Positions 1 to 64,000 are shown, counted from the stretch's first letter. The stretch: 64,000 bases of DNA from Phycisphaerales bacterium (GCA_043101845.1 JBICHN010000011.1:756730-820729), one strand, 5' to 3'. Made by a program: numbers and translations. Notes: generated from the letters alone by a model not told the origin.

Positions 1-1853
1 TCGCCGAACTCATGACCGTCGATTCGATCGGCGCGCCCTCGGCGTACGGATCGAGGTACTTCAACCGTGAGCGACGCGGAGATGAGAATCAGTCGATTCT
101 CTATGTGCGCGATCATCTCGATTCCGAGCCACGCGTTCTGATCGATCCAAATGCGCTCGACGAAAAGGGCCTGATTTCTCTCGACTGGTACCGGCCGACA
201 CACGATGGTTCGCTCATGGCGTTCGGGCTCAGCTACGCCGGCTCGGAGAAGTCGACGCTTCATCTCATGAATGTCGACTCCGGTGAATGGCTCGCCGATG
301 AGATTCCCGGCGATGTGAGTGGTGTCTCGTGGTTACCCGACGCGTCGGCGTTTCTCTACCACGACAAAGAGGATCCAAACGACCCGTATTCGACGCGGAT
401 TCGTTTTCATGAGGTCGGTCGCCATCACCGCCAGGATCCGACGCTCTTTCGGCAGGACTCGACCACCTGGGGGCCGGGCGCGTGGCTGAGTCGGGACGGG
501 CGCTGGATGATGCTCATGGACTGGACGGGCACAAACAAAAATGACCTGTTCGTCGTCGACTTCGATCGCTGGCGACGATCCGGTGAGTTCGACCCGATCC
601 CCATCGCCGAGGGACTCGAGGCGACCTTCAGCGGCTCGGTCTACGGCGACACGCTGTACATGGAAACCACGCTCGACGCGCCAAACCGGATGGTGTACGC
701 GGTCGATCTCAACCGGCCGGCCCGAGAAAACTGGAAGGTCGTGATCCCGGAGCGGGATGACGCGGTGCTGTCCGGCGTGTCGACCGCGCGAGGCATGCTC
801 GTCGCGAGTTATGAAGAGAAAGCCCACACGGTAATCGAGCGTTTCACGCTCGACGGCGAGTCGCTCGGCGTGGTCGATCTTCCGGGTATCGGATCGGCCG
901 GAATCACCACGAGCGATGATCGGACCGAGGCGTTTCTCTCATACTCGAGCTTCAACGAGCCGCGCGGCGTGTATCGAATCGAATTGGAATCGAATGAGCG
1001 TTCCCTCTGGGCTCGTCCCGGCATCCCGGTTGATCCGTCAATCGTTGAGGTCAAACAGGTAACCTATGAGTCCAAGGACGGCACGCCCGTCACGATGTTC
1101 ATCGTTCATCGGAAGGGTCTCGAACTCGACGGCTCGAATCCGACGATCATGAGCGGATACGGCGGCTTCAACATCTCAATGACACCGTATTTCTCGAGCA
1201 CGATGTTTCCGTGGTACGAGCGCGGCGGCGTGTTCGCGATGCCGAATCTGCGCGGTGGAGGTGAATACGGCGAGGCCTGGCATCGCGCCGGGATGCTCGA
1301 GAACAAGCAGAATGTGTTCGACGATTTCATCGCTGCGGCCGAGTGGCTCATCGACGAGGGATACACGAATCCGGATCGGCTCGTCGTGTCCGGCGGCTCG
1401 AACGGCGGGCTGCTCACCGGCGCCGCGGTGACGCAGCGTCCGGACCTCTTCTCGGGCGTCATCTCGGCGGTGCCGCTGCTCGACATGCTGCGTTACGAGA
1501 AGTTTCTCATGGCGCGATACTGGGTTCCCGAGTACGGGACCGCCGAGGACGCCGACCAGTTCGCATTTCTCAACGCGTACTCGCCGTACCAGCGAGTCGA
1601 AGAGGGCGTGAAGTACCCGGCGACGCTGCTCACGGCGGGAGAGAATGATTCGCGTGTCCACCCCCTGCATGCTCGGAAAATGGCCGCCGCCATGCAGGCG
1701 GCGACCGCGTCCGACTTCGACGACGAGCCCATCCTGCTCTGGATCGATCGGGAGGCCGGGCACGGCTCCGGGAAACCATTGAGCGCGACCATCCGCGAAG
1801 TCACGGACAGCCGCATCTTCGCCATGTGGCAGACCGGCATGCTCAAGGAGTGA
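1..1853 (+). CDS. Prolyl oligopeptidase (peptidase S9A family), 5' end cut by window edge
   Basis: The frame is open from the window edge through the Met at 12. The C-terminal alpha/beta-hydrolase part carries the GGSNGGLL nucleophile elbow, GENDSRV (Asp) and EAGHG (His). The N-terminal propeller-like part has YFNRERRGDENQSILYVRD and DWYRPTHDGSLMAFGLSYAGSE, typical of prolyl endopeptidases. Confidence 0.85.
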   Translation, partial: AELMTVDSIGAPSAYGSRYFNRERRGDENQSILYVRDHLDSEPRVLIDPNALDEKGLISLDWYRPTHDGSLMAFGLSYAGSEKSTLHLMNVDSGEWLADEIPGDVSGVSWLPDASAFLYHDKEDPNDPYSTRIRFHEVGRHHRQDPTLFRQDSTTWGPGAWLSRDGRWMMLMDWTGTNKNDLFVVDFDRWRRSGEFDPIPIAEGLEATFSGSVYGDTLYMETTLDAPNRMVYAVDLNRPARENWKVVIPERDDAVLSGVSTARGMLVASYEEKAHTVIERFTLDGESLGVVDLPGIGSAGITTSDDRTEAFLSYSSFNEPRGVYRIELESNERSLWARPGIPVDPSIVEVKQVTYESKDGTPVTMFIVHRKGLELDGSNPTIMSGYGGFNISMTPYFSSTMFPWYERGGVFAMPNLRGGGEYGEAWHRAGMLENKQNVFDDFIAAAEWLIDEGYTNPDRLVVSGGSNGGLLTGAAVTQRPDLFSGVISAVPLLDMLRYEKFLMARYWVPEYGTAEDADQFAFLNAYSPYQRVEEGVKYPATLLTAGENDSRVHPLHARKMAAAMQAATASDFDDEPILLWIDREAGHGSGKPLSATIREVTDSRIFAMWQTGMLKE

Positions 1854-1862
1854 TGCGACTCG

Positions 1863-2369
1863 ATGGCGTCTGCGCGGTCGGCCCATTCCGACTTGGAATC
1901 TGCGGATCGACAAGCGTCATTCGCATCGCCGTATCGCTACCAGATTCAGTTCGATCACGCGATGGACGAGGCGTGTTCGCGGTATTTTCGCACCCAGGGA
2001 ACCTGGCTGGAGCGTCGCGGCCCGCATTTCGCGCTCTTCGTCTATCTTGCGTTCGTCGTTCCCGCGGTCTCGATCTGGTTCTTAGGGGCGCCCTGGCTTG
2101 GACCGGTCGTGTTCGTCACCGTGCTGTTCGCGCCCGTGCTGCTCTTCGCTCAATCGATAAGGTTACGGCGCCTTCGTCGCCGCATCATCTGCGATCGACT
2201 CTGCCTGAGCTGTTTCTATCCGCTGCACGGCGCGCCGCTCGACGCGGGCGGCGCCGGTCGTTGCCCGGAATGCGGGTCGCCGTTCACCGTACAGCAGTAC
2301 GAGCGCCCTCCGAAACGAATCCACCGGTATTCAATCAACGACGAGAAAAAGTCTCGCGCTGAATCATGA
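1863..2369 (+). CDS. Hypothetical small membrane protein with C-terminal Cys4 zinc ribbon
   Basis: 168-aa ORF with clear G/C third-position bias. Two hydrophobic helices (FALFVYLAFVVPAVSIWFLGAPWLGPVVFVTVLFAPVLLFA) are followed by CDRLCLSC...RCPECGSPF. No family recognised. Confidence 0.5.
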   Translation: MASARSAHSDLESADRQASFASPYRYQIQFDHAMDEACSRYFRTQGTWLERRGPHFALFVYLAFVVPAVSIWFLGAPWLGPVVFVTVLFAPVLLFAQSIRLRRLRRRIICDRLCLSCFYPLHGAPLDAGGAGRCPECGSPFTVQQYERPPKRIHRYSINDEKKSRAES

Positions 2370-3513
2370 GATCAAGCGTTTGCACGACGAGATCGATTTC
2401 TCGATCCTCAAGCGTCGTGAAGAAAGGCAACGCGATCGTCCGGTGACTGACCGACTCGGTGATCGGAAAGGAGCCGGGCTCAAAGCCGAATCGCTCCCGA
2501 TAGAACGGTTGGAGATGGATGGGGGGGAAGTAGTTGCTCACGCCGATGTCATGTCGGCGCATCCCCGCGATGATGCGGTCGCGCTCGTCCGCGGTAAACT
2601 CGTTGTTCATGCGGACGACGAAGACGAACCAGCTCATTTCCGTGTTCGCGTCGACCGTGGGCAAAATAATGTCCGACGAACCGAGCATGCGGTTGATGTA
2701 CCGGCTGGCTACATAGGCCCGTCGTTCGAGCAGGTCGGGCAGGCGCTTCATCTGCGCGATCCCGAGCGCCGCCTGAATCTCGCTCATCCGGTAGTTGTAC
2801 CCGAGCCGTGGGTGCGCGAGCCAGGAGCCGAGCTCATTCGACTCGCCGCCGACGGCGCGGCCCTGATTTCGGAGAGAACGGCAGAAGTCCGCGAGCCGCT
2901 CTTCGTCGGTCACGATCATGCCGCCTTCGCCGGTCGTGATCTGCTTGTTCGGATAGAAGCCGAACACGCCGAGGCGGCCGAACGACCCGATCGGTCGGCC
3001 CTTATACACGCCGCCGAGTCCTTCGCAGCAGTCTTCGACGAGCGCGATCTCGTGCCGATTCGCGATGTTCGCGAGCTCATCCATACCCGAGGGATTACCG
3101 AACGCCTCGACGGCGAGAATCGCCTTCGTACGCGAAGTGATCGCGGCGCTTACCCGGTCCGGGTCGAGGTTCAGCGTGCGGGGATGGATGTCCACAAAGA
3201 CCGGCGTGGCGCCGACATAGAGAATCGCGTTCGAAGAGGCGATGAACGAGAACGGCGTGGTGATTACTTCATCGCCAGGGCCGATGCCAAGGGCGAGCAG
3301 CGCGAGGTGAAGCCCGGCGGTTCCGCTCGAGACGGCGACGGCGTGTTCGCGTCCGGTGAGCTCGGCGACCCGCGCTTCGAATCCCTCCTGCATAGGACCG
3401 ATGCTGAGTCGACCGCTCCGAAGCGTCTGCGTGACATATTCGACTTCAAGTTCGGTGATGTCGGGCCGGCTGAGGGGGATTTCGCCGTTGCTCATTCTGC
3501 GGAGTCCATGCAA
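2335..3513 (-). CDS. DegT/DnrJ/EryC1/StrS-family PLP-dependent sugar aminotransferase
   Basis: The N-terminus IPLSRPDITELEVEYVTQTLRSGRLSIGP, followed by AVSSGTAGLHLALLALGIGPGDEVITTPFSFIASSN and NYRMSEIQAALGIAQM, is characteristic of this family. Confidence 0.85.
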   Translation of the reverse strand: MHGLRRMSNGEIPLSRPDITELEVEYVTQTLRSGRLSIGPMQEGFEARVAELTGREHAVAVSSGTAGLHLALLALGIGPGDEVITTPFSFIASSNAILYVGATPVFVDIHPRTLNLDPDRVSAAITSRTKAILAVEAFGNPSGMDELANIANRHEIALVEDCCEGLGGVYKGRPIGSFGRLGVFGFYPNKQITTGEGGMIVTDEERLADFCRSLRNQGRAVGGESNELGSWLAHPRLGYNYRMSEIQAALGIAQMKRLPDLLERRAYVASRYINRMLGSSDIILPTVDANTEMSWFVFVVRMNNEFTADERDRIIAGMRRHDIGVSNYFPPIHLQPFYRERFGFEPGSFPITESVSHRTIALPFFTTLEDREIDLVVQTLDLMIQRETFSRR

Positions 3514-3688
3514 GGAGATCGACTGCGGCCGCCGCCGCGGCGCAGTGTAGTCGCACGACCGGTCATCCGCGACTCATCGGTTCAAGTCGGATCGGGCTGG
3601 AGAAAAATCGCAGCGCCGGCCACGAATGACCGGCGCTACGGTCGGAGAGGAGGGGGCGTCGAGGCGGGAGTGGCGCACACTCAGACAA

Positions 3689-5140
3689 TCACGCGCTGCG
3701 TCCTTCATGGGTCAACGCATGGCGGAGCGTGTCAATGAGATACCGCACCGACATCTCCTCCTCATCGGGTCGGACTCGTAAACGGGCGTTCTGGTTGACC
3801 GACTTCGTCACCCGGTCCACCGCCGCCTTGATGGTGCTGTGATTGCGTCGTCCCATCGCCCGGGCAAGTTCGGGATAGCTCATGGAAGTCAGATCCCGCC
3901 CGAGGTACGCCGCGACCGAACGGGCGTCGACGACGGCGCGACGGCGACTCGACCCGCGGATATCGCTCGTCTCCACACCGAATCGCGACGCGACCGAATC
4001 GACGATTCGATCGACCCGAACCGGCTTACGGGGGGCGGTCGACTCGGCGCGGAAGAGGCGGTCGACGAGAATCATGCCGATCTCGCGCGAATCCGATTCG
4101 GAGCCCTCGGAATCGAGTTCCTTGAGCGCCTGGAGCCGCGTGACGGCGCCTTCGAGCTCGCGGACGGAGCCGATGAGCCGATCGCTCAACGCCTCGCTCG
4201 CCGCTTCGTTGAAGCGGAGACCTCGCGCCTCGGCGATGCGCGTCACGATGCGTCGACGGGTGTCACGATCAGGCAGGGCGACTTCGATGACCATTCCGGA
4301 CATGAATCGGCTGATGAGCCGCGCATGGAACTGTTCGATGCGGCGCGGATGTTCATCACTCGCGAGTACGATCCGGGCGCCGGTCATTTCAATCGCGTCG
4401 AATGTGCAGAGAAATTCGTTCTGCGTCGCATTCTTATTCGAGAGGAAATGCACATCGTCGACGGCGAGCAGGTCGAGTTCGCGGATCGACTGCCGGAACT
4501 CCTCGATCCGATTCGTGCGGACCGCGTGAATGTACTGGTTCGTGAACTGCTCACCGGTGTAATAGCGCACCCGGGCGCCAGGACGCCGGGCGAGGAAGCG
4601 GCGACAGACGCCTTGGAGAAGATGGGTCTTGCCCACGCCGCACACCCCGTGAAGGAATAGTGGGCTGTAGGTCTCTTCCCCGTCCGCGACGCGGCAGGCG
4701 GCGTGGTAGGGGAAGCGGTTCGAGTCTCCCACGACGAAGCGATCGAGATCAAAGCGCGGATCGAATCGCGCGCCGCCTGACGGCCGACGCGCCCGAGGCC
4801 TTCGACGATCCGGCGCCGGCGCGTGCGCCGTGGTCTTCCCATTTGATGTGGGCCGCTCGGCGCGCGGATCGCCGAAGGCGTCCGGCTTGATTTCGACCGC
4901 GAGGTCGACCGGTTTTCCCACGGCCGTCGTCGCCACCTCGCAGAGATCGTTTCGGAAATTGCGGGAGATCCAGTCCGCGTGGAAACGGCTGGGCACGGTG
5001 ACATGCACCGTCCCCTCGTCATCGACGCCGATCATCGCGGATTGATCGAACCACAGGCCGTATCGAGTCGGCCCGAGTCGATCAGCGAGATCCTGGCAGA
5101 TGCGCGCAGTGACACCGTTCCCCGGCTTGAGAATCGCCAC
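3689..5140 (-). CDS. dnaA: Chromosomal replication initiator protein DnaA
   Basis: Walker A motif GVCGVGKTHLLQGV. AAA+ core LLAVDDVHFLSNKNATQNEFLCTFD. Domain IV DIRGSSRRRAVVDARSVAAYLGRDLTSMSYPELARAMGRRNHSTIKAAV. The track ORF runs to 5488, but the extra 116 aa are Arg-rich and unlike DnaA. I place the start at GTG 5140 (VAILKPGNGVTARICQDLADRL...LWFDQ), preceded by AAGGAAA. The start is uncertain. Confidence 0.9.
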   Translation of the reverse strand: MAILKPGNGVTARICQDLADRLGPTRYGLWFDQSAMIGVDDEGTVHVTVPSRFHADWISRNFRNDLCEVATTAVGKPVDLAVEIKPDAFGDPRAERPTSNGKTTAHAPAPDRRRPRARRPSGGARFDPRFDLDRFVVGDSNRFPYHAACRVADGEETYSPLFLHGVCGVGKTHLLQGVCRRFLARRPGARVRYYTGEQFTNQYIHAVRTNRIEEFRQSIRELDLLAVDDVHFLSNKNATQNEFLCTFDAIEMTGARIVLASDEHPRRIEQFHARLISRFMSGMVIEVALPDRDTRRRIVTRIAEARGLRFNEAASEALSDRLIGSVRELEGAVTRLQALKELDSEGSESDSREIGMILVDRLFRAESTAPRKPVRVDRIVDSVASRFGVETSDIRGSSRRRAVVDARSVAAYLGRDLTSMSYPELARAMGRRNHSTIKAAVDRVTKSVNQNARLRVRPDEEEMSVRYLIDTLRHALTHEGRSA

Positions 5141-5455
5141 GGTTGTCGTTTCCTTCGTAACTGAGGACCTTGACCACCTGACCCAGTGGTATTGAATCGC
5201 GGTCCCGGGTTGCTTTCTCAGTTGCGCAGGCGTCCGTGGCGCGCCGATCGAGCGTCTTCCATTTACGCTCAGACCAGGGCCGAGAGGAGAAGTCCGGGGG
5301 TGCAGATTCGCCGGCATTGGCACGGTCAGGGTGCTTCCGCCAGATCGAACACTGCGCCGGTCGACTGTCTCGGTCGAGGCTCCGGCGCTCGTCCGTGAGC
5401 AACGCAAGCCTACGACGAAGAAATGATGAACACAAGTGACCGGACGCCGCTCGAT

Positions 5456-5556
5456 TCGTCCACACCACGGGGACCGTCGACGAAACAAGTGTTTGTGACG
5501 CGCAAATTTTTCTGATGCGCACCAATTGTGGACAGAATGGCGAAATGTGTGGACAA
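5456..5556. promoter_or_regulatory. Cluster of three DnaA-box-like 9-mers upstream of dnaA (candidate oriC or dnaA operator)
   Basis: TCGTCCACA at 5456-5464. TGTGGACAG at 5527-5535 (CTGTCCACA on the other strand). TGTGGACAA at 5548-5556 (TTGTCCACA on the other strand). An AT-rich run AAATTTTTCTGAT sits between them at 5504-5516. All lie in the roughly 420-bp non-coding gap 5141-5560. Confidence 0.5.
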
Positions 5557-5560
5557 CGCG

Positions 5561-6175
5561 TCAGGACGCCTGATGCTCGCGCGTCCGGGCGTCGCCGTAG
5601 CCGACGAGAGCAAGCGTCGTCGCCGCGGCGACGCAGCCGAACGCGTTCGATACGAGATCCCACCCCGTGTTCTCGTATCCGCCGACATTCGTTTCGGGGA
5701 GCAGCCGCGTCGCGGCGAACTCGACGAGTTCATTCACGGCGCCGAGTCCAAGGCCCATGAGCGCCGCCGAGACAGGAAGAAGCAGTGTCGTTGGCGGTGT
5801 TCTGCTGAGACGAGGTTGCAGCGCCTCCCAGCAGACCAGGGTCGCCGCCGCGAAGCCGTACGCGTGGACGACATGATCGAATCGAAGCATCCCGTCCACG
5901 AGCCAGAGGTTGTACATCACCGAAGCGTCCGCCCCCGGCGCGGGCACGAGGCCGCCGATCATGTGAACGAGCCCCCAGAGGCTCAACATCCACAGGGCGA
6001 GCCCGCTGAACCGACACATACGATGCGCATAGAGCACGAGCGCGATCACGAGGATCATGCACGCGGCGTAGAACACGAACTCTCGATTCGACTGCAGAAC
6101 CGCGCTGACACCGAATACGGCCATGTATCCGGTGGTAAACGAAGATAACCACGGCCGTTCCCACACAATTCGCAT
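5561..6175 (-). CDS. Polytopic membrane protein, possibly DUF2238/YjdF-like
   Basis: 204 aa with about 6 hydrophobic helices. The C-terminal motif AVNELVEFAATRLLPETNVGGYENTGWDLVSNAFG recalls the YjdF/DUF2238 family. The family call is tentative. Confidence 0.55.
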   Translation of the reverse strand: MRIVWERPWLSSFTTGYMAVFGVSAVLQSNREFVFYAACMILVIALVLYAHRMCRFSGLALWMLSLWGLVHMIGGLVPAPGADASVMYNLWLVDGMLRFDHVVHAYGFAAATLVCWEALQPRLSRTPPTTLLLPVSAALMGLGLGAVNELVEFAATRLLPETNVGGYENTGWDLVSNAFGCVAAATTLALVGYGDARTREHQAS

Positions 6176-6262
6176 CGCTTCACTCTACCCGATGTGCACT
6201 TTCGGCGCCCGGCCACGCCTCGTACCATGTGCGCACAGCAGAAGATGAAGAGGGAGCCGCTC

Positions 6263-6637
6263 ATGCCGCGCCGCACTATTCAACAGTTTCGCGAAGATCG
6301 AGCCGTCGGTCAGGAGCGCGTACTCGCGACCGAGCACCTCGGCATCAAGAGGTTCTTTGCGCTCGACTCCGGCGCCTATCGGGATGGGGCGCTGACCGCG
6401 CGTCAGAAGGAGCTGCTCGGGCTCGTGGCGTCCGCGGTGCTCAGATGCAACGACTGCATCGATTATCATCTCGAGCAGTGTGTGAACGCGGGATTCAGCG
6501 ATGCTGAACTCGAGGACGCCCTCAATGTCGCGCTCGTGGTGGGGGGATCGATCGTCATTCCGCATCTCCGGCATGCCCGGCTGACGCTCGACGAGCTCTT
6601 CGCCGAGCGCGCTGCAGCCGATGGCGCCGACTCCTGA
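6263..6637 (+). CDS. Carboxymuconolactone decarboxylase (AhpD-like) family protein
   Basis: LTARQKELLGLVASAVLRCNDCIDYHLEQCVNAGFSDAELEDALNVALVVGGS shows the AhpD-like CxxC-containing core. The start was chosen at ATG 6263, which has GAGGGAG 7 nt upstream. The track ORF begins at 6194. Confidence 0.8.
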   Translation: MPRRTIQQFREDRAVGQERVLATEHLGIKRFFALDSGAYRDGALTARQKELLGLVASAVLRCNDCIDYHLEQCVNAGFSDAELEDALNVALVVGGSIVIPHLRHARLTLDELFAERAAADGADS

Positions 6638-6682
6638 TCTCTGCAGTCGAGAGCGTCGGCTGGTCGATATACCAGCGACCCC

Positions 6683-7891
6683 ATGGAGACATTGCGCGCC
6701 GGACATGCCGTGGCGTTATGCGTCCTCGCCCTCCTCACGCTCGGGATCGTGATGGTGACCTCCGCCGGTCTGACCATCGACCCGGAGCAGGCGGTGTCGT
6801 TGCAGGGCATTCTGACGAGCCGCACGACGATCTACGCCGCGGTCGCCGTCGGACTCATGATCGCTGGCGCCCACATCGATCCCGCCTCTCTCCATCGACG
6901 ACTTGGGGCGAGATGGAGCCCGGCCTGGCTCATCGTCGGGGTTTCGGTTGTCTTTCTCGTGCTTGTTCAATTCGATGGCGTCGGCCGCGAGGTAAATGGA
7001 GCTCGTCGCTGGATCAATCTCGGTCCGGTCGGACTCAATCTGAGCTTTCAACCGAGCGAACTCGCGAAGTGGGCGACGGTCTACGCGGTGGCGGTGTGGG
7101 GCGTCACACGCGGCCGCGAATCGATGGGACGATTCCTCGCGGGCCTCGCGCCGTGCCTCGCGGGCGTGATGCTCGTCTGCGGTCTGATCGTGGTTGAAGA
7201 TCTCGGAACGGCCGTCCTCATCTGCGCCGTCGCGGTGGTCATGCTCTTTGCCGCGGGAGCCCGCTGGTGGCATCTCGCCGCCCTGGCGCCGGCGCCGCTC
7301 GCCGCGTTCATCGCAGCGCTTCTGACGAGTCCCTATCGGATGGATCGCGTGCATGCGTTCATCGATCCCTATGTCGATCCCGCCGACAAGGGATACCACA
7401 TGATCCAGTCCATGGTCGCCGTCTCGAACGGAGGCGCTACGGGTCGGGGACTCGGACACGGTGTGCAGAAGTTTGGATACCTGCCCGAGGACACGACCGA
7501 CTTCCTGTTCGCGATCATCTGCGAGGAACTCGGAGTCCTCGGCGCGATCCTCGTGGTGTTCCTCTACGGCGCCCTTCTGCTCGCCGGACTCCGGATACTG
7601 CGCCGCCAGCGGGACGACCTCGGCCGTCTCTTCGCCCTTGGCGTCCTGCTCACCATCGGGTTCCAGGCGATCATCAACCTCGCCGTGGTCACCGGGCTCG
7701 CGCCGACGAAGGGAATCGCGTTGCCGCTTCTCTCGTCGGGAGGCACGGGCTGGATGCTCACGGCCCTGTCGCTCGGTGTGCTCGTCGGCATGGACCGCCG
7801 CAGCGCCGTGGACTTGGAGCGCTCCGACGAATCTACTCCCGTCGACGACGGCGTGGTGTCGATCGCCGCTCCGGCTTCACTTGCCGTCTGA
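6683..7891 (+). CDS. SEDS-family peptidoglycan glycosyltransferase (FtsW/RodA/SpoVE)
   Basis: About 10 TM helices. Motifs are RRWINLGPVGLNLSFQPSELAKW, DKGYHMIQSMVAVSNGGATGRGLG, PEDTTDFLFAIICEELGVLGA and GLAPTKGIALPLLSSGGTG. FtsW and RodA cannot be told apart from sequence alone. Confidence 0.9.
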   Translation: METLRAGHAVALCVLALLTLGIVMVTSAGLTIDPEQAVSLQGILTSRTTIYAAVAVGLMIAGAHIDPASLHRRLGARWSPAWLIVGVSVVFLVLVQFDGVGREVNGARRWINLGPVGLNLSFQPSELAKWATVYAVAVWGVTRGRESMGRFLAGLAPCLAGVMLVCGLIVVEDLGTAVLICAVAVVMLFAAGARWWHLAALAPAPLAAFIAALLTSPYRMDRVHAFIDPYVDPADKGYHMIQSMVAVSNGGATGRGLGHGVQKFGYLPEDTTDFLFAIICEELGVLGAILVVFLYGALLLAGLRILRRQRDDLGRLFALGVLLTIGFQAIINLAVVTGLAPTKGIALPLLSSGGTGWMLTALSLGVLVGMDRRSAVDLERSDESTPVDDGVVSIAAPASLAV

Positions 7892-9175
7892 TTCGGGAGT
7901 TGGCTCGCTCGGTCGGGGCCAGGATCGAACCCACGGTCGCCAGAGACGCCAGTCCAGTCGCGCCGGCTGGATGATCTCGAATACCCCGGGCGCGTTTTCG
8001 AGTACGAATTCGTGGGGCGGCTCGCCGCTCTCGAGTGTCGCGCGCGAGAATCCGAAGGCCCGGTGCGGGCGTACGAGACCGGGCGTGGCTCGATCATGGG
8101 TGATCTCGTGCACGCCGTCGATCGACCGCCAGGTCATGGACAGCGGGAACGCGAGAAGCCAGGCGCCTCGTTCATAGTCCGTTTCGGGTGGCCGCTCACA
8201 CCTGGCGATGACGGGCAGTTCGTCCGGCCGGAAGATCATGAGCGTTCCGGCGATCTGAATGAACTTCTTGAGAATGACGAGCTCAGACACGACGGCGCCG
8301 TCACTCCATGAGAGGCGCGCGCAACGCCAGCGCCGAAATCCTTCTCCGAACGGACCCGAACCCCAGAGGTGCTCGACGCTTCCTCGCCACGACTCCGCCC
8401 GTAAGCGTTCGACGCGTCCAAGGGCAGAGCGGAATTCGACCTCACCACTTACCACGGCGCTCGGACACGCGAGCAGCCAGTCGTGTCGAGCCCCGCTGGG
8501 CGAATCGGGCGCTGACGCCCGCTGCACCGTGGTGGTCGAGAACGCGGGCTGAACATTGAGTTCGACTCGGATCGCGCCGTCCGGCGTCGGTCCCGGCCGG
8601 CGGACGCCATCCAGCCCGAGACGCCGGCCAACGCCGCTCGCGACGAGGCGCCATCCGCCACCTTCCGCCTGAAACTGATCGGTGGCGACGCGAATCCACC
8701 ACGGGTTCTCGTTTGTCGCGGCTTCGGCGAAGGCTCCGGGTGGGGCCATGGCGTGGGAATGTGCGACGAGCTGACCCTTCGAAAAGACGACGATTTCAAC
8801 CGCGGGATACGAGGAGGGACGCATGGAGGCGGACTCCACCGCCCGTCCAGCGCGGCCGTCGAAGACTCGCTGTCGATAGTCCGCGTCAAACGGATCGCCA
8901 CGAAAGAACGAGACGATCACTCCGGTACGACTGCGGTCGAACGCAGCGACGCGCCACAGTTCATATCCGCCAAACGCCGTGAGGCGCCGGCTTCGATTAT
9001 GTTCATGGATGCGGTCGGACGGAATCAGCTCGAGGCGCAGTTCCGGGTGCCGCTCGATCAGGTCGGAGGCGTCGATCACGCGGCATGGTAGGGAGACAGG
9101 CGCGAGTCGCGGACGGCTATGATCCAGCTCGGCTCGGAGAGTCTCGCACCGCAGAATGAGGAAGGGTGAAATCAT
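7877..9175 (-). CDS. Hypothetical protein, possibly carotenoid 1,2-hydratase (CrtC / hydroxyneurosporene synthase)-like
   Basis: FGGYELWRVAAFDRSRTGVIVSFFRGDPFDADY resembles the CrtC N-terminal GGYxWWYxDA...FxGSxFSPxY block. GSVEHLWGSGPFGEGFRRWRCARL resembles the GxGYHDxNWG...FxxWxWGR block. The track ORF (to 9616) overlaps the opposite-strand amylase gene, so the start must be at or below 9175. The true start is unresolved. Confidence 0.45.
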   Translation of the reverse strand: MISPFLILRCETLRAELDHSRPRLAPVSLPCRVIDASDLIERHPELRLELIPSDRIHEHNRSRRLTAFGGYELWRVAAFDRSRTGVIVSFFRGDPFDADYRQRVFDGRAGRAVESASMRPSSYPAVEIVVFSKGQLVAHSHAMAPPGAFAEAATNENPWWIRVATDQFQAEGGGWRLVASGVGRRLGLDGVRRPGPTPDGAIRVELNVQPAFSTTTVQRASAPDSPSGARHDWLLACPSAVVSGEVEFRSALGRVERLRAESWRGSVEHLWGSGPFGEGFRRWRCARLSWSDGAVVSELVILKKFIQIAGTLMIFRPDELPVIARCERPPETDYERGAWLLAFPLSMTWRSIDGVHEITHDRATPGLVRPHRAFGFSRATLESGEPPHEFVLENAPGVFEIIQPARLDWRLWRPWVRSWPRPSEPTPESDGK

Positions 9176-12149
9176 GGACACGAGACGCCGGGGATTCATC
9201 GCTATGCTTGCGGCGCTCGGCGTGGTTCTCGCAACGCAGTCGGCGATCGCGCTCGATGATTCAATCTGGCGGCTCGCGGGGAGCTTCAACGACTGGAACC
9301 CCAACGACGATCGATGGCGCCTCACACCGGCGAGCGACGGCGTCCATTTCATCGAGGTCGCGCTTCCCGCGGGCGAGTATGAGTTCAAATTCGTGCGTGG
9401 GGGTGACTGGGGGGTTGAGCACCTCGGCCAGGGCACTCTCGTTTCGACCCTCACGCAGCCGGGGCAGAACATCCCACTCAGGCTGGATGCAGGAGCAAAG
9501 GTGACCGTCACACTTGATCCCTCAAATCGAGTGTGGAGACTCGGTCGACCTGAGGTCGACCGTCCGGTTCCAATCGCGCGGCTTGTTGGCATTTCCCGCG
9601 TCGGAGCGCCCCTCATCCTCGATCTCTCCCAGAGTTTGACCCCACCGGGAATCTCGATCGGGGAACTTTCAATCGAGCCACGGCCCGCGGACGCCGTGCG
9701 GGTGGAACGCGTTATTGGCGAACCGCTCCAGCGTCAACTGATTCCGCAACGCGCGGGAGAAGCCGAGTTGCTCATCCGCGTCCGCCCGACCAGTAACGAG
9801 GAGTGGTCCGACCCGGTGGTGGTCGCGCTGCAGACGCGCGAACCGGTCGTCGCGTTCAATGTCAATCGGATGGATGATCCTGTCCATCTTCTCCCTCGTG
9901 CTTCAGAACGCGAGTGGGTTGGGTTGACACATGCGGTGGGATCGAACCCGCAGACCATCAAGCTCCATGATCGTGGCCGGGACGCCCATTTCGCGGTCAC
10001 GATTCACCCGAAGCATGACGACGAGACCTTCCTCCTTCGGTACCACCCCACGCTTCGGCATGTTGAAGCCATCCCGGGCGACTTCGAGATCGTGGAGGAC
10101 GACGCGTCGCCGCGCGTCGTCGATCACTCATCGAAGGCGCTGGCTGAATTCCGACATGATCCGAGACGACCGGATGAGTTCGTCTCCATCAGTCGTGATC
10201 TTGGCCTCTTCGAGGTGGTCGCGCTCGCGCGAGAGCGGCCGAATCGTGGCTATTCGGTGGCGATCATCGACGAGAACCATCAGAACTTCGTGGCGCCGAT
10301 GGTGGAGACCGGTTCGTCCATCGATGGATGGCGTATGTGGCGGGCTCGAATCCAGATTCCCGGCGCCTCGACGGTTCGATACACCATTGTTGAAGACCGC
10401 GCGCCGAGTGGAGAGGCACGGGCCGTGGGGACCTATGAGGGGGTTCTGAATCCCCGCTTCGAAACCCCCGACTGGGCGAAACAGGCGGTGTGGTATCAAA
10501 TCTTCCCCGAACGATTCCGCAACGGCGAGCCGGGAAACGATCCCCACGGCGGCGGAGTCTTTGCGCTCCCCTGGAATGCCGCATGGAGGACGGTGCATCC
10601 CGGAGAATTCGACGCCTGGCGCGAACGGGTGCGGGCGGGCGGAGAGGATCCGGATCGATGGGATCGAGCGCGAACCGGAGAGCCCGGCGGTCGATTCTTC
10701 AATGTGGTCTGGGACCGACGCTACGGCGGCGACCTTGAAGGAATCATCGAGAAGCTCGACGAACTCGCCGAACTCGGAATCAACGCCCTCTACCTCAATC
10801 CGATCTTCGAGGGCGTGAGCATGCACAAGTACGACACGAGCGACTACCGCCATGTCGACGACAACTTCGGAGGCGCCGGACCCGTTCCGGAGACTTGGAC
10901 CGGTGATTCGTCGGAGCCCTACGACGACGCGGCCGCCTGGGAGTGGACGGAAGCGGATCGAGTTTTTCTCCAGCTCCTCGAGGCCGCGCACGAGCGGGAC
11001 ATGAAGGTCATTATCGACGGCGTCTTCAACCATGTCGGCCGCCAGCATCCCGCGTTTCAGGATCTACAGGAGAACGGGATCGATTCCCCCTACGCCGAGT
11101 GGTTCGTCGCCGATTTCGATGAGTCCGGCGACCTCTCCGGCTGGGCCGCGTGGGACGGGCGCAATGGCTGGCTGCCCAAGTTGAAACAGGACGCGGACGG
11201 GTCGCTGGTCTGGCCGGTGCGCGACCACATCTTTGAGGTGACCCGACGCTGGATGGATCCGAACGGCGACGGAGATCCGTCCGATGGGATCGACGGCTGG
11301 CGTCTCGATGTGCCGCTCCTCGTCGGCGACGCCTTCTGGCTCGAGTGGAATGACCTCGTGAAGTCGATCAACCCCGACGCGTACATCGTCGCGGAAATCT
11401 GGACGGACCATGAGGCCGCGGGTCATCTCGAGGGGGACGAGTTCGATGCTCAGATGCACTATCCGTTCGCCATCGCGACGCTGGGGTGGCTCGCGCTGCG
11501 GCCGGGCATGTCGAGCACGGAACTCGCCGACGAGTTGGAGCGCGTGTTCGCGAACGAAGCGCCCCAGACCCGCCTCGTGCAGCAGAATCTCCTTGCGAGT
11601 CACGACACGGACCGGCTCGTCTCCAACCTCGCCAATGCGCGAAGCGGTCGGTACTACGACGCCGGAAATCGGCCGCAGCAGGGAGAGGCCTACGACGAGT
11701 CGCGGCCCGACGAACGGGCGTACGCGCTCAGTCGACTCGCGCTCGTCCTTCAGGCGACTTACGAAGGCGCGCCGATGATCTACTACGGGCAGGAGATCGG
11801 CATGCACGGCGCGGACGATCCGTCGAATCGCAAGCCGCGGCCGTGGCCCGATCGACCCGCGCCGATCGATCCGGACGATCGACCCGTCGATGGTATGCAG
11901 GAGTTCTACGCGACCTGGTTGAACACCCGGGCGGGTTCGGAGACGCTGCAACTCGGCCTGACCCGGCATCGTGATACGGGCGACCCAGATGTGTTCGCCT
12001 TCGAACGGCGGCTCAATGACAACATCGTCCTCGTCGTCATCAATAAGGGGGACGACCCGTATCGCCTCGATCGTCTGACGGACGATCCGTCAGCGGAACA
12101 TCTACTGGTGGATCCAATCGACGCGAGAATTCTCTCGATCGGATGGTGA
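9174..12149 (+). CDS. Exported GH13 alpha-amylase-family glycoside hydrolase (neopullulanase/cyclomaltodextrinase-like) with N-terminal carbohydrate-binding-type domain
   Basis: ATG 9174 is preceded by GAGGAAGGG. The leader MDTRRRGFIAMLAALGVVLATQSAIA is twin-arginine-like. WRLAGSFNDWNPNDDRWRL...YEFKFVRGGDW is an AMPK/CBM48-type module. GH13 regions are DGVFNH, DGWRLDVP, VAEIW and LLASHDTDR, plus WYQIFPERFRNG and GGDLEGIIEKLDELAELGINALYLNPIF. Confidence 0.85.
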   Translation: MDTRRRGFIAMLAALGVVLATQSAIALDDSIWRLAGSFNDWNPNDDRWRLTPASDGVHFIEVALPAGEYEFKFVRGGDWGVEHLGQGTLVSTLTQPGQNIPLRLDAGAKVTVTLDPSNRVWRLGRPEVDRPVPIARLVGISRVGAPLILDLSQSLTPPGISIGELSIEPRPADAVRVERVIGEPLQRQLIPQRAGEAELLIRVRPTSNEEWSDPVVVALQTREPVVAFNVNRMDDPVHLLPRASEREWVGLTHAVGSNPQTIKLHDRGRDAHFAVTIHPKHDDETFLLRYHPTLRHVEAIPGDFEIVEDDASPRVVDHSSKALAEFRHDPRRPDEFVSISRDLGLFEVVALARERPNRGYSVAIIDENHQNFVAPMVETGSSIDGWRMWRARIQIPGASTVRYTIVEDRAPSGEARAVGTYEGVLNPRFETPDWAKQAVWYQIFPERFRNGEPGNDPHGGGVFALPWNAAWRTVHPGEFDAWRERVRAGGEDPDRWDRARTGEPGGRFFNVVWDRRYGGDLEGIIEKLDELAELGINALYLNPIFEGVSMHKYDTSDYRHVDDNFGGAGPVPETWTGDSSEPYDDAAAWEWTEADRVFLQLLEAAHERDMKVIIDGVFNHVGRQHPAFQDLQENGIDSPYAEWFVADFDESGDLSGWAAWDGRNGWLPKLKQDADGSLVWPVRDHIFEVTRRWMDPNGDGDPSDGIDGWRLDVPLLVGDAFWLEWNDLVKSINPDAYIVAEIWTDHEAAGHLEGDEFDAQMHYPFAIATLGWLALRPGMSSTELADELERVFANEAPQTRLVQQNLLASHDTDRLVSNLANARSGRYYDAGNRPQQGEAYDESRPDERAYALSRLALVLQATYEGAPMIYYGQEIGMHGADDPSNRKPRPWPDRPAPIDPDDRPVDGMQEFYATWLNTRAGSETLQLGLTRHRDTGDPDVFAFERRLNDNIVLVVINKGDDPYRLDRLTDDPSAEHLLVDPIDARILSIGW

Positions 12150-12152
12150 TCG

Positions 12153-13319
12153 TCAGCGCAACTTGATCGTGGCGAGCGCGAGCGCCGAGAGAATCGCGGT
12201 GATGAGCCAGAACCGGACGACCACCTGCTGTTCGGTCCATCCGCCGAGGTGGAAGTGATGATGGATCGGCGCACATCGGAAGATGCGGCGACCGCCCGTC
12301 ATCTTGAAGTATCCCACCTGCAGGACGACGCTCATCATCTCGAGCATGAAGACGCCGCCGATGAGGATGAGCAGGAATTCCTGGCGGATAACCACAGCGA
12401 TGTAGGCGAGCAGACCGCCGAGCGCCAGCGAGCCGGTATCACCCATGAAGACCTGGGCCGGCGCGCAGTTGTACCACAGGAAACCGAGGCACGCCCCCGC
12501 CATCGAACCGGCGATGATGGAGAGTTCGCCGCTGAACGGAATGTGGGGGATGAGCAACTGCGTCGCGAGTTGCGTATCGCCCGCGATGCCGCATAACACC
12601 ATGAATGCGAACGAGCAGATCGCGGCGATTCCCGCAGCGAGCCCGTCCATTCCATCGGTGAGATTCACCGCGTTCGAGCCGCCGGCGATCATGAGCGTGG
12701 CGATGAGGGTGAAGACGGCGCCGGAAAGATAGATGAGGTTCTCAGGGTTCGTCGTGCCCGGTTCGTAGGCCCGAACGAGCGGCAGCGACGGGAAACTGTG
12801 CGCCATCTGCGGATTCTCCGCCCCGTGCCGGTAAACGAACAGCCCGACCAGCACGCCGACACCCAGTTGGAAGAGCAGCTTCTCCCACGCGTACAACCCT
12901 TCGCGCGATCCTTTCGAGCGTCGGGCGCTCGTGAGTTTGAGCCAGTCATCGACTCCCCCGAGCACGCTCAGCCAGAGCACCACGACGAGCCCGAGCCGAA
13001 CATACTGATTCGACAGGTCGCCGAGGAGGAGCGCCACCCCGATGATGGCGCCGGAGATCAACAAACCGCCCATCGTCGGCGTATTCGCCTTCTGCATCAT
13101 GAGCCGATTGAGATCGGCGTTATAGAACTCGGGCGCGTCGCCGACCTTCTGGCGAATGAGCCACTGGATGACCCGACGACCGAAGAAGGTAACGATCAGA
13201 AAGGACAGAATGACCGCCGCGATTGCACGAAAGCTCACCCAGTCGAAGATCCGCACGAATCGATAGAGATCATGCGCGTCGAGCCAGTCGCGGCTGAGAT
13301 TGAGAAAGAAAACGATCAT
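12153..13319 (-). CDS. mraY: Phospho-N-acetylmuramoyl-pentapeptide transferase MraY
   Basis: Motifs are KANTPTMGGLL, NAVNLTDGMDGLAAG, FMGDTGSLALGGLL and APIHHHFHLGGW. Confidence 0.95.
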   Translation of the reverse strand: MIVFFLNLSRDWLDAHDLYRFVRIFDWVSFRAIAAVILSFLIVTFFGRRVIQWLIRQKVGDAPEFYNADLNRLMMQKANTPTMGGLLISGAIIGVALLLGDLSNQYVRLGLVVVLWLSVLGGVDDWLKLTSARRSKGSREGLYAWEKLLFQLGVGVLVGLFVYRHGAENPQMAHSFPSLPLVRAYEPGTTNPENLIYLSGAVFTLIATLMIAGGSNAVNLTDGMDGLAAGIAAICSFAFMVLCGIAGDTQLATQLLIPHIPFSGELSIIAGSMAGACLGFLWYNCAPAQVFMGDTGSLALGGLLAYIAVVIRQEFLLILIGGVFMLEMMSVVLQVGYFKMTGGRRIFRCAPIHHHFHLGGWTEQQVVVRFWLITAILSALALATIKLR

Positions 13320-13427
13320 GCGGCGGTCGGGTCCCGGCGGGCGGAGAAAAGCGACTCGTTACGCCATCGGCTCAATCGGCGGCGCTCGTGCAACGGAGGG
13401 GAGACGATAGCCGCAGTCGATGGCGCC

Positions 13428-14852
13428 TTAGCCGATCGACGCCTCCTCGGCTTCGAGAATGCGCTCGAGTCCGACGCCTCTCGATCCCTTGAGGAGGACG
13501 AACGATCCGGGATCGATCATCTCCGCGATTCTCGCCGACTCCGCGTCGTCGAGTCGCTCGATCCACTCGACTCGCCCGTCCGACCAGCGTCGGGTGAGCC
13601 TTGCGGACGCGTCGGCGAATTCGGCGCCGAGGAGAACAACGCGCTCGAACGGCGATTCAGTGTCGAGTCTGGCGATCTCATCCACAATCTCGTCATGCGT
13701 CGACGGCGCGTGGTCGCCGAGTTCGAGCATGGCTCCGAGGACGAGTATTCGTCGACTCCCGGCCGGTGTCACGGACTGAAAGGTTCGAAGCGCGGCGAGC
13801 ATCGACTCCGGGTTCGCGTTATACGCGTCGTTGTAGACCGTGGCGCCGCGGAACGCGGTCGTACGAAAACGCAGTGGGTCGGTCTCGACGGCGTGGAGCC
13901 CCTGCGCGATCGCTTCATCATCGAGGCCGAACCGCCGTGCAACCGCGATCGCGGCGGCGGCGTTCCACGCGTGATGCCCTCCGACGAGCGGGACGCGCCA
14001 GGCCGTGCCACCATTCAGCGTGAACGAAACCCCGTCCGCATCCGCTTGAACGGACGAGATGCGAATGTCGGCAGATTCCGACGCGCCGAAGCGGAGGTGA
14101 TTCATCCCCTCGAGACGAAGTGATTCGAGACCGGGGGAATCGGCGTTGGTGATCGCCCAGCCGCCTTCGGCGAGACAGGAGAGAAGACTCAGCTTCTCGC
14201 GCGCCACTCCCTCGACGCTCCCGAGGCCGGCGAGGTGCGACCGGCCGATGTTCGTGATCACCGCGAGATCCGGCTCGATCAGTTTCCCAAGCGCTGCGAT
14301 CTCACCCGGGGCGTTCGTTCCGACCTCGACGACGAGGTACTGATCTCCCGCCCGCGCCGAGAGGAGCGTCAGCGGGACACCGATGTCGTTATTGAACGAC
14401 TTCGGACTCATTCGGCCACGCAGCGTCGTGGTCAGCGCCGCATGGACGAGTCGCTTTGTCGTCGTCTTGCCGTTCGATCCGGTAATCGCAACCACGCGCA
14501 GGCTGCCGAATTCTTTTCGATACGCGGCGGCGAGTTGGCCGAGTGCGCGTCGGGTATCTTCGACGAGCAGGACGCGTTCGCATGAGCCAGACTGGCTCAC
14601 ACAGGCTTCGCGATCGATCACGATGAGCGCGGCGCCCGCGGCGGCGGCGGCATCGACGAAGTCATGGCCATCGAAGCGCTCGCCACGAATCGCGATGAAT
14701 GCGACGCCGGGTTCCACGGCGCGACTGTCGATACAGACTCCGGTAAGTCGTTCCGTCTCCGTGGAATCGGCGTGAGCGTCGGGGCGCTGAAGCCACCGCC
14801 CCTGAGTCGCCGCTCGAAAGCGGTCCGGCGACCAGAAATCATCCATGCTCAT
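13428..14852 (-). CDS. murF: UDP-N-acetylmuramoyl-tripeptide--D-alanyl-D-alanine ligase MurF
   Basis: ITGSNGKTTTK P-loop, VVEVGTNAPGEI, and NDAYNANPESM near the C-terminal domain. The start overlaps the murE stop by 4 nt (ATGA). Confidence 0.9.
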   Translation of the reverse strand: MSMDDFWSPDRFRAATQGRWLQRPDAHADSTETERLTGVCIDSRAVEPGVAFIAIRGERFDGHDFVDAAAAAGAALIVIDREACVSQSGSCERVLLVEDTRRALGQLAAAYRKEFGSLRVVAITGSNGKTTTKRLVHAALTTTLRGRMSPKSFNNDIGVPLTLLSARAGDQYLVVEVGTNAPGEIAALGKLIEPDLAVITNIGRSHLAGLGSVEGVAREKLSLLSCLAEGGWAITNADSPGLESLRLEGMNHLRFGASESADIRISSVQADADGVSFTLNGGTAWRVPLVGGHHAWNAAAAIAVARRFGLDDEAIAQGLHAVETDPLRFRTTAFRGATVYNDAYNANPESMLAALRTFQSVTPAGSRRILVLGAMLELGDHAPSTHDEIVDEIARLDTESPFERVVLLGAEFADASARLTRRWSDGRVEWIERLDDAESARIAEMIDPGSFVLLKGSRGVGLERILEAEEASIG

Positions 14853-16381
14853 GGCGTACCCGCGCTCGTGGCGGTGAGGGGCGACGCCGCTCCGCGACGA
14901 CGCTCGAGCGCCTCGCGCGCGACCCGCCGATCGTCGAATGGGCGCTTCTCGGTTCCGATGATCTGATAGTCCTCGTGCCCCTTGCCCGCGATGACGATGA
15001 CATCGCCGTCACGCGCTTCGCGGATCACCGAGTTGATCGCGCTTCGTCGATCCGGGTCGACAATGGCGATTCGGCTTCGTTCGTCGCTCGAAGCGTCTCG
15101 CAGAATGTCCTCGATGATCGACTGCGGATCCTCGGTCCGGGGGTTATCGCTCGTCACCGCGACCAGGTCGGCGTTCGCGCATGCGGCGCGGCGCATCCGG
15201 GGGCGCTTCGTGCGATCGCGGTCCCCACCACATCCGAACACCGCGACGAGGCGTCCGCCGTCTGGCACGATGGGCCGAACCGCGGAGAGGACATTCGCGA
15301 GCGCGTCGTCGGTGTGCGCGTAATCGACGAGCACCGTGAACGGATCGTCGGGCGCGGTAACGGGCTCGAGTCGCCCGGGAGGCGCCGTGACCGTCGCAAG
15401 GGCCGCCGTAATCGATTCCATCGACACTCCGACCACATGCGCCACCGCGACCGCCTGCAGCGCATTCGCGATATTGTGCCGCCCGACGAGGGGCAGCGGG
15501 GCTTCGATTCGACCCCAGGGGCCGATGAACTCAGCCCGCGCGCCTTGGGCGGTCAGTTCGAGCGCTCGGCCGCTCGCGTCGTCATGCGTCGCGTTTGCGA
15601 TAGTTCCGAGGCGACACCGAATGATCCGCCCGGCCTTCGACTCCGCGACCATCCGTTCGCTGAACGGATCGTCCGCGTTGATGATCGCGAAGTCGTCCGG
15701 ACCGAGGGACTCGAAGAGCTTCGCCTTCGCGTCGGCATAGTCATCCATCGACGCGTGATAATCGAGGTGGTCGCCGCTGAGATTCGTGAACACCGCGACG
15801 CGAAACCGGAGCCCGGCCGTGCGCCGTTGCGCGAGCGCGTGACTCGACGCCTCCATGACCACCGAATCGCAACCGTTGGAGACCATCTCGGCCAGAATGC
15901 GGCTGAGTTCGATCGCAGACGGCGTGGTCAACGCGGAAGGCGATTGACGGACGCCATCGTCGACGAGCACCGTGCCGATCAGGCCACACCGATGTCCCGC
16001 GGCGTTGAGCAACTGTTGCGCGAGTGTCGCCGTCGTAGTCTTTCCGTTCGTCCCCGTGACGCCGACGACCGTGAGTCGACGGGAGGGCTCACCAGAGAAT
16101 CGTTCCGCGACTTGAGCGGCGACGAGGGGGGCGTCGTCCACGACGAGTGAGGCCGCGGCGCCGGTGTCGAGCGAAGGGTCATCGGAAAGGACCGCGACGG
16201 CGCCCGACGCCACGGCGTCGGCGACAAACCTTCTTCCGTCCTGCCGTCCGCCGGCGCGAGCAATGAAGAGGGCCCCGGGAACGACCGTGCGGCTGTCCTC
16301 GGTCACGGCGTGGATGGGAGTCATCGTCTCGCCGCGCACGAGATGCACGGGCAGACCGGCGATGAGCTGTCCCAGCGACAT
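14849..16381 (-). CDS. murE: UDP-N-acetylmuramoyl-L-alanyl-D-glutamate--2,6-diaminopimelate ligase MurE
   Basis: VTGTNGKTTTA, MEASSHALAQRR, DYAHTDDAL, and the TSDNPRTEDP (DNPR) motif associated with meso-DAP specificity. The start was trimmed to MSLGQLIAGLP at 16381; the track ORF begins at 16474. Confidence 0.9.
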   Translation of the reverse strand: MSLGQLIAGLPVHLVRGETMTPIHAVTEDSRTVVPGALFIARAGGRQDGRRFVADAVASGAVAVLSDDPSLDTGAAASLVVDDAPLVAAQVAERFSGEPSRRLTVVGVTGTNGKTTTATLAQQLLNAAGHRCGLIGTVLVDDGVRQSPSALTTPSAIELSRILAEMVSNGCDSVVMEASSHALAQRRTAGLRFRVAVFTNLSGDHLDYHASMDDYADAKAKLFESLGPDDFAIINADDPFSERMVAESKAGRIIRCRLGTIANATHDDASGRALELTAQGARAEFIGPWGRIEAPLPLVGRHNIANALQAVAVAHVVGVSMESITAALATVTAPPGRLEPVTAPDDPFTVLVDYAHTDDALANVLSAVRPIVPDGGRLVAVFGCGGDRDRTKRPRMRRAACANADLVAVTSDNPRTEDPQSIIEDILRDASSDERSRIAIVDPDRRSAINSVIREARDGDVIVIAGKGHEDYQIIGTEKRPFDDRRVAREALERRRGAASPLTATSAGTP

Positions 16382-16519
16382 GGTTGAGCGTTCCGACCAC
16401 GCCATTCCCGATCGCCCTCCTCGCAGCGCCAATGATAGTGTGGACCCCGGAGCCGCATGCTCGCGTGGGTTCAATATCGACCCGATCCGGCGTCACGCGT
16501 GAACGGCGCCGACGGACGC

Positions 16520-18607
16520 TCAGCCGACCGGCGCCGGCTCCCGCATGGCGTCGAGAATCGAGCGGCGGCCGCGGCTGCGGACCTCGTCGAGCGCCAGTTC
16601 GACGAACCGGTCGCGAGGAATCGAACCAAGATCGCCCTCGGTCCGATGGCGCACGCTCACGGTTCCCGCCTCGGCGTCCCGGCCGCCCACAACGAGCATG
16701 TAGGGGATCTTCGCTTCGGTCGCGGCGCGAATCTTCGCCTGCACGCGCTCGTCCCCGGCGTCGAGCGCCACCCGGAAGTCACCGGCGTCTTCGATCGCCG
16801 CCTTCACCTCCCGCGCGTAGTCGACAAACTTCTCCGAAATCGGCAGGATCCGAATCTGCTCTGGGCTCAGCCAGAGCGGGAAGTCACCGGAGTAATGCTC
16901 GATGAGCATACCGACGAATCGCTCGAATGATCCGAAGGGCGCACAGTGAATCATCACCGGCCGGTGCGGCTGGTTGTCCGCCCCGATGTACGAGAGATCG
17001 AACCGTTCGGGCAGGTTGTAATCGACCTGCACGGTGCCGAGCTGCCATTCGCGACCCAGCGAGTCCTTCGCGACGAAGTCGATCTTCGGCCCGTAGAACG
17101 CGGCCTCGCCCGGTTCGAGCGAATACGCCACGCCCATCGACTTCGCCGCGTCGATGCACGCCGCCTCGGCCTTCTCCCAGTTCTCGGGCGAGCCGACATA
17201 CTTGTCGCTCTCCGGATCACGAAGGCTCACACGCACGCGATATTCAAAGCCCATCTCCTCGAGCACGAGCTTGGTCATGTCGAGATCGAGCTGAATCTCG
17301 TCCGCAAGCTGTTCCGGCGCGCAGAAGATGTGCGAGTCATCCTGAGTGAATCCGCGCACCCGGGTCATGCCGTGGCATTCTCCCGACTGCTCCCAGCGGT
17401 ACACGGTTCCGAACTCGGCGAGCCGGACCGGAAGATCACGGTAGGAGTGAGGCTCCGCGTCGAACACCTTGATGTGATGCGGGCAGTTCATCGGCTTGAG
17501 CAGAAACCCGTCGGCCTCATGCTGGATCGCGTTCGCGATCTCGGCGCACCCGCAGCCGGCGCCCTTGTCTTCGAGCACGCGGGCGATTTCGGCGGAGTCG
17601 ATGAGCGGCGGGAACTGCGATTCCGCGTAGTACGGGAAGTGACCCGAAGTCCGGTACAGATCGAGCTTCCCGACATGCGGGGTGTTGACCCACTGAAACC
17701 CGGCGCGATCGCGCGCTTCGCGAATGAAGATCTCGAGCTGCCGCCGCAGCGCCGCGCCCTTCGGCATCCACATGACGAGGCCGGTCCCGACCGATTCATG
17801 AGTGGTGAACAGGCCAAGCTGCTTTCCGAGCGTCCGATGGTCGCGCTTCTTCGCTTCCTCAAGCAGGGCCAGGTGCGCCTCGAGATCCTTCTTCTTCGGA
17901 AACGCCACGCCGTAGACGCGGGTGAGCCGATCGCTGTTCTCGTCACCGTGCCAGTACGACGACGCGAGGCTCATGACCTTGAAGGCGCCGATCGCGCCGG
18001 TGCTCGGCGCATGCGGTCCGCGGCAGAGGTCTTCCCAGTCCTTCCCCGGTTCGCCGGTCGCGTAGAACGAGAGCGAATCCGATCCGGCGTCGATCGCCTT
18101 CTCCGCGTTGTCGATCTTGTATTTCGAACCCTCGTCACTCAGCTTCGCGAGCCCTTCGCCCACCGACATGTCGTACCGCTTGAACGGGCGATCCTCCTTG
18201 ATGATCTCGCCCATGATCCGCTCGATTTCTTCGAAGTCGTCGGTCGAGAGGGCGCGGTCTTCGGGAAACCGGATGTCGTAGTAGAACCCGGTTTCGACGG
18301 GAGGGCCATAGACGAGTTGAGCCTCGGGAACGACCCGCTGGATCGCCTCGGCCATGACATGCGCGCACGAGTGGCGAAGCAGATAGAGACCATCAGGGTC
18401 GAGGTCCCCGTCGCGGCCTTTCGCGGTCACGATCGACACTCTGGCGTCGTGGTCGATCGGGAAGGACAGGTCGCGAAGTTCGCCGTCCACTTTGACGCCG
18501 AGCGCCGCGCGGGCGAGACCGGCGCCGATCGACTCGGCGATCTCGCGACCACTGACCGGTTTGTCGAACTCCCGGACACTTCCGTCGGGAAGGGTAATAC
18601 GAGGCAT
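16520..18607 (-). CDS. thrS: Threonyl-tRNA synthetase
   Basis: TGS-like N-terminus MPRITLPDGSVREFDKPVSGREIA. Editing-domain motif LRHSCAHVMA. Class II core FLLKPMNCPHH, RGFTQDDSHIFC and PVMIHCAPFGSFERF. Start at ATG 18607, with GGAGA 7 nt upstream. Confidence 0.95.
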   Translation of the reverse strand: MPRITLPDGSVREFDKPVSGREIAESIGAGLARAALGVKVDGELRDLSFPIDHDARVSIVTAKGRDGDLDPDGLYLLRHSCAHVMAEAIQRVVPEAQLVYGPPVETGFYYDIRFPEDRALSTDDFEEIERIMGEIIKEDRPFKRYDMSVGEGLAKLSDEGSKYKIDNAEKAIDAGSDSLSFYATGEPGKDWEDLCRGPHAPSTGAIGAFKVMSLASSYWHGDENSDRLTRVYGVAFPKKKDLEAHLALLEEAKKRDHRTLGKQLGLFTTHESVGTGLVMWMPKGAALRRQLEIFIREARDRAGFQWVNTPHVGKLDLYRTSGHFPYYAESQFPPLIDSAEIARVLEDKGAGCGCAEIANAIQHEADGFLLKPMNCPHHIKVFDAEPHSYRDLPVRLAEFGTVYRWEQSGECHGMTRVRGFTQDDSHIFCAPEQLADEIQLDLDMTKLVLEEMGFEYRVRVSLRDPESDKYVGSPENWEKAEAACIDAAKSMGVAYSLEPGEAAFYGPKIDFVAKDSLGREWQLGTVQVDYNLPERFDLSYIGADNQPHRPVMIHCAPFGSFERFVGMLIEHYSGDFPLWLSPEQIRILPISEKFVDYAREVKAAIEDAGDFRVALDAGDERVQAKIRAATEAKIPYMLVVGGRDAEAGTVSVRHRTEGDLGSIPRDRFVELALDEVRSRGRRSILDAMREPAPVG

Positions 18608-18676
18608 GGCCATTCTCCGGCGGTCTCCCTCGCGGCGAGTCAGGCTCGCGGACATCGGGAGACACAAAACGAACAA

Positions 18677-18701
18677 CGCACGGCTCAGGATCGGCCGTGC
18701 G
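18677..18701 (-). terminator. Hairpin plus U-rich tail downstream of lspA (candidate intrinsic terminator)
   Basis: CGCACGGC (18677-18684) pairs with GCCGTGCG (18694-18701), giving an 8-bp perfect stem and a 9-nt loop. On the minus strand it is followed by TTGTTCGTTTTGTG. It lies about 90 nt after the lspA stop and before thrS. Confidence 0.5.
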
Positions 18702-18792
18702 GAGGTCTGCAATCCAGATTCCAGCGCGAGCCGATCACGCGGCGGCGGTTTCCGCCGTCGTCGTCGTAGTCGTCGTCGCGTTGGTCATCAGT

Positions 18793-19539
18793 TCAATCAT
18801 CACGCTGACGAAGCGTAGTCGGACGGGTGGTCGAGTCAATCAGTCGCCGGTCGCCTCCGGGGTCGAGGTCGCCCCCGGGCGCCGACGACACCGAAGGCTT
18901 CGGCGGATCGCTCGCTCCACCGACGCGGACCACGAGGACGCCGATGCCGAAGAGGAGGAGCATGTCGGCGATGTTGAAGACCCAGGGGAACACCTCCGGA
19001 CTGCCCCCCGGCCAGTTCAGTCCGAAGGGGAGGGACATTCCCGGGAAGATGTTGAGGAAGTCGCGAACGACACCGTAGGTCCACCGGTCGTAGAGATTAC
19101 CCGCGGCGCCGGCGAGCACGCACCCGATCGCGATATGGAGCAGCCGGTCGCGGGCGGTCGTCTTGAAGGCGAAGATCACTCCGCCGGCGACCATGGCGAG
19201 CAGCGTGAACACCATGAAGAAGAATCGCTGTCCGGGGCCGATGCCGAAGACGGCGCCGTGGTTGACCACGAGCTTGAAACTGAGCAGCTTTGGAATGACG
19301 ACGACTTCGCGATGCGCTGGAGCCGACCAGGTCGGATCCTGCAGAATCTCCGCCCGGTCGAGCGCCACGGGCGCGCCGGCTACGCGTTCGAACGCGACCC
19401 TCTTGCTCGTGAGATCGACGCCGAGACCGATGAGAAACGCCATCAACAGGGTGACCCACGCGACCATCGATCGGGCCGCGGGGAGCGGGCGCGTTCGTGA
19501 GAGCGTGGCGGCGGTTTCGGTCGGGGCGGTAGCAGTCAT
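18793..19539 (-). CDS. lspA: Lipoprotein signal peptidase (signal peptidase II)
   Basis: Motifs are LVVNHGAVFGIG, LAGAAGNLYDRWTYGVVRDFL and WPGGSPEVFPWVFNIADMLL. Four TM helices. Confidence 0.9.
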   Translation of the reverse strand: MTATAPTETAATLSRTRPLPAARSMVAWVTLLMAFLIGLGVDLTSKRVAFERVAGAPVALDRAEILQDPTWSAPAHREVVVIPKLLSFKLVVNHGAVFGIGPGQRFFFMVFTLLAMVAGGVIFAFKTTARDRLLHIAIGCVLAGAAGNLYDRWTYGVVRDFLNIFPGMSLPFGLNWPGGSPEVFPWVFNIADMLLLFGIGVLVVRVGGASDPPKPSVSSAPGGDLDPGGDRRLIDSTTRPTTLRQRDD

Positions 19540-19633
19540 GATTCGGTCGGTCGCGGGCGGTCGTCAGCCAACGATACTCGGAACGCGCTGGACCACCAAC
19601 TCTCGCCCCGGGGAACCGAGCGACGACTGACGA

Positions 19634-20632
19634 TTAGAGTCCGGAAAGCCCGAGACGCCGATCGCGCTCGCGCGCGGCTTCGATGCTCAGTCGCGCCCAG
19701 GGTTTCGCCTCGAGCCGCGGGAGGCCGATCGCCTGTCCGGTCGCTTCGCAGATGCCGTAGGTCTTCTCGGCGATGCGTCCGAGCGCCGCGTCAATCTCCT
19801 TGAGGGTCTCACGCTCCGAAGCGGCGAGCTGGAGCAGGAAGTCCTGGTCGTACGCGTCGCTGCCCACATCGGCCGAGTGCGTCGGCATGTGCGAAATCTC
19901 GCCCGATGAATTGCCGCGGAGGGCCTCGGTCTCCATCGAGGTCACATCGCCGATGATCTCCGCCCGCTTCCGACGGAGGAGCTCACGGAAGTAGTTGAGT
20001 TCCTTTCGGCTCAATGGCGTCTTCTTGAGCCGCGGAGCGTCTGCGGAGGCCGAGGACGCAGCCGGGACCGAGGTCAGCGTGTTGCGTCCGACCTTCTTCT
20101 TCGAACCACCGGCTGACCTTGTGGTCTTTTTCTTTCCAGTCGAAGGCTTCTTCGCGGTCTTCCTCGACGACTTTCCGGGGGTCGAAGCCGCCTTCGCGGC
20201 CGTCTTCTTGCTGGTCGTCTTCTTCCGAGTCGTCTTCTTCCCGGCCTTCCGGGTGGACTTCGCCTTCGCCTTCGTCTTCGCGGCGCCGGCCGTCTTCTTC
20301 CGCGTGGATTTCTTCTTCGACGCGACCTTCTTCTTCGAGGTCTTCTTCTTCGAAGAACTCTTCTTCGTACCGCTCCCGGAGGCGGTAGTCGAGGTCTTCT
20401 TGCGCGTTGGCGTCTTCTTCCGGGACGCGGAAGCGGTCTTCTTCTTCGAGCGGCTCGTGCTCCGCGTCGAAGACGAGGCGGGTCGCCTCGTCGTCTTCTT
20501 TGTCTTCTTCGCCAACTTGGGATTCCCTCGAAACTTGAGGTCCGGCCTGGCGCCTGTGCCGCACCTCCGGCCCTCTCGACGAGGAGGCCAAAAATGCGGC
20601 CGAACAATACCCGGAGCCGCGCCGAGGGTCAA
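19634..20632 (-). CDS. DksA/TraR-family protein with long lysine-rich (histone H1-like) N-terminal region
   Basis: The C-terminal 125 aa are DksA-like: LSRKELNYFRELLRRKRAEI...HSADVGSDAYDQDFLLQLAASERETLKEIDAALGRIAEKTYGICEATGQAIGLPRLEAKPWARLSIEA. The preceding approximately 145 aa are K/T/S/A repeats (KKTKKTTRR...SKKKTSKKKVASKKKSTRKKTAGAAKTKAKAK...). A likely real start is TTG 20515 (LAKKTKK), which has GAGGGA 8 nt upstream. Confidence 0.75.
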   Translation of the reverse strand: MTLGAAPGIVRPHFWPPRREGRRCGTGARPDLKFRGNPKLAKKTKKTTRRPASSSTRSTSRSKKKTASASRKKTPTRKKTSTTASGSGTKKSSSKKKTSKKKVASKKKSTRKKTAGAAKTKAKAKSTRKAGKKTTRKKTTSKKTAAKAASTPGKSSRKTAKKPSTGKKKTTRSAGGSKKKVGRNTLTSVPAASSASADAPRLKKTPLSRKELNYFRELLRRKRAEIIGDVTSMETEALRGNSSGEISHMPTHSADVGSDAYDQDFLLQLAASERETLKEIDAALGRIAEKTYGICEATGQAIGLPRLEAKPWARLSIEAARERDRRLGLSGL

Positions 20633-20671
20633 CGCGGGCTTCCGCTTCGAAACCGGCTTCGATCAACCGAT

Positions 20672-21673
20672 TCAGGCGCCGGCGGCTTCGGCGACGACAC
20701 CCATCGTTCGGAATCGCTCATATCGGCGACGCACGAGGTTCTCGACCTTGAACCGCTTGAGCTCCCGAAGATTGTCGGTGATCCAGCGTTCAAGATTCTC
20801 GGCGGCCTTCGCCCGATCCCGATGGGCGCCCCCCGGCGGCTCCTCGACGATGTCGTCGATCACGCCCAGCTTCAGATTCTGCTCGGCCGTGAGATGGAGC
20901 GCGTCCGCGGCGGCTTCGTTCGTCGTCGGATTCGCCGTCTTCCACAGAATCGCGGCGCAGCCCTCGGGGCTGATCACCGAATACCACGCGTACCGCATCA
21001 TGGCGACACGGTCGGCGACCGCGATGCCGAGGGCGCCGCCCGATCCGCCTTCACCGATGATGACACTCACGATCGGCGTCTTCAGGCGGCTCATCTCGCG
21101 CAGGTTCACCGCGATCGCCTCGGCCTGACCGCGCTCTTCGGCGCCGATCCCGGGATACGCCCCGGGCGTATCGACGAGGGTCACGATGGGCAATTCGAAC
21201 TTCTCGGCGAGCTGCATGTTCTTGAGGGCTTTGCGGTACCCCTCCGGGTGGGCGCAACCGAAGTTGCAGAGCATCCGCTCGTTCGTGTCACGACCTTTGC
21301 GGTGGGCGACGACCATGACCTTGTGCGGCCCGATCCGCGCGAAGCCGGTGAGGATCGCCGGATCGTCTCCGAAGTGCCGGTCACCGTGAAGCTGGCAGAA
21401 GTCTTTGCAGATCAGGCGGAGGTAGTCGGTCGACTGAGGCCGTTTCGGATGACGGGCGACCTTGCTCACGATCTGCCAGGCGGTGAGGCCGCCGTAGATC
21501 TCCGCGAGCTTCGTCTCGTGCTCGCGACGCACGGCGGCGACCTCGTCCTCGCCCGCCCCCGACGCTTCGAGCTCACGGAGGCGTTCCTCGAGTTCGACCA
21601 GAGGCCGCTCGAACTCCGGGCGCGAGGGGTCAAAGGTCGACGCGGCGCCGTTCGGTTTCGTCGTGTCCGCCAT
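20672..21673 (-). CDS. accA: Acetyl-CoA carboxylase carboxyltransferase alpha subunit
   Basis: RHPKRPQSTDY, FGDDPAILTGFARIGPHKVMVVAHRKG, FGCAHPEGYRKALKNMQLAEKFELPIVTLVDTPGAYPGIGAEERGQAEAIA. Confidence 0.95.
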   Translation of the reverse strand: MADTTKPNGAASTFDPSRPEFERPLVELEERLRELEASGAGEDEVAAVRREHETKLAEIYGGLTAWQIVSKVARHPKRPQSTDYLRLICKDFCQLHGDRHFGDDPAILTGFARIGPHKVMVVAHRKGRDTNERMLCNFGCAHPEGYRKALKNMQLAEKFELPIVTLVDTPGAYPGIGAEERGQAEAIAVNLREMSRLKTPIVSVIIGEGGSGGALGIAVADRVAMMRYAWYSVISPEGCAAILWKTANPTTNEAAADALHLTAEQNLKLGVIDDIVEEPPGGAHRDRAKAAENLERWITDNLRELKRFKVENLVRRRYERFRTMGVVAEAAGA

Positions 21674-21764
21674 GGATCACCTTCCGGATCAGTTTCGGGC
21701 CATCATTATCTTAATCGGCCCGCCCATCGATCGCCATTGAACGGGCTGCTGGAAGGGAAAAAGA

Positions 21765-21792
21765 ACGCCGGCGGCCTTCCGGCCGCCGGCGT
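21765..21792 (-). terminator. Intrinsic terminator after the first DUF1559-like gene
   Basis: ACGCCGGCGGCC (21765-21776) and GGCCGCCGGCGT (21781-21792) form a 12-bp perfect stem with a TTCC loop. The minus-strand tail reads TCTTTTTCCC. It lies about 60 nt after the stop at 21854. Confidence 0.6.
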
Positions 21793-21853
21793 GTCGTTCA
21801 CATCGCGGAGCCGTGGTCACGGCCCCCGATCGATTGAGCGTTCAACCGACCGA

Positions 21854-22762
21854 TCAGTTCGACGGATCCCAGAACGGGTCCTGGTCGCCGTTGTCATCGC
21901 TGTCGAAGACCGCGAGGAAGATATCGACGCCGCCGTTGACGGTGCCGGTGCCAGTGACCTGGTCCTGCTCGTTGAAGATGTTGTCCGCGAGCTGCGACTG
22001 GGTCGCGGTCGCGTCGGTCGGCTTGTAGGTGATTCCGGGCGGGGCGAACGCGAGTTCGGCGCCGTCTTCACCGAGGCCGAGGCCGACCTGCTCCTGGAAG
22101 CTCTCGACATGGTTGTCGTTGTAGCCGACATTGCCCGACCACAGCGTACGGGAGCCGTGGATGAGGTACGAGGTCGACTGCTTGTCCGGAATACCTTCCT
22201 CGGGACCGCGATCGGAGAGAACCGCGAAGCTCGAGTTCAGCGAGTCCGTCCACTCCTTGTTGAAGCGGGCGCCTTCGAGGGAGATGTTCGCGTAGGAGAC
22301 ATTGCTGCCGTCCTGGCCGCCGGTCGCCTCAATGTTACACTGAAACTCCGGATCCCACTGCCAGGTGTCCTGGATGCGGGTGCCGGTGCCGGTGCCGTAG
22401 TCATAGTCGTCCATGACCGAGACGGCGCCGTTCGCCTCGCTCGGGCAGACCGCGAGCTCAGGCGAGTAGTAGTTGTTGAAGATGAGCATCGAGTGAATGT
22501 TCGCCGTCGAGTTGCCCGGCTGGTTACATTCCTGAGCCGTCTCCTGGCTGAACTCGAGCGGCGTCGGGAAACGACCGCCGAAGTCCTGCGCCCACTGGAC
22601 CCAGTTCTGGTGAATCTGCTTCACCTGCGTCGAGCACTTGATGAACTTGGCTCGAGCGCGGGCGCGGCCGAGGGCCGGCAGCAGAATGCCGATGAGCAGC
22701 GCGATGATCGCGATGACCACGAGCAGCTCAATAAGGGTAAAACCCTTGCGGTTACGGTGCAT
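21854..22762 (-). CDS. Prepilin-type N-terminal cleavage/methylation domain protein, DUF1559-like (type II pseudopilin-like)
   Basis: [35 protein letters not shown] is a class III signal peptide. The C-terminal block [21 protein letters not shown] sits where the family's H-X9-DG-type motif lies. Confidence 0.85.
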
Positions 22763-23212
22763 GGCGTACTCCTATGGATGGTATGGATGAGTGCCATTGC
22801 GGTTGGGCGGCGCCGGACCGTCCGGCGACGCGTCATGCCTGTACGAACGAATTCAAGATCAGAGGCGCCTCTTCGTTCACCCTGCCGACGCCGGATTCGA
22901 TCCGGGGGCCCGGGGCTCAACGAAAGCGCTCATTCCGGCTGCGCCATTCGCACGGACCGCGGTCCCTGTTCCGGAGAACGCGGCGACACGAATGGAGTCA
23001 TCCCCGACGCCGCCTTCGCGGCGTCGCTGACTGATCTCTCGAACGGGTTGTCATTGGGAGACTTAGGGGCGGGCCGGAATGAAATGGTATGAAGAAAGAG
23101 GACAATCAGGGTCCGCGTGCTCCCGGCGACCTCGGAGAGACCGCCGAGTTAACGATAACGAAATGGACGCTTGAGTCAAGGGTGAAAGCGGACGACGATC
23201 GAGGGCAAATGA

Positions 23213-23246
23213 ACGAGGCGGCGGACCTTTGAGTCCGCCGCCTCGT
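23213..23246 (-). terminator. Hairpin after the second DUF1559-like gene (candidate terminator)
   Basis: ACGAGGCGGCGGAC (23213-23226) and GTCCGCCGCCTCGT (23233-23246) form a 14-bp perfect stem with a 6-nt loop, about 40 nt after the stop at 23288. The minus-strand tail TCATTTGCCC is only weakly U-rich. Confidence 0.55.
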
Positions 23247-23287
23247 CGACTTCAAGCCATACCCATGTGGGGATCAATACTCGACGA

Positions 23288-24229
<942 letters not shown>

Positions 24230-24694
24230 AGATGGTCCTCCAATTCGGGAAGGCGTCTTCGGTCGGATTTTCCAACAATTCCTGCGGCCGCCACTCACCC
24301 CGCCGACCAGAACGGACGAGTCCGCGACCAGTGCACTCTCGACAAACCACGATGTCTGCGTGTTCGATCAAACCCTTGTCGCTGAACGGGTTGAAACCAG
24401 TTCCAGCGGTCGGTTCGTGAGCCGGACGGGAAACGAATTCCGCGCCGCGACGAACCTCAAGCGTTCAATCATCTTCGAATTGTCGGCGGGGCTGAAGGTC
24501 CGGCAGGACGCCGGAAATAAGGGCGGTTAGCAGTCAGGTATCTATGCGCGAATGCTCAGCCAGTCGCCAGTCTCAAATTGCCAGGATGTCAGCGTTCAGC
24601 GTAATCAGCCTTGCCGATCTGTCAAGTCTGAATCGGCCGCACGCTGAAGAATAATACGCAATGCAGCGGCTTCTGATCCATCCTTCCGCCCGAT

Positions 24695-25831
24695 TCACTC
24701 GAATCCGGGTACGCCGGCCATTCGGAGAAGGCGGGAAGCCACGCCCGCGGCCCCATCGATCGGCGGTCGCCGTTCGAGCGCCGCCCGCGCCTGCGCGATC
24801 TCGTTGCGGTCGCTGAGAAGCCGCTCGAGGAGCGGCCCGATCGACTCGAGGTTGCCGGGTTCGTCGACCGCGTCCCGGACAAGCCAGGCCCCGCCAGTCT
24901 CGACAAGTGGCTCCGCGTTCAACCGCTGGTGCTCATCCTTGTGCCACGGGTAGGGGGCGAAGATGGTCGGGACCGCATTCGCGGCCGCCTCGGCGACACT
25001 CGACGCGCCGGCGCGGCTGATGGCCAGATCGGCGGCGCCCCAGGCGAGTCCCATCTCGTCGAGGAATGGAATGATCTGCGCCTCGACCCCGGCGCCGGCG
25101 TACCCGCACCGAACCGCCTCGTCACGCCCGGGCCCGGTGAGGTGGAGAATCTGCCAGCCGTCGAGCGCTTGGCGCCGCTCTCTGGCGAACTCGACGATGA
25201 ACTTGTTGAGCGAATCGGCCCCCTGGCTCGCTCCGGTGATAAGGAGCGTGGAACGGTCCGGATCGAGACCGAGACGGCTCCGACACGCGTCCCGTTCCGC
25301 CGGCGCGAGCGCCGAGCGACGGATCGGCATGCCGACCACCTCGTTAAATGGCGTTCCAGAGGTCGTCGCGACCGCGGACCAGACGGCGTCGGCGCGGTCG
25401 GCGATCCATCGGTTCGCTCGACCCGGCGCCGCGTCGAGGTTGACGAGGGCCACCGGCACGGCGGCCGCGCGCCCGGCCGCGGCGACCGGGGCGGCGACGA
25501 ACCCGCCCATCGCGACGACCACGATCGGCGCCCCGCCTTCGATCGCCGCGTGAAGCCGACGCGTGGCGAGGCGCCTGGAAGTCCGCCATCCACGGACAAA
25601 GCGGAGCGGCGCCGTCGGGAATGGCCGGATCGCCGGACTTCGCGCCGGCATCGGTTCGAAGTCGACGCCCGCCTTCGCGAGCAGTTTGGCGTCGAGCGGG
25701 CGATCGGAACACAGGAAGAGTGCGCGGCTCGACGGCTCCATCTCGCGCAGGCGTTCGAAGATCGCAAGCCCGGGGGTGAGGTGACCGCCGGTGCCGCCGC
25801 CGGCGAAGATGAAGAGTGGGGAAGGTCGCAT
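24695..25831 (-). CDS. murG: Undecaprenyldiphospho-muramoylpentapeptide beta-N-acetylglucosaminyltransferase MurG
   Basis: MRPSPLFIFAGGGTGGHLTPGLAI is the G-loop. Also LLITGASQGADSLN and ADLAISRAGASSVAEAAANAVPTIFAPYP. The start was trimmed from 26137 to 25831, which removes the overlap with the upstream HMG-CoA lyase gene. Confidence 0.9.
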   Translation of the reverse strand: MRPSPLFIFAGGGTGGHLTPGLAIFERLREMEPSSRALFLCSDRPLDAKLLAKAGVDFEPMPARSPAIRPFPTAPLRFVRGWRTSRRLATRRLHAAIEGGAPIVVVAMGGFVAAPVAAAGRAAAVPVALVNLDAAPGRANRWIADRADAVWSAVATTSGTPFNEVVGMPIRRSALAPAERDACRSRLGLDPDRSTLLITGASQGADSLNKFIVEFARERRQALDGWQILHLTGPGRDEAVRCGYAGAGVEAQIIPFLDEMGLAWGAADLAISRAGASSVAEAAANAVPTIFAPYPWHKDEHQRLNAEPLVETGGAWLVRDAVDEPGNLESIGPLLERLLSDRNEIAQARAALERRPPIDGAAGVASRLLRMAGVPGFE

Positions 25832-25884
25832 GCTGCGTGAAAGACTATCGACCCGGTGGCGACCGGCGCTTTGAGTTCGACGCG

Positions 25885-26805
25885 TTATCCCCGCGCGCAG
25901 CTCGCCTGCAGGTATCGGCCCGGCAGTGTTCGCCCGAGTTTCACCTGCACCGTTTGACTCGCGGCCGCGAGTCTCTCGAGGTCGATCCCCGTCCGCCAGC
26001 CCTCGCGCTCGAGCGCATAGACAAGATCTTCCGTCGCAAGGTTGCCCGCGGCGCCCGGCGCGTAGGGACACCCGCCCAGCCCGCCGGCCGACGCGTCGAA
26101 GCTGCGCACACCGGCTTTGAGCGCCTCGAAGACGCAACTCAGCGCCGCGCCGCGCGTGTCATGCAGATGCAGCGTGGTCTGCTCCGGCTGAATCACCGCC
26201 GCGAGCTCCCGATAGAGGTGGCGGATATCCCTCGGGGTCGCGACGCCGATCGTCTCGCCGAGATCGATCTCATCGACGCCGAACTCGAGGAGGCGCTCGA
26301 CCACATTGGCGACGGCCGCCGCGTCGACGGCGCCCTCATACGGACATTCGATCACGCAGGAGACATACCCACGCACCGGGAGGCTTGAAGCCTTCGCGCT
26401 TTGGACGACCGGCCGCAGGCGGTCGAGCGATTCGCTGATCGACGCGTTGATGTTCTTCCGGTTGAAGGTTTCCGACGCCGCGGTGAAGACGGCGATCTTG
26501 TCGACGCGGGCTTCGAGCGCCCGTTCGAGGCCGCGTTCATTCGGCACGAGCGCGCTGAAGAGAACGCCCTCGATTCGGTTGATACCGCCGAATACTTCGG
26601 AAGCGTCCGCGAGATTGGGTGTCCACTTCGGAGAGACGAAGCTCGAGACCTCGATTTCCGCGAAGCCGCACGCCGCGAGCGCGTTGACGAATTCGATCTT
26701 CGCTTCGGTCGAAAGCGGGACCGATTCGTTCTGCAGCCCATCCCGGGGACCGACCTCCGTGATGCGAATTGGTTTGGCAGTGTCATTTCGAGGCATCGAT
26801 TTCAT
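25885..26805 (-). CDS. Hydroxymethylglutaryl-CoA lyase (HMGL-like TIM barrel)
   Basis: IRITEVGPRDGLQNE, FAEIEVSSFVSPKW, LHLHDTRGAALSCVFEALKAGVRSFDASAGGLGGCPYAPGAAGNLATEDLVY. Confidence 0.9.
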   Translation of the reverse strand: MKSMPRNDTAKPIRITEVGPRDGLQNESVPLSTEAKIEFVNALAACGFAEIEVSSFVSPKWTPNLADASEVFGGINRIEGVLFSALVPNERGLERALEARVDKIAVFTAASETFNRKNINASISESLDRLRPVVQSAKASSLPVRGYVSCVIECPYEGAVDAAAVANVVERLLEFGVDEIDLGETIGVATPRDIRHLYRELAAVIQPEQTTLHLHDTRGAALSCVFEALKAGVRSFDASAGGLGGCPYAPGAAGNLATEDLVYALEREGWRTGIDLERLAAASQTVQVKLGRTLPGRYLQASCARG

Positions 26806-26900
26806 GATAACCCCCGAATCGGACGATGACGGGGTTTACAATGACCGCGCCGCGCCAGGATGCGCGGCGAAACTGTCCGGTTCAACTCACAAGGAGAACC

Positions 26901-29303
26901 ATGAAGGACCAGGTCATGCGGGCGTGGGGGCGCCGCGCGCACAATGTGGTGAGGTGGTCGGTTTCCGTCGTGGTGGTGGTCGCGTTGATGACCGCGCCTG
27001 CGGCAGGAGCGCCGATCCACGAAGCGGCGGATCGAGGCGACCTTGCGGAAACGCGGCGGCTGCTCGCCGACGGTGTCGCGATCGACGCGCGGGACGACCG
27101 CGAACTCACGCCTTTGATGTATGCGGCGGGGTCGAAGGCGCTGGAAGCCGACGCGGTCTTGTCCTTTCTCATTCAGCGCGGCGCCGATGTGTCGCTCTTC
27201 GACAACGCCGGACGAACCGCGCTCATGGCCGCGGCGTCAGTCGCGTCGCCATCACGAATCGAGTCGCTGCTCGCCGCCGGCGCGTCCGCGGGCGCGACCG
27301 ATCGGCTCGGCCGCTCCGCGTTGCATCACCTGGCGATCGGTCGCGGCGGCGACGCCGCGATGGTGAGCGATTCGGTCGATCGGCTCGTCCTCGCCGGCGC
27401 TCGACTCACGGCGGTCGATCGCAACGGTCGGGCGCCTGCGTCGTATGCGATCGAACTCGCCCGACCGGAGCGGATTTCGTCACTCGTTCGACCGAATGTC
27501 GACCTCAAGGCGGAGGGATGGACCTCCACGATTCGGGCCGCAGCGCTCGGCGATCCGGATGATCTCAGACTCGCGCTGGCGCACGATCAGAAGTCGATCG
27601 AGGATCGCGATGAGTTCGGCCGCACGGCGCTGCATTACGCGGCGCGAAGCGGGTGCGCGATGTGCGTCGACGAGCTCTTGCAGCGCGGCGCGTCGCCCGA
27701 GGTGATCGACCGATTCGGGCGTACGCCGATCAGCTACGCGGCGGAGCGCGGCGGGGCGGCCGAGTCGATCCAGGCTCTTGCCCGCGCGGGCGCCGATGTG
27801 AATCACACGCATGCGTTGAATCCCCGGCCGCCACTTCACTTCGCCGTCGAATCGGGCGAATTCGCGCAGATCAGCGCCCTGCTCGATGAAGGCGCCGAGG
27901 TCAATCGCGCCGGAGAGAAGGGGGTCACTGCCCTGATGCTCGCCGCGGCGCTCGACGATCTCGAGAAGCTCGATCATCTCATTCATGCGGGCGCCGATCT
28001 CGAATCACGCGATGACCTCGCGCAGACGGCTCTCGCGCACGCGGCGCGATCCGGATCCGCCGGCGCCATCCAGCGGCTCCTGCGCGCCGGCGCCGAGGTC
28101 GATGCGCTCGACCGGTTCGAAGCGACGCCGCTCATGCACGCGGCGAACTACGCCGACGCCGCGTGTGTGAAGCTTCTCATCGAAGGCGGCGCCGCGATCG
28201 ATCGGCAGGACAAGGCGGGTCGGTCGGCGCTCTTCTATTCGGCGACCCGCGATGATCCGGCCCGACTGCGCGCTCTGATCGACGCCGGCGCGTCGGTCAC
28301 CCTGACGGATGCGGGCGGCCGGGAGGCGATTGTCTACGCCGCGTCGATCGGGACGCCGCGCATTGTGAAGGCCCTCGCCGAAGCGGGGGGGAATCCGAAC
28401 CAGCGCGATCTCGCCGGGCGCACCGCCATTTTCGAAGCCTCCATGCTCGGCGCCGTCGAGAATGTCGCTGCGTTGCTCGAAGCGGGCGCCGACGCGACGA
28501 TCGTCGCGAACGACGGGGTGACACCGCTGCATGTCGCGGCGCAGCGGGGCGGCGTCGCGATCATGACACGGTTGCTCGACGCCGGCGCCGATCCGAACGC
28601 CGCCGCGGACGACGGTCGAACGCCGTTGTTCATCGCTGCGGGACAGCGCGACGCCGATCGCGTCCGCCTGCTCCTCGATCGCGGCGCCGACGCCACCCTT
28701 CTCGATGCGGCGGAGTGGTCCACGCTGCATCATGCCGCCACCGGCGGCGTCGGACGAACGGTCGAACTGCTCGCGAAGGCGGGCGCCAATCCGAATGCGG
28801 CGACGCGCGACGGGCTCACGCCGATGATGATCGCGGCGCAGTCGGGCTCGGTGGAGTTGGTTGAGGCGCTCGGGCAGACCGGCGCCGATCCTGATCGGGT
28901 CGATCGCAATGGATCGACGGCGCTCATGTACGCGGTCGGCGTTGAAGCGGCGCGAGTGTTGGCCGTGCTCGACGCCGGCGCCTCGGTCGACCTGCTCGAC
29001 GCGACCGGCGCGTCCGCTCTGCACCGCGCGGCCCGCGACGGCGATTCACTTCGAGTTCTTGCCCTGCTCGACGCCGGCGCCGAACCCGATGTGCCGGACC
29101 GCGCGGGCGTCACGCCACTCATGTTCGCCGTGGCTTCCGGCGATCCCTATCGAGTGGACGCCCTTCTCGAAGCCGGAGCGGACGCAACCCGCCGCGATGA
29201 CGAGGGTCGAACACCGCTCGACTACGCGAAGGAGCTGCCGCAGGGGAGCCCGGATCGGCTCGAGATCGAGCGATTGCTGAGAAAGTCGAGCGATCAGGGC
29301 TGA
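26901..29303 (+). CDS. Exported ankyrin-repeat protein (about 800 aa, more than 20 tandem ANK repeats)
   Basis: ATG 26901 is preceded by AAGGAGA. Hydrophobic leader VVRWSVSVVVVVALMTAPAAGAP. After it the protein is an almost uninterrupted 33-aa ANK periodicity (GxTPLxxAAxxGxxxxVxxLLxxGADxN), for example GRTPLFIAAGQRDADRVRLLLDRGADATL. Confidence 0.9.
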   Translation: MKDQVMRAWGRRAHNVVRWSVSVVVVVALMTAPAAGAPIHEAADRGDLAETRRLLADGVAIDARDDRELTPLMYAAGSKALEADAVLSFLIQRGADVSLFDNAGRTALMAAASVASPSRIESLLAAGASAGATDRLGRSALHHLAIGRGGDAAMVSDSVDRLVLAGARLTAVDRNGRAPASYAIELARPERISSLVRPNVDLKAEGWTSTIRAAALGDPDDLRLALAHDQKSIEDRDEFGRTALHYAARSGCAMCVDELLQRGASPEVIDRFGRTPISYAAERGGAAESIQALARAGADVNHTHALNPRPPLHFAVESGEFAQISALLDEGAEVNRAGEKGVTALMLAAALDDLEKLDHLIHAGADLESRDDLAQTALAHAARSGSAGAIQRLLRAGAEVDALDRFEATPLMHAANYADAACVKLLIEGGAAIDRQDKAGRSALFYSATRDDPARLRALIDAGASVTLTDAGGREAIVYAASIGTPRIVKALAEAGGNPNQRDLAGRTAIFEASMLGAVENVAALLEAGADATIVANDGVTPLHVAAQRGGVAIMTRLLDAGADPNAAADDGRTPLFIAAGQRDADRVRLLLDRGADATLLDAAEWSTLHHAATGGVGRTVELLAKAGANPNAATRDGLTPMMIAAQSGSVELVEALGQTGADPDRVDRNGSTALMYAVGVEAARVLAVLDAGASVDLLDATGASALHRAARDGDSLRVLALLDAGAEPDVPDRAGVTPLMFAVASGDPYRVDALLEAGADATRRDDEGRTPLDYAKELPQGSPDRLEIERLLRKSSDQG

Positions 29304-30470
29304 TCAAACGGCCTGGAGTCGGTCGCGCAATGGTCGCATGCGCTCGATGGCCGCGTCGAGCGTCCGCTCATTCTTGCAGAACGCGAATCGAACGAGTCGC
29401 TTCCCGAGTTCTCGATTCTCGTAGAACGCGGTGGGCGGAATCGCCGCGACGCCGCACTCTTCGACGAGGTTGCGGCAGAATGCGACATCATCGTCGAATC
29501 CGAACGGCGAGTGATCCGCGAGAATGAAGTAGGTTCCCGCCGGCGGGTCGACCTGAAATCCGATCGAGCGGAGACCGTCGACGAGGAGATCGCGCTTGCG
29601 GCGGTAGGAGTCGACGAACTCGACAAAGTAGGAATCGGGCGCCGCGAGCGCCGCGGCGGCCCCGTACTGCAGCGGGGTGGCGGTGGCGAAAGTGAGGAAT
29701 TGGTGCGCGGCCCGCACCGCCTTTGTCAGGGCCGGCGACGCGATCGACCATCCGATTTTCCACCCGGTCAGCGAGAAGGTCTTGCCGAGCGAAGAAAGCG
29801 TCACCGTCCGTTCGCTCATTCCGGGCAGCGTGGCGAGGCGAATGTGCTCGCCGTCGAACACGAGATCCTCGTACACCTCATCGGTGATCGCGATGAGATC
29901 ATGTTGAATGCACTGGCGGGCGATGAACTCGAGTTCCTCGCGCGTGAAGACCTTGCCGGTCGGGTTGTGGGGCGTATTGAGCACGACGCCACGGGTTTGC
30001 GGTGAGATCGCGTCGCTGAACTCGTCGAAGTCGAACGAAAAGTCGGGCGCCCGGAGAGAAACGAAGCGAGGCGTCGCCGCGGCCATCGCGAGGCACGGAC
30101 GATACGAGTCGTAGTACGGCTCGAAGACGATGACTTCGTCTCCGGGGTTGAAGAGACCCAGCATCGACGCGGCGATCGCTTCGGTGCAACCGCTCGTCAC
30201 GGTGACTTGCGTGGTTGGATCGAGATCGCCGCCGGTTCGCGTTTGCCATCGGGCGGCGATCGCGTCGGTGAGCGCGGGAACCCCGAACATGCGGGCGTAC
30301 TGATTGTGGCCGTCGTCGATGGCGTTCTTCGCCGCGGACTTCACGAAATCCGGACCGTCGAAATCGGGAAAGCCCTGCGAGAGGTTGATCGCGTTGTGCT
30401 CGAGCGCGAGCCGCGTCATTTCGGCGAAGACGGTTGTGCCGAATGGAGCGAATCGATCGGCGACGGTCAT
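29304..30470 (-). CDS. Class I/II PLP aminotransferase (methionine/kynurenine aminotransferase YbdL-like)
   Basis: INLSQGFPDFDGPDF, NQYARMFG, VLNTPHNPTGKVF, and SLGKTFSLTGWKIGW (PLP lysine). The start ATG 30470 overlaps the rho stop (ATGA). The track ORF to 30764 would overlap rho. Confidence 0.85.
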   Translation of the reverse strand: MTVADRFAPFGTTVFAEMTRLALEHNAINLSQGFPDFDGPDFVKSAAKNAIDDGHNQYARMFGVPALTDAIAARWQTRTGGDLDPTTQVTVTSGCTEAIAASMLGLFNPGDEVIVFEPYYDSYRPCLAMAAATPRFVSLRAPDFSFDFDEFSDAISPQTRGVVLNTPHNPTGKVFTREELEFIARQCIQHDLIAITDEVYEDLVFDGEHIRLATLPGMSERTVTLSSLGKTFSLTGWKIGWSIASPALTKAVRAAHQFLTFATATPLQYGAAAALAAPDSYFVEFVDSYRRKRDLLVDGLRSIGFQVDPPAGTYFILADHSPFGFDDDVAFCRNLVEECGVAAIPPTAFYENRELGKRLVRFAFCKNERTLDAAIERMRPLRDRLQAV

Positions 30471-31606
30471 GAGTCGCCGACCATCGCCGCGTTCGTCGGG
30501 AAGCGCTGGAGCGCGGCGAGGAGCTGCTCGATCTGTTGCGGCGGAGCCATGTTGAGCAGACGGCGACGGAGCGCCGTGACGGTCGCCACTTCCTTCTCGC
30601 TCATGAGCAGATGCTCTTTGCGTGTTCCGGACGCAGCGAGGTTGATCGCCGGAAAGAGCCGCCGCTCCGCGATCGTGCGATCGAGGATGAGCTCCATGTT
30701 TCCGGTGCCCTTGAATTCCTCGAAGATGATCTGATCGGCCTGCGATCCGGTATCGACGAGGCATGACGCGATGATCGTGAGCGATCCGCCCTCTTCCGCT
30801 TTGCGGGCGGCGCCGAAGAGCTGCTTCGGCACGGCGAGCGCCTGCGCATCGAGACCGCCCGTCATCGTGCGACCCGACTTCGCGTAGGTTCTCGACGCGT
30901 TGAAGGCGCGGCCCATTCGCGTGAGAGAGTCGAGCACCACGACGACATCGCGCCCGGCTTCGAGCATGCGCTTCGCCCGCTCGATCGCGAGGATCGCGAG
31001 CGCGATGTGCTTGTCCGTATCCTGGTCATTACTTGAAGCGAGGCAGAGGCACGGCACATTCCGCTTGAAGTCGGTCACTTCTTCGGGCCGCTCGTCGATG
31101 AGCAGCGCGACGACTTCCACCTCGGGATGATTGTGTTTGACGCCATGGCAGATTTGCTGGAGCAGCGTCGTCTTCCCGGCCTTCGGCGGCGACACGACGA
31201 GACCGCGCGTTCCATAGCCAATCGGACAGAAGAGATCGATGAGCCGGTTCGCGGGAGGACAACCGGGGTATTCGAGACGCATGCGCGGCTGCGGATCGAT
31301 CGAGGTGAGGTCCTCAAACTTCCGTCGCTGGGCGTACTCCTCGGGCTCGAGTCCTTCGATGGCGAGCACCCGGTCGACCACCGGTCGGGCGGATCGGTTC
31401 CCTCCGCCGCGGCGACGGCGCCGGCGACGCGGCTTCCGCATCTGAATCTCGCAGGTCAGTTCCTGCGCGGGGCGCAGCGGATATTGATCGCCGAGAGCGA
31501 CGGGAACGACGGGGTCGTCCGCGTTCTCAACTAGTGCGCCATTGAGCTGACGCAGTCGCCCCTCGGACCGCTGGGGCCACTCGAGTATGCCCGTGACTGT
31601 CGCCAT
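30467..31606 (-). CDS. rho: Transcription termination factor Rho (short form)
   Basis: GLVVSPPKAGKTTLLQQI is the Walker A motif. Also VVALLIDERPEEVTDF, VVVLDSLTRMGRAFN, GGSLTIIASCLVDTGSQADQIIFEEFKGTGNMELILDR and RRLFPAINLAASGTRKE. An in-frame TGA lies 8 codons upstream of ATG 31606. Confidence 0.9.
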   Translation of the reverse strand: MATVTGILEWPQRSEGRLRQLNGALVENADDPVVPVALGDQYPLRPAQELTCEIQMRKPRRRRRRRGGGNRSARPVVDRVLAIEGLEPEEYAQRRKFEDLTSIDPQPRMRLEYPGCPPANRLIDLFCPIGYGTRGLVVSPPKAGKTTLLQQICHGVKHNHPEVEVVALLIDERPEEVTDFKRNVPCLCLASSNDQDTDKHIALAILAIERAKRMLEAGRDVVVVLDSLTRMGRAFNASRTYAKSGRTMTGGLDAQALAVPKQLFGAARKAEEGGSLTIIASCLVDTGSQADQIIFEEFKGTGNMELILDRTIAERRLFPAINLAASGTRKEHLLMSEKEVATVTALRRRLLNMAPPQQIEQLLAALQRFPTNAAMVGDS

Positions 31607-31760
31607 GGTGCGTTCGGTGGATCGAACTCAATCGCCTGTAATCGGCGGGCGACCCGCGAAACCGGATTCGCGGTCGCCGGGGATCCGGAGGTTCCAGATG
31701 ATGGGCCCGGCGCCTCCTCCCCTGGATCCGGGCATAGTGAAGCACGCGGCGGTGTCTTTG

Positions 31761-34700
31761 TCAACCGGATCCGGCCGGGGATGACGATTCCATTTCGACC
31801 TCGCTGGCCGCGCGATCCTCGGGTCCCGCGCTTTCATCCGGCTGGAATTCGCCGAGTTCGAGCAGCGCATCGACGGTGCCGCGAACGCGCCGGATCACGA
31901 GGCGTCGCTGCACTCCGGCGCCGCGCACCCGGCCGAGCTGGCGGAAGATTTCGATCCAGAGCGACGCTCGATCGGGCAGTTCACCGCTGCAGCGGTCGAC
32001 GAGCGATTCAACCCAACTCCGGTACTCGTACTCACTTGATCGCCAGAACGGCCAGTGACGGAGCGGTCGGAGCAAGGCGACGATCCAGGCGCCCTTCGCG
32101 CCAAGCCGCCAGGCGTTGCCGAAGGCGCCGCGGAGACCCCGGGGCGCCGTACGGGTCCAGATCCGCATGGTGATTCGATCACCGGCGGCGCGATTCGCCC
32201 GCAAACGGCGTTCCTCGGCGCGGCGACGCTCGGGACGGGTCATGGTTGTCGCGACGAAGATGGGGTCCGCGACGAGCATCGCCCGGGCCAGCTCCTGAAT
32301 GACGAGCCGGGTGATGGGGTAGTCCGTCACGGAGCGCTCCGCGGCGTAGACGGCGCGAACGCGTCGGGCGTACTCGCGGGCTTCGCGCATTCCGCCCCAG
32401 CGTTCGCAATCGATGAGTCTCGCGACGAAGCGACGCTCGGCGAGGCGCGCTGCATCGCGACGCCGCAATCCCGTGATCGCGTCGAGTGCGCCGAGCGCGA
32501 GCGACTCGAATTGCGTGGCGCGGCGTTCGGCCCGACGACCGGGCCAGCCCGCGAGGACACGACGGTGTCGGCGAATGAGCGCCTCGGGTCGGGGCGGGCG
32601 GGGTTCGTGCCGTCGACCGGGGTCGCCTCCCCAGAGCGCCAGTCCCCGCCCGATATTGAGCGCCAGTGAAGCGAGTTGATTCGAGTCGTCGCCGATGCGC
32701 AGGGCGCTACGCGTCATGCACTCGCCCGTCACGGGGATGTACCCGCGCTGAAAGGCGACCCCGAGGAGCAGCACGCCGACAATACGGCGGCTGTTTAGCA
32801 GGCGGTCGGCGCTCTCGCCGGCGCGAAGAACGATGCGCCGGGTCGGCGGGATGACGCGGTTGAGTTCGCCCGGCACCGTCACGCTTCGTCGCCAGGGCGT
32901 GGGCTCGAGGGCCGCCTCGAGCGAGGGCGAGAGATCGAGCGCGAGCGAAGTCCGCTCCGGCGAGGCGACACGGTGACCGCCGGACGGATCGATCGCCTCG
33001 CGAAGTGAATCAAGACTCAGGGCGATGATGAGATCACCGGCGCCATACGGAATCCGCGCCGTGATCGGCAACGGTGGCTCGTCCGGACGAGGTCGACTGA
33101 ACACGAGCTGCGCGAACGCGCCCGCGCGATCGGTCCCGCACAGCATCTGCACGCGGTATCCCATTCGTCGACCGGCGAACTCGAGGCAGGCGATCGCGTA
33201 CTCGAACGACACCCCGGACGGTCCGCAGACATGGACGCGCCAGAAGGCTTCGTCGCCATGTTCGACATTCGGCTCGGGGAATTCGGCTCGGGTCGCCCAG
33301 CCGGCGATCTCGGTCGGCGCGCTGCGGCGCTGGAGGCGGATCTCTTCGAACCCGTCCCAGCCGTCGAGCGGCGTGGCGAGCGGGTCTTCCGGATCAGGCA
33401 GGTCGAGCTTGGGGCCGTGTACCCCGTCGAGCCAGATGGGATCGGTCCAGCCGCGACGAATGAGCCACTCATACATGGGCGTCGCAGTGGGGGACGCGGG
33501 ACGAACCCAGGTTTCAGTGAGGGACGCGGACTCGACTTCGCCCGGGTTCGAGCGATCGATCGGTCCGGAGGGCCGACGAGGCGGTGGAGCGTCGAGAATG
33601 AGCACCGATACGTCACCGCGCAGAGTCGCTTCGCGGAGTTCGCGGACGAGATGTTCGGCGTCAGCGGAATCGAGCCTCGACACCGTCGCGCGGGTCGCTT
33701 CCGCGTCGCGGATCAGGCTGCGAACGAGGCGGTCGACTTCCGCGGTGGAAACGCCGGAGGTTGAGTCGAGCGCATCGGGCGTGATGAGAAAAGTGATCGC
33801 GAGCCGTCTTCGGATCGCGTGGGCGATCGCCGCCCGGCCGACGCTTGCGACGCGGCGGCGCTCGATTTCCACGACATACCGCTCGCCCTCGCGCTGTTCG
33901 AACGGCGCCGATTCCACGGATTCGAAGCGAAGATCAATCGGCGGTCGATCGGCGGCGGGTTGCGCAAGTTCCTCGCGCAGTTGTCGAGCGAGGAGTCGAA
34001 CGAGCGTGTGGACGAGGCCAAGGTCACGCGACGGGATCGACGGCGCCGGAAGGGCGAGCCCCATGGACGCCGACGCAAGCCGGCGCCACTTCACGAAACG
34101 CTCATCGACCGTGGTCTGGTCCCGGGTGCGTTCCTGACCGAATCGCTCGGCGATGACTCGTGCGAGTTCTGAAGGATGTGGATCGACGGCGACGAGCGCC
34201 GGCGAACCGAGTTCACGCCAGTCGACCACATGCGCCAACGACACCGCGCGGTTTCGTAGATCGTCCGCCACGGCGAAGAGCGCGTGTTCGAGTTCCGACC
34301 CGCTCGACTCGACCACGACGAGCTTCTCACAGCGTGTGAGCGCAAGTTCGAGCAGTTTCGGATCGGCGGGGTTCACCGTCGCGAATTTGAAGATCGGGTA
34401 GCGTCCGATCAGGCCGAGCATGTGCAGAGCGTGCCGCAATGCGACATGCGCGACGCCGCTCGTCACGAAGCCCAGACTCACGGTTTCGCCGGGCGCGACC
34501 GGATTGAGTTGGCGATTGAGACGCCGGCGCCTCGTTTCGTGAAGAAGGGGGGAGGCGTCGGCGTCACCCCCCGCCTCGATTCCCACGCTGATCGCCCGGT
34601 CGGCCGGGTCGAATCCTTCGAGCGGTGTCTCGGCGCTGCCAGCGAGTTGTGGCGACACGAGCACCATGGTGAGCGTGTGGGAGGCTTGTGAGAGCCGCAG

Positions 34701-35189
34701 CGCTTCGTTGATGTGGCGGGATAACTCATTCGGCTCAGATGGAAGCAGAACTGGCCACCCGAGGTACCGCGCGAGGTCGGTGAGCGCCGCGGAGTCGGTC
34801 GCGGACGGCGCGCCAGATTGAAACACGACGACGACCCCGGCGGCTCGACCGGTCATGGCCGCGGTTCGGGCGCCGTGCATGCCATCGAGCGCTTGACGCA
34901 GGCCGCGCTCGGTGAGCACCGCCACCATGCGGCGGCCGGCGATGAGTCCCGCGCGGAGAAGGCCGGCCACGACCGTGTCGGTTTCCGCGACCTCGAAGAC
35001 AATGGCGCTCTCTTCGAACGCGGCGACGCGCTCATTGAACGCCGGGAGAAGGCCGGGAGGCGGCTCGGCCCGCGAAGAGAGCACGAGGTCTACGCCGATC
35101 TCGCTCGCCAGGACGCCGTCGAGCGCGCCGCCGGCGCCGGCGGACAGGCGATGCCCCTTGCGTGATCGCGACGATCGGAGTTCGGACAT
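31761..35189 (-). CDS. Indolepyruvate/2-oxoacid:ferredoxin oxidoreductase-family-like large protein, apparently lacking cofactor motifs
   Basis: 1142 aa with the family's domain order. POR_N-like: FEVAETDTVVAGLLRAGLIAGRRMVAVLTERG. Domain II-like: LGFVTSGVAHVALRHALHMLGL...KLVVVESSGSELE. Gamma-like: VHVCGPSGVSFEYAIACLEFAGRRMGYRVQMLCGTDRAGAFAQLVF...YGAGDLIIALS. C-terminal helical region: PITRLVIQELARAMLVADP...LRGAF...LGRVRGAG. No CxGCPH or MTGGQ/GDG-N motifs are visible. Confidence 0.6.
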   Translation of the reverse strand: MSELRSSRSRKGHRLSAGAGGALDGVLASEIGVDLVLSSRAEPPPGLLPAFNERVAAFEESAIVFEVAETDTVVAGLLRAGLIAGRRMVAVLTERGLRQALDGMHGARTAAMTGRAAGVVVVFQSGAPSATDSAALTDLARYLGWPVLLPSEPNELSRHINEALRLSQASHTLTMVLVSPQLAGSAETPLEGFDPADRAISVGIEAGGDADASPLLHETRRRRLNRQLNPVAPGETVSLGFVTSGVAHVALRHALHMLGLIGRYPIFKFATVNPADPKLLELALTRCEKLVVVESSGSELEHALFAVADDLRNRAVSLAHVVDWRELGSPALVAVDPHPSELARVIAERFGQERTRDQTTVDERFVKWRRLASASMGLALPAPSIPSRDLGLVHTLVRLLARQLREELAQPAADRPPIDLRFESVESAPFEQREGERYVVEIERRRVASVGRAAIAHAIRRRLAITFLITPDALDSTSGVSTAEVDRLVRSLIRDAEATRATVSRLDSADAEHLVRELREATLRGDVSVLILDAPPPRRPSGPIDRSNPGEVESASLTETWVRPASPTATPMYEWLIRRGWTDPIWLDGVHGPKLDLPDPEDPLATPLDGWDGFEEIRLQRRSAPTEIAGWATRAEFPEPNVEHGDEAFWRVHVCGPSGVSFEYAIACLEFAGRRMGYRVQMLCGTDRAGAFAQLVFSRPRPDEPPLPITARIPYGAGDLIIALSLDSLREAIDPSGGHRVASPERTSLALDLSPSLEAALEPTPWRRSVTVPGELNRVIPPTRRIVLRAGESADRLLNSRRIVGVLLLGVAFQRGYIPVTGECMTRSALRIGDDSNQLASLALNIGRGLALWGGDPGRRHEPRPPRPEALIRRHRRVLAGWPGRRAERRATQFESLALGALDAITGLRRRDAARLAERRFVARLIDCERWGGMREAREYARRVRAVYAAERSVTDYPITRLVIQELARAMLVADPIFVATTMTRPERRRAEERRLRANRAAGDRITMRIWTRTAPRGLRGAFGNAWRLGAKGAWIVALLRPLRHWPFWRSSEYEYRSWVESLVDRCSGELPDRASLWIEIFRQLGRVRGAGVQRRLVIRRVRGTVDALLELGEFQPDESAGPEDRAASEVEMESSSPAGSG

Positions 35190-35216
35190 GGAGTCGATCG
35201 CTCCGAGGTTTGAAAA

Positions 35217-36026
35217 CTAGAACGCGAGCAAGTATTCGACGGAAAGGCTCAACGCCGTCAGCTCCCCGATGAGGACCAGGATCGACGCGACATAGAGAAT
35301 GCCGGTCGCCGACTGATTCGAGCGAATCCGCACACAGGCCAGCGCCATCCAGGTCATGACGAACGGCACGAACACGCCGACGAGGAACCGCACCGTCATG
35401 AGCATGATCGGCCACACTCCGATCGGGTCCGCAATGTCGCCCCGTTCGGAGACCGCGGGCCAGAGTCCGAACACCGCGGCGGTGAGCGCCCGCAGAGCGA
35501 GCGCGAAGAGCAGTGCGACGCAAAGTCGTTGAAAGGGAGCCTGGGTCATCTCGCCGCCGGCGGTGAGGTAGGCGTGTCCGAGCAGCATGGTCATGAGATA
35601 CCCGCCGAGGAGAGCGCTCGACATGAGGAGCCCCACGACGAGCGGAACCGTGGTGACTTCGCCTGGGGCGAAGGGTGTCAGCGTGATCGGACTCGCCGTG
35701 GACACGCCCGCCGCGATGGCGCCCGCGGAGATGACCATGACAGCCAGAATCTGGACCATGCGCTGGCCCCGACGGCTTCCGAGTTGGACGAGGATGAGAT
35801 GAAGCAGGAAGAAACCGGCGAGCACGCCGACCGACGGGAGCAGCGCCGCGGTCGCCGCCTCGTCTCCTCGTTCCATCCACGCGAGCACACCGGCGATCGG
35901 CAGGAGGCTCAGCGCGATAAGATCACCGAGTCGAAGCCAGCGAAGAGTGACCGCGTTCGACGCCGAGACCGCTTGCGTCATCGCGATTCCGAGCGCCATC
36001 AGCGTCATGACAAGTACGAATGACAT
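35217..36026 (-). CDS. Uncharacterised polytopic membrane protein
   Basis: About 8 hydrophobic helices, e.g. LLGGYLMTMLLGHAYLTAGG and IRSNQSATGILYVASILVLIGELTAL. The stop lies 28 nt upstream of the IOR-like gene on the same strand. Start set to ATG 36026, because GTG 36134 would overlap mcsA. No family recognised. Confidence 0.55.
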   Translation of the reverse strand: MSFVLVMTLMALGIAMTQAVSASNAVTLRWLRLGDLIALSLLPIAGVLAWMERGDEAATAALLPSVGVLAGFFLLHLILVQLGSRRGQRMVQILAVMVISAGAIAAGVSTASPITLTPFAPGEVTTVPLVVGLLMSSALLGGYLMTMLLGHAYLTAGGEMTQAPFQRLCVALLFALALRALTAAVFGLWPAVSERGDIADPIGVWPIMLMTVRFLVGVFVPFVMTWMALACVRIRSNQSATGILYVASILVLIGELTALSLSVEYLLAF

Positions 36027-36095
36027 TGCGGCAAGGATAGCCGGAACCGAAGTTTCGTTGCTCCCGACCCGCCGAACATCGTAAAATCTCCCGAT

Positions 36096-36623
36096 ATGAA
36101 ATGTGACCAGTGCGGCCAGGAAGCGACGGTTCACGACTTCAAGCTCGTGAGCGGGCAGTGCATCTCACAGGTGCACCTCTGTGAGGAGTGCGCGAACAAG
36201 CTCGGACTCGTCGCGTCGCCCTTCAAGTCTCTCGGCGATCTGATTCAGGAGTCGGTCAAAACCAAGGCCGGCTCCGCGCGGCCGACCCGCGCTGGAGTGT
36301 GTCCGGAATGTGGCGTGACCTGGCGGGACTTCCGGGACAAGGGATTGATGGGCTGTCCGGCCTGCTACGACGCGTTCGACGAGCAGATTGGTCCACTCAT
36401 CGAGCGGGCACATGAACGCGGGACGCACCATGTCGGCAAATGTCCGACGAGTCGTCGCGACGAGGCGGACCGCGACTATCGCATTCAACATCTCCGCGAG
36501 CAGCTCGCCCGAGCCATCTCATCGGAGCAGTATGAACGCGCCGCGTCACTTCGTGATGAACTTACGAAGCTCGGCGTGTCCATTCACGGCGGCGAGCGGG
36601 TGGAAGGGGAGGCGTCCGCATGA
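36096..36623 (+). CDS. mcsA: Protein-arginine kinase activator McsA (UvrB/UvrC-motif, zinc-finger protein)
   Basis: MKCDQCGQEATV...HLCEECANKLG and CPECGVTWRDFRDKGLMGCPACYDAF are Cys4 fingers. The UVR motif is LREQLARAISSEQYERAASLRDELTKL. It overlaps mcsB by 4 nt. Confidence 0.8.
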   Translation: MKCDQCGQEATVHDFKLVSGQCISQVHLCEECANKLGLVASPFKSLGDLIQESVKTKAGSARPTRAGVCPECGVTWRDFRDKGLMGCPACYDAFDEQIGPLIERAHERGTHHVGKCPTSRRDEADRDYRIQHLREQLARAISSEQYERAASLRDELTKLGVSIHGGERVEGEASA

Positions 36624-37675
36624 GCGGCGCCGGCATCGACTTCAACTCGCCGGGCGAGTGGCTCCGTGACTCTGGTCCCGAGCGCGATGTCGTCATCTCC
36701 ACCCGGGTCCGGCTTGCTCGCAATCTCAAGGGATTTCGATTCACGAATTCGGCGGACCGGGCTGAGCAGACCCAACTCGTGAGCCTCGCGCGGGAGCATG
36801 CGACGGCCGTCCGGCCGGGTGAATCGCTGAGCTGGATCGATCTTCTCAAGTCGCCGGGTCTGGACCGTTCACTTCTCGTCGAGCGACACCTCATTTCGAA
36901 GCAGCATGCGAAGACGAACTACCCGCGAGGGGTCATCGTGAGCGGCGACGAGTCACTCTCCATCATGGTCAACGAAGAAGATCATTACCGCATGCAGGTG
37001 ATCCGGAGCGGGCTCCAGCTGCACGAAGCATTCGGTGAGGTCGACTCGATCGACGATCGACTGGGCGATCGCGTAGAGTTCGCCTTCCACAAGCGATTCG
37101 GCTACCTCACCGCGTGCCCGACGAATGTCGGCACCGGCATCCGAGTGAGCGTGATGCTGCATCTCCCGGCGCTCACTCTTACGAATGAGATCGAGCGCGT
37201 GCGCCGTGCCGCGCGTGACATGCAACTCGCGATTCGCGGGTTCTACGGCGAGGGTTCCGACGCGCTCGGCGACTTCTACCAGATCTCGAACCAGACCACG
37301 CTCGGGAAGTCGGAAGCTGACATTCTCCGCGAATTCGAAGATCGCATCATCCCGCAGGTCATCAACTATGAGCGGCAGGCGCGTCGAATGCTTACGGAGA
37401 AGCGCGCGACACTCCTCGACGACCGCTGTTTCCGGGCCCTCGGCGTCCTCCAGAATGCCAGGATTCTCAAAGCTGACGAGTCCATGCGGTTGCTGAGTCA
37501 TGTCCGACTTGGTATCGAAACGGGGCGAATTGATTCGATCGATTCGAAGGTTGTTTGTCGCCTCTTTCTCTTCAGTCAATCGGCCCACCTGCAGAAGGCG
37601 GTCGGCCGTCGGCTCGATCAGGCGAGGCGGGCGGAGGCGCGGGCGAGTCTCATTCGCGAAGCTCTGAATCAGTGA
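36620..37675 (+). CDS. mcsB: Protein arginine kinase McsB (ATP:guanido phosphotransferase)
   Basis: ISTRVRLARNLKGFRF, NEEDHYRMQV, GYLTACPTNVGTGIRVSVMLHLPAL, IRGFYGEGSDALGDFYQISNQTTLG. Confidence 0.9.
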   Translation: MSGAGIDFNSPGEWLRDSGPERDVVISTRVRLARNLKGFRFTNSADRAEQTQLVSLAREHATAVRPGESLSWIDLLKSPGLDRSLLVERHLISKQHAKTNYPRGVIVSGDESLSIMVNEEDHYRMQVIRSGLQLHEAFGEVDSIDDRLGDRVEFAFHKRFGYLTACPTNVGTGIRVSVMLHLPALTLTNEIERVRRAARDMQLAIRGFYGEGSDALGDFYQISNQTTLGKSEADILREFEDRIIPQVINYERQARRMLTEKRATLLDDRCFRALGVLQNARILKADESMRLLSHVRLGIETGRIDSIDSKVVCRLFLFSQSAHLQKAVGRRLDQARRAEARASLIREALNQ

Positions 37676-37710
37676 CGCATGATCCTTCTGTTCGATAAGG
37701 CGATTCCGCC

Positions 37711-38541
37711 GTGCCACGACCCTCGGTCACCGCTCCATTCATAGACGGCGTCAACACGCTCCGATTTCTGCAGCTCTTCCGGGTCACCGGCGCGACCACC
37801 TGCCAACTCTTCACGCGACCGCAGAATGCGGTCGAGATCGACCACGCGAGAGAAATTGTGGAGCAGGCCGGCTACGCATTCGACTCGATTCATGGCCGCT
37901 ACGGGGAAGAGTTCGATCTCTCCTCTCCGGATAAGACGGTGCGCGCCACCGCCGTGCGGGAGTTCGAGCATGACGGTGAACTTGCCGCGTCGCTCGACGG
38001 TCCGATGGTCGTAGTGCACCCGTCGCCGCGTGTGGACGACTCACGCTGGACCGCCGAAGCGGAGACCCGGCGGAAATCATTCGAGCGGTCGCTCGAGGAT
38101 CTCGCGGGAATCGGTGAAGAGGTGGGCGTCGTCTTTCTGATCGAGAATCTTCCGCCCGGATACGGGGTCGGCTCCTCGGCGCTCGAAGTCGGACAGGCCG
38201 TCCGGCGGGTCGGATCCGCGGGTGTGCGCATGTGCTTCGACCTCGGTCACGCGAACATGACGGCGAATCAGGATGGCGCCGTGGCCGATCAACTCGCCGA
38301 ATGTCTCGATGTCGTAAGCTATCTGCACATCCACGACAATGAGGGTCGGGAAGACGATCATCGATTCCCCGGCGACGGCTCGATCGACTGGACGAGCGTG
38401 CGGTCGACCCTGGCGGCGGCGCCGCCCGATCTCATCGGCATGATCGAACTCTTCTGCTCCGAGGATGTCGCAGCGCGACGACTTTCCGAAGGCGCCTTGA
38501 TAGTGCTCTCGGATCTCTTCCGTCAGCCTCCGTCGTCGTAG
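37711..38541 (+). CDS. Sugar phosphate isomerase/epimerase (xylose isomerase-like TIM barrel)
   Basis: MVVVHPS, VVFLIENLPP, RMCFDLGHANM, YLHIHDNEGREDDHRFPGDGSIDW. GTG start as in the track; the start is uncertain. Confidence 0.8.
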   Translation: MPRPSVTAPFIDGVNTLRFLQLFRVTGATTCQLFTRPQNAVEIDHAREIVEQAGYAFDSIHGRYGEEFDLSSPDKTVRATAVREFEHDGELAASLDGPMVVVHPSPRVDDSRWTAEAETRRKSFERSLEDLAGIGEEVGVVFLIENLPPGYGVGSSALEVGQAVRRVGSAGVRMCFDLGHANMTANQDGAVADQLAECLDVVSYLHIHDNEGREDDHRFPGDGSIDWTSVRSTLAAAPPDLIGMIELFCSEDVAARRLSEGALIVLSDLFRQPPSS

Positions 38542-40100
38542 CGACGGACCCACTCACCGAGTCGATCGAACTCAGACGCTAAAGCGGGGTACAACGCGCG
38601 GTATCGCTCGTACAGGTCTTCGTACCGTGCGGCGTCCGGATCCGGCTCCGATCGATCCTGGATGCGGATCGCTTTCGCGCAGGCTTCCTCGAGGTCGGAG
38701 TAGATTCCTACGCCAACGCCCGCGATGAGCGCGGCGCCGTACGCGGCGCCGTGGGTTACGCTGATCGTATCGACCGGGCATTGGAAGACATTGGCCATGA
38801 TCTGGCGCCAGATCTCGCTTCGCGCCCCGCCGCCCGAGACGCGAACGGATTCCGGATTCACTCCCGTTCGGCGAATGAGTTCGAGCGAATCGCGCAGGCC
38901 GAAGGTGACACCTTCGATGACCGCCCGGGTCATTTCCGCGCGACCGTGTCGGCGCGTGAGTCCGCAGAAGACGCCGCGCGCTTCCGGGTCCGGATGCGGT
39001 GTGCGTTCACCGGTCAGATAGGGGAGGAAGAGGAGGCCTTCGCTCCCTGCAGGCGCCTCCGCCGCAGCGCGGAGAAGCTTCTCGTACGGGTTGACACGCG
39101 GGCCGGGGGTGTCCCGCTCATCGTCGACCTCGAGCACATCGCGCCACCAGGTCAGGCTTCCGCCGGCGGAGAGCATGACCCCCATGAGGTGCCACTGCTC
39201 CGGAGCCGCATGGCAGAACGCGTGAAGCGTTCCCATCGGATCGGCGCGGTAGGACGATCCTGCGGCGAACACCACGCCCGAGGTTCCAAGCGTGACCGAG
39301 ACATCACCCTCGCGGATGATGCCGCACCCGACCGCCTGGGCCGCTTGATCACCCGCGCCGGCGACGACGGGAATCCTCGCGGGAAGTCCCGTCAACCCTG
39401 CGGCTTCTTCGCAGACCTTCGCTACAACCTCGATGGACTCGTGCACAGGCGCGAGCCACGCACGATCGACCTCGAGCGCCGCGATCATCTCATCGGACCA
39501 GCGTCGCCGCTTCACATCGAGCAGGCCGGTTCCCGACGCGTCGGCGACATCAGTCGCGAATTCGCCGGTGAGTTGAAGGCGCACATAGTCCTTCGGCAGC
39601 AGCGCATGTCGGATGCGGTCGTAGATCTCCGGTTCGTGCTCGCGCACCCACAGGAGTTTCGGAGCGGTGAAACCCGGAAGCATGGAGTTTCCGATATGTT
39701 CGACGAGCCGGTCCCGCCCGCCGACCACCTCGGTGATCGCCGCGCATTGCGACGCCGTGCGCTGGTCGTTCCAGAGGATGGCCGGTCGGAGAACTCTCTG
39801 TGATTCATCGAGCAGCGTGAGCCCGTGCATCTGTCCGGTCAGACCGAGCGCCGCGACCCGAGTCGACGCGTCGAGGTGATCACCGAAGACCTGGCGAACG
39901 CTCGACAGAACGCCCCGGTACCAGTCCACCGGCGATTGCTCCGACCATAGAGGGCGGGGGGTGGAAAGCGCATATTCGGATTCCGCTTCACCGATGACGG
40001 CGCCGGTCGAGGCTTCGACGAGCATAACCTTGGCGCCGCTCGTGCCGACATCGACGCCGAGCAGAAGGGGCGATGACTTCGATTCCGCGGCCGCCGGCAT
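38523..40100 (-). CDS. xylB: Xylulokinase (FGGY carbohydrate kinase)
   Basis: LLLGVDVGTSGAKV, LGLTGQMHGLTLLD, AILWNDQRT, VVAGAGDQAAQAVGCG, RVSGGGARSEIWRQIMANVF. Confidence 0.85.
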   Translation of the reverse strand: MPAAAESKSSPLLLGVDVGTSGAKVMLVEASTGAVIGEAESEYALSTPRPLWSEQSPVDWYRGVLSSVRQVFGDHLDASTRVAALGLTGQMHGLTLLDESQRVLRPAILWNDQRTASQCAAITEVVGGRDRLVEHIGNSMLPGFTAPKLLWVREHEPEIYDRIRHALLPKDYVRLQLTGEFATDVADASGTGLLDVKRRRWSDEMIAALEVDRAWLAPVHESIEVVAKVCEEAAGLTGLPARIPVVAGAGDQAAQAVGCGIIREGDVSVTLGTSGVVFAAGSSYRADPMGTLHAFCHAAPEQWHLMGVMLSAGGSLTWWRDVLEVDDERDTPGPRVNPYEKLLRAAAEAPAGSEGLLFLPYLTGERTPHPDPEARGVFCGLTRRHGRAEMTRAVIEGVTFGLRDSLELIRRTGVNPESVRVSGGGARSEIWRQIMANVFQCPVDTISVTHGAAYGAALIAGVGVGIYSDLEEACAKAIRIQDRSEPDPDAARYEDLYERYRALYPALASEFDRLGEWVRRYDDGG

Positions 40101-40163
40101 ACCGATCAGTCCTTTCTCCGATGGACAGCCGCAGTGTACCGTCGTCGACCCGAGTGAAACACA

Positions 40164-40195
40164 ACCGACCCCGAGGCGGCTCCCTCGAGGTCGGT
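40164..40195 (-). terminator. Imperfect hairpin after the BNR-repeat gene (weak terminator candidate)
   Basis: 40164-40176 pairs with 40183-40195 (13 positions, one C/A mismatch, 6-nt loop). The minus-strand tail is TGTGTTTCAC. It lies between the stop at 40230 and the xylB start at 40100. Confidence 0.4.
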
Positions 40196-40229
40196 CGTCA
40201 GATCTCTTCCGCTTCGTCGAGAATGAGGG

Positions 40230-41315
40230 TCAGAACGCTTCGAGACCGACATAAGCGTGTCGAGGGTCGGCTCGGTAGAACTCCATCGTCCGCGCGACCA
40301 TGCCGGCCCGGTAGGCGGTTCGCAACCGGCGCGCCGAAGCGTCGAACTGGTAGACATACATGCCGTCCCACCGGGATCCCCACGCCCAGCCTATCCGGTT
40401 CGGATCGAACGGATGCGGAGTCAGTTCGGGACCGTTCGAGAGTGTGACTCCCGCCGCGTTATCGACGACCGGTTCGAAGGTGAGGCCACCGTCGCGGGAG
40501 AGGTAGATGTGTCGACCCTGCGACGGGTGACCGGCGTCCGCCTGATCAAGGTCGATGGCCATGCACCACGCGACATTCGAATCCACCGGCGAGAAGACGG
40601 CGTTGAACAGATTCACCGGACCGTTCGTCTCCGAGAGCCCGACGATCGGAGTCCAGGTCGCCGCCCCATCGAAGGTCACCCATCCACCGTCGACCGCAGC
40701 GCCGAAGATCATGTGATCGAGATCGTTCGGGTCGAAGGCGATCCGGTAAGTCAGCGGCCCGACCGGTGGCCGGGTCCCGACCCGACTCCACGAATCGCCG
40801 CCGTCGAGCGATTCGTGCACCTGACCGGTCGAGTCGCCGATTCGAATGCGTTGCGCATCGTCCGCGTCAACTCCCAGGCCGAGGATATTCGACACAGGAG
40901 CGTGCAGTTCGATCGCCGCGAAGTTGGCGCCGTCATACTCAACGCGGTACAGCGCCGATCCGTTCAGCGCAAAGGCATACGCTGCGCCGTTCGGTCCCGC
41001 GGTGATCCAGAGCGGCCAATCCGATCCGGGAAGTTCGCGGATCAACTCCCATGAACACCCCTCGTCCCGCGAGACGGCGAGATGGCCGCCGCTCTCCATG
41101 ATGAGATGGTCCGGCAGATCGAGCGTGCGCAATCCCATCGTGACGAAGTAGTCTCGGTAGGGTGATCCCTGCCAGGTGAATATCCGGCGTCCGTGGTGGG
41201 TAAACGCGAGGACCGGCGCCCCGCCGTCCGGGCAGCCGGGTGTTTCGGCCTGGACGGAAGCGGGCGCGAACATGGCGCCGATCATCAAAGCGCACGACAG
41301 CATCGTGGTACGCAC
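40230..41315 (-). CDS. Secreted BNR/Asp-box repeat beta-propeller protein (sialidase/Ycf48-like fold)
   Basis: Signal peptide MRTTMLSCALMIGAMFAPASVQA. Repeated Asp-box motifs are SRDEGCSWE, SLDGGDSWSRV, FDGAATWTPI and SRDGGLTFEPV. Confidence 0.7.
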   Translation of the reverse strand: MRTTMLSCALMIGAMFAPASVQAETPGCPDGGAPVLAFTHHGRRIFTWQGSPYRDYFVTMGLRTLDLPDHLIMESGGHLAVSRDEGCSWELIRELPGSDWPLWITAGPNGAAYAFALNGSALYRVEYDGANFAAIELHAPVSNILGLGVDADDAQRIRIGDSTGQVHESLDGGDSWSRVGTRPPVGPLTYRIAFDPNDLDHMIFGAAVDGGWVTFDGAATWTPIVGLSETNGPVNLFNAVFSPVDSNVAWCMAIDLDQADAGHPSQGRHIYLSRDGGLTFEPVVDNAAGVTLSNGPELTPHPFDPNRIGWAWGSRWDGMYVYQFDASARRLRTAYRAGMVARTMEFYRADPRHAYVGLEAF

Positions 41316-41415
41316 GGGTTCTCCTCTCGATTCATCTAGAACGCCGGGCAGGTCGGGTGCGACCGCCCGACTCTCAGGTTGGTCGCCGATTGTACCCGCG
41401 GGTTGATCCGAAGCG

Positions 41416-42456
41416 TCAAGCCTGGACGCATCGGACCATCGTGGTCTCGTCCACGGGTCGAATGACTCCCCGCTCGGTCACGATCGCGTCGATGAGATCC
41501 GCCGGGGTGACATCGAACGCCGGCGTGAACGCTTCGACGCCCGCCGGCGCCGTCGTCGCCCCGAACCCGTTCGTAAGTTCGTCCGACGCGCGTTCCTCGA
41601 TCGGGATTTCGCTCGCCGAAGGCGTTCCGAGGTCGATCGTCGAAGTCGGCGCCGCGATGACGAAGGGCACGCGGTGTCTTCTCGCCAGTACGGCGAGCGG
41701 GTAGGTTCCGATCTTGTTCGCGGCGTCACCGTTCCGCGCGATGCGATCGGCGCCGGTGATGACGGCCCGGACACGACCGGACGCGAGAACGCTCGCGGCG
41801 GCCGAGTCGGCGATGAGCGTGACAGGAATTCCCGCGGCGCCGAGCTCCCACGCGGTGAGTCGCGCCCCCTGCAGCAGAGGCCTCGTCTCGTCGGCGTAGA
41901 CCCGGATGGACAGATTCGCTTCACGAGCGAGGTACATGGGCGCCGTCGCCGTGCCGATCCCTCCGGTGGCGAGGGCGCCTGCATTGCAGTGAGTCAAGAG
42001 TCGCAGATCGTCGCCAGTGAGCTCGCGCAACAATTCGAGCGCAAGTTCGCCGATGCGCCGGCAGGCGCGACGATCTTCATCATGGATCGACTTCGCCTCG
42101 GCGAGCATCGCCCGAGCGAACTCATCATCGTGGGCTCGATTCGTCGCCTGCATCATTCGTTCAAGCGCCCAGAAGAGATTGACCGCGGTCGGTCGACTCG
42201 CCGCCAGCGCTTCGCGCGCTCGGACGAACCCGTCGCGAGGATCGGCGGCCCGGGCGCCCAGTACACTCCCGTACGCGGCGGCGATGCCGATCGCCGGCGC
42301 GCCGCGCACGCTGAGCCGGCGAATCGCATCGACCACTTCATCGACGCGATGACAGTCGAGCCACGAAGTCTGCTGCGGCAGTCGTGTCTGGTCGAGAAGT
42401 CTCAGATGGCCGGTTTCGGCGTCACCAACCCACGCGATCGCTTCGATCGGATTCAT
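41416..42456 (-). CDS. mtnA: S-methyl-5-thioribose-1-phosphate isomerase
   Basis: LRLLDQTRLPQQTSWL, VRGAPAIGIAAAYG, RPTAVNLFWAL, LTHCNAGALATGGIGTA, ADETRPLLQGARLTAWEL, GADRIARNGDAANKIGTY. Confidence 0.9.
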   Translation of the reverse strand: MNPIEAIAWVGDAETGHLRLLDQTRLPQQTSWLDCHRVDEVVDAIRRLSVRGAPAIGIAAAYGSVLGARAADPRDGFVRAREALAASRPTAVNLFWALERMMQATNRAHDDEFARAMLAEAKSIHDEDRRACRRIGELALELLRELTGDDLRLLTHCNAGALATGGIGTATAPMYLAREANLSIRVYADETRPLLQGARLTAWELGAAGIPVTLIADSAAASVLASGRVRAVITGADRIARNGDAANKIGTYPLAVLARRHRVPFVIAAPTSTIDLGTPSASEIPIEERASDELTNGFGATTAPAGVEAFTPAFDVTPADLIDAIVTERGVIRPVDETTMVRCVQA

Positions 42457-42486
42457 GGCGCAGCGTAGGGCGCCTCGCGCGCTTCA

Positions 42487-42888
42487 TCACGCCGCCGCGT
42501 GCTCTGAATCCTTAGAGATCGTCGTGACGAGCGTATTGAAGATGTGCGTGGCGGGAATCTTCTGCATGGAACGGGAGTCAATGATTCCGTGAGCTACGGC
42601 GTAGTCGATCGCCGCCTGCAGGAACTGCAACTCGGACTGTTCCTCGACACTCGACGCTGCGGCGGGCGCCGGACTCCGCGTCCAGATGAGCGTCTCTTCG
42701 CCGACCGACGCCCCGTCAATGCGGTGATGTTCGAGCAGCGCTTCGATCACCCGTTCCCGCCTCCATCCAAACTTCTGCTCGAGCCCGCGCACGATGCGGG
42801 AGGCCGGGATACCACGGCTCGCCGCCTGATCGAAACTCGACAACATCCGCTCGATGACCGCGTTTGACATGACCGTGTTCCTCTCCAA
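42487..42888 (-). CDS. Hypothetical protein
   Basis: 133-aa ORF in the same orientation as its neighbours, filling the mtnA-galE gap. No motif recognised. Confidence 0.45.
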   Translation of the reverse strand: MERNTVMSNAVIERMLSSFDQAASRGIPASRIVRGLEQKFGWRRERVIEALLEHHRIDGASVGEETLIWTRSPAPAAASSVEEQSELQFLQAAIDYAVAHGIIDSRSMQKIPATHIFNTLVTTISKDSEHAAA

Positions 42889-43023
42889 CTGACCGCTGAA
42901 TGGACCGCATCTCGTCGACCCGCTCGGCTATCGGCGAATCGACCCGTGCGCCATTGATGATCGTGGGTCATGTCATCATTTCGTATTATCGGGCGCGGCG
43001 GGAAAAGGCTCCGCCACGGAGAT

Positions 43024-44028
43024 TCAGTCACGCGGCGCGAAGTACCCGTGCGGATGCTTCGAGATCCAGTTCCAGGCGGTGGCGATGATCTCGTCGATCT
43101 CGGTGTGTTGCGCCGTCCATCCGAGCTCCGCCTGTACCTTTGTCGGATCAGCGAAGAGACGCGGCGGATCACCGGGCCGCCGCTCGCCTTCGACCGCCTT
43201 GATCTTCTCCCCGGTCACGCGTCGGGCCGAGTCAAGAATCTCGCGCACCGAATAGCCGCGTCCGATTCCGAGGTTGTACACGAGCCGGGAGCCCCCCTCG
43301 ATCGCATCCATCGCCGCAATGTGCGCGGAGATGAGGTCCTCGACATGAATGTAGTCTCGGATGCAGGTGCCATCCGGGGTGTCGTAATCGGCGCCGAAGA
43401 TCGTGACCTGTTTGCGCAGCCCGAGCGCCGCCTGCAGGATGATCGGAATCAGATGAGTCTCCGGGTCGTGCACTTCGCCGATCTCACCGTCGGGATCCGA
43501 TCCGGCCACATTGAAATACCGGAGCATCGCGTAGCCGAAATCGGGGTTCGCGTTCGCATAGTCCGCGATTATCTGTTCGACGAAGAGTTTCGACCAGCCG
43601 TACGGATTGATCGGCCGTTGCGGACAAGTCTCCGGAATTGGAATGAACTCCTCGGACGGCTCGCCGTAGGTGGCGCATGTACTTGAGAAAACGAGCCGGT
43701 TCACTCCGGTCTCGTTCATTGCCCTCAGTGTGGCGAGGGCGTTGGCGGTGTTCGCCCAGTAGTAACGAAGCGGCTCCCGGACGGACTCACCGACATAGGC
43801 CAGCGCCGCGAAGTGCATGACGCAGTCGATCGAATTCGACTCGAGCACGCGGGCCGTGTGTCTCCAGTCCTCGAGGTCATGGACGACAAGCATGGCCTCG
43901 CCGGAGACGGCGGGTCGCCATCCGCGATTCAGATTGTCGATGACGACGACCTTGTGGCCGGCCCGTTGCAGGTACTTCACCGCGTGCGAGCCGATATACC
44001 CCGCTCCGCCCGTCACGAGAACATTCAT
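43024..44028 (-). CDS. galE: UDP-glucose 4-epimerase
   Basis: MNVLVTGGAGYIGSH, FSSTCATYG, PINPYGWSKL (YxxxK), MLRYFNVAGSDPDGEIGE, DYDTPDGTCIRDYIHVEDL. Confidence 0.9.
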   Translation of the reverse strand: MNVLVTGGAGYIGSHAVKYLQRAGHKVVVIDNLNRGWRPAVSGEAMLVVHDLEDWRHTARVLESNSIDCVMHFAALAYVGESVREPLRYYWANTANALATLRAMNETGVNRLVFSSTCATYGEPSEEFIPIPETCPQRPINPYGWSKLFVEQIIADYANANPDFGYAMLRYFNVAGSDPDGEIGEVHDPETHLIPIILQAALGLRKQVTIFGADYDTPDGTCIRDYIHVEDLISAHIAAMDAIEGGSRLVYNLGIGRGYSVREILDSARRVTGEKIKAVEGERRPGDPPRLFADPTKVQAELGWTAQHTEIDEIIATAWNWISKHPHGYFAPRD

Positions 44029-44381
44029 TTCCCTCTCCCAACCTCAGACACCGATCTTAACGGTTCGTCGACGGTTCGCCATGAAAACCTCGTGAGTGTT
44101 TGAGCCCGTCTGCGGAGCCAGGATCTGGCGGGGGAAAAGGCTGGCGCACTCCTTAGCCAATTCGGCTGAACCGGCGAGGAGCTTTGCGTCCGAGAACCAG
44201 TGGCGCGGTCGATTTGAATGGCCGGCCCACCTCGGCGCCATAATGCGTCCGAAGGAATCGCCCGACAAGGCTGACAACTCGTACTGCGTCTGAGGCATGG
44301 ACTTTTGCGCGCAGCGCGGCTCCGATTCTCCGCCTCAGATCAGCCGTCCCGATTTCTCGTAGAAAGCGTTGAACGACGACC

Positions 44382-45401
44382 ATGGACACTGTGAACCGAC
44401 TCGAGTCCACTCGACTCTCGATGCTCACCATCCGCGGCGCCTTCGGGGGAGTCCTTATGGGACTCGCGAATCTCGTGCCCGGGATCAGTGGGGGGACCAT
44501 GCTTCTCGTGGCCGGAGTTTACCCCGCATTCGTGGGCGCGATCGCCGAATTGACTCGCCTCCGATTTCGTCTCCGCCCGTTTCTACTCCTCGGCGTGGTC
44601 GCGCTCGCTGCCGGGTTGACGATCATTCTCCTTGCCCGAGCGGTCATGAATCTGGTCATCGACCACCGCTGGATCATGTACAGCCTGTTCATCGGACTCA
44701 CGCTCGGCGGAGCGCCCCTGCTGCTCAAGATGATGAAGCCTCGACCAATATCGGCATGGGTCGGCGTGGCCGCGGGGATTCTGGTCATGGTCGCGATCGC
44801 GCTCGTGAAGCCGGGCGCCGCGAACGACCCGTCGGGGAATATGTTCGTGCTCTTCCTCGCCGGAGTCGCGGGCGCGTCCGCGATGATTCTCCCCGGAGTG
44901 AGCGGCGCCTACCTGCTGCTCATTCTGGGCCAGTATGTGACCATTCTTGCCGCGCTTCACGAGGTCAAGGCGGGCCTGCTCGGCGCGGACGGCGCGGGTC
45001 CGGACCTCAGCGTTCTGCTCGGCGCCATGCCCGTCGTCATTCCCGTCGGGATCGGAGTCGTCCTGGGAATCGTGGCGGTGAGTTCGTTGTTGAGCGCTCT
45101 CCTTCAGCGATTCGAGAAGCCGACTCTCGGATTTCTGCTCGGATTGCTGCTGGGATCGATCGTCGGGCTGTGGCCGTTTCAGCAGGCGGTCGAGCCGCCG
45201 ATCGGCTCGGTGTATCGCGGCGAGGTGGTCGACGCGCAGATTCTCGCCGAGATCGAACGGAAGGATTGGCCGAACGAGTATTTCCGCCCGACTCCCGTGC
45301 AGGTCGCGACTTCCGTCGGCCTCATCGCAGTGGGATTCGCAGTCACGCTCGGTGTGGCGCGAATCGGGCGGGAAAAGCCGGTGAAACGCCAGAGCGTATG
45401 A
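44382..45401 (+). CDS. DUF368-family polytopic membrane protein
   Basis: The duplicated signature GLANLVPGISGGTMLLVAGVY and AMILPGVSGAYLLLILGQY, with about 10 TM helices, is typical of DUF368. Confidence 0.85.
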   Translation: MDTVNRLESTRLSMLTIRGAFGGVLMGLANLVPGISGGTMLLVAGVYPAFVGAIAELTRLRFRLRPFLLLGVVALAAGLTIILLARAVMNLVIDHRWIMYSLFIGLTLGGAPLLLKMMKPRPISAWVGVAAGILVMVAIALVKPGAANDPSGNMFVLFLAGVAGASAMILPGVSGAYLLLILGQYVTILAALHEVKAGLLGADGAGPDLSVLLGAMPVVIPVGIGVVLGIVAVSSLLSALLQRFEKPTLGFLLGLLLGSIVGLWPFQQAVEPPIGSVYRGEVVDAQILAEIERKDWPNEYFRPTPVQVATSVGLIAVGFAVTLGVARIGREKPVKRQSV

Positions 45402-45408
45402 TCCCCGC

Positions 45409-46044
45409 ATGACCGACGCGTACGCCTTCTTTGTTTCGCTGCTCGAACGAGGCGGCTGGGTCATGCTTCCGCTCTCGCTGCTCAGCGTGGTTTCCGTCAC
45501 GCTCTGCGTCGAGCGCGCCTGGTTCTGGATCCGGACGCACCGTCGATCGCAGCGCCGCCGGCTGTCGAAACTCGCCGAGGCTCTCCGCCATGACCGCCGC
45601 GACGAAGCAGACAAACTCGTCCGGCGCGGTGGATCGATCTACGAGCGCGTCGCCCGGCGCCTGCTCCGCGACGGCGCCTCCGAAGGGGTGATTGCGGAGG
45701 CCATCGAACTCGAGCGCCCGGCGATCGAACGCTTCATGACCACGCTCTCGACGATCATCACCGCGGCCCCGCTTCTCGGCATTCTCGGGACGGTGACCGG
45801 GATCATCGGGAGTTTTCAACTGCTCGGGGAATCGAGTCTCGTGACCGATCCGCGCGCCGTCTCCGGCGGCATCGCCGAGGCGCTCATCACGACGGCGGCT
45901 GGCCTCGTGATCGCGATCGTAACCCTGTTTCCCTATGTGGTCTTCAAGGCGCAGGTCGATCGGGCGCTCGGACGACTCGAGGTTCTGATCGCGGCGGCGC
46001 GGCAATCCAGAAACCTGGATTCTGGCGGGTCAGCCCTCGATTGA
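45409..46044 (+). CDS. MotA/TolQ/ExbB-family proton-channel subunit
   Basis: GGWVMLPLSLLSVVSVTLCVER, LSTIITAAPLLGILGTVTGIIGSF, GGIAEALITTAAGLVIAIVTLFPY. It starts 7 nt after the DUF368 gene. No ExbD/TolR/MotB partner follows. Confidence 0.85.
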   Translation: MTDAYAFFVSLLERGGWVMLPLSLLSVVSVTLCVERAWFWIRTHRRSQRRRLSKLAEALRHDRRDEADKLVRRGGSIYERVARRLLRDGASEGVIAEAIELERPAIERFMTTLSTIITAAPLLGILGTVTGIIGSFQLLGESSLVTDPRAVSGGIAEALITTAAGLVIAIVTLFPYVVFKAQVDRALGRLEVLIAAARQSRNLDSGGSALD

Positions 46045-46500
46045 GAGCGAGGGACGGGTCGCCGACGCCTCCATCTCGGAGGCTTCGCTTTCGCGCGACG
46101 CCTCGTCCGTCGTATCGCCCCGTTCCCGGTCGGCCCTCGACATGACCATCACCCAGGTCTCGCGGTCATGCTCGAGGAGCGGCAGGATCTCTTCGATGCA
46201 CGACGCATCCTTCTGCATGCAGGCGTCCACGAGCCGGCGGTAGATGAAGGTGTAAATGCCGGAAAGGTTCGCACAGATCTCCGGCGCCGCGTCAGGCTGC
46301 AGGCTGTTGATCAACTCGAGAACGATCGCCTGACATTGGCTGACGCCTTCGTACACCTTCTCCCAGTTCTTCTCGTGGATACCTTCCTGGCCCATCCGGG
46401 CGAACTTGATCGCCCCGTCGATGAGCATGAGACGAAGCTCGCCCTGAGAGGCGGAGAGCACCCGGTTTCGAAGATAGGCGTTGGCTTCCTGCTTTATCAT
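46030..46500 (-). CDS. fliS: Flagellar export chaperone FliS
   Basis: ANAYLRNRVLSASQGELRLMLIDGAIKFARMG...CQAIVLELINSLQPDAAPEICANLSGIYTFIYRRLVDA shows the FliS four-helix pattern. It lies directly downstream of fliD. Confidence 0.85.
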   Translation of the reverse strand: MIKQEANAYLRNRVLSASQGELRLMLIDGAIKFARMGQEGIHEKNWEKVYEGVSQCQAIVLELINSLQPDAAPEICANLSGIYTFIYRRLVDACMQKDASCIEEILPLLEHDRETWVMVMSRADRERGDTTDEASRESEASEMEASATRPSLSIEG

Positions 46501-46551
46501 CAGTCCCGACTATCGGCCGAAGTTGCGGATCACTTTGGCGACCCGAACGGG

Positions 46552-49359
46552 TTAACCAATGGTTTGAATGCTCGCGAGCGCGGCCTGTTGACTCTGCAGC
46601 GACGCGAGCGCCGTCTCCATCGCCGCGAACTGCAATTCCAGAATCTCGCGCTTCCGTTCAAGCTGCACATCGATCGCCTCGATCCGCTTCTGCTGGAGAT
46701 CGATCTGCGAGTCGTAGTTCTTGTTCACGAGTGTGAGCGTGCCATCGACGCTGTTCGTCAGATCCTCCATGAGGATGCGCAGCTGTTCGGCGACACCGAG
46801 TGAGTCATAAATCGGATCATCAGAGTCGACTTTGACGCCGCCGCCGAGATCGATCGTCTGGTCGTCCGCGAGTTCCTTGGCGGCGAAGAGGTTCTCGACC
46901 GCCTCGAGATCTTCGCTGATCGCGTCGCGCAGCTTGTCTTCGTCGAGGTCGAGCTTGCCACCTTCCCCGATGCGAATGCCGACCTGGGTCAGCCGCGTGT
47001 ACTGCGAATCGATCCCGTCGGCCTCACCCTGAACGACCCGGTAGAGTTGGCTGCGAATTCGGGCGACGGTCGGATTTCCGAGCAGTACGCCGCGCGTTTC
47101 CGTTTCCGAGTCGTAGCTGTCGACCGAATTGATGCGGTCGATGATCGCGTTGAACGACTCGACAAAGCTCGTGACCGATGTCACCATCTTCTCGACATTT
47201 CGCGACACCGTGAGTTGGACCGGGGTGTCGCTGGCGCTCTTGAGGTCGATATTGACGCCGGCGATGACATCGTCGAGCTCATTCGTCGTGCTCGAGATGA
47301 GGATGGCGTCCGCGGGATCGGTCGATCCGAAGAAGACGATCGCGTCCTGAGCTGCGGTCGTCGTCGAAAAGCCGAAGTCGAAGCTGCCGCTGTCGACGAT
47401 CATCTCGCCGGCGGTCCCCGAGATCTCGCTCGTCAGGCTCAGGCGATACGGCTTTGAGCCTGTTCCATCGTTGATCAGTGTGGCGTTGACGAGGAAACCG
47501 GCGTCGTTGATCTTTTGAATGACATCGTCGAGGGTATCCGTCGTCTCGAGATCGATCACCGCCTCATACGAGCCGTCAATGTAGTTGTCCGTGATCGCAT
47601 CTGCGGCGGTTCCGACGATACGAAGGTCCTTCGCGGCCGAGCCGCTCGTGGACTCGATCTCGATGGCGCTCACCGGCGAACTGGCCGTGTTCTCGATGAT
47701 CAGGCCGTCGCCGGTGTCATTGACGCGGGCGTTCACTTCAAGCCCGGCGGAATTGATCTTCGAGATGATGTCGCGCAGGTTCTTGTCGTTGTCCGTGACC
47801 GTCACCGTCGCTTGATTGCCCATGGCGTCGGTGATCTGGAACGACCCCGTACCCACGCCGCGGCCGTAATTGAGATCTTCGAGCCGAGACGCCCGGCTGA
47901 CATACTGATGCTGGAGGTTATCGCCCGCGTAGCTCGAGGCGGCGACACCGGTCGCGCCGGTGTCGACCCCGAGCGCGGACGCGGCGCTTCCCTGGATGAT
48001 CAGGTTGCTCGCCGAACCTCCGGTGTCGTCGGTGATCAGGATTCCGTTGCCCGCCTTGTTCAACGAGGCGGTGACCCCGGCGCCGGCGGTGTTGATCTCG
48101 TCGATCATCTGGGCGAGCGAGCTGTTTTCAGTCAGCGAGATGCTCGTAAAGTTGCCGTCGCGGTTCGTGATGTCGAGCGTGGTCGATCCGGAAAGCCCGG
48201 CGCCGCCGTTGAGGCTCTTCGTAAGAACCGAATTCATTCCGGCCATGACACGGTCGCCGGACAGCACGCCGAGCGTACCGGTCTTGAGGATCCCGAGATC
48301 CTTCGCCGTCTGATCGCCGTTCACACCGCCGGTCACCTCGAAGGTGCCGATCCCAAAGGTGAGATCTTCGATCTTGATGCTCACCCCGTCGTCTCCGATC
48401 GACGCCTGAACCTTTCCCGCCCCGTATTCATTGATCCGATCGATGACGCCCTGGACCGTCGTCACGGCCGGTTCTGTGTCCGATCCGACCGTCCGTTGGC
48501 CGAGTACGACATCAATCGAAGAAAGGTCCGCCGTCGAGATGCTGAAGTCGGTGACCCCGAGGCCGGAGGCCATGATCACGCCGTTGCCGTCGTTGAGCGA
48601 GGAGAGTTGCGTGTCGCCGCTCAGGTGATTGATGCGCGATCCAGTGATCGTTCCGCCGACATTCGTCCCGGCGATGCCGAGGTCGGTAGCCGTGGTGTAC
48701 CCGGTGATGTCACTCACCGTGATCTGGCCGGCATTGTCATCGGTGATGACGAGACCGGATCCATCCGCCGCGATCGAGGCGGTCGCCTCGAGCGTGGTGT
48801 TCGAATTGATCGCATCGAGCACATCCGAGATCGTCACCGCCTTCGAGAGGTCGATGTCGACCGAGTTGCTCTGTGAGTCCTGAATGTTGATCTTGCCGCG
48901 GGCCACACCCTCGCCGCCGTTGAGGTCGACGAGTCGAGTGTCGGTGCTCAACTTCCCCGCTCCGAGCTCAAAGGAGATGTCCTCCATTCCAAGGGCCGTC
49001 GTGTCAGTGTCACCGAATCCCTTGGACAGCATTTGATGTGACGAGACGAGCCGGTCGACGACGAAGTCGTACGCGCCGGGAAACGCCTTCGTCGTCGCCG
49101 ATGCGGTCAGCACATTCGGATCGGAGCTCGTCGCTCGCGCCGATTTGAAGATCTTGTCGGTCGCGAAGGAACCGGCGGCGGTCTTGAACGAGAGGAGCAG
49201 CGAGTTGAGGCCGACAAAGGCGGCCTGCTGCTGCTGCAGCTCGCTTTGGCGGGTGATCGCGAGGATCTTCGGACGCGCTTCGATCGCCATGAGCTGGTCG
49301 ATCAGAGTCGCGGTGTCGATCCCGCTGATCAGCCCGATCCCGGTTGAGATGCCGCTCAT
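46552..49359 (-). CDS. fliD: Flagellar filament capping protein FliD (hook-associated protein 2), enlarged (about 935 aa)
   Basis: FliD N-terminus MSGISTGIGLISGIDTATLIDQLMAIEARPKILAITRQSELQQQQAAFVGL. FliD C-terminus GVLLGNPTVARIRSQL...YDSQIDLQQKRIEAIDVQLERKREILELQFAAMETALASLQSQQAAL. The start was trimmed from 49614 to ATG 49359. Confidence 0.85.
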   Translation of the reverse strand: MSGISTGIGLISGIDTATLIDQLMAIEARPKILAITRQSELQQQQAAFVGLNSLLLSFKTAAGSFATDKIFKSARATSSDPNVLTASATTKAFPGAYDFVVDRLVSSHQMLSKGFGDTDTTALGMEDISFELGAGKLSTDTRLVDLNGGEGVARGKINIQDSQSNSVDIDLSKAVTISDVLDAINSNTTLEATASIAADGSGLVITDDNAGQITVSDITGYTTATDLGIAGTNVGGTITGSRINHLSGDTQLSSLNDGNGVIMASGLGVTDFSISTADLSSIDVVLGQRTVGSDTEPAVTTVQGVIDRINEYGAGKVQASIGDDGVSIKIEDLTFGIGTFEVTGGVNGDQTAKDLGILKTGTLGVLSGDRVMAGMNSVLTKSLNGGAGLSGSTTLDITNRDGNFTSISLTENSSLAQMIDEINTAGAGVTASLNKAGNGILITDDTGGSASNLIIQGSAASALGVDTGATGVAASSYAGDNLQHQYVSRASRLEDLNYGRGVGTGSFQITDAMGNQATVTVTDNDKNLRDIISKINSAGLEVNARVNDTGDGLIIENTASSPVSAIEIESTSGSAAKDLRIVGTAADAITDNYIDGSYEAVIDLETTDTLDDVIQKINDAGFLVNATLINDGTGSKPYRLSLTSEISGTAGEMIVDSGSFDFGFSTTTAAQDAIVFFGSTDPADAILISSTTNELDDVIAGVNIDLKSASDTPVQLTVSRNVEKMVTSVTSFVESFNAIIDRINSVDSYDSETETRGVLLGNPTVARIRSQLYRVVQGEADGIDSQYTRLTQVGIRIGEGGKLDLDEDKLRDAISEDLEAVENLFAAKELADDQTIDLGGGVKVDSDDPIYDSLGVAEQLRILMEDLTNSVDGTLTLVNKNYDSQIDLQQKRIEAIDVQLERKREILELQFAAMETALASLQSQQAALASIQTIG

Positions 49360-49712
49360 GCGCGGTCCTCCACAAACTGCTCGTCGCGGATTCGGTCGAT
49401 CACGCCGCGCGTCGAAACGAATCGCGCACGCGTTTCGCCCTCGGTCGCTCGAGTCCCTGGGTTCGGAGATGCAGCCAGTCCGAAGCCCAACTCGCGAGCA
49501 TTCGTTGATACGCCAGCCGGGCGTCGCGGACGGCCGGGTGGCGCTCGAGTTCATCGTGCTCGCGCGGTCGATCGAGCATGTGTATTCGCTCCGGCGCGCG
49601 AGGGCGGCGCGCAAGGGATTCGATTCCCCACGCCGCCACCGTCTATATCGGACTGAGGCGGCGGGTGGCTCGAACGCGGCGGGAGACTTCGTCAGCCCGC
49701 CGCTCCTGAGGC

Positions 49713-49720
49713 TTATCGGC
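49713..49720 (-). promoter_or_regulatory. GCCGATAA (sigma-28/FliA -10-like octamer) upstream of fliD
   Basis: The plus strand reads TTATCGGC at 49713-49720, which is GCCGATAA on the fliD strand, about 355 nt upstream of the fliD start. No TAAA-like -35 element lies at the expected 15-nt spacing, so support is weak. Confidence 0.25.
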
Positions 49721-49979
49721 GATTGGAGCGAGACGATGCATCTCGATTGACTCGACGCGTCGAGATTCGCGGCATGGCCCGGTCATCTGGTGTAATTTGT
49801 GTATTTACAACGCCTTATGGTTGCTTGTCCGGAGGCGCCGCCGAATCCCGCCGGTGAAGTCCTGTGGCCGTCGCTTGTGCCGGACCATCTTCTCGCCGAT
49901 GACCGATCCCAGCGACACCAGGTGTCACGGCGCTCGGGCGCCGTCAAGAGTCCAAGATGACGAAACGGAATCGCCGGCC

Positions 49980-52307
49980 ATGGATGGCTCCACGACGACG
50001 CCGAACGAGACCCCTCGCGCTGATCGGGTCGAAATCATCCTTCAGCGGCTCGAAGGACTGCCGACGCTCTCGTCGGTGGCGACTCGCGTCCTCGAACTCA
50101 CGAGCGACGACGACGCCGATGTGCGTGACCTCGTCGGAATGATCGAGTCCGACCCCTCGATGACCACGAAGATTCTTTCGATGTGCCGGCGGGCGGACCG
50201 CGGCGTTCGAGGAGACGCGTTGACCCTCAATCGCGCCGTCGTCCTTCTGGGATTTGACGCGATTCGAAACGCCGTGCTCTCCGTCGAGATCTTCGGACTC
50301 TTCCCTCCCGCCGCCGACGCCGGCGAATCGATGGAAGTGACCCCGCTCTCGCCGGACAGTCAGCCGCGCCTCCGCTTCGATCGCGCTGCGTTCTGGAAGC
50401 ACTGCATCGCCACCGCCGTCGCCTGTGAACTTCTCGCGGGTCGACTGCGGCAGGTGGACGGATTCGATCCATCGGAGGCGTTTACCTGCGGACTCCTCCA
50501 CGATCTGGGCAAACTCGCGCTGAGTCACCTGCTTCCGAAGAGCTACGAGCGCGTTGTCGAGCTTACGGAGATGCAGGTCGGCGACATCGCCGAGATGGAG
50601 CGGCGAGTCATCGGCGTGGACCACCACACCGTGGGCAAGCGGCTCGCAGAGCGCTGGTCACTCCCGCATGTGCTGCAGGATGTGATGTGGCTGCACGGTC
50701 AGCCGTTCGAATCGCTCCCCGATCTTCCCCACCAGCGAATGATTGCGCTTGTCACGCTCGCGGACGCGGTAGTGCGCTCGCAGCACATCGGATTCTCCGG
50801 AACGCGGAAATCTCCCCGAGACCTTGCGCCCCTTGCCTCCCGCGTCGGACTCGCCGCCACCGACATCGAGGCGATCCTCGAGACGCTCTTCGCCGAGACC
50901 CAGCGACGGTCTCAGGAACTCGGCCTCGACGAAGCGCCCTCGATCGACCTGCTCCTGTCGTCGATCGCCGGGGCGAATCGCTCGCTCGGCCAGATCAACT
51001 CGGCGCTCGAGCGCCGGTCCCGTCAGGCCCGGCGCCAGGAGCGTGTGCTTCGCGCGATCTCCGAGTTCCACAAGCGGGACGACCGGGCCCAGTCGGTCGT
51101 GTCGACCGCCGGCCATGTCGTGGCGTCGGCCGCCCGCGAGTTCGGACGCGGCTTCTTCGCCATGCTCTGTCCGACGACCGCCCAGGATGAGTGGCAGATA
51201 CTTCAGTTTCAAGGCGACGGCCGGCTCACGCGCAGCCAGATTGTCGATCCAAAGATCACCGACGCCGAACTCGAGGATCTCGCCGATGATCTGCAGGTGT
51301 CGGTCGGCGCCATGGCGCTCCTCCCGTGGCTGACCGAATATGTCGGCGACGCGAGTGATGTGCGTCGTGTACGGCTGCTCCCTCTTCGGTACAACAGTCG
51401 TCTCGTCTCGATCCTGCTGCACGATCGGTGCTTCACCGATCTCGATCTCACGCGCACGGAACTCATGGCGCTTTGCGAGACCTGGTCGGCGGCGATCGCG
51501 GCGGCCTCGCAGCACGAGGGCGCGCGGCGACTCGGTGAGCAACTCGCCGAGTCGAATCGCGTGCTCACCGAGACGCAGGCGAAACTCGCACGCACGCAGG
51601 CGATGGCTTCTCTCGGCGAAATGGCCGCCGGCGCGGCGCACGAGATGAATAATCCGCTCTGTGTCATCTCGGGTCGCTCGCAGGTGCTCGCCCATCGGCT
51701 CGAAGATACGGACGACCGCCGCATGGCCCAGCAGATCGCTGAACAGGCGCACCGACTGAGCGATCTCATCACGAGCCTCCATCTCTTCGGTGAGCCTCCC
51801 GCCCCGAAGCGGCGATCAGTTGAGTTGAAAGCCCTCGTGGACCGGGCCATCGAGTCCGCACGCGCCCGCCGCGGCACGGACATCCCGATCGAGGTCGACT
51901 CCGACGCCGACGACGCTCTGGGATGGGTGGACGGCGAACAGGTCGCTCAGGCGCTGACTGAACTGATTGTGAATGCGATCGAGGCCGAACCCGAGACGAT
52001 TATCCGAGTTCGGATTGAAACGATGCGCGAGGATGGCCGACTGTCCATTTCAGTGAAGGACGACGGTCGTGGCATGTCCGATCGCACGCTCGAGCATGCG
52101 TTCGATCCGTTCTTCTCCGAGAAGGCGGCCGGCCGGCAGGCGGGACTCGGGCTCGCACGGGCGCAGCGATTCGTCGCCGCGCACGGCGGGGAGATCTCCC
52201 TCGAATCGGCGCCCGGAGAGGGAACCGTCGCGACCATTCGACTGGCGCACGACTCGCTGGCGAACGGGACGGCCGAGGACGGAGTGGCGACGAAGAGCAT
52301 CGCCTGA
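49980..52307 (+). CDS. Cytoplasmic HDOD-domain sensor histidine kinase
   Basis: HDOD domain: LPTLSSVATRVLELTSDDDADVRDLVGMIESDPSMTTKILSMCRRA...GLLHDLGKL. H-box: MASLGEMAAGAAHEMNNPLCVISG. HATPase: ELIVNAIEA, VKDDGRGMS, FDPFFSEK, GLGLARAQRFVAAHGGEISLESAPGEGT. Start chosen at MDGSTTT (49980); TTG 49797 or ATG 49899 are also possible. Confidence 0.85.
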   Translation: MDGSTTTPNETPRADRVEIILQRLEGLPTLSSVATRVLELTSDDDADVRDLVGMIESDPSMTTKILSMCRRADRGVRGDALTLNRAVVLLGFDAIRNAVLSVEIFGLFPPAADAGESMEVTPLSPDSQPRLRFDRAAFWKHCIATAVACELLAGRLRQVDGFDPSEAFTCGLLHDLGKLALSHLLPKSYERVVELTEMQVGDIAEMERRVIGVDHHTVGKRLAERWSLPHVLQDVMWLHGQPFESLPDLPHQRMIALVTLADAVVRSQHIGFSGTRKSPRDLAPLASRVGLAATDIEAILETLFAETQRRSQELGLDEAPSIDLLLSSIAGANRSLGQINSALERRSRQARRQERVLRAISEFHKRDDRAQSVVSTAGHVVASAAREFGRGFFAMLCPTTAQDEWQILQFQGDGRLTRSQIVDPKITDAELEDLADDLQVSVGAMALLPWLTEYVGDASDVRRVRLLPLRYNSRLVSILLHDRCFTDLDLTRTELMALCETWSAAIAAASQHEGARRLGEQLAESNRVLTETQAKLARTQAMASLGEMAAGAAHEMNNPLCVISGRSQVLAHRLEDTDDRRMAQQIAEQAHRLSDLITSLHLFGEPPAPKRRSVELKALVDRAIESARARRGTDIPIEVDSDADDALGWVDGEQVAQALTELIVNAIEAEPETIIRVRIETMREDGRLSISVKDDGRGMSDRTLEHAFDPFFSEKAAGRQAGLGLARAQRFVAAHGGEISLESAPGEGTVATIRLAHDSLANGTAEDGVATKSIA

Positions 52308-52345
52308 ACGGGGTCCAGGGAACGAGGGAGTGGAGAGCGATCGCC

Positions 52346-53485
52346 ATGGCGGCACGAGGGGATCAGGTGGTTCGTACGAATCCGGAAGCACGGGGTCATG
52401 CGGAGCGGCCGGGGGACCGCGCCCTCGTCATTGCCGTCGCGGTCGACGAGCGGGATTCGTTGATTCGTGGGTGTGAGGCGAACGGGGTCGCGGTCGACTT
52501 CGTGGAGTCAACCTCCGCCGCGGCCACACTCTGCGAACAGCGTCGATACGACCTCATCATCGCCGATTTTGGAAATGATCGATCCGGCGCCGACCGGTTC
52601 CGTGAAGAGTGTCGCGCCGCGCAGCCCAACGCTCAGTTCATCGCGATCGTAAACCGACGCTCATTCAACGAAGCCATGCGGCTCATTCGAACCGGCTTCG
52701 TCGATGTGCTTGCCCGCCCGATCAGCCACTCTGAGGTCTCCGCGTCGTGCGCGAACGCATTACGATCGGTCCGTGCCGAACATCGGCGTGTCGCCCAGAC
52801 CAATCGACTGCGACAGCTCTGCCGCCGACTGAACACGGCTCGACTCGACGCGACGAAACAGGTGGATGAGGTCTGCAACGACCTCGTACACGCCTACCAG
52901 GATCTCGCCGATCAGATCTCTCATGTCACGATGCTCGCGGAATTCACGGCGTTGATTCGGCAGGAGCTCGATGTCGAAGAGCTCCTGAGGACGACGCTCG
53001 AGTATCTTCTGCGACGCATCGGGGCGATGAACGCAGCCGTATTCATGCCCAACTCGACGGACGAGTACACGCTCGGCGCCTACATCAATTACGATTGTCC
53101 GTCAGAGAACGCGGATGTGCTGCTCGATCATCTTGCCGATGTCATCGCGCCCCGAATGATCGAAGAGCGTGAGGTACGCGAGTTTCAGACGAACACGGAA
53201 CTGAGTACATGGATCGGTGACGACGCGGCATGGCTGTCGGACTCACATGTCATCGCGTTCTCGTGCTGGCACGAGGACGAATGTCTTGCCATCTTTGTAC
53301 TGTTCCGCGATGTCACGACGCCGTTTCCGGATGACTTCGCTTCCGCGCTCGACCCGATGGCTCGCGTCTTCGGAACGCAGTTGGCTCATGTCATCCATGT
53401 GCATCATCGGGGCCTCGGAGATGACGATGACTGGGGCGACTTCGGTGATTCGTTCGACGACTTCGGCGGCGGACTCGCCGCGTGA
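52346..53485 (+). CDS. Atypical receiver-domain protein with C-terminal GAF-like region and acidic tail
   Basis: Receiver-like region: ALVIAVAVDERD...YDLIIADF...FIAIVNRRS...FVDVLARPIS, with Arg where the conserved Lys-Pro usually sits. A coiled-coil segment follows, then a GAF-like block (LLRTTLEYLLRRIGAMNAAVFMP...YTLGAYINYD). The tail is GDDDDWGDFGDSFDDFGG. Confidence 0.65.
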   Translation: MAARGDQVVRTNPEARGHAERPGDRALVIAVAVDERDSLIRGCEANGVAVDFVESTSAAATLCEQRRYDLIIADFGNDRSGADRFREECRAAQPNAQFIAIVNRRSFNEAMRLIRTGFVDVLARPISHSEVSASCANALRSVRAEHRRVAQTNRLRQLCRRLNTARLDATKQVDEVCNDLVHAYQDLADQISHVTMLAEFTALIRQELDVEELLRTTLEYLLRRIGAMNAAVFMPNSTDEYTLGAYINYDCPSENADVLLDHLADVIAPRMIEEREVREFQTNTELSTWIGDDAAWLSDSHVIAFSCWHEDECLAIFVLFRDVTTPFPDDFASALDPMARVFGTQLAHVIHVHHRGLGDDDDWGDFGDSFDDFGGGLAA

Positions 53486-54009
53486 ATCCGGGCGGTCTCG
53501 ACGATGCACTCAATGAATTCGCTCTTCGCGTCGCAGTAGCCCCTGCGATCGTACCCGAATTGATCGGCGAGCTCCTGCTTGAGCCTCGCATACGCCTTCG
53601 CGTCGGTGGGATGGGTTCGCAACCAGTCTCGAAAGTCGAGATGCTCCCGCCAGAAGCTGGTGTCGCGTTCGACGATGTGCAGGTGAAACGCGTTCGGCGT
53701 TCCCTTGCCTTTGTCGAAGTACCGTCGCTCGGGAATGAGGTGTTCGACATCGTTCCGGTAGCGGTATCCGAGGGACTCGAGCGTTGAGCGCCACTCAGGA
53801 ACAACACGGTCGATTCGGTCCGCCCCGGCCATGATGTCGATGATCGGCTTCGCCCTGAGCCCCGGTATCGCGGTGCTCCCGATGTGTTCGATCGCGACCA
53901 GACCGCGATCGGACAGGGCGCGACGCAGGGCGCCGGCTTCATCGCTAAATCGCGCGGGCCAGCGAGGATCGGACTCGACGAGTCGAATCCGTTCTGTGTC
54001 GGGAGTCAT
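53404..54009 (-). CDS. GrpB-family protein (nucleotidyltransferase-like, UPF0157)
   Basis: VESDPRWPARFSDEAGALRRAL, IEHIGSTAIPGLRAKPIIDIMAG, HLHIVERDTSFWREHLDFRDWLRTHP. The start overlaps the miaB stop by 4 nt. Confidence 0.85.
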   Translation of the reverse strand: MTPDTERIRLVESDPRWPARFSDEAGALRRALSDRGLVAIEHIGSTAIPGLRAKPIIDIMAGADRIDRVVPEWRSTLESLGYRYRNDVEHLIPERRYFDKGKGTPNAFHLHIVERDTSFWREHLDFRDWLRTHPTDAKAYARLKQELADQFGYDRRGYCDAKSEFIECIVETARIHAASPPPKSSNESPKSPQSSSSPRPR

Positions 54010-55634
54010 ACGTTCGCCGGCTGAAGGGCCGGGGTTTCGACGAGACGGCCGAAAAGCGTGAGCGTGGCGCTCTCGTGTATCCGCACGGGCACAATCGATC
54101 CGATGAGTCGCGATGCCTCAATCGCAGAAGCGTCGAAGACCGTGATCAGATCCCCGTCCGTTCGGCCGGAGAGTTGCACGGTCTCTCCGACCCCGTTTGC
54201 ATGTTGATTATCATCAACGAGTGTTTCTATGACCGACTGCCCGTTGATCGTCAGTCCGACGGCGCCGTTCGACGATCCTCGCGAGGCCTGCGCTTTCGCT
54301 TCCTTCGCCGAAAGTCCCTCAACGAAGACCTCTACGGTTCGGCCGACCATGGCCTGATGAATCTCGCGCGATATGGCGCCCTGGATGGAGAGGAGACGAT
54401 TGTTCCTCGCCCGCTTCACCTCGTCGGGCACATCGTCCGGGATTCGATCGAACGCCGTCGTGCCGGGTCTGGGCGAGTACTTGAAGATGAAGCAATTCTT
54501 GAAGCGCGTCCATTTGAGCAGTTCGACGGTCGCCTCAAAGTCGTCGTCCGTCTCGGTCGGAAACCCCACGATGATGTCGCCGGCGATTGACGCGTCGGGG
54601 AGATACTGCCGCACGCGCTCGATGAATTCGCGGTACTGCTCGACCGTGTACCCACGGTTCATCATCGAAAGGATTCGATTTGATCCCGATTGGGCGGGCA
54701 CATGGAGGTATCGACAGATTCTCGGGCAGTCGCGCATGACCTGGAGCACATCGTCGCCGAAGTCGCGGGGGTAACTCGTCACGAATCGCAGTCGTTTGAT
54801 CGCGGGGACCTCTTCGTGAATGCGGTAGAGAAGATCCGCGAAGGTGGTCACCTGCTCGCCCGCGAATGGGTCGCGCGAGTGACCGCCCCGATACGAACGA
54901 CCTTTCTGCGGCTGCTCGACACCATTCACGAATTCCGCGTGGTCGTGTTCGTATCGGTAATGGTTGACCGTCTGACCGAGCAGCGTGATCTCGACGACGC
55001 CCGAGTCGGCGAGCCGCCGACACTCTTCGACAAGGTGATCCGGCGGTCGATGGATCTCGGCGCCACGCGTGAATGGAACGACGCAGTAGGTACAGAACTT
55101 GTTGCAGCCTCGGGTGATGCGGACATACGCGCTTCGCCCACCGTCGGGGCGTCCAGCGGGATCGAAGCTCCGCGAAAGGTCGAGCAACTCAAGGTTATCT
55201 TCCGCCGCCGAAAGCGTGCTCGAGCGGCGGCTCGAATCGCCTTGAAGGGCGACCGCCGGAGCGCTCGTCTTCATCGCGTTGTCGATGAGCATGGGAAGCC
55301 GGTCGAGTTCGCCCGGTCCGCAGAGCAGGTCGACCTGCGGGTACCGTCGGATCATGTCGACTCCGTCGCGCTCGGCCATGCAGCCGATCACGCCGAGTAC
55401 GACCTGTGGCTTTTCCGACTTTCGCTGACCGACGCGACCGAGTCTTGAGTAGACCTTCTGTTCCGCCTGTTCGCGAACGGAACAGGTGTTGTACAGGACG
55501 ACATCCGCCGACTTCCAGTCGAGCGTGAACTCGTACCCGAGTGCGCGCAACTGCGCCGTGACAAGCTCGCTGTCGAGCTCGTTCATCTGGCATCCAAAAG
55601 TCTCGAGATAGACGCGGCGTCGTCCGTCGGCCAT
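54006..55634 (-). CDS. miaB: tRNA-i6A37 methylthiotransferase MiaB (radical SAM MTTase)
   Basis: RRVYLETFGCQMNELDSE, NTCSVREQAEQKV, GCMAER, and ITRGCNKFCTYCVVPFTRG (CxxxCxxC). C-terminal TRAM-like segment VGRTVEVFVEG. The start was trimmed to MADGRRR (55634). Confidence 0.9.
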   Translation of the reverse strand: MADGRRRVYLETFGCQMNELDSELVTAQLRALGYEFTLDWKSADVVLYNTCSVREQAEQKVYSRLGRVGQRKSEKPQVVLGVIGCMAERDGVDMIRRYPQVDLLCGPGELDRLPMLIDNAMKTSAPAVALQGDSSRRSSTLSAAEDNLELLDLSRSFDPAGRPDGGRSAYVRITRGCNKFCTYCVVPFTRGAEIHRPPDHLVEECRRLADSGVVEITLLGQTVNHYRYEHDHAEFVNGVEQPQKGRSYRGGHSRDPFAGEQVTTFADLLYRIHEEVPAIKRLRFVTSYPRDFGDDVLQVMRDCPRICRYLHVPAQSGSNRILSMMNRGYTVEQYREFIERVRQYLPDASIAGDIIVGFPTETDDDFEATVELLKWTRFKNCFIFKYSPRPGTTAFDRIPDDVPDEVKRARNNRLLSIQGAISREIHQAMVGRTVEVFVEGLSAKEAKAQASRGSSNGAVGLTINGQSVIETLVDDNQHANGVGETVQLSGRTDGDLITVFDASAIEASRLIGSIVPVRIHESATLTLFGRLVETPALQPANV

Positions 55635-55849
55635 AGCCGAGTATGGTAGCACGCGCCGGGCGTCGTTCCGCGTCGTATTCGGACGCTGTTCGGCGAACGC
55701 CTTGCGCCCGGTCAGTCGATTTCGGAACTCGAATGAACCCACTCCAGACGCCCGGCGTAGCGAGGAGTCCGACTCGGGACTGGGCTTCACTCCGTTCGAG
55801 TATCATCCGTTCCCGCTGGTCGGCGTCCGAATGAGTGAGGGACGGCACT

Positions 55850-57475
55850 ATGTCCGAAGATTCCGCGTCGCGTTCGTACAGTCGACCGATCATCTGGGTG
55901 AGCGTCGCCGTCACGCTGATCGCGATCTACTTCCTTCTGCGGGCGCTGCCGGTCGAGCCGCTGATCGAAGAGTTCAAGTCATGGGTGGGCGGCTTTGGAG
56001 TGTGGGGGCCCGCGGCGCTCGCCGGGGTCTATGTGGTCTGGACCGTTTTCATGTTGCCGGGTTCGGCGCTCACCCTCGCCGCCGGCGCCTTGTTCGGACT
56101 CTTCTGGGGGACGCTCGCCGTGTCGATTGGCGCGACGACGGGCGCGACCATCGCGTTCCTCATCGCGCGGTATGTCGCGCGAAGCCGAGTCGAACGGATG
56201 GTTTCGAAATCGCCGAAGTTTGATGCGATCGACCAGGCGATTCGCGACGAGGGCTGGAAGATCGTCGCGCTCTTGCGACTGTCGCCCGCAGTCCCGTTCA
56301 ATCTGCAGAATTACTTCTACGGCCTTACCGCGATACGGTTGGCGCCGTATGTCGTCGCCAGCTACATCTTCATGCTTCCGGGGACTTTCGTGTTTGTCTA
56401 CATCGGTCATATCGGCGCCGAGTCCATCGCGGCGGCTGCGGCAAGTGACGGCTCGACGAACTGGCTGAAATGGGGGTTCTACGCCGTCGGTCTGGCGGCG
56501 ACCATCGCCGTGACATGGTTCGCCGCCCGACTGGCCTGGAAGGCGATCGCGGAACGCACCGACATCGACGAGGTCGACCGCGCCCAAACCGACAACGCAT
56601 CGGAATCCGCGGAGGGTCGACCTCTGCTCGCCACGATCGCCGTCGTGTGCGCGGTCGCGTCGGTCTCCCTCGCCGCCGTGGCTCACGCACGCGAGGAATC
56701 GATTGAGAGATTCATCGTCGGCCTCTTCGGTCCACCTCCGGTCGTCTCGGAAGAGGCGTATGAGCCACGTCCGGACGGGCCGACCTTTGATCACGGGGCG
56801 TTCGACGAACTTCTGCGTCGCCATGTGCGCGACGGTGGATGGGTCGACTACAGCGCGCTGCAGTCTGACGCCGACGCGCTCGACCGCTACATCGAGTCAT
56901 TGGCGAACGCCTCCTTCGACGAACTCGGTCGCAATGAGAAACTCGCGCTGCTCATCAACGGGTACAACGCGTTTACGCTCCGCTTGATCCTGGATTTCTA
57001 TCCCGTGGAATCCATCCGAAGGATCCCGTCGGATGAGCGATGGGAAGCGAAGCGATGGAACATCGGCGGCGAGATCTGGAGTCTGGACGAGATCGAGCAC
57101 GAACAGATTCGCCCGAAGTTCAAAGAGCCGCGTATCCACTTCGCGCTCGTTTGCGCCGCCGTCGGATGTCCTCCGCTTCGAGCCGAGGTATACGAGGGCG
57201 CCCGCCTCGATGAACAACTCGAGTCACAGACGAGTCTCGTGCATTCGAATCCTCGGTGGTTCCGTTTCGATTCGGCCACGAACCGCCTTGAGTTGACGAA
57301 ACTGTACGACTGGTACGGGAGCGATTTTGAATCGGACGACCGTACGGTCATCGAGTATGCGGCGCAATATTCGCCGGCGCTTCGCGACGCGCTCGATCGC
57401 GGCGTTGAGGTCGAACCGCGGTGGATCGATTACGACTGGTCACTGAACGATGTGACGAATCGACCCGATCGGTAA
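55850..57475 (+). CDS. Fusion protein: TVP38/TMEM64 (VTT/DedA-superfamily) membrane domain plus DUF547 domain
   Basis: N-terminal half: WGPAALAGVYVVWTVFMLPGSALTLAAGALFGLFWGTLAVSIGATTGATIAFLIARY...ALLRLSPAVPFNLQNYFYGLT. C-terminal half: VDYSALQSDADALDRYIESL...EKLALLINGYNAFTLRLILDFYP...EPRIHFALVCAAVGCPPLR. ATG 55850 is preceded by GAGGGA. Confidence 0.8.
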   Translation: MSEDSASRSYSRPIIWVSVAVTLIAIYFLLRALPVEPLIEEFKSWVGGFGVWGPAALAGVYVVWTVFMLPGSALTLAAGALFGLFWGTLAVSIGATTGATIAFLIARYVARSRVERMVSKSPKFDAIDQAIRDEGWKIVALLRLSPAVPFNLQNYFYGLTAIRLAPYVVASYIFMLPGTFVFVYIGHIGAESIAAAAASDGSTNWLKWGFYAVGLAATIAVTWFAARLAWKAIAERTDIDEVDRAQTDNASESAEGRPLLATIAVVCAVASVSLAAVAHAREESIERFIVGLFGPPPVVSEEAYEPRPDGPTFDHGAFDELLRRHVRDGGWVDYSALQSDADALDRYIESLANASFDELGRNEKLALLINGYNAFTLRLILDFYPVESIRRIPSDERWEAKRWNIGGEIWSLDEIEHEQIRPKFKEPRIHFALVCAAVGCPPLRAEVYEGARLDEQLESQTSLVHSNPRWFRFDSATNRLELTKLYDWYGSDFESDDRTVIEYAAQYSPALRDALDRGVEVEPRWIDYDWSLNDVTNRPDR

Positions 57476-57500
57476 GCCTCACTGAGCAGGTGGTGTACGA

Positions 57501-59042
57501 ATGAGTGTCGAGCAGATGGTCGATGATCTACCTCAGATCGAGCCGCTCGACGAGCATAACCGAGTGCTCGTCGGAAACACACATCCAACAGACTGGACGA
57601 ATCCGCAGCCGGCCGATCGCTACAACATGGTCGTGATCGGCGCCGGTACGGCTGGCCTTGTCACCGCGGCGGGAGCGGCCGGACTCGGGGCGCGGGTCGC
57701 GCTCATCGAACGGGCGCTCATGGGGGGCGACTGTCTCAATGTCGGGTGCGTCCCGTCCAAAGCGCTTATCCGGTGTTCTCGCGCTGTCGCCGATGCGCGT
57801 CACGCAGGCGCGTTCGGCGTCGAGGTCGAAGGAGACATCCAGGTTGATTTCGGCGCGGTGATGAAGCGCATGCGGCGTATTCGCGCCGCGATCAGTTCAC
57901 ACGACTCGGCCGCGCGATTTCGAGACCTCGGCGTCGATGTATTCATTGGACCGGGACGGTTTGCGGGTCCGGAGACGATCGAAGTAGACGGCGCGACACT
58001 TCGGTTCAGCCGCGCCTGCATCGCCACCGGCGCCCGGGCCGCCGTTCCTCCGATCGATGGGTTGCAGGAATCCGGATTCCTGACGAACGAGACCGTGTTC
58101 TCTCTGACTGAACTCCCCGGTCGGCTTGCGGTCCTCGGAGCAGGGCCGATCGGGTGCGAACTCGCGCAGGCGTTCTCCCGCTTCGGATCGCAAGTCACCG
58201 TCGTCGAGATGGGCGACCAGATCCTGGGGCGGGAGGATCGCGATGCGGCGGTCCGAGTGCACCGGGCGCTCGAGCGGGACGGTGTACAGTTTCGACTCGG
58301 CGCCCGGGTGGTCGGTGTTCGACGCACGGGCGACGGCAGGACGCTGCGTCTCGAGTTGAAGGACGGGACGAGCGAGGAGATTGAGGTGGATCAGCTTCTG
58401 CTCAGCGCAGGCCGCGCGCCGAATGTGGAAGGTCTTGGTCTTGATGAAGCTGGAATCGAGTTTGATACGAAGAAGGGCGTTCAAGTTGACGAACGCCTGC
58501 GCACGACGAATCGGCGAGTGTATGCGGCGGGTGATGTCTGCTTCGACTACAAGTTCACCCACACCGCCGATGCGATGGCTCGAATCGTCATTCAGAACGC
58601 GCTCTTCTTCGGTCGATCGAGAACGAGTGACCTCACCATTCCATGGTGCACCTACACCGATCCGGAGATCGCGCATGTCGGAATGTACCCGCGGCAGGCG
58701 GAGGAGCAGGGCATCGAGATCGACACTTATACGATCGAGTTCGACTCCGTCGATCGCGCTCGCCTCGATGGTGAACGAGACGGACTCCTCAAGGTTCATA
58801 CGAAGAAGGGCAAAGACAAGATCGTCGGCGCCACACTTGTCGCGCGGCATGCCGGCGAGATGATCTCCGAACTTACGCTCGCCATGGTCGCCGGCGCGGG
58901 ACTCGGGACGATCGCGCGGACGATACATCCCTATCCCACTCAGGCTGAGGCGATCAAGAAGGCGGGTGATCAGTACAACCGAACCCGACTCTCGCCGCGC
59001 GTGAAGTCCATCTTCGATACGATCATGCGATGGCGTCGCTAG
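57501..59042 (+). CDS. Class I pyridine nucleotide-disulfide oxidoreductase (mercuric reductase/dihydrolipoamide dehydrogenase-like)
   Basis: YNMVVIGAGTAGLVTAAGAAGLGARVALIE is the FAD GxGxxG motif. GGDCLNVGCVPSK is the redox CxxxxC motif. LAVLGAGPIGCELAQ is the NAD site. The C-terminal dimerisation domain is HPYPTQAEAIK. No N-terminal HMA metal-binding domain is present. Confidence 0.85.
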   Translation: MSVEQMVDDLPQIEPLDEHNRVLVGNTHPTDWTNPQPADRYNMVVIGAGTAGLVTAAGAAGLGARVALIERALMGGDCLNVGCVPSKALIRCSRAVADARHAGAFGVEVEGDIQVDFGAVMKRMRRIRAAISSHDSAARFRDLGVDVFIGPGRFAGPETIEVDGATLRFSRACIATGARAAVPPIDGLQESGFLTNETVFSLTELPGRLAVLGAGPIGCELAQAFSRFGSQVTVVEMGDQILGREDRDAAVRVHRALERDGVQFRLGARVVGVRRTGDGRTLRLELKDGTSEEIEVDQLLLSAGRAPNVEGLGLDEAGIEFDTKKGVQVDERLRTTNRRVYAAGDVCFDYKFTHTADAMARIVIQNALFFGRSRTSDLTIPWCTYTDPEIAHVGMYPRQAEEQGIEIDTYTIEFDSVDRARLDGERDGLLKVHTKKGKDKIVGATLVARHAGEMISELTLAMVAGAGLGTIARTIHPYPTQAEAIKKAGDQYNRTRLSPRVKSIFDTIMRWRR

Positions 59043-59812
59043 AGGAAACGAAATCATCGCTCACGGCGCCAACCGCTCGTCGAGCGGCGGAGGACGAGAA
59101 TCGTGGACACGACGGCGGTCGCGGAGTCCGGAGCATCTCGGTCATCATCCCTACGCTCAACGAGGCGACGGCGCTACCCGCCACGCTTGCGGCGCTGCAG
59201 GATTCCGAGATCGATGAGATCATCGTCGTAGATGGCGGCAGCGATGATGAGACGGTGGTGATTGCACGCGGCGCTGGAGCGCGCGTCGAGTTCGCGTCCC
59301 CCGGGCGAGGAAGCCAGATGAACGCGGGCGCCAGATTCGCGCGAGGCGAGATCCTCCTCTTTCTTCACGCCGATACCCGACCACCAGAGCGGTTTGACGC
59401 CCTCATTCGTACGGCGTTGAGGGAGAATCCAGATGCGGCGGCGGGCGCTTTCGCGCTTCGAATCGACGCGCCGGGGCGAGCGTTCCGAATCATCGAGCGC
59501 GCCGTCGCGTGGCGATCAAAGTGGCGACGCGCTCCATACGGTGATCAGGCGATCTTCGTGCCGGCGAACACCTTCGTAGCCCTTGGAGGGTTTCCGGATT
59601 GGCCGCTCCTCGAAGATGTGGAATTCCTCCGTCGGGTCCGCGCCGCAGGCGAGGTTGTCCTCGTCGGCGAACCCGTCATCACTTCCGCCCGTCGATGGCG
59701 TCGGCGCGGAGTCTGGCGCGCCATGCTTCTCAATCAGGCGATCCTCATCGCCTATCGACTTGGTGTTTCTCCACAACGGCTCGCCAAGATCCGTGGGCTC
59801 GAGCGCGGCTGA
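59030..59812 (+). CDS. Family 2 glycosyltransferase (small single-domain type resembling the rSAM/selenodomain-associated transferase 2 group)
   Basis: ISVIIPTLNEATALPATL, IIVVDGGSDDET, GRGSQMNAGA, LLFLHADTRPP, YGDQAIFVPANTFVALGGFPDWPLLEDVEFLRR, TSARRW. It overlaps the upstream oxidoreductase gene by 13 nt. Confidence 0.8.
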   Translation: MASLEETKSSLTAPTARRAAEDENRGHDGGRGVRSISVIIPTLNEATALPATLAALQDSEIDEIIVVDGGSDDETVVIARGAGARVEFASPGRGSQMNAGARFARGEILLFLHADTRPPERFDALIRTALRENPDAAAGAFALRIDAPGRAFRIIERAVAWRSKWRRAPYGDQAIFVPANTFVALGGFPDWPLLEDVEFLRRVRAAGEVVLVGEPVITSARRWRRRGVWRAMLLNQAILIAYRLGVSPQRLAKIRGLERG

Positions 59813-59857
59813 ACTGTTCCCCGCGTTTGTGACGCCGTGTCGCGTATCATGTGCCGC

Positions 59858-60910
59858 ATGGCGCGAGAACGAATCGTCACCGGTGAAACCGTCGAGCCCG
59901 AAGAGGAGGGTTTCAACTGGTCGTTGCGTCCTCAGTCGCTTGATGAATACATCGGTCAGCCGAACCTCGTCGAGAAGCTGCGTATCGCGATCGCTGCGGC
60001 GAAGATGCGCGGCGAGCCGATGGAGCATGTCCTCCTCCACGGTCCGCCGGGACTCGGCAAGACCACCCTTGCGCATGTCATCGCGAATGAAATGGGCGGT
60101 CGACTCCACCTCACTTCGGGTCCCGCGCTCACCCGCGCCGGCGATCTCGTCGGCACCTTGACCCGGGTCGAAGAAGGCGATGTCCTCTTCATTGACGAGG
60201 CGCATCGACTCCCCGCTGCGGTAGAGGAATACATCTACCCGGCGATGGAGGATTACCGGATCGATGTCTCCGTCGACTCCGGAATGCATTCGCGCACGGT
60301 CACGATCACACTCAAGCCGTTCACGCTCATCGGCGCCACGACCCGGGCCGGGCTCCTCTCCGGACCGCTGCGCAGCCGGTTCGGCATCGCCCATCATCTC
60401 GCGTACTACTCGGAGGACGAACTGCTCGTTATCGCCCGCCGGTCGGCGACGCTTCTGGGCATGACGGTCGGAAACGACGAGGGTCTTCGCACGCTCGCGC
60501 GGCGCAGCCGGGGGACGCCTCGGATCGTCAATCGTCTCCTGCGTCGCGTACGCGATTACGCCCAGGTCAATAACGACGGGCGGGTCGACGAGTCACTCGT
60601 CGACGAAGCGCTGGCTCTCGAACGGATCGACGCGATCGGTCTCGATGAACTCGATCGAAAGTACCTCTCCGTCGTCGCGACAACCTATGGAGGGGGCCCG
60701 GTCGGGCTCGAAGCAATCGCGGCGACGATGGGGGAGGACTCCGGAACGCTTGAGGATGTCGTCGAGCCCTATCTGCTGCAGGTCGGTTTTCTCGCGCGAA
60801 CTCGACGGGGTCGGGAACTCACCGAAGCGGGCGCGCGGCACATTGGTATCGCGTTGAAACGCGATCGAGACGAGTCTCTCTTCGACGACGGAGCCGAGGA
60901 TCGCGCGTGA
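59858..60910 (+). CDS. ruvB: Holliday junction branch migration DNA helicase RuvB
   Basis: LRPQSLDEYIGQ, LLHGPPGLGKTTLA, VLFIDEAHRL, FTLIGATTRAGLLSGPLRSRFG, RGTPRIVNRLLRRVRDYA, PYLLQVGFLARTRRGR. Confidence 0.95.
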   Translation: MARERIVTGETVEPEEEGFNWSLRPQSLDEYIGQPNLVEKLRIAIAAAKMRGEPMEHVLLHGPPGLGKTTLAHVIANEMGGRLHLTSGPALTRAGDLVGTLTRVEEGDVLFIDEAHRLPAAVEEYIYPAMEDYRIDVSVDSGMHSRTVTITLKPFTLIGATTRAGLLSGPLRSRFGIAHHLAYYSEDELLVIARRSATLLGMTVGNDEGLRTLARRSRGTPRIVNRLLRRVRDYAQVNNDGRVDESLVDEALALERIDAIGLDELDRKYLSVVATTYGGGPVGLEAIAATMGEDSGTLEDVVEPYLLQVGFLARTRRGRELTEAGARHIGIALKRDRDESLFDDGAEDRA

Positions 60911-60930
60911 CGGTCCCCGGGGTCGGTTCG

Positions 60931-62019
60931 TCAGCGGTTCGACTCTTCGAACTGCTCCATGAAATCGACGAGCGCGCGGCATCCTTCACGCGGGAAGGCG
61001 TTGTAGACGCTGGCGCGCATTCCGCCGACGGAACGGTGCCCCTTAAGGTTGACCAGGTTCTTCGCCGTCGCTTCGGCGATGAACTTCTTCTCGAGGTCCT
61101 CGTTCGGACCTCGGAAAGTAATGTTCATGCGCGAGCGGCTGTCGGGCTCGGCGGTTCCCCGGAAGAAGTCCGACTGGTCGAGGTAGTCGTAGATGATCGA
61201 CGCCTTGTCCTCGTTGTACTTCTGCATCGCCTCGAGACCGCCGAACTCCTTGATCCACTTGAACACCTGACCGATCACATAGATGCCGAAGGTGGGCGGC
61301 GTGTTGTAGAGCGAGCCCTTCTCGGCGTGCGTCCGATACTGAAGCATGGTCGGAAGATCGTCGCGGCCGGCCTCGATGAGATCCTCACGGATGATCACGA
61401 GCGTGACGCCCGAGGGCCCCAGGTTCTTCTGTGCGCCGGCGTAGATGACGCCGTAGTTCGAAATGTCGATCGGACGGCTGAAGATATCACTCGACGCGTC
61501 GCAGACGACCGGCGCCCCGTCCGGCGCCTCCGGCTCCCATTGCCACTGCGTGCCCGCGATCGTGTTGTTGCTCGTCACATGAACATACCGCGGCTCACTG
61601 GAATACTGAATCGCGTCATTCTTCGGAATGAAGGTGAACGACTTCTCCTCACTGCTCGCCGCGACATGAACCCCACCGAACAGCTTCGCTTCCTTCACCG
61701 CCTTCTTCGACCACGATCCGGTGACCACATAGTCCGCCGTTTGACCTTCGCGGAGCAGGTTCATCGGAATCATGAAGAACTGTGACGAGGCGCCTCCCTG
61801 AAGGAAGAGGATGCGGTATCGATCGGGGATTCCGGCGATTTCGCGGCAGTCGGCTTCGGCTTCTTCGATCACTTTCGTGAACGCGGCGCCGCGGTGACTG
61901 TGCTCCATGATGCCGATGCCCGTATGGTCAATGTCCCAGAGATCGCGCTGGGCATTCTTGATCACAGGCTCGGGAAGAATCGCGGGCCCGGCGGAGAAGT
62001 TGAACACGCGTTCGCTCAT
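60931..62019 (-). CDS. serC: Phosphoserine aminotransferase
   Basis: [61 protein letters not shown]. Confidence 0.95.
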
Positions 62020-62073
62020 GGCGTCTTTCTCTCGAAGCGACGGAAGGGTGAGTCGGATGGTCCGGTTCGCCGG

Positions 62074-63279
62074 TCAATCCAATGCAGCGAGACTCACGCT
62101 GATGATGTTGTCGTTCCCGGATCGAATCTGGTCGATGGCGCCGTTCGGCGGCGCGTCGTCAATATGGACGCGGGCGCAGGTCGCCTCGGCGCCGTGGTAG
62201 ATGATGTTTTCGACCTCCTCGACATTGATCGAGTGATCGGCGAGCACATGGAAAACATGAGCGAGCACACCCGGGCGATTCCGGTGTCGAACCGAGAGCA
62301 CATGCGTCGCGCTGCTCCGCGCCAGGCGATTCACACAGTTCGGCACCTCACCGGACTCGAGGAATGACTCGACGATTCGAAGCGTCTCGTGTGCGATCGC
62401 GACCTGCGCCTGATCGGTCGACGCGCCGACATGGTGCGTGCCGTAAACGCCAGGTTCGTGCACGATCGGGTTCGAGAACTCCTTACCGGCGGCGGGTGGC
62501 TCGTTTTTATAGACATCGAGTCCCGCGCGAAGGCCCTTGTTGCGGATGCCGTCGCGCAACGCGTCCTCATCGATGACGGAGCCTCGACTCGTGTTGATGA
62601 GGTATGCGTCGGGCTTCATGGCCTCGATGAATGCCCGGTCAATGAGATTCTCCGTATCGGCGGTCGCCGCGACATTGATCGAAATCGCGTCGGCGACGCG
62701 TGCGACATCGAGCGGCGTCGCCGCATATTCGAGTCCGAGCGATTCCGCCTTCTCCGTGGTGAGGCTTCGCGACCACGCGACGACCTTCATTCCGAACGCT
62801 CGGGCGCGCGTGGCGACTTCGTATCCGATCTGTCCGAGCCCGACCACGCCGAGCGTCCGGCCGTGGAGGCCCCGGGCCTTCGCGTATTCCTTTTTGTTCC
62901 ACTTCCCGTCGCGCAGCTCCGCCGTCTGATCGGGCAGCCGCCGGTCGCAGCAGAGGAGCAGGCCCATGACGAGCTCCGCGACGGCGATCGAGTTCTTCCC
63001 CGGACAATTCGCGACGAAGATGCCGAGGCTCGAGGCTCGCCCGACATCGATCGTGTCGTACCCGGCTCCCGCCCGGATGATCAAGGCGAGTCGCCCGGCG
63101 GCTTCGAGGGCGGCGGCGGGAACCTTCGTGCTCCGCACGATGAGCACGCTCGGGTCGAGTTCCTTGATCTTCGCCGGGAGGTCGTCGGCCACGCCGGGGT
63201 GATACTCAACCTCACAGCCGAGTTCCTTCAGCCCGTCGATCCCGACCTGCTCGAACTTGTCCGCAATCAGAACCTTCAT
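62074..63279 (-). CDS. serA: D-3-phosphoglycerate dehydrogenase (with C-terminal ACT domain)
   Basis: MKVLIADKF, IIRAGAGYDTIDV, LGVVGLGQIGYEVA (NAD GxGxxG), INTSRGSVIDEDAL, GTHHVGAST. ACT-like tail LSVRHRNRPGVLAHVFHVLADHSINVEEV. The start was trimmed to 63279. Confidence 0.9.
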   Translation of the reverse strand: MKVLIADKFEQVGIDGLKELGCEVEYHPGVADDLPAKIKELDPSVLIVRSTKVPAAALEAAGRLALIIRAGAGYDTIDVGRASSLGIFVANCPGKNSIAVAELVMGLLLCCDRRLPDQTAELRDGKWNKKEYAKARGLHGRTLGVVGLGQIGYEVATRARAFGMKVVAWSRSLTTEKAESLGLEYAATPLDVARVADAISINVAATADTENLIDRAFIEAMKPDAYLINTSRGSVIDEDALRDGIRNKGLRAGLDVYKNEPPAAGKEFSNPIVHEPGVYGTHHVGASTDQAQVAIAHETLRIVESFLESGEVPNCVNRLARSSATHVLSVRHRNRPGVLAHVFHVLADHSINVEEVENIIYHGAEATCARVHIDDAPPNGAIDQIRSGNDNIISVSLAALD

Positions 63280-63359
63280 CGAGATTTCCCCCGAGACATG
63301 ACCATCCAATCGCGATTCAGGGTTCGGGACCGGACCCACCGCGCCGGCGTCCCCGTAGT

Positions 63360-64000
63360 TCAGTCCAGTGTATGCACGAGCAGCCCGCTGCGCAGCTTGG
63401 GTTCGAACCAGGTGCTCTTGGGCGGCATGACCATCTGCGCGTCGGCCACGGCGATGAGTTGGTCAATCGAAGTCGGATACATCGAGATCGCGCACGCCCA
63501 TTCGCCCGAATCCACGAGACGCTCGAGTTCTTTCGCGCCACGGATGCCGCCGACAAAGTCGATTCGCTCATCGGTCCGCACATCCTTGACGCCGAAAATC
63601 GGCTCGAGGACGCGATCTTCGAGGAGCGCCACATCGAGCGACTTGATCGGATCGTCCCGATCGATGCTCTCCGGCGGCAGGATGAGGCGGCGCCACTCGC
63701 CGTCGAGATAGAAGCAGAATGACCCCGGCTGGTCTGGAATCGGATCATCCGTGACCGCGAGGTCGCCGAGTTCCGACAGCATCGTGACGACTTCGTCTTC
63801 GCTCTGTCCGTTGAGATCACGGAGTATGCGATTGTACGAAAGGATATGGAGTTGGTCGGACGGGAAGAGCACGCTCAGAAACCAGTTGTACTCCTCGTCA
63901 CCCGTATGGTTCGGATTCGCCTTGCGACGCTCCTGCCCCGCGCGCCAGGCGCTCGCGGAGCGGTGATGGCCGTCGGCGACATATGCCGCGTCGATCGACT
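63360..64000 (-). CDS. DUF1015-family protein, 5' part beyond window edge
   Basis: The frame stays open to position 64000. The reverse translation near the edge gives VADGHHRSASAWRA, the DUF1015 DGHHR signature. The C-terminal part is MYPTSIDQLIAVADAQMVMPPKSTWFEPKLRSGLLVH. It lies upstream of serA-serC on the same strand. Confidence 0.75.
   Translation of the reverse strand, partial: SIDAAYVADGHHRSASAWRAGQERRKANPNHTGDEEYNWFLSVLFPSDQLHILSYNRILRDLNGQSEDEVVTMLSELGDLAVTDDPIPDQPGSFCFYLDGEWRRLILPPESIDRDDPIKSLDVALLEDRVLEPIFGVKDVRTDERIDFVGGIRGAKELERLVDSGEWACAISMYPTSIDQLIAVADAQMVMPPKSTWFEPKLRSGLLVHTLD

Follow-up and report, generated by a model that had tools for sequence, protein, structure and literature searches.

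A DksA-like protein with a lysine-rich N-terminal tail and a one-cysteine finger, encoded beside lspA in a Phycisphaerales bacterium

Gene content of the locus

The window, i.e., the whole 64-kb (64,000-nucleotide) stretch of Phycisphaerales DNA that was analysed, contains in its six-frame ORF listing a minus-strand ORF of 332 codons at 19634..20632, running from TTG 20632 to a stop at 19634-19636. The ORF lies between accA and lspA, with thrS farther downstream, and all four genes are on the minus strand. A preliminary description of this ORF, made from the DNA alone, had proposed a two-part protein in which a polycationic tail precedes a DksA-like coiled coil and finger. This architecture held up in the in-frame ORF itself, in a match to Pfam PF01258, and in AlphaFold2 (AF2) and Foldseek results. 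The features of the locus are as follows, with the evidence for each in brackets.

19634..20515, minus strand: best-supported coding sequence, 293 aa plus stop, TTG read as fMet, M-AKKTKKTTRR... (GC3 onset, homologue N-termini, SD-like motif)
20021..20515, minus strand: polycationic low-complexity N-terminal tail, residues 1-165 (composition, charge, AF2, 15-nt periodicity)
19637..20020, minus strand: DksA-like domain, residues 166-293 (Pfam PF01258, PDB sequence matches, AF2, Foldseek)
19769..20008, minus strand: predicted coiled-coil hairpin, helices 170-200 and 217-249 (DSSP on the AF2 model)
19856..19915, minus strand: coiled-coil tip, residues 201-220, GNSSGEISHMPTHSADVGSD (invariant alignment columns)
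19664..19756, minus strand: one-cysteine (C1) finger region, residues 254-284, C256xxT259-x17-S277xxA280 (gap-free register against E. coli, clade tabulation)
20604..20632, minus strand: sigma-70-like promoter match TTGACC-17-TATTGT (consensus match only)
20516..20603, minus strand: probable 5' untranslated leader (flat GC by codon position, negative coding score, SD-like motif)
18793..19539, minus strand: lspA, signal peptidase II, 94 nt downstream and a conserved partner (Pfam PF01252, Peptidase_A8, E 2.5e-25)
20672..21673, minus strand: accA, the upstream neighbour (Pfam PF03255, ACCA, E 1.5e-130)
19983..20666, minus strand: overlapping acidic-frame (E/D-rich) ORF, read as a shadow of the AAG-rich tail and not as a gene
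19995..21128, plus strand: antisense F/V-rich ORF of 377 codons, read as a shadow ORF, which overlaps accA too

The promoter-like match is the sole such site in 3.2 kb, where 0.2 would be expected, and is a match to the sigma-70 consensus only. A promoter in the accA-dksA spacer probably drives the tailed dksA-like gene and lspA as one operon. We rejected the antisense ORF as a gene because its span is shared with two supported genes of the minus strand. When the locus was scanned with Rfam, just one match was returned, to the L31 leader, which we attribute to chance, as it scored below threshold (22.5 vs. 33.2 bits) and lies on the opposite strand within a coding region. Upstream of accA, the sequence at 21854..22762 encodes a type IV pilin-like N-terminus, of a type that we take to be typical of Planctomycetota.

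Reading frame and translation start

The first TTG of the ORF (20632) is itself the -35 hexamer of the only promoter-like match, and the 117 nt upstream of 20515 are flat in GC by codon position (0.67/0.67/0.64) with a negative coding score. TTG 20632 was rejected as a start on these grounds. GC3 periodicity sets in at about 20515, and an SD-like GAGGG is present at 20524-20528, 8 nt before TTG 20515. The start region of the window reads TCGAGGGAATCCCAAG-TTG-GCG-AAG-AAG, giving M-A-K-K, and database-called homologues begin MAKK, VAKK or MAKS. Among the 74 homologous genome loci that are not broken by a contig end, 58 have a tail that opens with a start codon (GTG 47, TTG 9, ATG 2) and then A-K-K or a near match to it. 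A slightly broader pattern gave 65 homologous starts, 53 of which have an SD-like motif 5-18 nt upstream, often CGAGGG as in the window, vs. 17% at random control positions. The coding sequence thus most likely starts at TTG 20515, yielding a product of 293 aa, and not at 20632; this is the start that the preliminary description had suggested, and the GC3 onset, the flat leader and the conserved SD-like motif with GTG/TTG-A-K-K all point to it.

A different reading would place the K-rich tract outside the DksA protein altogether, with translation starting at TTG 20014 (126 aa) or ATG 19936 (100 aa) and the upstream 500 nt being either untranslated or occupied by an acidic-frame gene. The automatic caller used on the identical public contig (L001) annotated the region in this manner, as a 193-aa acidic-frame ORF and a 100-aa DksA from Met194, and a DksA starting at TTG 20014 would have the canonical length. 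Generic codon scores are as good for the acidic frame as for the lysine frame: the lysine and acidic frames score 0.15 vs. 0.56 bits per codon overall, and 0.31 vs. 0.34 in synonymous preference. Since the two frames cannot be separated by codon scores, the choice between them rests on comparative evidence and on GAA/GAG skew.

In each of the 74 loci, the lysine frame runs on without a break into the DksA domain. In contrast, the acidic frame is open in 18/74 and the arginine frame in 8/74. Of the 47 Glu codons in the acidic frame, 41 would be GAA, vs. 42% in reference genes, and the ORF in that frame has no Pfam match, so the acidic-frame ORF was rejected as a gene. For the lysine frame, GC3 in the tail is 0.84 (0.82-0.87 in neighbouring genes) and still 0.80 when the non-lysine codons of the tail are taken alone, and AAG accounts for 46 of the 48 Lys codons (89% AAG in reference genes). 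This gene-like GC3, together with an in-frame basic extension in nearly all homologous loci, indicates that the lysine frame is not open by chance. Moreover, the only in-frame start codons are 20632, 20515 and 20014, so the tail is translated either entirely or not at all, and N-extensions beginning MAKK, VAKK or similar were called in 141 of the 146 closest representatives described below. With start signals also conserved at the beginning of the tail, a tract lying outside the protein is very improbable.

The DksA-like domain

The preliminary description had assigned the C-terminal approximately 125 aa to the DksA/TraR family, and its reading would have fallen had that part proved to be something else. 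The last ~128 residues match Pfam PF01258 with E 7.5e-10 and 39.1 bits, above the gathering cutoff of 24.9, over residues 291-324 of the 332-aa ORF, and the DksA-like N-domain PF21173 gives a weak match. NCBIfam YteA and DksA models match at E 1e-20 to 1e-16, all under their curated cutoffs: the best, the YteA/YlyA family TIGR02890, reaches 73.1 bits vs. 134.4, and the DksA equivalogs reach 64.3 vs. 115.5 (TIGR02420), 59.4 vs. 105 (NF033459) and 34 vs. 289 bits (NF008045). Sequence matches in the PDB are to Chlamydia trachomatis DksA (6ptg, 1.2e-14), to which the domain is 32% identical, Pseudomonas aeruginosa DksA2 (4ijj, 2.5e-12) and E. coli DksA (1tjl, 2.2e-8).

An AF2 model built on a 64-sequence alignment gives pLDDT of 90-98 for residues 166-290, with helices at 170-200 and 217-249 and a small globular end; the tip loop at 201-216 is lower in confidence. 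When this model was searched against the PDB with Foldseek, the top eight matches were all DksA structures. The best is 4IJJ (target-normalised TM-score 0.78, rmsd 2.2), followed by E. coli DksA, both free (1tjl) and in the RNA polymerase complexes 7KHI and 5VSW, and then by 6PTG. With Pfam, PDB and Foldseek matches all leading to DksA, the C-terminal domain is, by sequence and predicted structure, a member of the DksA/TraR superfamily with a DksA fold. From this homology and the fold match to 7khi and 5vsw, we infer that the domain would bind in the RNA polymerase secondary channel.

The one-cysteine finger

When the finger is placed against E. coli C114/C117/C135/C138, the register is gap-free and reads C256-E-A-T259 ... 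S277-I-E-A280, i.e., CxxT-x17-SxxA. The single remaining cysteine and the CxxT ... SxxA pattern had been correctly read in the preliminary description, and the window protein lacks the canonical CxxC-x17-CxxC zinc finger. The description had, however, treated the finger as "lost". The pattern CxxS/T-x17-C/S/TxxA is that of the published zinc-independent C2/C1 class of DksA (PMC9126822), and the sequence of the window protein fits the C1 form exactly, so its predicted zinc-free finger is that of a known class and no private loss. The same conclusion follows from its relatives, as the four-cysteine (C4) motif is found in none of the 120 closest proteins and none of the 146 representatives (about 270 homologues). 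In the 120 closest proteins, T or S almost always occupies position 2, about half have Cys at position 3, and none has Cys at position 4. The pattern of the window, CTSA, is the commonest finger among the representatives (48/146).

The coiled-coil tip and the ppGpp site

Conservation across the family peaks at the tip, S-H-M-P-x-H-x-A-D-V-G-S-D, in which H213, A215, D216, G218 and D220 are invariant; its core, H-x-A-D-x-G-[ST]-D, is common to Chlamydia DksA. HMMER alignment to DksA2 places H213-x-x-D216-x-G218 against the canonical DxxDxA (D71, D74, A76), so that in this alignment the D74 equivalent alone is kept; the MAFFT register against E. coli differs. The residues of ppGpp site 2 in E. 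coli, which we take to be L95, K98, R129 and K139, correspond in the gap-free register to T237, E240, K271 and A281. Given that these residues are mostly not kept, and that Chlamydia DksA failed to complement E. coli dksA (PMC9126822), a classical role in synergy with ppGpp is doubtful. Any response of the window protein to ppGpp is likewise doubtful, judging from its residues at these positions.

The lysine-rich tail

Counted from TTG 20515, the tail (residues 1-165) is composed of K 29%, T 18%, S 18% and A 14%, with S+T at 36% and D+E at about 1%. Its calculated net charge is about +59 and its pI 12; the DksA domain is mildly acidic (pI 5.75). The tail has AF2 pLDDT of about 42-55 and no secondary structure, i.e., it is predicted to be fully disordered, and on this model the tail is intrinsically disordered. 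Its DNA shows a 15-nt tandem periodicity, which in the protein makes pentapeptide repeats, KKTTx and SKKKx among them.

The K/T/S/A low-complexity tract pointed out in the preliminary description is therefore real and extends over 165 residues; read in all six frames, the 64-kb window contains no other K-rich tract. Its proposed likeness to histone H1 and to chlamydial Hc1 and Hc2 holds for composition and pentapeptide periodicity. It does not extend to homology: in a Pfam search at E <= 1, the tail had no match to Hc2 (PF07382), to linker histone or to any other family, and we rejected homology to Hc2 or H1 on this basis. One homologue (P0113) has a precomputed PF07382 match.

Distribution and gene neighbourhood

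A word-indexed search with the domain alone retrieved 480 proteins, many of them 176-258 aa long with basic N-termini of the MAKK type. An exhaustive search of 1.84 billion representatives gave 9657 matches at E <= 1e-3, of which 174 were at E <= 1e-30. The 146 representatives analysed come from the best 150 of these 9657, the other four being already in the word-indexed set. N-extensions of at least 50 aa are present in 141/146 of these closest cluster representatives, with a median of 181 aa and a maximum of 335, and the extensions have a median of 20% K and 5% D+E. Basic N-extension and non-C4 finger are thus both clade-wide, which supplies the tabulation of homologues for which the preliminary description had called.

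A genome scan using one genome per GTDB species returned 80 loci. These are labelled Planctomycetota, mostly Phycisphaerales, Phycisphaerae or Tepidisphaerales, with the exception of two Vicinamibacteraceae and one "uncultured bacterium", and the best of the 80 is just 62% identical over the domain. Together with the contig identical to the window, this made 81 loci, in which the domain was placed by local tblastn, a strict regular expression having missed most. K/R-rich cover is at least 60 aa in 69/81 loci and at least 100 aa in 48/81. The lspA gene is directly downstream in 66/81, and accA is upstream in 34/81. A tblastn search of a plasmid collection listed mostly proteobacterial TraR/DksA matches at 32-35% identity, with four Streptomyces matches besides.

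From these homologue and locus counts, the window protein belongs to a large Planctomycetota family, in which it is typical but on the lysine-rich side. As judged by sequence comparison, fusion of a tail to DksA is the norm in Planctomycetota and not a one-off. Database names for the family are generic ("TraR/DksA family", "RNA polymerase-binding transcription factor DksA"), and in the literature we found no description of a planctomycete lysine-rich DksA family.

Comparison with known systems

The preliminary description had also called the fusion of the two halves unusual. This does not agree with the 141 tailed representatives, nor with the existence of a characterised precedent for the architecture, by analogy, in Streptomyces coelicolor DdbA (SCO2075), which joins an N-domain that is H1-like and binds DNA to a C-domain resembling DksA (PMC3643593). 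The N-domain of DdbA binds DNA in EMSA and condenses it, the C-domain alone does not, overexpression of DdbA suppresses a relA phenotype, and its authors found orthologues in streptomycetes only (PMC3643593). Compared by its published description, DdbA resembles the window protein in having a highly basic, lysine-rich repeat N-domain ahead of a DksA-like domain, in that the length of the basic domain varies among orthologues, and in its position beside a lipoprotein signal peptidase gene. In S. coelicolor, lsp is SCO2074 (PMC4941574), the locus tag adjoining ddbA; in the window, lspA lies 94 nt downstream. The two proteins differ in that DdbA keeps a C4 finger and equivalents of Asp71/Asp74, whereas the finger of the window protein is C1 and its tip reads HxxDxG in the HMMER alignment. 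The tail of DdbA is 93 aa with S/T-A/T-A-K-K repeats, whereas that of the window protein is 165 aa, K/T/S-rich, with KKTTx and SKKKx repeats. They also come from different phyla.

Chlamydia and Planctomycetota both belong to the PVC superphylum. Chlamydia trachomatis DksA (CT407, PDB 6PTG) is the closest solved structure by sequence, as given above, and shares with the window protein a one-cysteine zinc-free finger, the H-x-A-D-x-G-[ST]-D tip, and lspA immediately downstream. In contrast to the window protein, it has no basic tail, the lysine-rich Hc1 and Hc2 of Chlamydia being separate proteins. The chlamydial gene order is nrdR-dksA-lspA (PMC9126822), so that nrdR is the upstream neighbour there and accA in the window. 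A DksA-like gene is thus paired with lspA in three phyla, considering SCO2074 and ddbA of Streptomyces, the chlamydial order, and the Planctomycetota loci. The extent of this conserved linkage across phyla is drawn from the literature.

P. aeruginosa DksA2 (4IJJ), a zinc-independent C2 protein, is the best structural match and has the same CxxT in the first half of its finger and Ala at the fourth position. Unlike the window protein, DksA2 keeps the third cysteine and the DxxDxA tip and has no tail. Its genome encodes a C4 DksA too, to which DksA2 is the zinc-starvation paralogue. The C-terminal tail of histone H1 and Hc2 are similar to the window tail in being lysine-rich and disordered, with short repeats on the scale of a pentapeptide that vary in number. 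The window tail differs from them in being T/S-rich and Pro-poor, with no winged-helix globular domain; the bias of H1 is toward K/A/P and that of the window tail toward K/T/S.

Proposed function and alternatives

Taken together, we consider it fairly probable that the gene encodes a bipartite 293-residue protein starting at TTG 20515, in which a zinc-independent C1 factor of the DksA type carries a disordered, DNA-binding tail. By homology, the DksA domain would dock on RNA polymerase, insert the tip H-x-A-D-V-G-S-D into the secondary channel, and modulate initiation. The tail, at about +59 and disordered, would most likely bind DNA without sequence specificity; this DNA binding is inferred from charge and disorder and by analogy to DdbA. 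Such a tail would hold the regulator on the nucleoid, raising its local concentration near transcribing polymerase, and may help to compact DNA as the N-domain of DdbA does. A coupling of nucleoid association to transcription control, raised already in the preliminary description, is a reasonable suggestion on this analogy and matches what has been proposed for DdbA. If the tail does bind DNA, the family would be a second and far larger example, after DdbA, of a secondary-channel factor within a histone-like nucleoid protein, and a phylum-wide case.

The protein could be bipartite as described and yet have a main tail ligand other than chromosomal DNA, such as RNA, ribosomes or polyphosphate granules, or the tail could drive condensate formation or serve mainly as a regulated, possibly phosphorylated, disordered S/T-rich region. 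The tail is a generic polycation, rich in S and T and predicted to be fully disordered throughout, and Pfam detects no DNA-specific fold or motif in it. For AlgP, an H1-like protein, association with polyphosphate granules has been reported (PMC9239181). However, DdbA, the only tested protein of such architecture, binds and condenses DNA via its tail (PMC3643593), and polycations of such charge density bind DNA in vitro almost regardless of sequence. We therefore regard a main ligand other than DNA as unlikely, if worth keeping in mind.

Somewhat less likely again is that the domain has the DksA fold but does not act as a stringent-response regulator of RNA polymerase, the family being instead a divergent, lspA-linked subgroup with another target or effect, maybe independent of ppGpp or acting at another transcription step. 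The scores below the NCBIfam DksA equivalog cutoffs, the HxxDxG that HMMER aligns to DxxDxA at the tip, the ppGpp site-2 residues that are not kept, and the tight and conserved linkage to lspA would all be consistent with such a subgroup, as would the non-complementation of E. coli dksA by Chlamydia DksA (PMC9126822). Nevertheless, the predicted fold overlays that of RNA polymerase-bound DksA (7khi, 5vsw), no segment of the family is more conserved than the tip loop, as expected of a secondary-channel probe, and a Rhodobacter C1 DksA is reported to be functional in work cited by PMC9126822.

Planctomycetota are noted for condensed nucleoids. A bolder form of the bipartite, DNA-binding reading, which we hold only tentatively and think rather improbable as a whole, is that the lspA-linked DksA of Planctomycetota is an abundant nucleoid protein whose tail compacts DNA and whose domain gates RNA polymerase, and in which S/T phosphorylation might tune the tail as in eukaryotic H1. 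The tail would then have arisen independently of that of DdbA, on an lspA-linked lineage that is tail-less in Chlamydia. If this were true, the compaction of the chromosome would be physically linked to global transcription.

The annotation of these genes deserves a last remark. A tail that starts at GTG or TTG, together with AAG repeats that create shadow frames, leads automatic callers to shorten or mis-frame the genes, and as a result the tail would be under-reported in many database entries.

Linkage of the DksA-like gene with lspA

The DksA-like gene lies directly 5' of lspA in 66 of the 81 Planctomycetota loci compared (L001-L081; in the window, 18793-20515, minus strand). In B. subtilis, ylyA is likewise located 5' of lspA. 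The pairing of a DksA-like gene with lspA recurs in Planctomycetota, Chlamydia and Streptomyces, the gene order being nrdR-dksA-lspA in Chlamydia (PMC9126822) and ddbA (SCO2075) adjoining lsp (SCO2074; PMC4941574) in Streptomyces.

Two records labelled Vicinamibacteraceae (Acidobacteriota), CAZPFK010000058.1 (L004) and WYBR01000109.1 (L005), carry the locus at 60-65% identity, and the remaining matches are purely Planctomycetota. One of the two records bears the isolate name "PLA1"; probably the Vicinamibacteraceae labels are incorrect or the genomes were misbinned.

Gene calls and start codons

On the public contig identical to the window (L001), the automatic gene caller split the DksA-like gene in two, giving the following calls.

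L001 2143-2724 (window 19983-20564), minus strand: 193-aa ORF in the acidic frame, i.e., the E/D-rich frame overlapping the lysine-rich tail
L001 2771-3073 (window 19634-19936), minus strand: 100-aa DksA fragment with an internal Met start

No family match was found for the 193-aa ORF. In several close homologues (e.g., protein P0003 and loci L003 and L005), an ATG near the DksA domain is the called start, and a basic in-frame extension is present upstream of it. Given these domain-proximal calls and the split call on L001, the lysine-rich tail is probably under-annotated in databases.

For the 58 tails assigned a start in the homologous loci L002-L081, the inferred start codons are GTG (47), TTG (9) and ATG (2), and the family's inferred starts are preceded by a Shine-Dalgarno-like motif of the CGAGGG type; the corresponding start codon in the window lies at 20513-20515. 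This strong non-ATG bias might stem from translational control, and it may in part be an artefact of the start-picking rule.

Within the lysine-rich coding tract and antisense to it, 20301-20341 (plus strand) scored 22.5 bits (E = 0.034) against the Rfam model of the L31 ribosomal protein leader, below its gathering threshold of 33.2; we attributed this hit to chance similarity with repetitive CTTCTT sequence.

Linker motifs between the tail and the DksA domain

Three subsets of the family have distinct conserved motifs in the region joining the tail to the DksA domain; the linkers therefore carry clade-specific short linear motifs. The first occurs in 17 of the 146 closest cluster representatives but not in the window protein; the third accompanies the finger pattern CLSA/CLSG.

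Linker motifs and their carriers (P, homologous proteins; L, homologous loci)
(D/N)GYV(V/I)(I/V)NGRRVR(R/M)I: P0012, P0018, P0020, P0024, P0037, P0044, P0086; L008, L013, L019, L021, L023, L075, L077
PPRVPYAAL...P(A/T)YDP...P(L/T)T..QLRKVK: P0023, P0033, P0057, P0060, P0063, P0081; L038
AAAKLAA(A/L)AGL: third subset

Upstream region

Two features were located upstream of accA.

21765-21792, minus strand: strong hairpin resembling a terminator, its 12-pair stem containing 11 G-C pairs and leading into a T run
21854-22762, minus strand: pilin-like gene with a 17-letter N-terminal motif, of a type abundant in Planctomycetota

The hairpin sits between the pilin-like gene and accA and suggests that accA, possibly together with the downstream dksA-lspA genes, forms a transcription unit apart from the pilin-like gene.
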